A stretch of 64,000 bases of DNA from Bispira polyomma (taxonomy: Eukaryota): assembly GCA_965649765.1 (NCBI GenBank), contig OZ287759.1:28768001-28832000 (forward strand), written 5' to 3'. Shown here one piece after another: positions 1 to 64,000 of this stretch (its first letter is position 1; every line of letters starts with the position of its first letter). The notes below the pieces were generated by a model. The model was not told the DNA's origin. It saw only the letters and a program-made list of their open reading frames with translations, and searched no databases. A program made the position numbers and the translations under genes.

Positions 1-493
1 ATAAATTTGGGAGAGTGAAAATGGGTTCATTAAAATTGAATATTCAGATAATAGAGGTGCTACTGATTTTAATCTCAAGGCTGTACATATACAGCATTAA
101 CATAACTGCAATTTTACTAACTAAATCATCTTAATCAATAAATGTTTTACTAACTTATGCATAGTAGCTCTGTTCAACAAATACTCTTAAGTCACCACAT
201 AACATAACATATACAATACCCATCGTGTCATTTGATTAATCTTAAAGTTCTATGTAACCTAATATACACTCAATATTATATGTTTTGCAATGGTGCACCA
301 CATACAATTGGTATAATATAATAAATGAATAATCATTGTGTCCGATACTTGAATACTGATATGATATTTTAAAACAATTTCTAGATCTCGCCTTGCTTGA
401 TTATACTCTAGTGTTTGATTACAATACTTGGCGCATGTCTGGTATCACCAAAGTAAATGTAAATCAGTGCAGCAGTGTTTTGTGTAATCCAAA

Positions 494-601
494 GGGCCGT
501 ATTCACAAAAGGTCTTAGCCAAGGCTCAGGCTTAAATCTAGCACAAAAGTATACTGATTTAAACGTAAGACTCAGCTAAGTCCCTTAGTGAATGCAGTCC
601 C
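494..601. mobile_element. Short MITE (PIF/Harbinger-like termini)
   Basis: Imperfect terminal inverted repeats gggccgtattcac ... gtgaatgcagtccc enclosing a partly palindromic ~108 bp; similar ends recur near 35215-35362 and 39810-39838. Confidence 0.5.
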
Positions 602-1783
602 AGGTGACAAACAAACCAAAGAGTATATTGCAAATTAATAAGTAAAGTTAGACTGTTTTGCTTTATTTGAGCTCATATTCATCTATAAACATGGATACGT
701 GGGGTATGCATTGTTCATATAGCAAATACCTTTTCGTCTGACCAATAAAGCACAGATTATTGCTTAAATTGCCTAAATAGGAAGTGCAATTATCAAAAAA
801 GCTAACTGCTATGACTGAATAATTAACTGATCTACATTAAAAGAAAAATTTTAAGATTTCAATATTTATGATCTTATTTTACAAGACTTTGGTGGAACAA
901 ATCAATGGCGAAGACAATACGTTCATTTGAAAACGGTTAAAAAGTAGGGTGTATACTAGTTGCAAACTGGGTCACATACCTTAATTTTTTAAGGTCCTTA
1001 AAAACTTGATCAGTTTTGACTGTAGCTCAGTTAGCAGTAGCCCACAAGAGCAATGGTTAGGATGAAATAATGTATTAGTGTAATCAAGAAGCAATTGTTC
1101 AGTAAAATGTCACACAAATACTTCTGAATTATTCTAACGTTGTAAATTTTAAAACGTCATATTTGAATGGCTTACCACATGAAAACTACTTCCAAGGACT
1201 GTTATACTACTGCTTCATTTAACTTTTTAACAAAGATAATATAAGATGCTAATGTGATATAGTGGTTCCCATCCAACCTAGTTGAGATGGGTCCTATGAC
1301 AGATGTGCATTACTAAAAAAGAGGTAAAACTAAGGCTCCGAAGTGTCGTTAAATATTTTAAAATGTAGTTTATCGTAAATATTACCCAATGAATAACTTG
1401 ATAAGGTATAACTTGAAATAAGTAAAATAATGGCCAATTATACACGTTTTGTCAATTAAACATGTTACAAAACAGAAAGCCAAAAATTTATTTCCGGTTT
1501 ATGTTTGGATGTAAACACAGCAAACAATGGCTGAATTTTAATTGGTTTTCTATTTAGTTTATAGTTTATTAATAAAAAGTGATATTAGGGCGATTTATAA
1601 AGTGATTGTTGGATATATTTTTGTATTTTAAAATTTGAAGCGATTATAAGTTTACTTAAATTTGGGGCTGGTAGTTGTCACTATTCCTATCGCCACTAAA
1701 TAACCAGCTAGTTGTAACTTCCCTATGCTTAACATGATAAAAGAAGAGTATTGGTTGCATGCTTTTATAGACTGGTAACCATT

Positions 1784-1943
1784 CTAGGTTAGCTGAGCAC
1801 TATGTATGATGTGAAACTTTTCCTTAGTCTGGCCTGTCTCCAATTCTAGTTGTCGGGATGCCCAGTCCGGCTCCAGATTCAACAAATCCACGTAGACCTG
1901 GATTGATTTGCCTTCAGAGTAGTATCCTTCTACCCAGGGAATC
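1784..1943 (-). CDS. Grindelwald-like TNF receptor, coding exon 4 (last; cytoplasmic C-terminus)
   Basis: Acceptor ttttttctatcttccag|G at 1944/1943; phase 2 matches the exon 3 donor; open frame (K)IPWVEGYYSEGKSIQVYVDLLNLEPDWASRQLELETGQTKEKFHIIHSAQLT then TAG at 1786-1784. Confidence 0.75.
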
Positions 1944-2244
1944 CTGGAAGATAGAAAAAAGAACAGACGGTTAGATCATAGGATACAATCACTCATTTCA
2001 AAAATTATCCCAAAAATTACCTTTTCAGACTGGCCTACCACCCCCTCCTCAGTCTCTTTCCTGCTAGATATGCTTTTATGGTAACAACCTCTTGCTCGGA
2101 TTTTGAACTGCCCTTTTGGGATTTCAGCGCCTTAGAGGATGTTCTAATCAATTTGGCACTATATAAATGCTTAAGTTGTTGTTAATAATTAAATTAGATT
2201 TGGTAGGGTTTAATGACACATTAAACACGGTTGTGTCATATCAT

Positions 2245-5200
2245 ATAAGTTGAGTTTCCAGTTGGAGCGGTGTCTTATTGAAAAATTTAAAAAATGAATA
2301 AATCTAGTCTGTTATACCCACGTTTCGGCTTTCGTGTTACTTTTGTGAAAACGATAATCTATTATCGCCCATTACTACTATATATTGTCTTTTGTTTTTT
2401 GTGCTTGGTACACTATATTGAACCATCATGTTCACTTTTAGTGCTTGGTGCGCCTTTTTGTACCTTCACGCAATTATTTTACTCCTTGTTTCTTTCTAAA
2501 TCACTTTGTTCACACTTTTACCTTTTTTCATTATTGTTTTTGACTCCTCCCCTTACAATATGTTTGCCATTAGGGCTGCCATCTTGTACCTGTCCTTCCT
2601 TCTGTTCTGTTACCGCAACAACTCTAAACTATCTGATACATTGTCAAAGCCATACCACCTGGTAGACATTAATTTGTCTTGCCATCCGGTTCTACACTTC
2701 TGGTCTCTTCATACACACTGTTATTTTCGGCTAAAACATTCAAACTTATTACGACCTTACTGGCAGTGGATGTCGCAAGTAACCCTGGCCCAATTCAATT
2801 CGGATTTAGAAATGCCCGCTCGTTGTGGAATAAAGGCCCTGTCATTGCATCCCAGAATTACATACCAGGAGTTATGATACTCCATTGTTTCACTCTGACC
2901 TTAAAACAGGCTTTTTTATCAAGACGAACTATGAATGTGTCAATTAGTTGATACACCTAGTTTTACATCTTTCAAATTCATCCTTGTCTCTGCTGACTGG
3001 AAAACGCACTGTTTTAATTTTGCAACAGTCTATCGGCCTCCTGGTTCAAATCTCACTTTATTTTTCAAAGAATTCATGTCCTTTGTTGGGTTTACTTGCT
3101 TGTTACCCTCTCCTACTATATTCTGTAGTGATTTCAATATCCATATGGACACCAAATCTAATAATAGTAATCATTTCTCTACAGTTCTGGAATCTTGCAA
3201 CCTTATCCAACACATAAACTTCCCTACCCATGTTCATGGGCATACACTTTTCTGCCTGCTAACACTTACTGATTTCAATGGTATCAGAAAAATAAAAAAC
3301 ATTATTTGCATCAGTGATCATTTCCTAATATCCTTCAAACTTGATGCAATCCTTTGCTGTCACACAAATCACTTTTCATCAATATCATGAAATCAACATG
3401 TCAGACTTAGACAAGAGTTGATCGATACAGCCTTCATCAAATCTCCTGTCGATAATGCTGCTGATCTATACATGCAGTACTGCGGATCTACAATCTCTTT
3501 TAGAACGCCATGCTGTATGTAAATGTAAGACATTGAAGAAGCCTGCACCTAAGTGGATCACTAGTAGATACCATGAGACGAAGATGCTGCACAGACAAGC
3601 TGAACAGACATGGCGCCAAAACAAAACTATCACGAATAAATGCATCACCAGGTGCAATAACACCATCAATGATTCCAAATGTGCATACTAAACCAACATG
3701 ATCACACAAAGTGAGGGTGATTTGAAGAAACTTTGGGAGAAATTAAACAGCACCCTCCACCGTAAAAACAGAATATACTCCCGCAAAATACCAATAGTAA
3801 ATCACTATTTTTAGTTATTTTTTGCTGCTAAAATTACCAGAATTTGTGACGGTTTTATATTAGCTGCCCCAAATGCTCCTTTACCATCAGCTCCACCAAC
3901 CATCTTCAACTGTTTCTCCATAGTAACTGTTGATAAAGTCAGAAAAATTATACTTACAGCAGCCGTAAAATCTTGCTTGTTAGATCCGTGGCCTACATTT
4001 TATTGCCCTCAATCATCAAACTTATCAACCTCTTATTGGTCAATGGCGTCTTTCAAAATGATTTTAAAAAGGCCATTGTCACTCCTATAGGAAAAAAAAC
4101 CTTCTCTTCCAAAGGCTGACTTGAAAAATTACTTTGCTATATCTCTAAGTTGGTAGAACGCGCGTTGGCCTTACAGTTCAAACAACATCTTGATGTCAGT
4201 AATCCATTCGATAAGTAGGGGTGAGACAGGGTGCCCGGTTACCCGATAACGAGCCGAATTTTTGGGGAAACCGCAGCGAAATTGCAATTCGGGAACTCGA
4301 AAACGTATAAGTTTTATAGAGAAAATCTGTCATTATTGCGTATAATTCTAATTCCCTTTGCAAAAACAATAAATTTGGTCTGATTTCTGCTCCCAACATA
4401 CGTTTTCCTTCTAATTTCCAAAATTCCCCCAGATATTTGCCTTTATTTTTTGATAGTTTTTGTTTATATCTGCCGCCATTTTCTTAGACTGGTTTCTGAG
4501 ATTGGTGCATACTAAATTCGCGGGTACCCGGATTCGAAACGGTTAGACGCTACCGATTATTTGGGCCGCTTTTTTAGGGCTCGTCTCACCCCTACCAATA
4601 AGTATCAGTCAGCGTACAAAGGTGATCATTCTACTGGGACTGCACTACTCTGCATCAAAAATGATGTTCATATATCTTTATCTAAAATTATGCATACTTT
4701 TACAACACTTAGTACAACACTCACTGGATTGCAGTGTGGCCAAAACTCCTAAATTTTCTCACATTACTCCTGTACTCAAGTCACTTCACTGGCTCTCAAT
4801 ATATTATTGTGGTGCTTTCAAAAATGTAACAATTTTATACAAATTTTCTAAATTCTGGATTACCCACTTATTTCAGCCCCCATACCTATCCCAATATACT
4901 TGCTCAGTCAGGATTAGGCACAGTAACCCTGATAAAATTATATCTCAAGATTCCCACTTTTGACCCATGCATCAACAAATACGAAGTACATTTCAATCAT
5001 TGCCTTGCTCATGATGGCCCCTTCATATGGAACAGCCTGCCTGATCATGTTCGCCTGGCTCAAACTCTCTCCTCTTTCAGGAGAAGCTGAATGCCTACCT
5101 TTTTGAATAGGCCTTTCCACCTTAGCCGTCGCAACCGTTTCAGTAATTTTTCCGAGTTACAACTTCCATTGGTCCACCAATTTTGGGTTTTTGATTAACG

Positions 5201-5279
5201 CTTAAGTTTATTGCACCTTAGAATTCGTTGTACGCAGAGTAGGTGCTCTAAAAGTACGACAAGATTAGAGACTAGATTA
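2245..5279 (+). mobile_element. Degenerate L2/CR1-clade non-LTR retrotransposon (APE endonuclease + partial RT)
   Basis: Fragmented frames contain GFRNARSLWNK, TVYRPP, SDFNIH, FPTHVHGHT, ISDHFLI (APE); KSCLLDPWP, QSAYKGDHSTGTALL (RT N-part); HITPVLKSLHWL (L2/CR1 C-terminus); ATTAG-type tail at ~5263-5280; many stops and frameshifts. Confidence 0.9.
4216..4594. mobile_element. hAT-like MITE inserted in the LINE RT region
   Basis: Perfect 12-bp TIR TAGGGGTGAGAC / GTCTCACCCCTA; flanking 8-mers tcgataag / ccaataag (6/8 match, decayed TSD); LINE RT-like frame resumes immediately after. Confidence 0.8.
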
Positions 5280-5386
5280 GACGGATAGTTCACTGATGGA
5301 GAAACAGGGTAGATGGTCAAGGTTTTCTGCTCTGCAAAACCCTCGGCATTTAACAAGTCTCCAGCCAACTTTCACACGTACAGGAG

Positions 5387-5645
5387 GGGGGCCGCGGTGG
5401 CATAGTGGTTAGCAAGCATTGCGCTTCACAATCACTGGTCTCTCACCTCTGGGCGGCGTTAGTTCGGCTCCCGTCGATGCCTATGTGGGAAAGGTGGTAG
5501 TTCCTTACTGTGGGCCGCTGGTTTCAGTGCAGAACCTTGATCAACTGTATGCAATGTTTCCTCCAGCGTTTCTAACTACCCGTCCCAATATAACCTGAAC
5601 AGGTACTAGAGTGGACGTTAAAAATCCCAATTCAAATTCAAATTG
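5387..5645 (+). mobile_element. tRNA-derived SINE (young copy, Meta-core-like)
   Basis: tRNA-like head (ggtggcatagtggttag, gttcggctccc), caaatt tail, TSD-like acac(g/a)tacagg on both sides; highly similar to 47455-47703. Confidence 0.85.
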
Positions 5646-6799
5646 ACACATACAGGCCAGGACCAACAATGTTTTACGGCAGAGGTAGTGCTACAGTGGG
5701 TTTGGAATGTCATTAGTTGGTTTCAACTGGTTTTAAAGAATGAGACAAATGTAAGGGAAAAAGTTAAAACAAAAAAGTGAACAGACCCTTTACCATATTA
5801 AGTTTATGTGGTAAATGTGGTCTTATTATGAAATACAACACATGAATGAGACTTCTCAACTAATGACGAGAAAGAAAACAACTTTCGTTCAAACTTTGTA
5901 TTAAACTTAATTCTGACACAAACAACTGACTTTGAAGATATCTCACAGGTTTTTGGTTTTATTCAATAAAAGAAACTGGTTTTCCATTTATAACTTTAGG
6001 TAGAGAAGGGAGGTGGGCGTGTAAGGTTGCAATTTCGCAGAAAAAACTTTAAAAACTTATACTTTGTACTAATATAAAAGTGGAACCTGTATGGTGTTTA
6101 CTTCAATTTTCCACTCCTCCACTTTATGAGTTTATGGTTCTATGAATATGTTGGCATGCTGATAAAGTCTATGTTGTATTCGTTTGCCAAATTAGGTCTT
6201 GGCATTTTCTATAACTAATAGGATATGTTCGTCTACCTCTCCAAAATTGTTTAGCAATGTGGAAGGCTAGAGATTGATTGTAGTATATAAGGAAGTAAAT
6301 AAGTTGTATAAAAGTAGAGTTCTAATAAAAAGTTTGTACACAATTTACACAGTGGAGTTTTAGCCAAACATTGTTATCAAAATGAGGGTCTCATATATCA
6401 TTTATGACAGTTGGCACAGTGTGTGTACATAAATCTGAAGGCTAAACGTTTTTAGAAAATGTGGCTTTGTAATACTATGGTTGGCTTAATTACTGGAAAA
6501 TTAATTCAAGAAACAGTCACAATTTAAATCTGCACTTATTTGTTTGTCAACCATATTACAAATGGTAATCAGCAGAAAACCAGTTTTAACTGAATTATTT
6601 CAAAAACATTTTAGTCTAGCTAACTTTTAATGCTAAGTATTAAGTATTGAACTCTGATCCATTTCCTTCGGAAGCTTTAGCCTTCTATGATGTTTCCCCA
6701 TACCTCAAAAAATTACATTGGCTACCAATTGATTATCCAATTCTGATTAAAATCTATATCACGACTTTAAAAGTTGTTGTCTCTGCTTTGCTTTGCCAC

Positions 6800-7010
6800 T
6801 CGCTTTTCCTTCAGTAGCCTCAAGAGAGGTAAGAAACTTTTTGCATCCCCTGTAAAACCCACTAAGAGGGTTGCCTTAGAATTTTTTCCATCGCTGCCAC
6901 TATGTTATGGAATAGTCTCCCAATTTAGCTTAGGTCACTAGAAACGCTTATTGGGTTTAGGAAAATTCTTAAAACCTATCTCTTCAAACTAACTTACCAC
7001 TGCTGGTCCT
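6800..7010 (+). repeat. L2-type LINE 3' fragment
   Basis: LWNSLP...FRKILKTYLF-like segment (tggaatagtctccc...aaaacctatctcttc); related pieces at ~2030, 17750-17860(-), 44590-44700(-), 44880-45020, 48070-48150, 59750-59850. Confidence 0.7.
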
Positions 7011-7451
7011 GCCCTGTATAACCCCATATCCTTTTACTCAAATGAAGACTCAATGTGAAAATCCTTGTACATAGAATAAGCCTATACTGATGACCATTCA
7101 TTGAAACAGAAATTTCAGCGCTGAATTCAAATGTGCAGTGGGTACTTTATATGAGCTTTCGTTGAACATGGGTAGATATTTTGAAAATATAGACAACACC
7201 GGAATTCACCACATATAGGATATGTGACAATTATTAAGTGCCACTCATATCTTAGCCAAATTGATAACACAACTAGACTCGATGCAAATTTCAGACCATA
7301 GCTCCCTATCATTTCTAAGATTAACTTGTTGACACCATTTGTACACCTTCTTCCCCACTTGTACACCTTCTCTATCTTTCCAAACTGCGGTAAATCATGA
7401 GAGTGACGTCACTGGAAGTGATGGCATTCTCATGCAATAAGAGGTACTTAC

Positions 7452-7578
7452 TTTCTTAGCTCATCATAGATGTGCTTATTCTGGTGATAAGGTTTGGGTT
7501 CTGTCTTAGTTAGGGAAGGCAGTGGCTCACTGAGGTAAATACTGGGTTCTGCTTCATAATCCTTTAGCATTTTTGTAT
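7452..7578 (-). CDS. Grindelwald-like TNF receptor, coding exon 3
   Basis: Acceptor tttttatttttag|AT (phase 1), donor AA|GTAAGT (phase 2); open frame (D)TKMLKDYEAEPSIYLSEPLPSLTKTEPKPYHQNKHIYDELR(K). Confidence 0.8.
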
Positions 7579-8054
7579 CTAAAAATAAAAAAACACACAG
7601 ATTTCCATATGTCTAGGCATGTCATCAATTTAGTGAGATACTCAAATATGCAGTCATATTTTAGATATAATATTGTACACAAGGATACTTAGAAATAAAG
7701 GATACTTAGTTATACCCCAGGGTATAACTTTTCCGCCAAAAGAGAAGAATGATTATGTCAGGTTAGATTGCCAAAATATATTATTATCACAGTAGCATGT
7801 TTTCTATGCAAAAATTTGTACTTTATGCTACATTTTCATACTACTGGATCTATTGTCATTATTATTATCTTCTTTTGCACACATACTATTGAAATACCCA
7901 TACATTCTAGTTTTAAAAAACCTCAAAAACAAATTCAACTATTAAAAGAAAGTAACACTTCTCTTACAAGCTCATTTATCTTATAATGAAAGCAGGATTA
8001 TGAAAACCTTCTTTCAAGCAATACAAAGAATCTCTTAAAAGGTTCTAGACTCAC

Positions 8055-8858
8055 CTTCTCCGTGCTTTTCAACAGGGTTGGGATCGCTGCTACTCTTGTT
8101 GTCAGTCAATCCACTTCGATTTTTCTCACACAAAGGTTTAGTGGCCTCCAGGTTACTTCTCCGTTCTTGAGAAGTATGGTCAAATTTAGAAGCAGAACTT
8201 ATTTTGCTGCTTGGCTCACCATTTCCGCTCTTTGGCTCAGATGTTCCGACATCCTGTGACCCAAGAACTTTCGTGCCATGTGGTTCACTGTTTGCTCTGC
8301 TTTGCTGCTCATATATACTGCTCTGTGAACCATGGTTTTGACTTCTTCTTTCTGGGTCTGACTGGTGGCTGCTCCTACCTGGCTTGCAGTCATTGCAGTT
8401 CTGATTGTTCAAAGATGCTGTTTTTCCATCAGTCTCAGCACTAGTCACTATACCACTGTCTTCTGAAGTATTGTCATTTTTGTTGTAATGGTCCATACAA
8501 TGTGATGTAGGCGGTTTGGAGGTCAGTAGGGTCACAGTTTCTTCAGGAACCTTTTTACTCTGACTTTGCGTTGTTGGGTCATTAGAGTAAACATGATTAT
8601 TGACTGTAGCATGAGCTACCTGAGATAAGCTGAGCTGTGGTTTCTTTTTCTCACATCTCTTATGTAGTAGTACAAATACCAAGATAATTAGTATTATAGA
8701 GAAAGCTATAAACAGAATTGCGATAAGGACGATCAGCAGTACAGATGAAGAGTTTGACCTTTCAGTGGTTTTGGTTTGGACTTGTATGGTAGTTGTAAAC
8801 GGAGCTGCAGTGTTGTTTGCTGTCGTTAGTTTTGACTTTCCCAATAATAGTGTGTACG
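8055..8858 (-). CDS. Grindelwald-like TNF receptor, coding exon 2 (Thr-rich stalk, TM helix, disordered tail)
   Basis: Acceptor (t)n-ccag|CG in phase with exon 1 and in frame with ORF 8035..8844; TM VLLIVLIAILFIAFSIILIILVFVLL followed by basic HKRCEKKK; donor GAAG|GTGAGT at 8055. Confidence 0.9.
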
Positions 8859-9377
8859 CTGGAAAAAAAAAAAAAATGTTTGAAAATTAACCCTTTCGCT
8901 TAGGATTTCCGAGGGATAATTCCTTGACACAGTTTGATGACATCACAAATGATGTTTTTGCAACAACTTATTACATTACAAATAGAAAATATTTGTAATA
9001 TGAACAAAATTTGATTATTACATGATATCTTTATTAGCCATTTTTTCCGATTATGATGCAAAATGTACATGTTATTTAATACCCAGTAGTGCAGTTTAAT
9101 AGAACACTGTATTATTATTATTGCTATATATTTGATATAAACTATCAAATCAACCATAGGTGAGAAGATGAGAAGTTCTATGTAAGCTACTTAATTGTCT
9201 TTTATTACATGTTGTATCTATAATTCTATCACTTTAAGAAAGGGGCCGAGTTTGTGAAAGGGCCGAGTTGGCACTATACCAGGGCAGCAAACCACATATA
9301 CATATGTATCATATTCCACCTAATTTTGTCTAATGTGAATTTATCAATAAACATTTTTCATAGATATTTATACTAAC

Positions 9378-9708
9378 CTAAGCAATGTCTGTGGCATTCA
9401 ACCTCCGAATCTTTCCCTTTATTGCATAGTCGCGAACATGGCGAGCACCTTTTAATGTTAAGGTCACAATAATATCTCTCCACGTCACACTCGGCCGATT
9501 CTTCACACTCCCGAGCATCCTCGGTTGCCAGTATTGGGGTTGCCCGAACGAACCCGCCCTTTACTGCAACTAATGTACATCCGGTTAAAATAATCGGGAC
9601 TTGGTTTGTTATTGACAACCAAGGGTTTAAATCACACTGGACTTCCAGGACAAATCCTTGAAATAATAACACGATTCCTACAATAATATATAACACTTTC
9701 TTATCCAT
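9378..9708 (-). CDS. Grindelwald-like TNF receptor, coding exon 1 (signal peptide + single cysteine-rich domain)
   Basis: Hydrophobic N-terminus MDKKVLYIIVGIVLLFQGFVL; 8-Cys motif C-x5-C-x6-C-x6-C-x2-C-x3-C-x9-C-x3-C followed by LAY after splicing; donor TTAG|GTTAGT. Confidence 0.85.
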
Positions 9709-9797
9709 GTTAGTGGTGTAACAACTGTAATAAAATGATGACCTACCACATATCTGGAACGCGTAATTTCTCCTGTGTAGACTATTTTAAGCCGTTT

Positions 9798-9848
9798 GGG
9801 TTTTCCCTAAAATATATAACCACATTGGGAATTTTTGTGGGGAATCCT
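9798..9848. promoter_or_regulatory. Cluster of NF-kB-like sites and TATA-like box upstream of the TNFR-like ATG
   Basis: GGGTTTTCCC 9798-9807, GGGAATTTTT 9827-9836, GGGGAATCCT 9839-9848, TATATA ~9813-9818, all 90-140 bp upstream of the start codon. Confidence 0.5.
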
Positions 9849-11453
9849 GGTGAACAGAACAGCGTATGTGCTAAAAACATGTATACCGGTATATACTTTA
9901 AGACGTTATGTTGCCTTATGGTTTTTTACGTTGTTTGTTTTTCTGGTTAATCATGATTTCCTCAGCAGGAGTGAGACCACTATTAATTTTGCTATACATT
10001 ATCTTATAGCCTTTTGGGCTATACTAAAGTCCGGCGAAGTGCTGGCCCTACAAATCATATATCAAATTAAACATCAATCTTAGCCTGACATTTCAGTATA
10101 AATGAAAACAGGTCTGAACTGTTGATTTTTTGAGATATCTTGAAAAATATAGGACTAGGTGATTTCCTGTTAAATCCAAGATGGCCGAACATTTCAGAAA
10201 GGCTCTTAAACAAATAGCTTCTGAAGATTTATCTCAGTGAATTAGCTTTCGGAATGCATTTGAAATTGTTAGGTAGTCATTCCCCTTTAATATCTGTGAA
10301 TATTCACCAAAGTTATAAATGTTTACTGCTTTTATGAATTTTAGTTGCAACCCTATCCATTATTTTCGTTTCTACCTTAAATACTCTGTAACCAGGAAGC
10401 TGGAAATAGTAAAATCACTCCAGCATACATAAATATATTTGCAGATTAATTTAAGGCAAGTAGAATTTAATGAATTGATGATTAATTGTTTCTAGTTTAA
10501 TAGTACAAAAGATAAAATACAACAGGATACATACCAAAGTTTATGTTTTCTGTAAGAAACAGGAAAAATATAACAATGGATTTGTGAAAATATGATATAT
10601 TCTCAAATCTAGCGAACAAAAAGCCACAGAGATGTTTCTGTAAAACTTATGGCTGGGCAACAGATTGAATGTGGAAGACATATATGAGTGAATATAAGAC
10701 AAGGACCATTCACCAGAGATTTTACAACATACAAATAACTATATCTCCAACCACGATATGTCAATCTGCAAAGTACTTATTTATATTACATAGTCCAGAA
10801 GTAATATTGGAGAGGTCAATGTTTGGCAATCACCTCAATTCCCTTAATAAATTTGGCTGTCGTGATATGACCTGTTTTATTAGCTGTTAAAATTGACGTA
10901 AAGCTCAACTAAATTAAAATTCAACTCTTCCCTTTATGCTGATAATTGGAACAATTTATATTAGCTAATATGTTTGTAAAGCAACCTACTTTATTGTTGA
11001 ACCAATAAAGAAAATGGGGTGTTTTTGATATATGTATAAGTTTATGCAAATTTTTTATTGTTAATTATCCTACCAGTTAAGTAAATGTTAAGATGACAGA
11101 CAAGAAAGCAACAACAAAAAGATCGACTAATCAAAACATTGAACACACAATTCAAAACATCTGCTGTGGTATACAATAAAGAGCACTTTATTCTGTACAT
11201 AAAAAAATGTAACATTATTTCAGCTGATTAAGATTAAATTAGACTCTCTAGAGTCTCTTAAAATGAGGATATCAGATTAAACTTTAGTAAAATCACCCTT
11301 GTTCATTCATGTTGTATTGTTTATTTGAACATTCCAGAGTTTCTCTGTCATTCTTTATTAACAACACTTTACCTACACAGAGCTAAATGAAGATTAATTT
11401 ATTATCATTACATACAACTACCATCACAGACTAGATTATCGCATTATTATTGA

Positions 11454-12649
11454 GGCTGTTCCACCATCAAGATAGATGGGGAGCAGCCCCGATTTTTAGG
11501 ATCCTAGTGGCACCCTGCTGAATTTTATGATCTAGGACAGGAAATACTTAAAATCTTTAAAAGTGTCCCCGACAATCCTGGACTTTGCCCGGGTGATCTT
11601 TGGGGACCCAACGATTCAACTATGATAACCAGGGCCCCAGGGGGGTCTGACAACCAAATCACCCGGGTTGACCTCCCTGATTGTGAAGATAACCCGGGAT
11701 GACCTCCCGATCTTAAAGATCTGTGAAAAAATGCCAGCACTGGTGTAGACTCATGGAAGTGTGAAGGTCCAATGAGGTAGAAGTGGCCAGCTGTCCTCTA
11801 TTTATACCCCTGTCCTGCTCAGACATAACCCCCAATGTGGCACCCCAACTGATCCGCATTCACCCCAGGTAATCTTTACAATCAGGGCGTCACCCTGGTT
11901 GATCCTAACAATCGGGGAAGCCACCCTGGTCGACCTAAACATTGGGGAAGCCACTTTGATTGATCTTTACGATCACGGTGACCAATTGGGGTGTCACAAT
12001 GATTACCTTGGAAGCCACCTCAATTGTTCAGGGTCAATGAGGTTTGCATTTTGTTGTTTTTTGGGGAAATACACCCCAATCACCCGGGGTGACAATGAAA
12101 TCAACTGGGGTGGTATTAGGGTTACTCGGGCTTACTTCTGATTATCTGGGCGCAGAGGGGTTAAATCTCCAAACCACCCATTTTCTAAACATGTTTAGAA
12201 ACTTCTCGATTGTGTTATTTGATCCCCGGATCACCAGGATCACGACCCTGACTGGCAAGATCATCATGATCGATTGAGAGAGATACAAGATTACATCCCG
12301 CGTGCCGGGGCTGCTCCTGATCTATCTTGACAGTGGTCCTTAGACCCCGACTAATTCTCATTTGCCCAGACTAATATTTACAATTGGGGTGTCATCAGGG
12401 TACTAGCCCGAGTAATCCTAACAATCAGGGAGGCCACCCTGGTTAATCTTTACAATCTTTACAATAGGAGTACTCAGGGGACCCCCGATTAACCGGGCAC
12501 AGAGGGGGGTAAAATCTTCAAACGGGGACTTTCTCAACATGTTCCAAAATTTTCTGATTATGTTCTTTGGTCCCGGATCACCTGGATTACGTCCCTGACT
12601 GTCCAGATCAATCCTGGATCATCATGATTACTTCACAGTGGAACAGCTA
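11454..12649. mobile_element. Non-autonomous PIF/Harbinger-like element (~1.2 kb)
   Basis: TIR core gctgttccac / gtggaacagc (shared with the 24885 element), tga at both flanks, GC-richer interior of short gatc/acaatc/cccg-type repeats, no coding capacity. Confidence 0.7.
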
Positions 12650-12840
12650 TGAAAAATAAGAAGATTATGATGAAAAATAATAGTGATGACGAATTTCATA
12701 AAATGTTTACATAACTGACGATCGCTGGGCAAGTTATTACAGATTAGTGGCAATAACTTTAAATGGGTTTTGTAAGGAGGTCTCAATAAATGTCTGAGAC
12801 TATTTTCTTTATATTACCTTAAAGATGTGTTAGTGGTATA

Positions 12841-12888
12841 ATGGCAATGTATTCTGTTATGCCATTGTGGGTTTACATCTTAGCCCTG
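12841..12888 (+). CDS. Candidate signal-peptide exon of the TSP1 gene
   Basis: MAMYSVMPLWVYILAL followed by CTG|GTATGT donor; phase 0 does not join directly to the phase-1 acceptor at 14609, so a further exon or acceptor would be needed. Confidence 0.25.
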
Positions 12889-14608
12889 GTATGTACATGG
12901 GAAATTTTAATTTGGCAGTAAACTTGCTGATGGTCACCGGTGTGCAGAGCAAACAACGTATACAAACCATCTTGTCCATTTCCCTCACCAGTGAACTGTC
13001 TCTCATGCTATGGCACAACATGTTTGGGGTTTAGAGTACTTTTTCTCATATTAATATAATTCATCTGTAAATAATCTTAAAGGTTTAAGTAAACTTAAGG
13101 GTAACTTAAACGAAACCCTTTAAAAATGTAGGGCCTTTTTGCATATAGCTTAATTTCTTTTATTTTCACACATTTAAAACACAGTCTCATGAAATATTTA
13201 AGGCCACCTTACAATTTAAACTTAAGATAAGCTCAAATTCTCTTAATCTTATGCTAAGCCCAGCGTACTTTAACAGACCCTAACTTGAGGCTAACTGAAA
13301 TAATTAAAATTTCCTCTAAATTTATGTGTACCTTAATTTACGATTACAATTAAAATTTTAAGGTGGCCTTTTTGCTATTGAATGTATTTCATCTAGTATG
13401 TAAATATCTTATGTACAATATGTAGTATGTAGAGTAAAACAAAATATATATCCCAACTACTAGTTTCCTGCAAGGTCAAAATAAATAATTTAATAGCAAC
13501 GAGGCACTGTACAGTGCCCATAATCAGAACCCAAATTAATGTCAAATTCCATATCCATTCAGATGACACACGTGTATACATGTCTTTAACTTGAAATAAC
13601 TGCTTAACTTCTTTTCTAGTACCTCATTAATATACAGTGTTGGAAGTTTCAAAACAAGTTCAAGCTAAATCCAGAGAAAAGAGTTTATATTGGCGACAGC
13701 TGACCTTGTGGTTAGAAAGAATTTCCTGTCAATCCCCTGTCAATATTCTGGACAACCTCGCTACTTTTGGTGACACCGTTTAAAACCTGCAATCAGCATA
13801 GGTACCACATGAAGAACCTTTGTTAAATTTGCAGCATGTTGGTTATTCCAACTGCTGCAGTTCTGACTATCACACCTATCGGTAGTCACATTGACTATTG
13901 TGTCTCACTCTTTTTCCTGCTGTTTTCTTGCAGTTTTATCTAAACAGACTCCAGTCAGTTAGAAATTATTCTTCTAGAATGCATTGGTCAGGCAATTTTA
14001 GTAATCAAATTCAGTTACAGTGCTTTTTCATGTGACCACCATGAACTAATTCACCTAGTTAAATCATATATTTCTGTCTGCAGTTATATGTTATCTATAA
14101 AGTTTTTCAGTCAAGCTTTCTTAGTATATCAGTTTATCATTTTTTTCTGTTTTTGTTCGCCATAGTGATGAGACTTTTTTGCCCATACATTGACACTTAT
14201 TGAACCCTATTGTCTTGCTATGTGACACTGTGCAATAATTTTTAAGTCACATCTGTTTGACCTTATTGCCAGTAATTTAAAATTAATTTTAGATTACCAT
14301 CTCCAGTGATCAATTTTAGATTATCCCCTTGGTAGCCTAAAATTGATTTGAAGCTATACCCTGCAATTATATATTATCCTCTGCGTTTTTTTAAAGAAAC
14401 CACCTTGAGTAAGAGAAATAGATAATAGAAATAGAAATATTGATGTCAAAGTGCAAAATAGTACAAGGTTTTTAAAAAATAGATGAGGCATTTCTGTATA
14501 AAACTATAGGAAAACATCCATTTGGAGAGTTTCAATGAGTTCATAACCTCAGATATTAGCAGATGCTACCAGTTCAGATGATAGAGGTTGTTGTTCTGTA
14601 CTTTCCAG

Positions 14609-14788
14609 TGGCTGGTGCCTGGTCTAAATGGACATCTTGGTCAGATTGTTCCTCTACTTGTGGTGAGGGCATAGAACTGAGGGAGAGGGACTGCAATAAT
14701 CCACCTCCCCAGCATGGCGGGTCGGATTGTCCAGGTAGTGACACAGACAGACGGGATTGCTTCCTCAGAGAGTGTCAAATAGACGGGG
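14609..14788 (+). CDS. TSP1-repeat membrane protein, TSP1 repeat 1 exon
   Basis: ctttccag| acceptor, G|GTAAG donor (phase 1-1); WSKWTSWSDCSSTCGEGIELRERDCNNPPPQHGGSDCPG. Confidence 0.9.
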
Positions 14789-15434
14789 GTAAGACAATAG
14801 CAGTATTGGTGTTATGCATACGGCTTATACAAGATTAATATGCAAGTGTCTTTTAGGGGGTGTCTGGCCACTGTTTTTAGTGTTGATGAAGACATTGGCC
14901 TCTGGAAACGACTAATCTATTATGAGAAATTTTGGCACTTTTTACTTCTGCTACTGTTCCATGCATCATAAATATGTATTAATGACGTTAACTTGGTAAG
15001 TTAAAATGTCATAATATACAATTTCCATGGTCCAACGTCCACAACAGTCCATGGGCAGCTTCTGTAGTGTTAATATAAATCGCCTCCAACCAACACTGCT
15101 GTTGTGGGTTCAAATCTCAGCGCAGACACATATGTTGGAAAGTTGACAGAGGACTTGCTAAAGGCCAGTAGTTTGCAGAGCAAAAAACCTGGATCATCTA
15201 CCCTGTTCTGATGATGACTTTCACCATATAATATATTACATGGCTTTGGACCTATCCATGTACTGTAGAAGTCTAGATATGTAAATTAGTTATTTCTATT
15301 ACATATTGCAATCACTCAAATTAAAATTGACACACTGTGAGTGGTTGTTTGTGATTACAGTATCAGGATTATGTATGTAAGTTCTGACAATAAAGATTCT
15401 ACCGTATAATTTATCATGGTCATGTTCCTTTTAG

Positions 15435-15596
15435 GCTGGTCTTCCTGGCAGGAGTGGGCTGGGTGTTCCAGTACTTGTGGCTGGAGTGTACAGACTCGCA
15501 GTAGGACCTGCGACAACCCCATTCCACAGTTTGATGGAGAGGACTGTCCTGGGAAAATACAGGATACTAAGAACTGTATAGTACAGAGATGTCCAG
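15435..15596 (+). CDS. TSP1-repeat membrane protein, TSP1 repeat 2 exon
   Basis: ccttttag| acceptor, CAG|GTAG donor; WSSWQEWAGCSSTCGWSVQTRSRTCDNPIPQFDGEDCPG. Confidence 0.9.
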
Positions 15597-15851
15597 GTAG
15601 GATTGCATACATCTTACAGGGTACAGAGGCGTCATTATTGATAGGTGCAACATTTTCGGATAAATATTCTTTTAAAATTAATTTATGTTTTGGAGTTGAC
15701 CAAATTATTCTCTAAAAACATGAAATGTTCCATTTGTTACTCTTCTGTTTATGTTCATGGTTAAACATGATGTGTTGGATGCTCTAGTGACAAAAATATA
15801 CAAATAAACTAAAATTACATTCCAATTCCAATTCCAATTTTTATTTGTCAG

Positions 15852-16022
15852 TGGATGGAGTGTGGGCCCCCTGGACTGAATGGACCCCATGTTCAAGCAC
15901 CTGTAGCTATGGATCACGTGAGAGACTACGTAATTGCTCGGACCCCTCCCCGGATTTTGGTGGTGCTGACTGTATAGGGCTGAGGTCAGATACCAAGACA
16001 TGTTATGACAGGGAGTGTCCAC
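15852..16022 (+). CDS. TSP1-repeat membrane protein, TSP1 repeat 3 exon
   Basis: tttgtcag| acceptor, C|GTAAGT donor; VDGVWAPWTEWTPCSSTCSYGSRERLRNCSDPSPDFGGADC. Confidence 0.9.
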
Positions 16023-18380
16023 GTAAGTGAGAGGGTGGGTGGGGGTGTGTGGGGTGGGGTTGATGACTGTATGGGGCTGAGGTCAGACACCAAGACTTGT
16101 TATGACAGGGAGTATCCACGTGAGTGGGGGGGGGGGGGGTAATTTGTTATTCGAACAAGCAGCGATTTAAGTCTTTATTAAAATTGATTGTGTCAATTTT
16201 ATACTATCATATGATTTTACAACAAAGCATACCTTTTGGTATAAATAATTTTGATCTTACCTCTATTATAAAGAACATTAGTATGCAATATTACAGTGGC
16301 CTGGTGGTTTAAAGCGCACGATTCAAAATCATTGGTCTCTTATTACCAGGTTTAATGTTAGAAATGTAGACATAGTTCGCGTTGGTAGATACAATTGAAA
16401 ATTCCATAATAAAGGTGCCTACTGTTGTTAAATTCTGTTATCAAGTTATTCTCGATTATCTTTTTTAAAGATATTTTTGAAAGGTCACTTTAGCAATACA
16501 ATATGTATATACAGAGGCTTAATATGATGTTAAAAGATTAATTAAGTTTTGACGAAAGTAGAATTTTTGCATAGGCAAACTATGAATTCTACTGCAACTT
16601 AAAATTAGCTGAATTCCTATGATGAAAACTCAAATCTGAGTTTCATGTTTAGTATAAGAGCCACAGGCCTAAGTGTTTTGGTTATTGAAATTAAAAAAAA
16701 AACATTACACATTTGTAAGGCTGGACTTAAATCAATATGTGGAAGTTGTCAAAAGTTATATCATTGCATCCATCACAGATTCAAACTCAGACCTCCCACA
16801 GCTGAAAAATATGTGGAAATTCTTGTGTTTGACCCTAAGATTAATTTTATAGAGTTAAAATATTTTCACAAATGTGTTGTCTAAATGGAACTTAAGTTTT
16901 GAAAGCATAGCAAATGCTCATTAACCCAGTTCTATCAATCACTGTTTACATTATAAAGGAGAATTTAAACATTTGCAAAAAAGTATATGCTGTATATATT
17001 TCTTTGATAAGAACAGTGAAATAGTGCAGTTATCATTGAAGTGTCAAAAGCATAATATAACTTCCATGTTATACATTAGTTGCACACCTTTGAAATATGT
17101 CCCCTGAATGAAAACTACCTTCACCAATTTTTGTCTAGTTATACCTCCAGTATGATTGAAATTGACAAGACGTATGCACATAATATGTACTGCATAGCCA
17201 GAGGACTGAAATGACAACTGACATTCATTTTTTTACAATAGAAACAGTCTACTTGTAAATACATGTCTATGAAATCAGCCATTTTGCCCTGTCTTATTTA
17301 TTCATAAATCCTATCTGTCCACTAAATTGTTTAACTGTTCTTAACAGAAAGTGCACAAATTCCATAAATAATGCACAACTAATTGTGTAAAAATATTTGT
17401 ATCAATGGAAATTCCCTGTGTTAGCTCCAGGATATTCCCCATTTAGCCTTTTATAGACTGCACTTAAAACAACATGTTTTTAGTGCTGCTATCGTCACTC
17501 ATATAACTGCAGTTCTTGTTTATACTGCCATTTAACTTGGATATTTTTGACAATATAGTTGCAAGGTAGTTACATAGTTAAGTAAGATCTAGCATTTTTA
17601 ATTTACATTAAACCCTTATAACATAATATTGGGTTAACCGAACGCCTCCACAGTCTTTTGTTAAAGAATGTTAGCATTATGTTTGGACAATATTAGCAAA
17701 ATTGAGGAACATAAAAGGGGCAGTTATCCCAGTTATCCAGGAAGATGTAACCTTGGATGAGGGAAAGGTGGGTGCTGACTGATGTAAATAGGTAAACTTT
17801 GAGGTGCTTCCTGAAAGAGGTAAAATGGGGGCTTGACTTAATATGTAATGACGAAGAATTAATACTGGTGGATTTTTGGTGTCTATAATTTTGGTTCATG
17901 ACAAAATATATACATGTATTATTACAAATGTGGGATATGTGTTATCAAACCCGTGTGCCTCAAATAAACTGTAGATTAAACCCAAATGACTGTTGTGAGT
18001 TTGTCACCTATATCCTTATAAAAGAGAAGTAACCCATGTGTGTAACTATTTATTAAAAAAAAAAAAAAATGAAAGCTGAATTTACGTCCTACTATAAAAT
18101 ATATGTAGATCTTTGGTTTAAGTGAGTTTTAAATAGTACTTAGGATTGTCTTTATAGCATGAAGTAACAAACTTATTAGATGGTGGCCTTTTTTTAATCA
18201 GTTACCAAAATTTAAAATGCTTCTTCAAGTAAATGATAGTGGTTGTGCAAACTAAATTTGCTGAGTACTTTTTCAAAAACAGTTCATATTTCACCTTCTA
18301 TCAACTGTAAACTCGCATCACACGTCAAAAAGTCTTATATTCAGATATTCCATAAAAGTGTCGTGTTAATTTAGGATATC

Positions 18381-18387
18381 TATATAA
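18381..18387 (+). promoter_or_regulatory. TATA box of the tRNA-Sec gene
   Basis: TATATAA at -32..-26 relative to 18413; animal tRNA-Sec genes use upstream TATA/PSE elements. Confidence 0.6.
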
Positions 18388-18412
18388 TGGCCCCTAGTAC
18401 AGTCCAACGGTT

Positions 18413-18499
18413 GCCTGAATGAACCTCAGTGGTCCGGGGTGCAGGCTTCAAACCTGTAGCTGACTGACGTCAGAGTGGTTCAATTCCACCTTTTGGGCG
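18413..18499 (+). tRNA. tRNA-Sec(TCA): tRNA-Sec (selenocysteine, anticodon TCA); may be a decaying copy
   Basis: 87-nt GCCTGAATGAACCTCAGTGGTCCGGGGTGCAGGCTTCAAACCTGTAGCTGACTGACGTCAGAGTGGTTCAATTCCACCTTTTGGGCG; nearly co-linear with the vertebrate tRNA-Sec sequence as I recall it; TCA anticodon 18448-18450; long variable arm CTGAC/GTCAG; G discriminator. Confidence 0.93.
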
Positions 18500-19721
18500 T
18501 CACTATATTTATGACTTTATATATTCAGTTTATATAAAGGAAACTATTTCAATATAGTGATATCAATACAGTTGAAACTATATAGTCCATGCTTTTGTAA
18601 TAACATGTTCCCCAACATTCAAAAGTATCAACTGCATAAAACTTTCATACCATTCTCAAACCATACTGAAGTTAATGGTCAAGAATTGTACATATCTAAA
18701 CAAAGATCCTATGGTACGATTGGTTACATTTTCTGTTATGAGAGTTAAAGAGCATGTCACATTTGAATACGCTGAATTTATGTCAAAGCCATAAATTTAT
18801 GCTAAAGCAATGAATCTTGGCTTGGTGATGTCTACTTTAGTGAACGTGATCTTTTTGAGTTAACCATCACTAACTGGTGCCTTAAATAATATATCTGATA
18901 AGATAACTGTATCTTTCCATTTACTGTACAGTATTTAACCACACTCCAGCAATTTAAATACATCAATACTGACAATTCTTTCGCCATTGAATCTTGCCCT
19001 TGTGATATAACCTAAGCTGTTGAAAAATGCTGTAAAGCCCAACTAAATTAATATTCAAATTGTAGATTGAATCTGACTGCTGTGATATGATCTATCAGGG
19101 TAGATTTGTTACGATTTTCAACCTTTATAGGACTCTTTTGTGGCTGTGGTGGCTTAGTGGTTAGAAGCGTCTGCTTCTCAATCACTGGTCTTGCACTAGA
19201 CTGAGTTTTCTGTCCTTGACAATACTATGGGTTACTAATTGCGCATGGTGAGGGACAGAGTCGTTTACTGTACCAAATCGTTGTAAATGTGTAACAGCAC
19301 AAAATAAGAGACAGACAAAACAAATTCTTTTGCCATATTTATTGTGGTTATATTGATTAATCCAATAGTCGTACACAATATAATAACTTAAATGGCCAAC
19401 CAAAAAGTACTTGTTTTCAATATTTGAAAATATTTCTGTATATTTCCTTTTGAAGAGAACATAATAAACTGCTGTGTCAGATTTATAATGATTTGCTATA
19501 GTAAATGACTCTGTCCCTCTACATGCGTACGTCAGAAATTGTTGACGCGGACAAAAAACTTGGTCTAGTCTTGCACCAATGCTGGTTCAAATTGTGTGTT
19601 GTTTCCTTTATGTGGAAGAGTTTGCCAAGTACTTCAGCACGGGTTTCCTTTTGCCAATGAAATTGGCCGCTGTGAAAAAATGCCGAAAAACCCAACTAAA
19701 TTAAAAAATTTCAAATTGCAG

Positions 19722-19892
19722 AAGACGGAGGCTGGACGAAGTGGACCTTGTGGTCCTCCTGCACATTGACCTGTGGTGGAGGCCACAGAGAACGGGTACG
19801 GTTCTGTACCGCCCCGTCTCCAAGGTACGATGGAAGCTACTGCCAAGGCAACGGTACTTATGTACAGCCCTGTAATATCATGGATTGTCCAG
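19722..19892 (+). CDS. TSP1-repeat membrane protein, TSP1 repeat 4 exon (absent from ORF track)
   Basis: ttgcag| acceptor, CAG|GTGAG donor (phase 1-1); (Q)DGGWTKWTLWSSCTLTCGGGHRERVRFCTAPSPRYDGSYCQGNGTYVQPCNIMDCP. Confidence 0.9.
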
Positions 19893-21634
19893 GTGAGAGA
19901 AGAAACAGAAACTTGTAGGGGTATATAATGCAAACACAAGTATATCAAATAGGTATTTTTCTTCTATATAGGCAGTGTATGGGATATCAAGGAGCATCTG
20001 AATTCGAGGATCGTCATTTTGCGTTTGTTTCAAATGTTTAAAACAGTAATTTTTACAGGTATAAAATAGAAATATTGTTAGTATAATTAAACAAGAGCAA
20101 TATATATACCGATTTAACAAGAGCAATATATACCTATTTAACATATTAAAATGCATGTATTTTTGTATTATTAATTTTGGCCAGTTGCTATGCGATTGAA
20201 TGCATCCTCGATGTACGGTACACTGACTATACAGAGGTAATATATGGTTATAGCCTAATTAGGTTTTTTTTGTGTGAAATTTTATATACTCAAAATGTGT
20301 TGGAAGTTGAGAAACGGCTAAGATATTTACAAATAAATAAGGGTACCCATATTTACGTCTTGATTTGTAAGCTGCGAAACTGACTCCATTATGAAGTACC
20401 ATTCAAAGTAGAAGGGAATTTAATTGGGGTACCCGTCTATGAACTTAAATATCTAAGCCGCTTCAGATTTTAATGAAAAAAACTCACAGTAATCACAATA
20501 AAATAAGCTTTCTTGTGCCATTTTTAACGTAAACATCCGATGAATATTGAGTATATATCGAATGAAACCTATACCTATAACAAGGTATTTGTTCATTTTT
20601 GTTCAAAAATCTGACCGACCTCTCGATTTTTTCGCTCCCTGACTAATAAAATATGTTGGGGCAACAGACGTCGGTTGACATCTGTTCTGATCTGATGCAA
20701 ATATGCTGAAAGAAGCACTTGGTAGTATTGTATAATGACCGATAAAATCGGCTGATGTCGGGAGAAGGCTTAGAATGCTAAAGTGCAAAATACTCTAACT
20801 ACTACGCACCAGAGACAATTGTTCATGGTTTTAGTGGCTAAACTTCAATTGACAAATGATGTCATATTAAATGTACACACTCCACAAGAGAAGAGCCATA
20901 ACCTGGTCTAAGGCTTTAAATATGGAATCATATTGAATTTAATTTCAAGGAACAAAATTTAAAAAATGAATAAAAACTGTAAAAACTGATTCCAATGCTT
21001 TATTAACATTATTTATTAAAGAATCTTGTGGATAATAGCAGCTTCTTAAAAATATGCACAATAAAAAAAAAAAATAAAGCCTAATATACATATTTTTAGT
21101 AAATTAGTTAAAGAAGTAATAATAATAATAATGTAGACCACAAAAGCATATATTATAAGCCAGTGGGGCTAAATTCCACAGTCCAATGGACAGGGTGCAG
21201 CCATATTGAAAGTAGTTCACCTGACAATCACAGTATTAGGGTTCAGTATTATACTTTAGGGTTTAGCGTTATGTATTCATATGCCAAATCCAAAAAGCCA
21301 ATTCAGCATTTCGAGTGAGCATGTATAATTTCCTGTGTGTGTGTTTTGGTTCCGGATAAACAAACCACTGAAAGATAACTAAACAGATCACGTATTCACA
21401 TTTTGGTAAATTAATGGTTATGACGTACAATTATTGTAAAAATGAACTTATAATCAAGAAGCTCTCATTAAAACAGTTCTGTAGATACCAAGATTGTTTT
21501 TAATAAATTTAGACATTTCAAGTAGACGGAAATTGTTGATATTTTGAGCTTTTATTTATTCCGAGTTGGACATGAGCACTTGAAATGCTGAACTGGCTTA
21601 TATAGTTTTATGTCTTACCACAATTTTTCCCCAG

Positions 21635-21840
21635 AAATTGTGGCATTGATAGCTGAGCAGGAGATCAAGCCCGTTGAGGCTCCTGGGGCGGTGAGTATAG
21701 GGATGATAGGACTGGCCTTCTGTGGGGTACTGCTGGCATTTGTGATAGTCCTTGACTTGGCCACCATATCCAGGCATTTCTCCTACATGAAGAGGAATGT
21801 GAGGTACTTCAAAGATAGGGTGTGGACACACAGAGGAAGG
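21635..21840 (+). CDS. TSP1-repeat membrane protein, transmembrane exon
   Basis: tttttccccag| acceptor (phase 1), AGG|GTGAG donor (phase 0); AVSIGMIGLAFCGVLLAFVIVLD TM helix followed by a basic segment. Confidence 0.85.
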
Positions 21841-22650
21841 GTGAGCTGGTCTTATAAGTTAATATTTGTAACTCTGTTTGTGGCCTTTTGACCTTCAAAC
21901 CTTGCAATGGCTGTCGGGTTATAAGCTATCTTTTAAAATAATTCTCAGTATTAGTTATGTGGATAAAAGGGGTAAGCTATGCAAACAAATGGTGGAATCC
22001 TATACTAGCATGACACTCCTTTGTCCGTGATTCTGATAGGCCGAAAGCTTCGGTAAAATTCTGTACATACACACTGGTGGTTCCATCAATCCCCCATGTA
22101 AACGTAAGAAATATGGAACAGCCTGTGTTTACATATGTTTATGACCAAAAGAGATGGTATTTGGTTAAATTTGAAGTAAGTTTTATCTTTTTTATTATTT
22201 TGTCATGTTAGAATTAGGAATAACACATTCCAAAGCATGGTATATCTATACCCAGGATTAAAAAAGTTAAGGCTAAACATTGAATTATGGTAAAATTTAG
22301 TGTATTTCTGTTCCACAATTCAGTTGGCTTGAAAAGTTTATTCTAATATGTTAATCTGGTGAGGATTATGGTATTTTAATATTTATATACTTACACATTC
22401 TTTTTAACATAACATTTTTTAACAACAGTTTTTTAACCTAAGGCTGGTTTATTATCGACCAAAAAATTCAAGTCAAAAGTTTTAGTTAGTCATACTTGTC
22501 TAAAAATAACTCTATTGTCTAAAAATAACACTATTGTTGATCTGTAAAATTCCCCAGAGTAATATGTTTTCATCATATTTTGAGTTTTTGGACTCAACAC
22601 AAAATTATTCTTAACAAATGTTCAACAAAAATTTTAAATATTTTATTTAG

Positions 22651-22965
22651 CAACTTCACTATGAAGATAGACTTTCTTCGATGGTCAGTGGAAATAACAC
22701 AACCATTAATGTTAGCATTGAGGAGAATCAGATTGAGATTACTTCTAACCACTGCACTGCAAGTTCAACCTTAGTTGAAAACGAAAGTGAAAGTACAGAT
22801 CACAAAAATACCACTGGAAAACACCTCACGACAGCAACTGAAAGTACTGTAATCACTCACGAGGATATAGTTGTTGAGCCATACCCTACATACAAAAAGA
22901 ACATGGGTTTGAATAATATACACAAAAGACAACAGTCTTATGGCACGGGGTCTACAAAATTGTGA
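22651..22965 (+). CDS. TSP1-repeat membrane protein, last exon (cytoplasmic tail)
   Basis: ttttatttag|CAA acceptor in phase 0 and in frame with ORF 22681..22965; S/T/E-rich tail ending YGTGSTKL-stop. Confidence 0.75.
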   Translation, partial: QLHYEDRLSSMVSGNNTTINVSIEENQIEITSNHCTASSTLVENESESTDHKNTTGKHLTTATESTVITHEDIVVEPYPTYKKNMGLNNIHKRQQSYGTGSTKL

Positions 22966-23659
22966 GGGATGAAAATCTAATCAAGGGACATACCGTTAAT
23001 TCCTTTATTGATCTATATTTATCAAAGGACAAAACGGTAAACTACCAATTACCCTTTGCCCTTTACAGCTTGAGGCTTTCAATATGTGTCCATTACCTTT
23101 TTCCACTTGTATTAGTCCCAAATTTGGAAGTTCACAAAACCATAGACTTCAATAATGGGAAAAAAATCAAGGTACATACCGTTAATTCCTTTATTGATTT
23201 ATATTTATCAAAGGACAAAGTTAATTCCTTTATTGATTTATATTTATCAAAGGACAAAACAGTAAACTACCCATTACCGTTTACCTTTTCACTGTTTGAA
23301 GCTTTAAATAACTCTCTATTAAATTTTTGTGCTTACATTAGTCCCAAATTTGGAAATACACAAAACAGTTGACTTTATTAATGGAAAACTACTCCATTCC
23401 TTTTAATTTTAATGCCCAGGGCTTTAGTGGAATAGGGTGAACGTAACTTTTTATTGGCTCGTATTTAAGTCATTATGACATCACAAAGTTTTTATATCAC
23501 CAAGGCAATAATAAAACATAAAGTTTTACATGTAAAAAATTGTTAACATCAAATATACACTTTTACATATACGTTCTAAACAACCCAAAATAAATACAAA
23601 AATGTATAGGGTAGTTAGGAAGCCCCTAATAGGACATCAATATATATATTTTTTTCACT

Positions 23660-23870
23660 TATTAAGTGATAGGCACGAGACGACTTATTAAGGGGTGAGC
23701 ATGAGATGATCTAGTGATCACCACTTTATACAATTATCTGGTGATCACCACATCTCGTGCTCACCACTTAATAAGACTTAATAAGTGGTGAGCACAAGAA
23801 CATCTGGTGATCACTATTTATTAAGTGGTAAGCACGAGATCATCTGGTGATCACCAGATAAATGTATTTA
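23660..23870. repeat. Short tandem/inverted repeats of ttaataagtggtgagcacgaga...tctggtgatcacca
   Basis: Several degenerate copies in both orientations inside the foldback element. Confidence 0.7.
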
Positions 23871-23885
23871 GTTTTGAACTATATA

Positions 23886-24410
23886 CATCACTCTACTCCC
23901 AGACATAGAGGTCACTCAACACCCGCCCACGCCGCCCGCGTACGCACGTTAGGCCAGACACATATAATTCCTTGATTTTGACGGACAAATGGTCACAACC
24001 ATCGTCTCTCCACCTCCAGTTTCCTACCCAAAAAATCGGCTGCTTCAGGATTGGGCTTGGGATTTATTAATTACTAATATAGATTTATCAGTAGTGTATG
24101 TGTTATTATGTGTACAGTTAACACAACTAGTTATAGAATTAAAATAAATTCCCAAAGTTGTTAAACTGTTGTATTTATTGTTTGTTGATTTTATTATGTA
24201 CAAATCCACCCTTGGACTCGGGGATTATCCCTCATACCACTTAAGGCAACCCTAAATATTCTCAACCCATATAATTCTTGTTGTAAACTGTGTATATGGT
24301 CGTGACCATTTGTCAGTCTAAATCAAGAGATTAACTATGTCTGGCCTAACGTGTGTGTGTGTGTGTGTGGGCAGGTGTTAAGTGACTGCTATGTCTGGGA
24401 AGGGAGTGAC
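23886..24410. mobile_element. MITE with ~115-bp inverted arms nested in the foldback element
   Basis: tcactc..cccagacatag..cacgttaggccagaca..acaaatggtcac is mirrored by gtgaccatttgt..tgtctggcctaacgtg..ctatgtctggga..gagtga. Confidence 0.75.
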
Positions 24411-25439
24411 AGTGTAGAACAGTTCAGACTTATAGTTCAACTCTGTGAATGAGGGAAATATATTAAAATAGTTTTCCTTCTGAAGCACTGTACTGTTTAG
24501 AATCAGTGTGGAGCTTGCAAATCTAAAAGAAATACCTCTTACCCCACCCACCCTCTCTACCATATACACCCCACCCACCCTCTCTACCATATACACCCCA
24601 CCCAGTTTTCTGTTTACGGCAATAGCCCCTTAAAAGCAGAGATAGACATAAGTTATAATTATTTGTACTCTATCTTTTTACCATTTGGTTATTACATAAA
24701 AACACCAAAAGGAAACATCAATTGGACTTTTACACCCCTAACCCTATCTAAAACATTACTGAAGCCTACATTATTAAGTGGATTAATCGAGATATAAGTT
24801 ATTCAGTTAGTCAAGATACTATACAGTTTTAAGTTTTTAAGATAAAAACTTGGGTTTTTAGATAAAAAGATTTTATTTTACTTATGGTGCTGTTCCACTA
24901 TCACGAACGGTCGGGGAGAGGCCCTGATTATGAGATCGTGAGCAATCCTTGGCATTTTTTTACGATTTTTAAAAAAAAGTGCGGGGAAAAAAGGGGCCCC
25001 ACGATCTGTAAGATAAGTCGTACGACCGCCCTGATAAAGCGTAGGCAATACGATTGATCAGTCCGATTTGTATTCACATTTTTGGGCTCCCAACCTCCCT
25101 GATTGCTAAAGATAAGTCATTAGAACCCCCCACCAACCCGATAAGTAGTTAGCATTATGATCAATCAGCCTGATTAGTCGTCAAGATCACATTTTTTGGC
25201 TCCCAACTTCCCTAATTGCTAAAAATAAGTCGTTGGAATTACATACGATCTAAAAGATTGGTTGTAAGGGCATTACGATCCAGCCATTGGACACAAGGAT
25301 AAGTCGGCCGATGGAATGACTGATCCAGATTGAAATGTTGGTAATAATAATCGGCTGGTACCGTTTCCATCAAACGCTTTATAAACAAGGGTTGAAACTT
25401 GAATCCAGACAGTTTTTATTCACAAGTCAAGTGATCAAC

Positions 25440-26720
25440 ATGATTCCACAAAGAATAATAAATCCAGCAAATGGACTTGGGGCTGTAATTGCCTACATGC
25501 AACTGATGGTTATTATGGACATCAAAGACAGGATAAGACGATTAAGAAGGCAAATGGAAGCACTGAATGTACAGCCTCAGCCCCAGGCTCAGGTGGCCAG
25601 AAGATGAAGGACAAGGCCAAGGTTCTGGATCAAGCTCTGGCTCAGGGAAAGGGCAGCAAATGAACACTACACATTGCTCATGGCACGCCTAGAGCTGCAA
25701 GATCTCCAGTCGTACCATAACTTCCTCAGGATGCCCCCTGATATATTCCAGGAGATGGAGAGGCAGGTGGGGCACAAGATACAGAGACACACCACCTGGT
25801 ACAGGTAGGCACTGGCCCCTGGACTAAAGATAGCTATCTCTTTGTGGAATTTGGCTACTGGGGAGTCCTACACATCACTGCAGCACTCGTTCGTAATGGA
25901 AAGGCCAACCATAACTAAGTTTGTGCTAGAAGTTTGCCAGGAATTCCTCACATGCCCCACCAGCCCTGACAACTGGAAGAAGGTCGAGTCCGTGTTTTAG
26001 AACACGTGGAACGTTTCCAATGGCCTGGGGGTCAAAAACGGCAAACACATTGCTATGAGATACCCGAGGAAAGGTGTGAGCAAATTCCTCAGCTACAAAG
26101 GGTACAACTCAATCGTCATGCTTGCCCTGGTAAATGGGGATCACCATTTCCTGTGGGTCGACATAGGTTCAAGCGGCTCATGGATCATGGATTTTTAACA
26201 GATCCGAACTGAAGGAGAAAATAGAGGACCACTTAAGCAACACCCCCACCCCTTGAAACCATTAGCCCTGTCAGAGCCCCTGTCCCCTACTTCATCCTGG
26301 CATCCTGCATTTGCCCTAAAGACATAGTTGATAAAACCATACTCCCGACGGAGGGGGGGGGGGAGATGGACATGAACAAAATGATATACAAATACAGGAT
26401 CTCCAGAGGCCGAAGGGTGGTCGAAAATGCATTTGGGATTTTAGTCCAGAGATCCTGGGTGCTTCTGCCAATGATGCAGCAGGAACCACCAGTGGTGGCC
26501 ACCATAGCTTTAGCATGTGTGGTCCTGCACAATGTGATAAGGACCGCAGCTAATCCAGGCTAATCCAGGTAATCCAGAAGATGACCCAATTGTCCCACCC
26601 ATGGCAGCACGTGTTGGAGGAAACAACCCACCCAACTGTAAAAATCCCAGCAGGGCACCAAGAGAACAGAGGGAGCTACTCATGCAATATTTCACCAATG
26701 AGGGGGAAGTGTCCTAGCAG
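25440..26720 (+). pseudogene. Harbinger DDE transposase (HARBI1/DDE_Tnp_4-like) pseudogene
   Basis: Motifs LATGESYTSL, GKHIAM, KGYNSIVMLALV, RISRGRRVVENAFGIL, ACVVLHN spread over several frames with stops and frameshifts. Confidence 0.9.
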
Positions 26721-26829
26721 AACGACCAAGTTTGAGTCCACACCTGAGCCTGAGCCTAAGCCAAGAACAAACCTAAAAGGCCCTTTTCAGGGCCACCCAA
26801 AACATCCAAAAACAATGTTTGAGTGGTTG

Positions 26830-27550
26830 TTGAAAACCCCCATAAACACCCCTTATGACAAGAAGCATGAGCATGGTATTGCATCTGGGTTTGTGACTGG
26901 TACTGAGGATGCTGCTGGGACTGTGGCACTAGTTGTGGTCTAGCAACCCTGTCCTGGATAGTGTTTACAAGGTTAAATGCCTCCCTTCTGAAGTGGTTGA
27001 AATGTTCATGTGGCAATTTCTCGGCCTCCAATGTTAACCAGTTGAGAAATTCCCCCCTGGGTCCCTCAGTCCTGGGTTTGATGGCATCCTTGAAGAAGCC
27101 TGAGATGGTGCCCTGCATCGTGACCAGCACTATCTCTCAGCTCACTAGACAGTTCCGCCTCAGGGATCGGGGTTGATCTGGCACAGACTAAAGACTGCTT
27201 AGGGGAACTCCCAGGGGATGCTATCAGCAAGGAAGACTCCATCTTTGTGTCTGACTGGAACTTCATGATGCTCAGCTTGCCATAGATAGTCCTCTGTGAA
27301 AGAAACCACTTCTTCACTTTTTTATGTCCAATCCCTTGCCCGAGCAGAACTCCAGTCACAACATGTCTTTGTATCACGGGTCGCTCTTGTTGTATAGTCA
27401 TTTATGGTCCCACAGAAAGTCCACCAGTGCCTCCTCCTCTGCCTCACTGTACATGACCGTACGCATCTTCCCCTTCTTCTGTTTCCTCAATATAGAAGCC
27501 ACCTCTCCATGCCCCAGTTGTGTCAGCTTCATTCTCCTGGGTTCCCTCCT
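26830..27550 (-). pseudogene. Harbinger Myb/SANT (MADF-like) DNA-binding partner pseudogene
   Basis: LVDFLWDH..LYNK and KKWFLSQRTIYGKL, plus C-terminal EFLNWLTLEAEKLPHEHFNHFRREAFNLV; convergent to the transposase as is typical of Harbinger. Confidence 0.7.
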
Positions 27551-30009
27551 GCTTAATCACTGGAGTCTGTGAACGCTGAGAAAGCTGTGTCTCAGGGATG
27601 ACAAGGGGCACAATGCTTAACATTTTCTAACTGTAACATTTTATTCTAAAAAAATCAACAAATTACTGTTCTCAATAATAATCTCAATAATAATCTCTGT
27701 CTGTAGAATTATAGAATTGTTGATAGTTGTGAAGTCTCCAAGATGCTGTAGCTAAATGAATCGCTGTCACTAACCCCCTTATATACCCTAGGGCCTTCTC
27801 CCGACATGCGCGCCGACCAATAATATTTTGCGCCCGAGTTATTTTTTGACACCCGATATATCGTTTCAATTCCCTGACCTAGCTTTTGTCTCCCCGAGTT
27901 ATCTTTTCACTCAGCTGGTGCCAACAATGTATCGTTTGCTTGGCCCAACCTATCTTTTCGATCTGGGCATCCCTAACGACTTTTCTTGTGTTTTGTTATC
28001 ATTTCAATTGGAGGCAAACAAAGGATCTATCTTTGACACATGACATGATAAGTCAAAGGGTCAAAAGATAACTCGTAATGGCCCCCGACCTATTTTTGTG
28101 ATGGACAGATAAATAGTAATGAAATTTTAAACGGTATAGGGGAAGATTGAAAAGATAGGTCATTAGATGGTAAAGATAAGTCGTAAATTTGTTTACATTT
28201 GGCCCCTGACTGACCCCAATTGATCGGCCGTGCCACACATATTCGCCCCTGCTCCCATGTTTTAGAACCTCTGCAACCTCCCCTATTGGAAACAAAAAGT
28301 CGTTGGAACCCCCCGACCTCCCCAATAATTGGCCCATACAATGATGTTAACTTGATCTTATAATCATAACAATCGGGGGCTAGGATTGGCATAGTGGAAC
28401 AGGGGTATTACTTGAGATATTGAGTCAATTATTCGAGATAATTGGGGATAAATAATTTTTTCCATTGGTGGCCCATATATGCTTCCACAACCTGCATTAT
28501 GGTGGAAAAACCGTTATTTCACACATGTAAAGGTAGTTTTGTGACATCACACAGTCAGATGTATATTGCAGATATTCGTCTAATTTACTACCCTATAAAG
28601 TTATGCTGATGCTTATAAAGTTATGCTTATAAATTTATGCTTGTCTTTTTTTTTACATAATATAACACCTTATATTTTATTTTTGCCTTGGTGACAAAAT
28701 TTGTGATGTTATAAGGACTTGTAAAAGCAGGAGCTAGAAGGAACTGCCTGATTGGCTGTGTGAACGGTCCTAGGCATCTAAATTGTACACAAATACTTCA
28801 AAGAAAACAGGTAGTTTGACATTATTTCATGTACTGTTTTATGTACTTCCAAATTTGGGAACAGTATAAGCACCAAAACGAAATGCAGACTTCTTTGAAG
28901 CCCTGAAAAAGGGTAAACGGTAACAGGTAGTTTACTGTTTTATTCTTTTATTTAAAAAAAAGAGAAATAAAGTAATTAATGGTATGTCCCTTGATAAGAT
29001 ATACTGTTTTATGTACTACTAAATTTGGGACTAATATAACACCAAAAAGGAAATAGGGGTTATTTAAGGCCTCAAACAGTAAAACGGTAAAGGGTAATGG
29101 GTAGTTTACCGTTTTGTTCTTTTATAAAAAAAATCAATAAAGGAATTAACGGTATGCGCCTTGATTAAATCTGTTAAGGTTTTAAATGACTACTATTCTA
29201 TCGAAAGTGTAAATATCAAAAAAGATCAAAAGCGATATTCAACAATAAAAACCATGTAGTATTATAAACTAATGCGCTTAGTACACGTTTCTCCTGGTAG
29301 CAAAAACGTAAAAATTGCTATTTGCTGTCGAACAGCGGCTGATTGGCATAACCCATTGGCGACATGGAAATGTAGACTTATTCTAGAAAATGTGATTGTG
29401 TTTAACTCACTTAAAGAATATAGTTGTGATTAGTTTTGCACACACAACTGATTTTAAACTGAGGAGCAGTTTTAACTCATTGTAAATAAATTTGAAGACC
29501 AATATCTTCTTAGCAAAAGTGTATTATATTGCTTGTAATATATATACATGAATGATTAATAATATATGAAGATTCATTATATCACTTTGAGGCTTCTCTA
29601 TTTTTATTTTAGACCGACCTACATTACTAGAAGAATATTGTCATGGGTAACATGTGTGATTTTGTATGTGTTTATTTAACATTATAACGAACATGGCATC
29701 AACTGTTGTAAAACAATTGAAACAACAAGAGAGACTCCTTACCAATGAAATCCAACAATAAAAAATTATAAACTCATTACATAATATTATATTTCAAGAA
29801 GTCAATTATTACCGAAACTAAACATGGTATGCCAGATTTTGCGTGTAATAAGTAATTAGGTATATCAAATATTCAATTTCACAACCATAATGAGCAAAAT
29901 ATACAGTGGATGTCCTGTATATAACCTAATAAAGTGTGTTGACCTTTTAGCTAAAGACATTATATAAATATAATCATGAATCAATCAAAAGGCAATAGTA
30001 TCAAAAGCA

Positions 30010-30370
30010 GTGGAGTGGTAAAACAATACTAATTGTTCAAGTATTGGTATCATCAGCATATGTTGATATGTGGAGTGTTGTTTAACAGGAAGTTGTCATA
30101 ACTGCCTGTAATATTATTCTTATCATGATGATATCAGCTGATGTAATCTAATTCCATGAACCTTAGGAACTTATCCTTGACAATATTCTTTTGGTTTTTA
30201 TTTCCTGGAAACAATAGGTTTGTACAGTAAACCAAGTCATAATAGGTTATTTATATCTTATATAGATTTATACATTCTTCGATAATACTTGATTGTAGGT
30301 TGATGGCTGTCACTTTGTGATTGATATATATTGATACAGTTATATATTTGTCTGCACTATACATGTTCTT
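30010..30370. repeat. Diverged duplicate module A (ETS + STAT-like motifs)
   Basis: Co-linear similarity with 31515-31815; both copies retain ACAGGAAGT and TTCCTGGAA. Confidence 0.65.
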
Positions 30371-31514
30371 GTAACTTTCAGGAAATATAACTTATGAGGT
30401 CTCAGCCAAATGTGCAATTTACACTACCGGCTTGGTAACTGTTTCCTCTTAGCTTCCAAATGGGGTCATTACTAGTCACTATACCAAATACACCACAAAT
30501 AACACCCATATTTGTACAATACCTTGTTCTAAAGTACAAATCTCTAGATCTTCAGCAAGGATTATTCTATACAGTTGCCAAATAATCAGGAAATCAAGCT
30601 TTTCTCTAAATACGACTTAAATGAAAAGGGAAAGATTTTGTATCAACAAAAAATTGAATACTTTTTTAAAAGGAAAAAAAAACTTTCAATGCATCACACT
30701 TCAAAAACAATTTGCAACAAACTGAAGATTTTATTGCAGTGATACATTAAAATCCCCCGGAATAAATTTCTTATAGATTTTCAATTGCATGTATTGTCAT
30801 TTAGACGTAAATAAAAAAAAACACACCAACAATAACAACAAATAACTCAATGAAATCAGTACAATGTATTTTTACTATTCAATACGAAGTCCTTGATGTC
30901 TTTTTGTTATCTTGTATTATATATACTGTATTTTTATGCAGCTATTAATATTTATATATAGTCAATAGAGTAATTAGCTGTGGTTTTGACCACTCAAATA
31001 CCTATTTTATTACTGCAGACAAGAATAAGGCAGAGTACATCCAGATGCGTATGCATTGAAAAAGTTAGGGGTGCAATTTTTAAACCATTTGTATCATATA
31101 CAAATACATTTGTCACCGGACTTCATGGAACCACCCAATATTTACATCCTGGATGTTAGTTAGAATGCACGTATACTTCCTTTATAATATGTGCTCATAC
31201 ATGGTAAATGGTGCCCATTGAAAAAATATCAGCTTAAAGAAAAGGACAATGGTTTCTCCCTAAACCTTTGTCTCTCGGAAAGTAGTCTTCACTTCAAATT
31301 CTTTTTTTTCCTTTAGTTTCTCGCAATAGAAAATTGTTCATTCTATGCGAGGCCATTTTTGAATGTCGGAGGTATTCTGTTGGGTATGTTTTTGTCAGTT
31401 CTCGGAGATTATTTTTTCTTGTGGTTAAAAGGGTTAAGGTGAAGACGTTGGATAAATATATGGTCACAGGATAACATATTCAGTCATATTCTAAAGTCAA
31501 TTGTGTCAAAATTA

Positions 31515-31815
31515 ACAGTGTGGTCAAACAATATCAATGAATATTTTCTATAATTTTACAAAGATATGTCATCATCATGTGTTAATATGTCTTGTGTTGT
31601 CTAACAGGAAGTAGTTGTAAGTGGCTGTAATATGGTTCTTATGATGATAATGTTATAATTTGATACAAGAAAAATTCTATCAATTTCTCCATGACTCCAT
31701 GTTTTCTGTTTATATTTCCTGGAAACACGGAATAAAGACAAGATTTTTATCTCTACGTAGTTGTAGTTTGATACAGTAGTTTACCCGCCCACGCACTATA
31801 AATTTATTCAGTAAT
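31515..31815. repeat. Diverged duplicate module B (ETS + STAT-like motifs)
   Basis: ACAGGAAGT 31604-31612 and TTCCTGGAA 31716-31724; homologous to 30010-30370. Confidence 0.65.
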
Positions 31816-32437
31816 ATATCAATTTAAAGATTTGTTAATTTTTTCTTCACTGTACTTAATATCATAAATATGATAATCTTTAGGACATATTACCCGACAA
31901 AGTCAATGTAAAAAATGTAAAAATTGGTTCACATTGCCGAAGAGCCTTGGACGGTGAGAAACCTTCTGCAGTCGTGGCTTCAAATCTTGTTGGCAGTTCA
32001 CTTGCTTTTGCTCCTTTAAATGAAAAAAGTTAAACTATAATACACTATATAAATTAACCATTTCAACAAGAGATGTTTTTTAAAAGACACAAATGTATGG
32101 TGTCAAGTGGTGGTTGGGTGTCTTTTATTCAGATGTTTCTGTAAATTTGGCTCTGTGATGGTTATGTGTTTCCCGCAGGTTCCACCACTTGACAACAGTT
32201 GAAGTCCAAAGTAATAATAGTCTTTTTTGTAAGCTTTTTGATCATACTTTATTTCTTCTTTTAACAAACAACAGTTATAGTATCATATTAAGTCTTGATG
32301 GTGCTCTTCTGTGAGGCCTGATATAACTGGCTCTTTATTATAGACTCTGGGCACAAGGCCCAGATTGCTGTGCTTATCTGATCTCATCCCATCATATTAT
32401 AATATCTCTATATCTTTTTCTGGAGCATGTGCTGCTC

Positions 32438-32658
32438 CTTATATACACAACATTGGCATGCATGCTATGAGTCACACAGAGATTACAATCTCTGGAATTC
32501 TACAGGAAACACTGGTCACATGATTATAGAACATAAGTAAGATGCCAAATATGGAAGTCACATGATCAGGGATTTAGTTAATTGAGCAAAAGTTGATGCA
32601 TTGATTGGTCATGTGATCAGAACATTGCCTAATATGATATTGGGAAGAGTCATGTGAC
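32438..32658 (-). promoter_or_regulatory. Candidate promoter: TATA + AP-1 + four M-box/CLEAR-like E-boxes
   Basis: Minus-strand TATATAAG 32445-32438; TGAGTCA 32468-32474; TCATGTGA/TCACATGA at 32516, 32558, 32609, 32650. Confidence 0.45.
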
Positions 32659-34688
32659 TTGCCATGTTTGTAAATTGTTTCCTGTGAATCAGACATTCTT
32701 GTACTGGAGTGGGAGGAAGCAATAAATATTTTCAGGTAATGTGACCTCATTACAATGTTGGAAACTCATTCTCATAGCATCTCCACATCTTTACAAAATC
32801 TTACACAAACACATGAGAATTGGAGTTGTGTTTGAAGGACAAGTAACATAAACGCATTAATTATTACGCCACCGAGCGTAAACAGGCGACAACTTTTAGG
32901 CTGATACTAAGTTTATTTTGGGTGTTTTGCTCTGAAAACAAATTACAATGAATTGTCTTGTGATATAGCTCTCTGATTACCATATATATATAACTCACGA
33001 TATTGACACTCAACATTTCAAAAGCTTTTCACAATCCGACAAAAAATGCATATAATAGTACATTATGGAATTACTATGACGTGGTGTGAAATTTGGTATA
33101 TTGCACGAGCATATTTTATATTTTGTGATAAAAAAAGCCTTTCAGGATTTTGTTATATTTACAGAATGTTTTTTTTTCCTGAATGTATAAGAGTTTGAGA
33201 ATTATGCTCATTCGTTAACTAAGCTGCAACAACCCATGCGGATTTTTCTTGGGTGAAATAATCCACTGCAACTATATTTCTATTAATCAGGTTACAAACT
33301 ATTGTAAATACATATTAATTGCAATGAATGCATACAGAGCCGAGAAGGTCCAACTGAGAATACGTTGGATGAATAAATCAGTGAAAAACACAGAGGCTTG
33401 GAGGTCTAAATTGCAATGCACCAACAGATTTTGCTAAAACAGTCGTGTATGAGGGCATTTTAATACATGGGTTTTTCTAAACATGCATGAGGCCATTATG
33501 AGTAAAGTGACCGTCCATCATATTACGGGAATTCAGCATATTTATATAACAGCCTTGTGGAATAAGGATTTGTAGAGTTTCAAGGCAGACTTTATATGTA
33601 CCACCCCCTTTAAGAAACCAGAAACAACTGTTTAGTTTGTCATGTTTCTTTTCTGGTTAATGAAATAACACCTCAATTCTAAAAAACATGATTTGATTTT
33701 ACAATCTCTTAACTTGAAAATGAGTCTGTTATTCACTAATGTTCTTATCTTATTGTTACAGCCAATCAGATTCTGATTTTATTTTTAGCCAGTCAGATTG
33801 GTTGAGATTAAAATTTTAAAAGATTTAATCTTTGTGTGGATATCAGCCCTAGGTCGGTAGAATTTAAACTTTGCAAAAACTTGTTCTACAGACAAGTCTG
33901 TGTTATTAGTTATTGGTTTGACACTAACTCGTGCATAATCTTATCTAGCATTACTTTATATTTAAGTCATTTTCATACCTATCTATATATATCTATGAAA
34001 AGACAACATATCAAGAATTTTGTTCACCCTCGCAGATAGTTTTTCACATTTTTCTTTTCAATTCAAAAGAAAAACCAAATAAAAAAATTCATACACCTGA
34101 ATATCAATTATGGTTGGAAAAAAATACCGTGGAAAAAAAAATTGCATATCAATGAAAGTTTTGTGAGGTGAATAGATCCTTTGTGAATCATGTCACGAAC
34201 TTCTTGATGATTATAAATCAGAGATATAAAATTAACGTAATAAACACATGTTCACATAAATCTTATGATGAAGCCGTCCAAAGGCTGACACAGTTTGGGG
34301 GGTAGAGGTACCGTATTGCCTGTAAAATATGTCCTTGGGGCATTATGTACTACTACTTGAGTAGTCTGGGCTTTGATGGGCCGATCTTATTTACATGTAC
34401 CTATGTGGCTGGCTATGCATGGAGCTCAACAAATGAAAGTGGTCTAGATGAAATTGGCCGATCCATCGGTGAATTTCCCTCTGATGTCACATTTGGATAT
34501 CAAAATATTAAAGTCACATTTGTGTTACCTTTTCACACTAAAACGTCATGGAGATATCACTTACATGAACGAATACTCACTTATAACCAGTAATCCTAAT
34601 TTTAAAAGACAAATGGCCACATAATTGTACACAAACTAGTTACTTATGGTCACTAATCTTCACATTTGCAGACTTATGGAAAACTTAC

Positions 34689-34851
34689 CCACATCTTCTG
34701 CAACGTTTATGTCACATACTGTCGTGTGACACGAGTAATTACTTTTAAAAATAATGGGAAAAACCCTTGCCACAAATGGTAGATCTGTGGTGCTATTTGT
34801 GAACAGTTTAAATCTTTTGTGATGGAGATATGAATCTTCACTTATGGAAAC
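34689..34851 (-). other. Candidate exon of an unannotated minus-strand transcript
   Basis: atgtttcag| acceptor and GG|GTAAGT donor; frame open throughout (ORF 34660..34860). Confidence 0.45.
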
Positions 34852-36039
34852 CTGAAACATTTAGGTTATATTAAGCAGTTATTGTACTCGGTGTAGGTAT
34901 TAAGATGCATTTGGAATTTATTAAGCAATACATTCAACACATCGAGATTGTCTCCTATTTCATAATATGAAAAAATAAGATGTCTATAACTCTAAATCTC
35001 ACAACTGATATTTCCTGAATAATTCTGTCCAGTATGGAGACTTTCATCATCGTTTAACATGGACGGTTCGTAGGAAATGTTGCAGGGAATAAGAGGGTTT
35101 AGTATTTAAAAATGTACATTAATAGCTACCATGTTACAGCATACAGTTACATAGCCAAGTTTCTTTTATAATTATAAAAAGCTTAAAGAATTTATACCAG
35201 GTGAATGTACACCTGAGGCTATTTCACAAACATTCTTAGAATAAAGTTCTTTTTCAAGCCTCAGCCAATCAGATTATTTAAAATATATTTTTGGCCAATC
35301 AAATTGTTTGAAACAAGACAAATTGTTTGAAATTCAAGACTAAGAATCTTTGTGAATAGCAGAACAACAAACTTGGCTCTCATAATTCATGGATTCCCAA
35401 ACAGAGAACTCTCCTAGCAGAATATCTACTTTCTGATTGTAAACAATTATGTTACTTACAAGTGAATTTCATGCTGAAATAAATGTTTATATAATTTAAA
35501 ATTGTTTTTCTCAATATTTGTTTTGAAAAGACTTATCTTTAAATCCACTACTACGGAGATTGAGGGCCCGAAAGTCTGAATCAATTAGATAATCCACCCC
35601 AAAGCTAGCAGTCACAACATCAAGAAAATGATCATACAGGAAACAATTCTTAGACGTTAAAGCCCATAAATTGTAAAAAATGGTTGTGTGCCTAATGATG
35701 TATACCCAGATTAGGTTTTATATGTAGTAGCATTTAGTTTGGGTTTTACATCAATTTCAACAGCTTAGGTCATATTACGATGGCCAAATTCAATGGGTGG
35801 ACGAAACCAGTGGTGAAGCACTGTAAACCATCCCACCTACAAGTACCTGACAACCTTTCCCACATGAAGGAACAACGAAAATGATTATTTGAATGAACAT
35901 TGGTCAGAGGCTAGTGATTGTCAAGCGGGAGCTTCTAACCGCCAAGATACTGTGCCCCTTTGTTGTGCCTTAAAAGCCCCTACTGTAGAGATTAAGCCAC
36001 AGAGAGGTAGACTAGATTATATTACATCAACACAAATGT

Positions 36040-36350
36040 GGTGTCTGTAGCCTAGCGGTTAGAGTGAGGGAATTTTGGATCTGAGTGATCTGAGCACCAA
36101 GGTTCTATTCCCGCTGCAGTCCTGGAGATTGTACCCTTGGACAAGGTACTTTACACAAAGTTGTCCCTCTCTACCCAGGTGTATAAATAGGTACCTGAAT
36201 GCTAATCTGTGTTATAGTCATTGTGTGACATAAAGTATGCCTATCGAGGGGGCTGAGACTGAATAATTGGTTGACAAGCAGAAGAACCCCAGGCTGGGGG
36301 TGTGAACTATAAAGGCAGCTCAGACCTCAATAGGGGTGATATCAGACTGT
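36040..36350 (+). mobile_element. tRNA-derived SINE with CORE/Deu-type central domain
   Basis: tagcctagcggttagag head; tgtacccttggacaaggtacttt...ctacccaggtgtataaataggtacc core; related inverted copy at 42795-43070. Confidence 0.7.
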
Positions 36351-39300
36351 AAACCTATACACATTTACATAACAATATCTGATTTTTTATTAATAACTCA
36401 AGGCTTTTTTGGGATGTGGGAGGGGGATGAATCGATCAGCAACAAGAAAAATATATACCTGTGACATCAGTAGGGGATTGTTATCTTTTGATGTTATCTT
36501 TAGGTATTATGAGCTTGTTTTTTTTTTGTTTTTGTGTATGCGGTTGAATTTTCTCCATAGTTTTTACAAGGCACAGGATGGGGGTCACTGATTGTATGGT
36601 TCTATGAAACAAGGAAGACAATTGTTGATTATAGAAGTTGATCAATGACATTCTTATATATAGAAAGCCCCCTCCTCACCCCTTCTCCACCCTATTCAGA
36701 TACGGTGAATAAAGGGCATAGTGTAAATGAATCACAGTGCACACATGTAGGTAAAAAAAAACAACACCATTAAGTAGGTTTGGGTTGTGGTTGAGAAATG
36801 TGGTGATGTTTTGAAAGGGGTAAAAAATGCTTCTGTCTCTTAAAAAAGTGTCTGAAATGTTATTTATCAAGCTTTTGTTTTCAGCTTTGTGTTTTGTCTA
36901 GATATGAATAAAGAATGATATGTACCCCTCCTCCAGGCATTCCTATTGTGTGGAGAATTAATTTTATGTGAAGAGTTTTATTAATAATTTTAGTCCTAGC
37001 TATCTTTTATCTTTTGATAATTGCTTCTATATGTGTATTTTAAACAGATGCACCCAACTGCTAGACAAAGCTAATAAGTTCTTTGTCGGTGTGATATATT
37101 ATAAGTTCAGGTACATATCATAGAATTAAAAGTAAATCAAAGTGGTAGATACATTATACATGCTTCACTTAATCCTCTTCTAATTTTCCATTGAATTTGC
37201 AAGGTTTAATAATATAATTGTTTAAGTGACAAAAAATTTGTAGGATATGCTTTCTCTGGCCCATATTTTATCTAATCGCTAGACCATAGCAGACCCTTGA
37301 AGTTGTACAGAGAATAGGTCATCTTGATTCCAGAGCAGGATCACAGAATTTAGCGTCTTTGCTGTACAATTGCATCACATGAGCGGGTAGAGCCATTGCT
37401 AGTTTGGTTAGAAAAAAACAACAAAATAACTTGCAGTGGTTGCATTAGCTCCACAGAGAACGAGTACTAGTGGAGTTAGGGGCGAGTTGAATTAGGGGCG
37501 AGTTGAAAAGCAATTTGGACACTAGCGAACTCTACAAATAAATGTGAACAGGGCTGACCAGTATCCAAAATTGCTAGTTACAGTTGCGAAAGTTAGATGC
37601 ATTGGAGAAAACCATAACAGATTAGTTGGTTAAGATTAATCGACTGTAAACCACTGGCCCACAGCAGGTCTACTACCAACCTTCCAAATGTATATCAGAG
37701 CCAAGATTCAAACCCATGGCTGAATTTACAGGTTTCCAGCGTGTTATCACAACACTCTGCCAAGGTCACTTAGACAAAAATAAGTGGTCCCGACCATCAA
37801 AAACACTTCAAATACACTTACAACATTTTTTTTTCTTGATAAGGGGATTTTCAAAGCATATAATGTGAGATAAATTGAAATAAGCTAGTATTCTGATATT
37901 ATGAAGTCACAACGGCCGTATTGTTTGCACGGAAAATGAGTTGTAGCCAAGCTAGAGGCGAGTTGAGAATGCACCCTGTACGTGGACGAATGCTAGATAT
38001 CGAATGCAACCAGTGTCGACCAGTGTGATTTGTACCTTGCGTAGATCCTGAAATTGTTAGTTAAGGTGGTGAAAGTTGGACGCATCCTCTTAACATACTT
38101 AAATAATAGTGTTTTAACAAAGATCACATGCAACATGTTAGATCAAAAGAAATAAAATATTATAATTTTAAATTTGTTCACTAAAGTAATCTTAGTATAT
38201 CCCCCCCCCCCCCCCCCCGCCACCTGTAGTAATACCTTAATAGAGACACATTCTACCTTTGCATAATGACATTGAGGTAAATTTGGGCTCTTTTCACTTT
38301 TTCTGTCAATTTGTGACATTCCCCAGTGATATTGTCCCTGACATTTAACACACTAGTAACCTTATCACCAACACAACTTTGGATTGACTTTGATCAAATC
38401 TACTTTTTTTTGTGGGAACTGTCTAAACACAAAGCCAGCCCATATATCAGTACATAGCATTTACCATTATATCCACATATAAGCCAAGATATCAGGGAAC
38501 AGAGATTTTTGTCTTAGGACGCTGTGTCTGTTCTTATGCTCATGGTATCTGAAACCTTGGGGTTTTCATGTGTATCATTACCTTTTCATAGGACACAATA
38601 AAAAAGGCAAATGATGAACATTTCTCTTAAAATTCAAAAGGGAAAATGGGTTTTCATTCCAATGGCCATTTGTCCTTGAATATCGTGCCATTTGTTATTT
38701 TTAATACAAAGCCTTTTTCAGGCTTATTTTTAATATAAGAAGGATTTTTAAAGAATAATATTTTATAGTTCTATCAAAGAAAAACCCACAACTATGATGA
38801 ACACATACGTTTTTGAAATAGCTAAAGCTCAGTTCACATGATATTATAATCATAAGCAATAAATCACACAAGACAAAATTGCACTGTGAGAATCGTGAGT
38901 TTTAAATGGTACAAGCAGAATTTTCTTTTAAAAAGCTAAAGCTCGTGATATTTGGTGGGATAACATCCTTCTTCAAGATGTGAACACAAGTTTGCCTAGT
39001 GAGTCGGATGACTACTTAAAATGGCGATAGTCCTCTGTCACTGAGTACTATCTCCAGTAGCAGATTAAAAATCCTTCAGGACGTTGATAAATGCTAAGCC
39101 TTGGCGCTCATAGTGGCTACCCATGAGGAAGCACATTTGAAATGACCCTATGTTGTATAAGTATGCCAGAGCAAGTGTCACATTTAATTTAATTTTCATT
39201 TCATTTCAATGATTTCTAAGTTCCCCTGTACTGGTTTTACAGGCAGCCTCGAGCAGGCTAGTGTCTGAGAAGCTAAAGTAATGACACGCCTACTGTCTGG

Positions 39301-42300
39301 TCACGATGCTTGGTATTTTAAGGACACACTGGGGCTATGAGAATGTACTCATAATGAGGTCAGGTCATCCCTGAGGCTAGCTACACCTCAATGTTACCTG
39401 TTAAATGCATGGCCGTACTGGGGACATTGTCATCATCAAAAGGCAATAAAACACATTCCAATCTCTGGTCAATTGTGTGATATTGCCTCTCCTCAGTCAG
39501 TAAACTGAGGTTCTATGGAATTATAGAAAAGAGAAAGGAAAAGATTTGATTGAATTCACCTGGTTGCATTGTTAATAATAAGTAAAATTCCACTCCTAAC
39601 TTAGATTTTAAGTATTTTCTTGATTTTTTTTCTAACTTAAATCTAAGCGGTATTCACGAAAGAAAGCTTACTTACTTTGTAGAAACAACTCACTTAGATT
39701 TTAAGTGAGCGGATGAGGTACCTTGACATTTCTTTCCTAACTTGGATAGTTAGCAAAACTTAAGTAATTAGAGTTTTTCACTTGTTTGTGAATACAACTT
39801 GTAAGTAAAAAAAATTACGTGTTTGTCAATACGGCCCGCAGGTCTTCAATATTAAGTAAGCATAATCTGTATTTTGTTTGTATTCAAATTTATAATCAAA
39901 GCACTGATTAACCTTTTTTGACTGTCAAAATATAACCAACTGACACTATAGTAACTGTAATTTCCCTTACTAAAGACAGAGGCTTGATGATAACCATTTA
40001 TCAACACCTGAAGGCTCTTTAACGTGTCATTTTAAGCAGTCATCCAAACTACTGTGTAACTGCCAGTAAGTAGTCGTTCCGGGCTGGGAGTGGACCAGGG
40101 TCCTCTACATTCCAAAGCAAGGTTGTTGCCCAGTAGGCCACATATACAGTGGAAGATTATTCATCACAAGTAAACTAAATATGATATGTAAGGGCAATAC
40201 AAAGTAAGCCAAGTGTAACTTGTATTGTCAATTGAGATCAATCAAATTTGTCATATTATAACTTATAGTGCATTATTATATTGCTACGACACTTTTGTCT
40301 ATAGAGAAAATATATGTTGGCAATATTTGCAAAAATGGACAGAAGTCGGTTTTATGAACTGATTTCATGGGCAGATGTGTTTTGTCATCAGCAAGGTTAA
40401 TTGATGGACCTGGGAGACTAAGGAATGTCCACTGTCTACTGTATAATGGTCAGTGTGACCTTAGACCGTAGAATTTTTGCTCAAGGGCACATACCAGAAC
40501 TTTAAGATCTACCTGGGAGGGGGGGGGGGTGTGTGTGCTGGGGGCAAGTACTTTGAGAGTGGACTACTAGACATCTTTATTTATTTTGGACAGCACTTAA
40601 GTTTTACCTGCCCATAGCTTAAAAAGAGTATAAAATAGTATTAGTACCATGATGTAAGAACTAACATGATATAGTAAAGAATTAAAACACTCTGGTGCAC
40701 CATATCTGGTGTAAAATAGTTTCTTTAAAAATACCGCTGTGCAAAATTCCATCCATAATAACATTACTAGTTTCCAATAATCTCAAGTGGAAACTATGTA
40801 CGTCTGATTTTTTTCTTAAAAAAAAACCCAACTGTCTCACAAAGCAATGATTTATCTGACACAACTCCATCTAGGCATTATTCTCTATAACCACATGCTA
40901 TAGTCTCCCATGGTTTAGTCAGTATAGGATGTTGGTCTGCTGATCTCGAGGTCCAGGGTTTTTATAATATACCCTTGTTATCAAGTTACAGTGGTCAGTC
41001 ATTGGAGAGAAGTATAGGTTAGAGTTCACCCTTAGTGTTTATCTATTTAAGAATATTAAAGTACAATTATCGAGGTCTTGAACATTTCTTATAAATTTTT
41101 AATGTTGTAATGTGTTTCCACTAGGCTACAGGTAAAGACAGGTGACTGGCAATGGTAATTCTTTTTTTCTTTTTAAAACTCAGACCTCAGTCACCTTGTT
41201 AACACACATATATAATCTATATCTATCTGACCTGAAATTAGGCTCTCATCTATTTAAATTTCCCCCAATTTAATCTCTAGTAATACATGGAAACTTTCAA
41301 GGCACTAGCTACTTATCAACTATGTCCTGGTGGCCTAGTGGTTAGAACTTAGATCACTTCTAATCACTGGTCTCTCACCAATGTGGGTTTGTCTCCTGTT
41401 TGTTCTTTCATGTGTGAGAGTTTGTCATGTACTTGTCGTAGATCGGTGGTTTATACAGTGGCTTCAGCACTGGTTCCTTCCACCATTAAATCTGGCCGTC
41501 GTTGTTTGACCTAAGCTCAATTCTAGTCTCCTGTATAGAAAACGTAGGTATATACCGAGGATATACTTGAGGATGATATGAACAACATATGATGACCTCT
41601 GATACTGACCAATACTATACATTCTATGCTTGCTTCTTGGAGAACAAATACTTATGATGAATAATTGACATGGGACTATATATACTGCATCATTATAATA
41701 TGTGCATCACCGGAAAATAAGGCGCCCTTTTACAAAATAAATACCTAATTAAATCTAGTCCAATCAATTTTTTATAGTGGTTAATCTCTAATAAGGTTGA
41801 TTCTCAGGCACATATATATTATAGTCAAGTCTCGTAGCGTCCTTTTCTGGAAGGTGGTTGTATCCCAGGAGACACTGGAATGAAGATATAACTATGGCAC
41901 GAAACCTTTGTATTTTAAAAGACTTTTCATTTTTGCCTTTAATCAAATTACCCTTTAAACTCAAATCTGTAGCAATAGTTTTAGTGGATAAATAAACATC
42001 TAGTTCTGTAAATATACTTTTGGAAATGTTTTTAAAATTTTGTAATTTGGTATACTTATTTTTAATAAATACTAGTAAGGTTGCACTAACTACCTCTGTC
42101 TAACCTCTCAAAGTTACTTTGGTAATCGCTAGATATACTCTGATTATCATCCTGTAAGTAAGTACATTACCATTTTCTACAATGTTTCAGAGAGCTGAAT
42201 TATATGGAAGTAAATATTGCATTAATTTTAACATCCATTATTAATATTTTTTTGTTCATTTGAGACTTAGAGAAAGGCTACTAACAATCAAACAGTACGT

Positions 42301-42794
42301 ATATGTAATAAAGCCACATATTACGTTACTCACAGCATCAAGAGGATTTAATTGCAAAATGAATCATAGAAACTTAATAATAAAATAACTATGTCTTCGA
42401 AATTCCATTGAAGATTATGTTATGATATAGTCTCATCAATCATACCACATATAATGCCTTCAGAGTTTGTATATAGCTTCAAAACAAGACAACTTACTGA
42501 CGTCAGTGAAATACCTAAGGTATGTCTTTTTATGGTTTGGTTATGCGTTTGTAGGGAGTGAAATGAGATCTTGGGAAAACTAGACCTGGATGTATTATGT
42601 GTATTGGTTGACTGCATATAGAATTCTACATATATATATATATATATATATACACATGTATGTATTTGTGAGGGATAAGGATCAAGTCTCAGCTTATAGA
42701 ATACCAGAAAGTATTATAAAAACAATAAAGTCCTCCTTAGCCTGGCGGAGACTCTATATAATGTTTTAAAAATCATTGTTATCTAATGTACTTT

Positions 42795-43070
42795 GACTTT
42801 TATACCCCAGCCTGGGTTCTTCCATTTGTCAACCAATTGTTCAGTCTCCGCTCCTTCAGGAAGCATACTAGCTGTGCTGCCACATATGGCTTACAAAGAC
42901 TAACACTCATTAGCGGCCAGGTAGCCATTTATACACCCGGGTAGAAAATAGACAACTTTGTGTAAAGTACCTTGTCCATGGGTACAAACACCAATCCTGC
43001 AACGCGGGTCGAACTGCGACCCTCAGATCTCTCAGATCTAAAGTCAGACACTCCAACGGCAAAGCCACAA
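42795..43070 (-). mobile_element. tRNA-derived SINE, CORE/Deu-type (same family as 36040-36350)
   Basis: Reverse complement shares the core (ggtagccatttatacacccgggtag, aaagtaccttgtcc) and the ccccagcctgggttctt tail. Confidence 0.7.
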
Positions 43071-43339
43071 TAAACTGCGGCTAAGACAAGGCTACCAAGG
43101 GCCAGTATCTTCCCATGACGTTGTTTCAGACACCACCAAATGTGCCCTCATGACAACATAGAAACCTTGAGGACATGTACACTGGGCTCTTACGTGTCAT
43201 TACAACCCACAAATTGGCCACAAAATGGAAAAAAATATATATAAACACACACCTTGTCTTTTACAGTAGATACCCTATAATTAGCCTTAAGAAAGACTCC
43301 AGTTTTACACTGTGATAAAAGTGCTTCTAGTGATGTTAA

Positions 43340-43960
43340 AGCAGCTTGGTTGTAAGTAGTAGTTAACACACTCGCTTCCCACCTCTACGATTGTGGCTTC
43401 GAATCCCGGCAGCAGTTTTATGTAGGAAAGTTTGCAGTGACTTGAGGTTTACAGTGCAGAATCTTGACCAACTAGTATGCACTGGTTTTCCCCCCACCAG
43501 TAAAACTGTCCATCATGATATGGCCTATACAAGATATTGAAAGCTACATTAAACTAATTAATCGTTCTAGTGATATCAAACACTCAAGTGATGCAGTGAA
43601 ACAACAAACAATGTGTTCCTATATTAACAAAACATCGGGCCTCACACACATGGATGCTATTCATTTTCCACAACAAGGGGAAAACGTATTCCATGTTAGA
43701 GGCTATTTAAATAAAGGTATAACGATCGTAAACTATATGTTTATAGTTCTCGACCAGATTTAAGGGGTCGCTGTGTGGCCTAGTGGTTATAAGCATCTGT
43801 TTTAAAATCACTGGGGATCGAATACCACAGATTCATTTTCGATGTGAGAAAGTTTGTCAGGTACTTGCTGTGGGTCAGTGGTTTACAATGCTTAGTTTCC
43901 TCTACCACTAATCCTGGGCGCTTGGAACCACGACGTAAAACCTAAATAAATTCAAATTCT
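43340..43960 (+). mobile_element. Two older Meta-core-like SINE copies
   Basis: tRNA-like heads, (g)gaaagtttg core and caaatt-type tail; further diverged copies at ~15060, ~19140, ~19560, 35740(-), 37560(-), 41325, 55195. Confidence 0.65.
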
Positions 43961-46568
43961 CGACAAGATTTAAGCCTTGAAGAAAGGCTAAGTTCTTTCA
44001 GAATGTGTTATTTTTCTGTGAATGACGATCAGTTTGTGGGTTATATTTGCCCTTTTTTAGTATGTGAGTAACAGATGGGAGGGTGTTAAATCATCATCAG
44101 CATCATGCTTTTGTCATCTCAGTTCTGTTGGCTTAAGTGAGTCACTTTTTAGAAAATAAAACCAAAATAAATAGCATTTCTCGTTGTGGTTTCTATTCGT
44201 TACTCATACTAGTCCCATTTTGCAACTGTGTGTGTGGTGAAGATTATAGAAATAAGATTGAATGGAGAAGTCATTAATTTCGATTAAGTCAATGACTTGT
44301 ATTGAGGTTACATTTTACCTTACTCTTTGTTATTTTCTACATATATATTTAATTTGTGGTTTATGGTAAACATTCTTTAAGATAAATTTTCAATTGTCCA
44401 CATTATAAAATTAATGTGTTTGGGAATTAACCTCAAAAGTTATATTCTAAAGCCCTTTGTAAACCAAAAGGCATGGAATTTGACAAAAAATAGTAGAAAA
44501 TCATAGTCAAGGTCATAAGTAAGGATGTGTGGTGTACAGGGTTGGAATTAAGGGGGTGGGGGGTGGGGGTGGGGTGGGGGGTGAAACGAGTTTAAAGAGG
44601 TAGGTTTGAAATCTTTTTCTGTTTTTGAGTAATCTAAACTCAATTTGGAGAACGTTCCATAACATATGGGTCTGTTCAAAACTAATGCCTCTCCATACCT
44701 CAAAAAACGACATTGGCTTCCCATTTATTAGTGTATTTCGTTTAAAATTTATGTAACTACTTTCAATGCTGTTATCTCTCATCAGCTCCCCCCTCCCCCC
44801 CTCTCCCCCCACACATCTTGCTGTTCACCTTTCCTTCAGTGACCATAAAAGGAAATGAAATATTTTATTTCTTCTGCTAAACTTACCATGAAGGCGTGAT
44901 CTCGAGCTTTCTATATTGATGACCTTATGTTATGGAATAGTGTCCCTGTTGAGCTAAGATCGCTTGAAACACTTTCTAGTTTTAGGAAAAAGACATCTTT
45001 TCAAACCTGCTTACCTGCTTTAGTTCCCTCCATGTAAGTAGTGTTCAAACACACCTGTATATTGTATTATAATTGTACTATTCAAGTGCTTTATGTTTTG
45101 GTGCATGAGGTACAAAATGAACACATTTGTTTTTTCAGAACTTGCAATTGGTCCAAATGTTGCTTCTGTTTCTACAGATAAGACAAATGTGGGGGTATTA
45201 TATGGTCGTGATCTTCAAAGTGAGGGACCCCATTTGTTGATGACATCAAACTAGGACACACAAAGGTCCCCCAGGGGTGGGAGTGTGTGGGTGTTAGTGG
45301 GGCTATAAATCTGGGTGTGTATACTTGTGTGTGTGTGTGTATGTGGAGGCCCACTAAACACCCCTATTTATATTGTGTCCTTGGCAAGGGAGAAACAGTA
45401 CAGTACAAACATATGTGTGTTAAACTACTTGTGTTCTTATTTTTGTGGGTGTAAATCCAGTCCCCCCGTTTTGGGGACATTGAACTTAATCCTTTCAAAG
45501 TAAAAACACATCAATATTTCTCCTGTCATAGAGCATAAATTAAGGATAGAACAGTTGCATCAATGACTGGTTAGTCGTAAAATCACCTTATCTAAATTGC
45601 AGATACTGTAGGTCAGTAGAAGGTTTATTTATTTCTGAGAAAGATTTTCACAATTTTAGAGGGTTCTTTTTCACTGGGGTGAAATTTCAATGTTAGTCAA
45701 TGCATTGTATTTTCTTAAAAACGTAATAACAAAGTTAAACTTTCAGCAGGGAATTTGTTTTGACTATTGGTTTTGGACTCACCCGATTGGTTAATTGATT
45801 CTGTTGTTGTACTTTAGAAGATGTCTCGCATCATTACGGCGCATTAAAAATGCAAAATACACTATCCACTTTCATTAGCATAAAAATCAAATACTTTACT
45901 ATTCCATCTGATATGTTTGCATGATGCAGAACATAAAAATCTGAAGCATCTTCTAAGGGAAGTAATCTCTGAATTAAGAAAGTCTTATTAGATATGATGC
46001 TGCAGGTGTGTTCATCTAGACATCTTCATCCAGATATTTAACAGGTCAATTTTGTTAAAAGTATACAATATTTGTTCATAATAAACCATTAATTATATAA
46101 AATGTATAATAAACTGTATATTGCTAGACACATGGACAAAATATGTTAAACCTATTTTACTTTGACTTTTATGGGGTTTTCATTTACAAATACTAATACT
46201 CTATAGCTTTGGCAAATTTGTATGTCCAGATAATGTCACATTGAACACCATAAAAATACATGCAGATTCAAATCTATATTTCTGTTATGAAATAGTACAA
46301 ATAATTTGCCCGAAAGAAAATTCTGGAGAAAATGACGACAGTTCTGATAAATGGTAAAATCCTTTGAAAAAAATCCTACCCCAACTGTAAAAAAAAACGT
46401 TTCCTTTGAGTTCCTTTGAGAACTAAGACTCCGACCCTAGATGCTTGTGGTTGTACAATATACTTTACCACTGTGTGTGTTACACCACGCCATCTCATAT
46501 TATCATCATTCAACACACATCATAAATATCACAAAGCCCAAAAACGGATATTGATGACTCCACTTTGG

Positions 46569-46687
46569 TGAGTCACTGTATATGACGTCAGGGATTTTTA
46601 TAAGATTTACTGGGGCTTTCCCCAGACAAATGTTTACAAACATTCCTGGGATTCCTCTTATACTGATTAAAACTCTTCATGACGTCA
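46569..46687. promoter_or_regulatory. Dense AP-1/CRE/NF-kB/forkhead motif cluster (candidate enhancer)
   Basis: TGAGTCA 46569, TGACGTCA 46583 and 46680, GGGGCTTTCC 46612, TGTTTAC 46631, GGGATTCC 46648 within ~120 bp. Confidence 0.55.
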
Positions 46688-46752
46688 CTACATATTCCCG
46701 CAGCTATCGTCGTCATGATTATAACCGAAAATAGTATTGATGTATTACTTAC

Positions 46753-46959
46753 CGGAGATATCAAAGCTAACTGACACTCGGTATGCATATATGGCTTTTA
46801 TTATTGTTTTTCATTCATAGCCGATGAATAGTGCCTTCACCTTGATTATTTTCCGCACATTAAGCACATGTCTGCCCTTGGTCCCCATAAATCTATTTTC
46901 CTGAGGTTTCTCCCATTTATTGGGAGGACACTGAACTCGGGAAGATGTTTGTTCTGCGT
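46753..46959 (-). other. Candidate exon (mostly 5'UTR-like) of an unannotated minus-strand transcript
   Basis: Strong acceptor tttttgctgtttcag| and consensus donor CCG|GTAAGTA. Confidence 0.5.
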
Positions 46960-47454
46960 CTGAAACAGCAAAAACAGTTTTAATAACCTTAATTTAGTAC
47001 TGAAAGTTATGGTAGCCTGTCTCATAAGTTGGTCAAATTTATGGTGAAGTAAAAAATGACTTCTAGATCAAATTATAGCACTTGTTATTTAAGTCGTACA
47101 TATGTAATATGCTACATATGTTTTGATGCTATATTTTTATTCACATTGCTTTCAATTATTGTTAAACCACAACTTACTAAAGTTTAGTTGTGTAATGATA
47201 AAAGACTATTTTTTATGCCAATCCTGTTACAGAAAATCCATCTAGGGTTTGTTTTTAAAGATTACATGATGCTTGGTTTGCTCAAGGGATACATGTAAGT
47301 ATCTTGTGTTAATTAAAATTTGTAATATACTTTGTACTTCTTTTTGGTTCAGTATAATAAACAAGGCATTTGTGATGACTTATTTTTAAGCAATAACCAT
47401 AGCATACAACATAAAAAACATACACACCAGACTTTCTCTTTCCTCTGTTAAACC

Positions 47455-47703
47455 GGGGCCGTGGTGGCCGAGTGGTTAGCAAGCATTGTGCTTCACAACC
47501 ACTGGTCTCTCATCTCTGGGCGACGTGAGTTCAAATCCCGTTGATGCCTATGTGGGAAAGGTGATAGTTCCTTACTGTGGGCCACTGACTTCAGTGCAGA
47601 ACCTTGATCAACTGAATGCAGTGTTTCCTCTAGCGTTTCCAACTACCCGTCCCAATATAACCTAAACAGGTACTAGAGTGGACGTTAAATATCCTAATTC
47701 AAA
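47455..47703 (+). mobile_element. tRNA-derived SINE (young copy)
   Basis: Perfect 15-bp TSD ttcctctgttaaacc (47440-47454 and 47704-47718); highly similar to 5387-5645. Confidence 0.9.
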
Positions 47704-47727
47704 TTCCTCTGTTAAACCCACTAATAG

Positions 47728-48041
47728 CAGGGGCGTAGCTACCATTAACGCCAGTATGCCCAGGCATCCAATTTAATGACAAGAAAGAAAAAAAAATAAA
47801 TAAAAAAAAAATAATAATTGATTGAAATTTCTTTTTATTCTGTTTGTTCTATTAATAACATAGATTCTTGTAGAAAATTTTATTTGGTACTCCCCAATTA
47901 AACCACAATATTATGTTAATGGTTAATGACCCCCTCCTCCTCCCCCCCCTCTCCCCCCACGAATTGAATTTTTGGTAAAAAGAACCTAATATATTGGTTT
48001 AATTTGGAAGTATCAGATGAAAAATCCTGGCTACTCCCCTG
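47728..48041. mobile_element. MITE with CAGGGG(C/A)GTAGC termini
   Basis: caggggcgtagc ... gctactcccctg inverted ends, flanked by 5-bp direct repeat AATAG. Confidence 0.65.
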
Positions 48042-50759
48042 AATAGGGCTGGAATAATCACAGTTCCCATGTCATGGAACAGTCTGCCAAGTGAGCTTGA
48101 ATCACTAGAAACACTGTGTGGGTTTAGGAGAAAGTTTAAACCTATTTCTTAAAATTCCCTTCACCCCCCCTCCCCCCCCCTAATTTTATCAATGATAAGG
48201 AAATCTGATGTCACATTAACTTCATGTACACCCACACAAACATTTACTCAACCCCCACCCGCCACTTCCCTCACTGTACACCCCACATCCTTCCTTATGA
48301 CCTGGATATATTTTTGGGTGATTTTTCGATTGGTTAATGATGCTATTGTTGCACTTTGGAAGATGCCTCGCATCAACAAGGCACGTTTAAAATGCAAAAT
48401 ACCATACAATATAATATTATACATTTTTTACAATAAAAGATATCTGTAAAATCCAAGTACACTGGATTAATTCATAAACATTACAAGCACACAAAAAAAA
48501 AACTCAGAAAGAAATATTGTGGGGCTGCAGAGAATAGTAAATTTTGTGTGGGGTATATGAAGTTAATCTGACATCAGATTTCCCTTTATAATTGATGAGA
48601 GTTTTTGGATTAGATTTCTTGTGATAATACACCCTTTGGTTCAGCACATTAAGAGTATGGCGACTTTATATTTATGTTTGGGGGTACATAAAGGTAATGT
48701 GACATCAGATTTCCTTATAATTGATAATATAATTCTTGTGACAGTAGACTCTTTGGTTCAGCATATTTAAGGGTATAGAGAATTTATATAAGATTTTATT
48801 TATCTATAGTATACATACAACCTAATCTGCAGACTATACCTTTTTGATATTCTATTATCATTTTCTTTCCTCATAGATATATAATTTTGGGCACATAAGC
48901 AGTGACACAGTGAATAAGTATTTTATACTCTGCATGTGATAGAATACAATAACCTTTTCTTGACTATAAATTAAAGGATAGATGACAAAAATATATACAT
49001 CTTAAATCAATCAGACAAAAAAACAAAAAAAACAAAAAAAAACAGGTTTTGTTTTTAGTAAACACAGGAAGAAAAACCAGGCATGTCTGCCTCTTGTAAA
49101 TTTGTTTAGTTCATTGATTCCCATTTGGTTATTTTTTTTCTGATAAAATTGATAATACATGTAAACGAAATATATTAAAAGAATGGACAATGTATTATTT
49201 ATATAGATTAATGAGTCAATAATGAAAAATATAAAATTATTAATATGTAAATTTAATACGACATCAAAACAGCAACTTTGTTTAGTATATTAATTTACAT
49301 ATGGTTATTCATTTCTTGTAAAGTTGATGTTACCATTAAAAATAGACGATGTATTGTTTTATATAGATAAATGACTCAACACTAGAGAATATAAAGTTAC
49401 TCGTATGTAATTTGGTGAAACAGCAAAACAAAACGGCAACTTAAAGCTAACATTTCTCTTGTACATTTTTGGTATTAATAACTAAATCAGAATACAAATA
49501 TCCTTATCATTAATTTAGACAAATATTTCACGTATTTCACACGTTTTTCTAATTATTTTTTAATTATGCCTTCCATTATTTCCCCCTAACAAATTTAATC
49601 GCCACCAAAGAATGTTAATGACATAGCAATTAATGGTGATTTCAACGCTAGTGTTTTAGTGTTATGTCTGCATGCCTTATGCCAGATTGCTGAAAATGAG
49701 GCCTGGTCCAAAAAACAACTTGGTATGACGTCAGCGACATTCCTCTAAACACATGCTAAATTATCTGAAGAAATGGCGCTTCCACATGTCGTTTGATGAA
49801 ACGTCTGTTTTGAGGGGGAATATAAAATCATATTCCCGTAAAAGTAAGATAAATGGTCTTGAGAACAGGCGAAAGTATGCGAGAAATGCTGTTTCTGATG
49901 CACGAGAAATTATGGAATTATAAACAAGTAATCAAGGAAAAAATCAATAGACCGAGGCAACTTGTATCTTACACTAGGCACCATAAGTTATGTGATGTTC
50001 TGGTAAAAGAAAGATTTTGGACTGTATATTTTGGCCACCGTTTATTATTTTTGTGCTTGACATATTAGTTAATTCGTTTTTGTTTTTTTTATTTTAGTTT
50101 CACAAAACACATGTATGCAAAAAGTATGTCAGTTAATGTTGCTCCAACTTTAATTCAGTTGATGGATAATTAAATATAAATGGGCTTCTCTACATGAATT
50201 TCAGAAGAATATCACTTTCATTTTTTCAGTAGTATATTTTCAAGAAAGTTTATCACACCATGTACCAATGCGTTTAGAGCAGGATTTCATTTTCCTAAAT
50301 ATGTATTTTTATTTAAACATTTTAGGCAATATTATACACATACAGTGGCTTACTTTTACACCACAGGAATGGTAAAACAATGATTAAGTCCATGCTTATT
50401 GGGCCTATTGAACTAGAAAGAGCTACATTTTGCTTTCTGCATAGCATCAAAAATAATAATAAAAAAAGTGTGAATTAGTGCTTTTATTACAAGATAAAGG
50501 TGAATTAATTAGCAGAGTATAAATCTCAATACAATAATTTCAGATATATATAATATTTTATCGTAACCTTAATCTATTAACAACATCTACACATTATAGT
50601 TAAATATTAAATCAATAACAACACCACATATACATCCCGTCTGTCCGTGAAAGGACCATAACCTCTAGTAACAAAACCTTTATACACAATCTGTCTAAAC
50701 AGTACTATTAACTCTGTGGTGCAGTATATTCCCGGAGCTCCTATTTCCGAGCACGAACC

Positions 50760-50975
50760 CGAACGTATTCGTATGCAAATGAGGCTGCGGAATCGAGGCT
50801 GAGTCAGACTGGTGACGGCCAAATAGAAAGCACATGTGGGCGCGCGGGGGTTTGAATTGTATATGGAACACGCCCTGAAACCAAGGGGGAAACTACTGTG
50901 GAATTAAAATAGATCTATTTCAAGGGCTCTCCAGTTTATATATAAGCTGTGTGAGGACAGTTCCAAAATCAGTAG
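50760..50975. promoter_or_regulatory. Candidate (bidirectional) Pol II promoter
   Basis: Local CpG enrichment; octamer ATGCAAAT 50773, AP-1 TGAGTCA 50800, CACATGTG 50831; + strand TATATAAG 50939-50946 with Inr TCAGT (A at 50971) about 30 bp downstream. Confidence 0.5.
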
Positions 50976-53228
50976 ACAATTCAAATGTCATCGCTGTATC
51001 TTTTGGAGAGAAAAAAAACAAAAAACACACTAACTATATATAATTTCTTTTGGTCAGAATAAAACAATTATTGATAAATAAGGCAAAATAACAAGATAAG
51101 TTCATGTATAATTTTTAGAAAAAAGTTTTGTTTAATAACGAACTATATAAAAGGAGCTTAACCAAAAGTTTTTGAAGTCAAGGTTATAACTTGGATAATA
51201 TAACCTACACTAGTTCTGGATTGTGTCAATTTAAGGTATGTTCTATGTTTTTATCTTTTGTATTCAGAAAACGAAAAGTAAGAAGTTTAAAACTAATATG
51301 ATCTCTTGTTTGCATTTTGTTCTCACTTGCAGGAGATACAGTACAATGTGTGCTTAAAACACTGATTTTTACAAAATCAATATATAAGTTGCATTTTAAA
51401 ACTGTTATATATCGCAAGTGGAAATAAAGTCTTTTACAAACACACACATATTTAAATGTTAAAACTGATTTATTTGACATGGTTAAGAAAATAGATTTAG
51501 TTCATGAGGTGTAAGTGTGATGCATTGTAAATAGTGACTGACTCTTACATTGTGGACTAACCATATTTGCCTTTAGGTGTCTTTAGTGAACTCCTGTATC
51601 TCAACAGAGAATAGTGAGTGTTTTAAACAAATTACTTTTTAGTGCAAGCAACATTTTATTAATTCTTAGGAAATTAAAAGCAAATCTTAAGTCTTAACAG
51701 GCACAATATCTTTCTTAAAAGAGCAACTTATAGTGTGTTAAAATCAAAATTTGTGAAGACAAACATAGAAAATTAAGGCACACACTAGGCGTCAATAAAC
51801 CAGAGAGATGTGGCGTTAGACAAGGGAGGTGTTCAATAGTGAAGACTGGTGCAAATATATAGCTTTTAAAGGTGCCTTTTTAAAGGTGGTAACACATTGA
51901 TTTAATCTTAAATATGCAAAGTATTCCCAAAAAAGGAAGCATATGGTAGCTAAAATACTTTGGTGAAGTACTCATATGAGACTCGTGGATGCTTCTATTA
52001 ATCACATTGTATAATCACATATATATCTGTATATCGATATTTACTTGTTGGATTTGCACTCAAAATATCAGAAGTGGTAAAACTTCTAGAAAGTCATACT
52101 TTATTTGAGGGCACATGATTTTGGGGAGTTGTATCACATGACATTTGTACTACTCTCCATGTGGCGTTCCCACTCATATCATTACACACCATGTATAAAT
52201 CTTTGACTCCTGCCACTCATTTGTCATTGATCTGAAAGTAGAGACCCCATCATATTATAGTGTTGTTGTTATTATTATATAATGTGGTATGGTACTCGAG
52301 TTGTCTAATATATGGATGTGTACATTATAACTCATCATCTGTAGATCACGTTTTTTGGGTGTCATTCTATATGTTCAAATCATTCTGTTTTTAAACATAT
52401 GTGACAGAGAAAAAGTAATAGTGTTCACCTCCTATCTGTTTTGTAGATCTACATTTCTAATCGAATGTAAACAAAGAGATAGCAACTCACTGTCGCCTAC
52501 CATATGGACCATCTGGGATGATTAAATGTTTATCAAATATTTTTTTTTTCAGATTTAACAATATCATGAAATCTGTAAAAGTTCAAACAATATGGGGGGA
52601 GTGTCAAGTTGTCCTGGTTTCTATGTTATATCTATTATATAAAATTGTGCGAGAGATATATGTAACAATTCTTTCTGTTCAGTAGACATACATTAGGCAC
52701 CTCTTATTTCTTCATTCTTTCAACTCATTGAAGACTGTACTACTAAGCAGAATAACACGTTGTAATTCAGATATTGACATATTTAAACTAAAGTGATTTC
52801 ATTAGTTGAATCCTCTTTATATTGAAGCTGCTAATTATAGTGAGTTTTGTCGTTTAAATAATAAAAATGAATTTACGTAACATTTTCCTCAAGTTACTCG
52901 AAGCACTGTTGCAAGATATATCTGATTACATGAGAATACAATTGCTTAGAAGTTCAAATAGTAATTATTGTCCTATTTTCAATGATATGCTATGCATAGT
53001 TTCGATTATTGTATCTATTGAGTGTTTATATTAAGCTTCAATGAACATGTCTCTATAGTAAATATTATGGTGTATTCTTCATAAGGTCATTGCAAAATGT
53101 GCTACCTTTTTTAAAATTAAATCTACCCACAGGAATGCAAAATTGGTTCATTATTTCAAAATTAAATCTACCCTAAGGAATACCAACTGTGAAAATAAAA
53201 TATAATCCTAAAATATACATTCCTAAAG

Positions 53229-53843
53229 TGGTGGTTCCACATTTAAGTTCCATCGGCAAAATGGGCCGGATTATGAGTATAGGGCGAAAAAAGCGGGAAA
53301 ATGAAAGTGTGGGGCATCCTAGCAGATGAAACTGTTTGCGTCCCGTTTTGACAGGACACCCACCACGATCGAATTTGAGGTCCGTAAAAAAACTTTCTTG
53401 ACCTCCCCGACCCAAGTTAGGATCAAAATTACTAGCAATAGGATCTGACGTATCGCCCTAGGATCGAAAGTATCGGCAATACAATCTGGCGGATTCATAA
53501 CCCAGACCATCAAGATCAAACTTCTAAAAATCAAATACGTGTGCCTTGTTTTCGCCTTCTGACCTATACGTTTTAATGAGCCAGTGTTAGGACAGGCCTG
53601 GAGTGAGATAAGGCCTATCAGGCAAAACGTATTGACAGTGAGATCAAACTTTTTCGCCGAAGCTGACCTTTCCATTTTTATAGGATAGGGAGGTAAGTCG
53701 GTGTACTTTAAAAATAATAAACATGTTTGATATTCTTCCCGACCACCACGACCACCTCTTTTTCGCCCCTGGACCTATACAAACAGGCCCCGGACTTCAA
53801 AATCGGCAAGATCGGGAACCAAATCGGCATAGTGAATCCACCA
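53229..53843. mobile_element. Non-autonomous Harbinger-like element
   Basis: Imperfect TIR tggtggttccac / gtgaatccacca; right end (atcggcatagtg) resembles the right end of the 24885-28407 element; gatcg-rich interior. Confidence 0.6.
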
Positions 53844-56800
53844 TTTAAGGTTTTGTAATATAATTTCTTAAATCTGTTGACCCATAAATGTTTTAACTTA
53901 ACTTACTTAATTTAATAAATACGAAACCTGATGTCTTTGTATTGAAATTACATCTTTGGGGTAATATAGCACAAAAAAAATTCATTTAATTTTTTTTCAG
54001 CAAGGGAATTAATCTTCTGACATAGATAGATACATTATGAAAAATAGATACCAATTTATTTATTTAAAATTTTTCTAGTTTTGACTTTGGTCTCCCAGAG
54101 AGATATAAATGTGTGTTATTGTCTCTGTTTTCTGTTGAATGATTATATTCATTTCAATATTGCATACAGATTCAGTGGCAAAAAAAGAAATCAGATAAAT
54201 ACACCTTTGCTGTGACCTCATTCATCATATCATTTAATATTAATGAAATTCACAGACAAGGAGCATTGGCCTAAAAATAATCTGCCTTTGCTTGGCCTCA
54301 TAAATCATAGGGCATAAATGCATCCACCCCATCCTTACAACCTTTCACTGAGGTAATCCATGTCAAATTAGCCCCCAAGATTTCTAGTGCAACTACAGTA
54401 AAAATGTGTGTTTTAAAAAAAAGGTATCTGTGGTCATGTTCTCCAAACTTATAAAGGTCAAAATTCTTAGATACTTAATTTGTTAAGTTTTATTAAGGCT
54501 ACATATCTCTGGCCAAAGTGACCTTAAAATATATCAGCCACTGATATCTCTTCTAAAATGAATGGTTACAAGTATAGGTTGTTTCCATGTACATGGATTT
54601 CTACAAGACTTAATTTGAGCTTAATTTTGATTCTTCTGGTACAAATAGCCACAAGCTATGATTTAAGTAGCGTACATTGCAAAGTGTTTACTGTGAAGCC
54701 ATTTGTTCTTGGACCTCTGCATTTCACATTTTGAAATCTTGCTTTTTGATCTTGCGGTGGAGATTTATTGCGAACCATTAATTAAGGAACCAACCCTGTC
54801 AGTCTTTTTTACCCACCCAAATGTTCATCCCTTAAAATAGAGGCCAGGTCAACATGGCGATGACAAAATAGATAAGTTTACTCAGACTTTTTATCCTGGG
54901 CGAAGTAGTGTGTATATATAATATATATATATATAATATTCATGCTAAATAATATTAAAATTCTAACAAGGACCACTTTACTGCATTTAGGTACATAAAT
55001 AATCAAATCAATTATATAAGCACGATGACGTAGTGGTAACGCTACTTAAAATGTGGTTGTACTAATGGTAACAACATGTTGTTAAATCTGTCATTTCCTG
55101 CTAAAGAAACAAAAATACTGGCATAAATAGTTCAGGGACAAGGATATATACGATTGGGTGTCGGTCGCATAGATGTAACATTCTTGGCGCAAACCCCTGC
55201 AGTTCTGGGTTGGACTTTCCGCCCTAGGTCTGCAAGTGGAAAGTTGGCAGCAGACTTGCTGAAGACTGGTTTAAAGTACTATTCTGTTACCAGTTTCATT
55301 CACCACTAAATCTCAAAACCTATTTGTATTTTACACTTTTATATGGATTATTAAGTGTGGTATCGTGTTTGATGTTTATATGACTATGCGTGTCATCTCC
55401 TGTAGTGTAGTGATGTGTAGTGTCGTGTAGTCCACAGTTTGACGGCCCTTTACTCTTTGATGGATCATTGGTTAGGTTAATAACAGAGAATGACTAGACA
55501 TTGAGTGTGGCACCAGAGAAATTTAATATTAACATTAAAAATTGCCAATCTTACCCAAATAAACTAAAAAAAAAAACTGAGCTACAAATGACGTCTGCAA
55601 GTTTTTTAGCTTGAGGTGAAGGTCTTGTCCTCGGCAGAGGACGGGTTTAATGGCGTAACCCAGCCATTAGACCACATTTTACTACTTAATCAGCACCCAT
55701 CTTAAGTCACACACCCCCTCCTCTTCTCACCCCTGGGGCAGACAGACTGCCTCACCTTATACTTACCACAATAGACATCAAATATGCCCTTCAATATCAG
55801 AGAAAATGGATGTCATAAATTACAACTTGGTCAGAAAACCAGTTTGGTTGAAATTTTTGGAGCATGTTACTGGCAATGCTGGACTTTTTTCACAGTCTGA
55901 CTTCTTTGCCATCCCCACACCTTAATTAGACTAGAGGCTTTAACAGTGCAGATAGTGAGTGTCATCATTATGACTAATAAATACAAACATGTACACAAAT
56001 ATTATTGGGGATAACATCTTTGGCAAAAGTTGTGAACACACCATTGTCAATGCTATGTTGTGAGGTTATTCTTTTCAGAGAATGAACACCTTACTGAATG
56101 ATATATTAATAGGGCACTCTATAAATACTTCATAATATTAATATAAATACTTTTTGCACTTATTTCCCTATATATTTATGCATTAGAAACTATGGTAATT
56201 TTGTTAATAATATTTGTACACACAAGAAAACTTTAATTATTAAAGGTCACCCTAAGTTTAAGTGTGACTTTAAACTGACTCCAATGTTTACTTAGATCAT
56301 ACTAAAGTTATGTTTACCTAAAGGCTACAATATGTACAGTTTAAGAGTCAACTTAAATAGAAGTGTAGATTTCGTCAGTTGTCGATGGGCGATAATTGCA
56401 GGTTTTTGGGTATATGACTAATGGCTGGTGCTGACAATGATGGATAAGGTTCGGATACCCAATCTTAATGCTGGTCTAATGTTGAAAGATGACTTCTTAT
56501 CACACATGAAGACGTCATCTTACCAAATGTAAAGAAGGTGAAAGAAGGTTGAGAGTTTTAAATTAATTCTTTGGTCTTTGGGTTTTGCATCTATTTAAAA
56601 TAGCATTGGTTAGTCTGTAGTCAGTATAAAAGGAACATTTAAGACTAGGCTAGGAAGTTAATGGCCGTGAAACTCTGACCAAAGTGTACCTATTTCTCAT
56701 ATATGTTTGGCCTATTTTGTCATTACTATAACATATATAGACTCAAATCAACATTGATTTGTGACTGTGATATTGATACAAAATGCTCAATGGCCATGGA

Positions 56801-59800
56801 TATTGTAATGCAACTAAGAATATTTCATTCACAATTTTAATTATTGAAGTGTTTAAACCCCAAAGGAGAATGTTTTCTGAAACATGTTATTATGCCTTAT
56901 GGTTGGCATCTGTTGGTTTGCACGAGGTTGTCTGCGGTTGTCTGGTGTCAGTTCATGGCATAAAGGACTCCTTTGTTTGACTTAAATAAAGCATTTGAAA
57001 GCGTAATTAAGGTTTTATAAAAATATATATAACATGTGCTATATTTTGTGTTTTTCCTAAGGATTATTATTGATTTTATATTCTGCCTTTGAGTGATACC
57101 AGTAGACATTTTTTGCTAGACATAGACAAAGCATTTGATAACATCACAAACATTCCACTGAAATGTGTTCAAAATATCCTCTTATTGTGTCATTTACATG
57201 TCTTACATGTTTTCTTTGAATTTATGATATGGTTTGCTATGTTAGTATTTTCACCTAATTACTACAGTATCCTTATACATGTTGTCACCAAGAAGCAAAA
57301 AGTAATTAACATTCATGAAAAGTTTATGACTTTTTTCTTATATTTGAAGTTTTTTTTAAATACAATTTCTGGTACTTAAACTTGGGTTCAACGTTTTATA
57401 TACAAATTTTCCATAAGAGGGGCTTTCTGCAGAATGGCTATATATCTGCATTACCGGAAATGGGCGTGGTCAATTGAGAAACAGTGATGTGTGTTTTTTA
57501 CCCTTCAATGAGGCAGGTCAAGGACAAAGCTATTATCACGTGATGTAATAATGCTTTGATTATCCAAAACACTAAAATATGGTACATAACCCATATAGCT
57601 ATACACACATATATATATGGATGTGTGAAATGATTATACACTTCAAATCTACTTTGTTTTAATGGACTTTCTATGATAGAAAATTGGCTATTAAGTTGCA
57701 CATAGATTGACAATCGATATGCAAATACTGTATACGAGTATAGTTTCACTTAAAGATAATTAAATCTATATTTACTAATGAGATATAGATAGTGAAAATT
57801 ATTTACCAGTAAAAATAAAATGTTTATTTTTTTACTAAAAATGGAAAATAATATCCAATGGAAGTGTAAAATATTAAAATAAGTTTTCCATGGTAATAAA
57901 GTGCATCTAAAATGATATGTAATGTACTTAATATACTATTAAATTGGGTAATTTATTTATTTTATTATTCATGTTGAAAAATGAATGAATATAGAACTAG
58001 GTCCAAGTGAAAAATAAAATCCATTAGAAGAAACTGCCTGTTAGGTAAGAGATAATTATATACTGGCACATATCATGAGATGTTTATCAATAACAAATAA
58101 AAAACAAACAACAACACATAAACACACTGATTTGTTTATATAGCAAATGCATCATATGGTTTATAATTGAAATACAAACATACATGTACACCATTCCATT
58201 AAAAAAATAGTGTGTTATTTTGAAAAGCAAACAAGACACTAACAAAGAACAAACCCCATGCTTTCACCAAGGGGAATCTTCTTATGTAATGCAACCCTGC
58301 TTTTAAAACATAATCAATTAAAGCGCCACACTAATTTAACATCATAAAGTGGAACTCTTACATGACAATAACTTGTTTAGTAGCTATATATGAGATGTGA
58401 ACACTGCAGGGAAGTATCTTACCAAACTGTAGGCAAAGCTCCAAAAAAGACTTAAGTTTTAAAACTAGAGATTTTTCTGTAAATTTTTACCCCCCCCCCC
58501 CCCCCCCTAAAAAATTTGGGATATTTGCATTTGACAATGCTGAATGACCCTGATAAAATAGACTAAAACAAAAATCTTTTAAAATGTAGCACTAGAAGTT
58601 TGACATATAAGATGGACACACACATATTTAAATACTCCAACTATAAACTCTCGTGTATTCAAGTTATAAAACTTACACAGGAAACCTGTAAATGTTCTTT
58701 TGGAAATATTGTTGCCCAGTACTATTTATAGGGGAAACCAGTTCCAAACCTCATGGTAGACACATTCTAATTTTCTTGTCTACATATAAATAATGACATG
58801 ATTTATCATTTGCAGGTTCTGTCCAGGACCCCAGTTTTAGATAGATTGGTATAGGTTACATATTTAAAAAAAAATCTGTGTAGGCAACACCCCCACCCCC
58901 CCCACCCCCCTCCAAAAAAAAAAAACAAAAAAAAACCCACACAGAAATGAATAAAATAAATGAATTCTAAAGAAATATGAAACTATATTCATAATAACTG
59001 ATTAATCATGATTTTTAACTTGGAACTTTATATATCAAATTTGAGCAAAGAATATATTAACTTTTAACTGTTTCACACTATTTATCATGTCAAAATTTGA
59101 TCATATTCAAATTATGGGTTTAAAACAGAGAGAAATTCTGTAATCTTATGACTTAATTATAAAGACATATATATTTATAGCTAGCTCTACCGGTATATAT
59201 CACTATAAGTGTTATCTTTTAAAATTATAATTATAATTTCTACAAAATTACAGCCCAAATAGTGCTATTTACACAACATTCTTGAATAATTTATTCAATG
59301 TATAATTATATCGTGTACATGAAATTGAATCGTGTTATCTTTCAAGACTTTCATATCAGATAAGGGACCAACAATAGTACATGTATTATTAATACGCATA
59401 ATTCTTTGTCAAGATAAAAGATCGTATCAAACATATTTGACAAGAGAATATATTTTATAGGGTTTTAAATTTTTACCTCCAAGTCAAGGAGGTTGTGATT
59501 TCATCCATTTCTCTTGGTTTGTATGTCACAAGGATTATACACAAAAAACTACTAAACCCAAGTACATGGAATTTGTTAAAGAAGGAGCTACTGGGCATAG
59601 GCAAAGAGAACAATCCATTAAATTATGGGGCAGTAAGGCATAGCCATAAATATATATTTTTAACTGTGGGGCCCTGGCGCAGTTATGTGCTTTAATGACT
59701 GTAGTGAAATTAAATTCTTGAGAAATTCTGTCACAAAAAAGTCTTGGTTGAAATTATGTTTATAATAGTTGCCCTGTTGAGCTCTGATTACTTGAAACAC

Positions 59801-62800
59801 TTTCTGGGTTTAGGAAAAAATTTAAAACCTATCTCTTGAAAGTCACATACAGTCCACCCACCCCCAAATTGCGTCCCTGTACAATGCACATCCTTCCATT
59901 CTTCCTTACAACTTTAGCTACTATTTTTTTATTTCTCGATTATTTAATTGATTATGCCTCACATCAATATAAGGCACGTTAAAATGCAAAAAACAAATAC
60001 AACAATATAAATAACAGGTCCATAAAGTCATAAAGTATGTAATCCCAGCCTTTGTGAAGGCCCATATTTGTCAGAAAATCTCAATTAACCTAATTTCAAA
60101 ACAATTAATTCAGAGTAATATACTCATACAAGTAACAGCCTTCATGGCCAGAAATATTGCTGAATTTAATGTAGACATATTTTGAATTACACCCAAAACC
60201 AAATAAGACTTTCTATCACTATGAGCCTTAAACAAGGCTAATCCTATTCATGTCATCATTACTAGTTAAGTAAGTTACATGTGGATATTGTGTAAGGTTG
60301 GGTGGGTATATTAAGTATAAATTGAGACATGAAGTTAATGAAAAAGTCATGTCTAAAACAAACCAAAAACAGAGAGAGTTGCTTGATGTATTCACAAAAT
60401 CACGTTCTGAACATTGGAGGCAAAAAACCCTGATATGCTTCACACAAACTCTGATGGAAAAACTTTGTGATAGGGTTGAAATATGAAAACAACTTGTCCA
60501 AGAAAATCTCTTTACAATTTAGAGAGATAAAAAATGTTTCATGTATTATGATTCATTGTTTGTTAGACACATGATGCTTTCGTGGTGGGTTAAATACATA
60601 TATATGTCAATCTTATATAATTCTTGAACAACATCAACTTTGAAATAGAGAAGTATTTCCTCCCTCTAAGATACACCAAGATAAAACTTTGAATTATTCT
60701 TTTTAACCAATGTTTTGTTGGGTAATTATCATCATACTATGTCTCTCCCATGGCCTAGTGGTTAAGGAATTGGTCCGGTGAACAGAAGGCCCCCCGGTTC
60801 GACTCCTTCTAATGTTGCTATAGGTTCATTGATGGGATAACATGCTTATTAAGCAAGATATGGACACATCATTGCTCTGCTGATAATAACCAAGGCTAAC
60901 TACCAAGACATTTAAAAGAAAAGCAAAAGCTAGCAATACTTGTACAATCCATATGGGGGTAGTTTCATAGCTGGCGCCTAATATTCTTTTTTTCAAAAGT
61001 CTTCATTGATGTCAAATTTATTTTGGGCAAATATGCATCACTTTTAATACTCGTTGTGTAAAGTAGGATAGGTAAGGCGGGCAAGATTGTAGGATTACAC
61101 TAAACCCATGGACACTTTAACCTACCAGCTAGGGTCGAAATTTAAAAGTCTAGAATACACTTATAAATATTTAAAAATTTAAAAATTGGAACACATAATT
61201 TAGTTAGACGACATGACAGACAGTATGCTCACTCTGTAAAGTAAAACAGGTTGGGTGGGAAAGATTTTTGAATTGCACCAAACCCATGGACCCTTCAACC
61301 TATCCGCGATAACCTATCATAAATTACAACATATGCTTACAATAACATATATATACACGTATATACATATATATATATTCCTCGACATGTATCTTACATC
61401 TTTAAACAGTTATTACATTTTTAATAAAGGGGAAAAAATAGACTTTAACATATGTATCTATATAAAGAGAGAGAAGATTTTTCATAGATATTATATCTAT
61501 ACTAAGGAACAAACCATAAAAAAAGAATGGAGGCTGGTCTCACGTGACATAATGAAATATTTGTCATAGCATGACTCCAGCCGATAACAACAATTACACA
61601 ATGTTCTTCAAATTCCGGTGTAATATAAGATGGATAGGTTTAAGCCATAAAACTTTAATAAACCTATTATTCATGTCTGCAAAAATTACTGAAGGATCCC
61701 CACCAAATAAAAAAAAAAGCCGAAAAGTTTTTTCTTAGTCCCATAACCTCTAGAAAGACTTTATAATAGAAAATGATAATTGAAAACATATGAAAAGGTG
61801 GGAATTTATGAAAAGACAAACATTTTTACGTGGGACTTAATCAATTATATTTTACAGCTTAGTGAACCCAGTGCATTGCATTATTATTATTTCACAGACA
61901 TAATTTCAAGTGACATAACTACGGTATCTATTTGAATAGACACCTCAGGCCACTATTTAAAACCAAAGATTGGCGTGTCCCATCCCGTGGGGGATAATGA
62001 AAGTTAATTAGTACTCCGGAACAATGATACTTGGAACATCACCTACCTTAAAAAATTCTTGTACCAAATAATAAGTTCCATCAGTTAAATTTCTTTTTTA
62101 TTTATCCCTAGACCTATTATTAAAATTCCACAAAAAGTGATGTATGTTATCAATCTTACAATCCAATACCAACTCAATGTTAGGCCGTAATAACCAAGCC
62201 ATATAAATATACATATGATTATACAACAAGTCATTAAAATATTTAATTTTAAAAAATCAGAGTTTGCAAAGTAGAAAAAAAGTGAATTGGAATTGTTAAC
62301 AATACCATTAATCTTGACAACAAGTTTGGAACAATTTTCTCAAGTTCAAGCGATGGATAAGATCGGCTATTTTGTCAGTGTTAATAGTGCACAAAGGCTT
62401 GAATATTACTACAAAATAAGCTTGTATGAAGGAAAAACAGTCAAAATGAAACCTGTTAAACATCCTAAATAAAAAACCTGTTCTGGTAGAAATTAATAGC
62501 GATACCGTATGTCAAGACACACCTTTATTTATTCCAAAATGAGACTCGACAAGACACAACATGTGGCTATAAATATACTGAATATTCTAAACATGTTATA
62601 TATAAATGAAAATTGATAGTTTGCTTTGCTTTGTTTTATTTTTTAATGTCACACACAAACGCGATTCAGTCAGGGCAGTTTGACATTAACACTAAAGTTA
62701 ATGCATGGCACTTCATTTCTTCCTGTCCACTTGTCCTGTCTGCTGAATTGAATAAAAAGTCAAATTTGGATGATTTCTATTTTAGATGATATGTGTACCT

Positions 62801-63131
62801 GGCACTGTCATAGAATATGAAGAACATTTAACCTGATATAAACATTAAATACATGGCATATATTATAATAAAATTTTAACTGAAATAAAATGTTACGAAT
62901 TTGCAATATTTAGGAAATTCACTGGAATTGATTTTCACTATTTACTATTTCAATACAAAATTTAGTTGTGTCATAGACAGTCAATGATCAATGTTAGTTA
63001 CTGGTGCTGATATTCTATGCTTGTGCATTAATGAAATTATGGTTAAAAATGAGATACTTTGCAAAATAAACCAACAAGCTAGAAGGACACTCGGTAGAGT
63101 GAATACCTCTGCCAAATACAAACAAATGATG

Positions 63132-63395
63132 CACTTGAAAGATACGTCGCCAGTGCAGTGCCGTACGATAAAGTTATTTAGAGTCACCAATGGGATGCCA
63201 CCAAGAGGATGTTTGGTTTAGGTCTAATAAAAGCGCTCTTCCCCGAAGGTCAGAGCTTGAATGCATGTATTAGCTCTAGAATTATCTAAGAGTTATCCAA
63301 ATAGGATGTACATTCTAAGAAATGACATATGATTTAATGAGCCATGACTTAATCTTTAAGACAAGCATATGACTACTGGCAGGATCAACCAGATA
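63132..63395 (-). pseudogene. 18S rRNA 5' fragment (orphan rDNA pseudogene)
   Basis: Reverse complement begins TATCTGGTTGATCCTGCCAGTAGTCATATGCTTGTC and contains GGCTCATTAAATCA, TAATTCTAGAGCTAATACATGC, GAGCGCTTTTATTAG, GGCGACGTATCTTTCAA; truncated, with substitutions and an internal deletion. Confidence 0.92.
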
Positions 63396-63610
63396 GCTAA
63401 CTCTCTAGAGCAGGGAGCCGTGGGATTGGGGCCCCAGGCCGTACTCGATTGCTAGTGACAATCAGGGACAGGAGTCGAACCGCAGAGCCCAGACTAGCCA
63501 GACACTCTGCCCTCCCGGGCCGCCCAACAGAGGCAGCGGATCAACCCCCCTGATCAGATCAACAGGGCGGTCTATTCCGCGCCAACCTTGTCCAACACCA
63601 CTAAGGGTGA
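63396..63610 (-). other. Probable 5' external transcribed spacer remnant
   Basis: GC-rich segment contiguous with the 18S 5' end and sharply different from the AT-rich flanks. Confidence 0.55.
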
Positions 63611-64000
63611 GGGTCAAGAGTCTGGCACGAAAGATAATCCTGCATCTTCCCTTGTCCCCAGATCAGCTCCAAATTTGAGTGGATTCTTCTTCTTTGACCA
63701 ATGCCCCAACCCTGTCCTGCACCAAATTTTATGTAAATTCGTTCAGTAGTTTTTTTTTTGTAACCCTGGTGGCAAGGCACATAAACCAATGCAACAAACC
63801 GAAAACTTAAGCCCTCCCCCCTTTGACAGAGCTAACTCTGGAATTGACTGTGAGGTGGTTTTGATGTCCCTTAAATGAGGACAAGTTTATTAAGGGCCAC
63901 TGGGTGCTGATGGCTAACTCACTGCACTGAAAAGACCTAGTTTAGTATTCAAGCCGTGCAAGTGCAAATGAACACACATAAATTTTATACACACAACAAA

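Follow-up and report, generated by a model that had tools for sequence, protein, structure and literature searches.

Selenocysteine tRNA (tRNA-Sec) is charged by SerRS, PSTK and SepSecS and is brought to UGA by eEFSec. The eukaryotic molecule, as modelled in Rfam (RF01852) and by Secmarker, combines a 9/4 fold, a UCA anticodon, a long variable arm, a 4-nt D-loop, G73 and a set of reported invariant bases (PMC5330540). In vertebrates the gene (TRNAU1/Trsp) has a U6-type promoter made up of a distal element, a PSE near -70 and a TATA box at -30 (PMC2943599). TRNAU1 has FOSB and RTN2 as its neighbours and is not intronic, and the first T4 of the human gene lies at +45.

Other arrangements have been described. 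The C. elegans tRNA-Sec gene (WBGene00023106) is placed in an intron of a gene transcribed by Pol II (PMC2943599), and the human pseudogene TRNAU2 is a retrocopy within a PARVB intron that has C73 and several broken acceptor pairs, shows no Pol III signal and is homologous only over the mature tRNA (PMC5330540). The tRNA-Sec of Trypanosoma brucei is transcribed by Pol II within a polycistron and has a deficient B box. Of all 609 C. elegans tRNA genes, 44% are located in introns, a share that does not differ from chance, and 56% of the intronic ones are in sense orientation; same-strand intronic tRNAs show lower Pol III occupancy, and host promoters affect intronic tRNAs (PMC4999229). Damaged spare copies are also on record, as 145 of 252 extra G73 tRNA-Sec copies in the Secmarker survey carry structure-breaking changes (PMC5330540).

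Identity and anatomy of the tRNA-Sec gene

The window, that is the whole 64-kb stretch of DNA analysed here, was searched against Rfam with cmscan, and three matches exceeded their cut-offs. One of them is tRNA-Sec (RF01852) at 18413-18498 on the + strand, with 72.4 bits against a gathering cut-off of 47, an E-value of 6.9e-13 and coverage of model positions 1-91 out of 91. The original prediction, which was made from the letters alone and would have been refuted by a failed covariance-model search, called an 87-nt tRNA-Sec with a UCA anticodon; the search returned exactly this family above cut-off, and the arms, paired one by one, fit the 9/4 model and its 13-bp acceptor-plus-T helix:

18413-18499, +: tRNA-Sec gene, 87 nt including G73, 9/4 fold (RF01852 and arm-by-arm pairing)
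18413-18421/18490-18498, +: acceptor stem, eight standard pairs plus U·U
18424-18439, +: D arm, five of six D-stem pairs standard, 4-nt loop
18428-18435, +: A14 (18428) opposite C21 (18435), a mismatch at the fifth of the six D-stem pairs (arm-by-arm pairing)
18440-18458, +: anticodon arm, 6/6 pairs, UCA at 18448-18450, U33 present
18459-18474, +: variable arm, five standard pairs plus G·A, 4-nt loop
18475-18489, +: T arm, T stem with 4/4 pairs
18477-18487, +: B box/T-loop, intact against the B-box consensus, with the same sequence as in the vertebrate-type rows of the Secmarker alignment
18491-18494, +: T4 run within the 3' acceptor strand, 5 nt before G73, a possible premature Pol III terminator (sequence)
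18499, +: discriminator base G73 (arm-by-arm pairing)

All the bases that Secmarker gives as invariant in eukaryotes (G18, G19, U33, U55, C61, C66, the anticodon and G73; PMC5330540) were found within 18413-18499, and the acceptor U·U column is also unpaired in the Secmarker consensus. Since ARAGORN reported no tRNA genes in the window and the folding z-score of the tRNA-Sec was not significant (-1.12), the call stands on the covariance model and the arm-by-arm check. At the level of sequence, 18413-18499 on the + strand is confirmed as a eukaryotic tRNA-Sec; the locus belongs to the family by model score and by most of the defining features, its function being a prediction. A second tRNA-Sec copy was not found within the 64 kb, one 12-nt word excepted, and the variable-arm stretch had no match in prokaryotic genomes. 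The description of the tRNA as complete agrees with the full-length model match; it passed over the A14·C21 mismatch and the internal T4, both of which bear on function and set the locus apart from the eukaryotic model.

As a reference we used the 140-row eukaryote alignment in the Secmarker supplement (PMC5330540), in a file that lists the alignment twice, so that text counts double; it was curated for model building, which means that mismatches are under-sampled, and it may hold no close relatives of this animal. Six lophotrochozoan genera that were looked up by name are not mentioned in the Secmarker supplements. By eye, the locus equals the vertebrate-type row AACN010028907.1 at 77/86 positions, and the nine differing positions (9/86) comprise a double compensatory change at 18463/18470, one wobble turned into a Watson-Crick pair, two Watson-Crick pairs turned into wobbles, three unpaired positions and one broken pair. 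The original prediction had singled out the compensatory change in the long variable arm. It exists as described, A18463-U18470 standing in place of the U-A pair of vertebrate-type rows (by eye), but the variable stem-loop motif gives six text matches, that is three rows, all ABJB. Being common to three other rows, the change points to descent from a functional invertebrate tRNA-Sec and not to selection at this locus. The acceptor wobbles G5·U68 and U4·G69 recur in other rows, the tandem pair being seen in ADBU01001362, and rows AAGJ04146133 and ACUQ carry a D-stem U11·U24 mismatch (all by eye).

Host gene and intronic placement

The tRNA-Sec lies inside an intron between two exons with Pfam TSP_1 domains, the donor being 2,390 nt and the acceptor 1,222 nt away from it:

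14609-14788, +: host exon, TSP1 repeat 1, the 5'-most found (Pfam TSP_1, E 1.9e-15)
15435-15596, +: host exon, TSP1 repeat 2 (Pfam TSP_1, E 1.3e-12)
15852-16022, +: host exon, TSP1 repeat 3, upstream of the tRNA (Pfam TSP_1, E 3.8e-13)
16023-19721, +: host intron, 3,699 nt, GT-AG, phase 1, on the same strand as the tRNA
19722-19892, +: host exon, TSP1 repeat 4, downstream of the tRNA (Pfam TSP_1, E 1.5e-12)
21635-21891, +: last coding exon, with a hydrophobic, likely transmembrane stretch and a short tail (44% identity over 61 aa to Capitella teleta ELU15433.1)

Joined together, the five exons form a frame of 313 codons in which the only stop comes last. A start codon, a signal-peptide exon or any further upstream exon was not found in the window, which leaves the gene model open at its 5' end, and the tRNA-bearing intron contains no hidden TSP1-like exon. 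The sense orientation within a Pol II intron that the original prediction had proposed was recovered. Its label for the host, the TSP1 gene, is correct in that TSP_1 exons flank the tRNA, but judging from the predicted exons the gene encodes a TSP1-repeat membrane protein and not thrombospondin-1. THBS1 is a secreted protein in which the TSP1 repeats are followed by EGF, type 3 repeat and C-terminal domains; it was ruled out as the host, as the four TSP_1 exons lead directly to the hydrophobic last exon and a stop.

The closest named architecture is that of C. teleta ELU15433.1, in which tandem TSP1 repeats are also followed by a related membrane-and-tail segment, although this protein is longer, with an N-terminal domain that is unmatched in the window and, counted by eye, seven TSP1 repeats. 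The last host exon has 27 relatives at E-values up to 0.001, of which ten were looked up and six were named; the five named relatives with a species are all lophotrochozoan (Tubulanus, Capitella, Lottia, Gigantopelta and Lingula), which makes a lophotrochozoan source of the DNA probable. In word-indexed protein searches exon 4 matched two unnamed TSP1 proteins, and the last exon drew no match.

Repeats are found at both ends of the tRNA-bearing intron. At its start, the end of TSP1 exon 3 together with the donor forms part of a tandem repeat (15958-16046 and 16055-16140, 85%), making a decoy donor possible. Toward its end, 19142-19600 has a tRNA-SINE-like head, 83% identical to a repeat at 5388-5639/47455-47706, and is split by an element of about 390 nt that has short inverted repeats at its termini, a 58-nt inverted repeat inside it and an 8-bp repeat on its flanks, and that looks like a hAT-type MITE.

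The surprise that the original prediction attached by implication to the intronic site did not survive comparison. The site is not special, given that intronic tRNA-Sec has been published for C. elegans (PMC2943599), albeit in another phylum, and for the human PARVB pseudogene (PMC5330540), that 44% of worm tRNA genes are intronic and that 87% of the host coding span is intron.

Working gene or damaged spare

Four features outside the mature tRNA bear on its expression:

18347-18365, +: putative PSE-like stretch, -66 to -48, with partial likeness to the human and fly PSE
18381-18387, +: TATA box, TATATAA, starting at exactly -32, the sole TATA[AT]A match in 18300-18412
18593-18596, +: first downstream T4, at +94 (sequence)
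18852-18856, +: first downstream T5, at +353 (sequence)

Building on the observed tRNA anatomy, the TATA box at -32 and the intron position, and modelling the mechanism on the vertebrate system, we favour, with a probability of roughly 0.55, the reading that this is a tRNA-Sec gene of the ordinary eukaryotic kind that lies within an intron and would be transcribed independently by Pol III from a U6-type promoter, possibly as a weak variant. The weights given to this reading and to its three rivals are our own judgement. SNAPc would bind a PSE near -66 to -48 and TBP/Brf2 the TATA box, with Pol III starting at or near G1; in at least some rounds the polymerase would pass the internal T4, stopping in the T-rich trailer at the +94 T4 or further on. 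Trimming of the 3' end and addition of CCA would follow, and the tRNA would be charged by SerRS, PSTK and SepSecS and carried to UGA by eEFSec. A14·C21 would be an allele, a base error or a variant that is either tolerated or weakening, and the intronic site incidental.

As in vertebrate TRNAU1, the locus has a TATA box near -30, a conserved B box and a first trailing T4 far downstream, whereas the PSE, Z-motif and octamer are only candidates here. The TATA box is where the original prediction placed it, and the chance of a TATA start within -35 to -29 is 0.004-0.028, depending on pattern and background. That prediction had also pointed to a PSE-like stretch at about 18347-18366; the stretch exists and scores at chance. 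In tests fixed beforehand from published motifs, it matches the human U6-1 PSE (PMC9652321) at 5/9 key positions with a 1-nt shift, as well as or worse than 29,674 of 127,590 control positions (23%), and the fly PSE (PMC1761439) at 5/7 invariant positions, a score also reached at 23,644 of 127,590 control positions (19%). Insect PSEs diverge quickly, so that a null score against foreign motifs weighs little. At 525 of 127,590 positions (0.4%) there is a pattern of CC, T and GT that keeps the register of human U6-1, but this pattern was chosen post hoc and is left uncounted. For the Z-motif (at -211) and the octamer (at -186), compared with the human motifs only, the best look-alikes have four and one mismatches, which are equalled at 60% and 56% of 600 control positions. 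A bacterial promoter and terminator scan, not applicable here, gave 2 sites against 2.2 expected. A literature search yielded no PSE described for this lineage and, judged by title and start of abstract, nothing relevant on mollusc U6 promoters or mollusc tRNA-Sec.

A T4 run is sufficient to stop human Pol III, whereas yeasts need longer runs, and read-through is common (PMC5356446). A U4 run in the acceptor strand is found in 1/140 Secmarker rows (two text matches in the doubled file). Downstream of the gene, the +94 spacing is unremarkable, since the first T4 is at least 94 nt away at 36% of host-intron positions; the internal T4 is the odder feature. An snRNA 3'-box-like match at +29 is not significant (9%).

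The A14·C21 combination gave no text match in the Secmarker alignment (140 rows, listed twice), as against 72 for A14-U21 and 100 for G14-C21 in the same loop context; by eye, 14:21 is paired in every row and G14 is present in about 50. With the mismatch, the closing pair 15:20a has a ViennaRNA probability of 0.26 at 37 C and 0.54 at 15 C, and restoring the pairing by changing either base raises it to 0.99-1.00 with an energy lower by 4.2-5.7 kcal/mol at 37 C, values that overstate the damage because the energy model has no protonated A·C pair. The D-stem's length and its structure are reported to be the main determinant for human PSTK, and phosphorylation was lost when the last two pairs were opened (PMC2330242, citing Wu and Gross 1994). 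As the window is depleted in CpG (observed/expected 0.44, and 0.39 in the intron) and A14 is preceded by C13, we propose that the break would most simply have arisen from G14 to A by deamination at a methylated CpG. An earlier idea, by which three changes were all CpG decay, was weakened by the presence of G5·U68 and U4·G69 in other rows, and position 14 alone remains. Neither this locus nor an A14·C21 variant turned up in a literature search, a result of little weight given the search's thin coverage of subscription papers. One broken base pair is compatible with both a working copy and a damaged spare.

The working-gene reading draws on the full-length 72.4-bit match, the full set of invariant bases, the 77/86 identity, the TATA box (chance 0.4-3%), the variable stem-loop shared with three invertebrate rows, the U11·U24 mismatch and tandem wobbles seen in other rows and a host span that is 87% intron. 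It has to accommodate A14·C21, which is absent from 140 rows and, in the energy model, weakens 15:20a in a D-stem that human PSTK is reported to depend on, the T4 placed 5 nt before G73, a PSE, Z-motif and octamer at chance, and the lower Pol III occupancy of same-strand intronic worm tRNAs.

Several of these difficulties would be expected of a young redundant duplicate made at the DNA level, or of a defective allele, in which the TATA box was kept and decay has begun while the working gene lies elsewhere. We regard this main rival as possible, though less probable. A14·C21 in 0/140 rows, the 145/252 structure-broken extra G73 copies, the CpG depletion with A14 after C13 and G14 in about 50 rows, the internal T4 and the absence of a significant PSE or distal element are all consistent with it; yet only a single standard pair is broken, the anticodon, G73, T-loop and TATA box are intact, and the two acceptor wobbles, found in other rows, are no marks of decay. 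Neither a second copy within the 64 kb nor transposon ends beside the gene were found, which also speaks against a duplicate.

A far less probable route would have the tRNA cut out of the host pre-mRNA intron by RNase P and RNase Z, its supply tracking the expression of the host gene. The sense orientation would suit such processing, and termination is awkward for Pol III, whose transcript would end before G73 if it stopped at the internal T4 and would otherwise meet its first T5 at +353. Trypanosome tRNA-Sec, also embedded in a Pol II transcription unit, is made by Pol II, and its authors raise the route for intronic tRNAs (PMC2943599); host promoters affect intronic tRNAs in the worm (PMC4999229). 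The trypanosome gene, however, sits in a polycistron and has a deficient B box, whereas the present one lies in a cis-spliced intron with a TATA box at -32 and an intact B box, the marks of a Pol III unit. The sense share of intronic worm tRNAs is only 56%, and neither the +94 distance nor the 3'-box-like match stands out. Likewise improbable is the combined reading that this is the only or main tRNA-Sec of the animal and that it functions despite A14·C21 and T4, either through Pol II intron processing or because the PSTK of this lineage has lost its need for the full D-stem.

Least probable of all is a retrocopy at a TA-rich site whose "TATA" is target-site sequence: the human intronic copy is one (PMC5330540) and also has broken pairing, the three bases after G73 are TCA, a single change away from CCA, and a 6-mer that overlaps the TATA box recurs just downstream, but such a repeat occurs at 9% of control positions and leaves 27 nt between 6-mer and G1, no encoded CCA, poly-A or significant target-site duplication is present, and G73 and a TATA box at the expected distance are kept, so that the original argument holds, by which the TATA box makes a retrocopy less likely than a genomic locus or a duplication of DNA.

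The value of the locus lies mainly in annotation, as it points to an invertebrate that probably uses selenoproteins and to a tRNA overlooked here by ARAGORN. If it is a working gene, its upstream region would provide a U6-type promoter for a lineage for which the literature search found no described PSE, and A14·C21 would put the D-stem rule for eukaryotic PSTK to a natural test. Should the locus be a spare, it would join the many damaged extra copies already counted. Pol II processing, if true, would tie selenoprotein output to a TSP1 membrane-protein gene.

Other features of the window

A Histone3 stem-loop (Rfam, 42.4 bits, cut-off 34) lies at 26774-26820 on the + strand, with no histone ORF seen upstream. 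It follows, by about 200 nt, a same-strand and broken transposase of Harbinger-like type (DDE_Tnp_4) at about 25.6-26.6 kb, and overlaps the tail of a convergent minus-strand ORF; AATAAA or ATTAAA is absent from both strands of 26500-27000. It may be a captured histone 3' end or the histone-type ending of a transposase mRNA, and a literature search on Harbinger and histone stem-loops gave nothing relevant, judged by title and start of abstract. An inverted repeat pair at 23467-23539 and 28649-28720 (79%), about 5.2 kb apart, surrounds the Harbinger-like region and is a candidate for its ends.

At 8035-9786 on the - strand a divergently oriented gene comprises a signal-peptide-like, Cys-rich exon and a transmembrane exon, with a weak TMEM154 match alone and no relatives in a word-indexed protein search. 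An orphan, decayed 5' fragment of 18S rDNA (73.8 bits) is found at 63107-63345 on the - strand, the match running slightly further 5' by eye. A broken LINE-like remnant with an Exo_endo_phos_2 endonuclease-domain match occupies 2900-5100.
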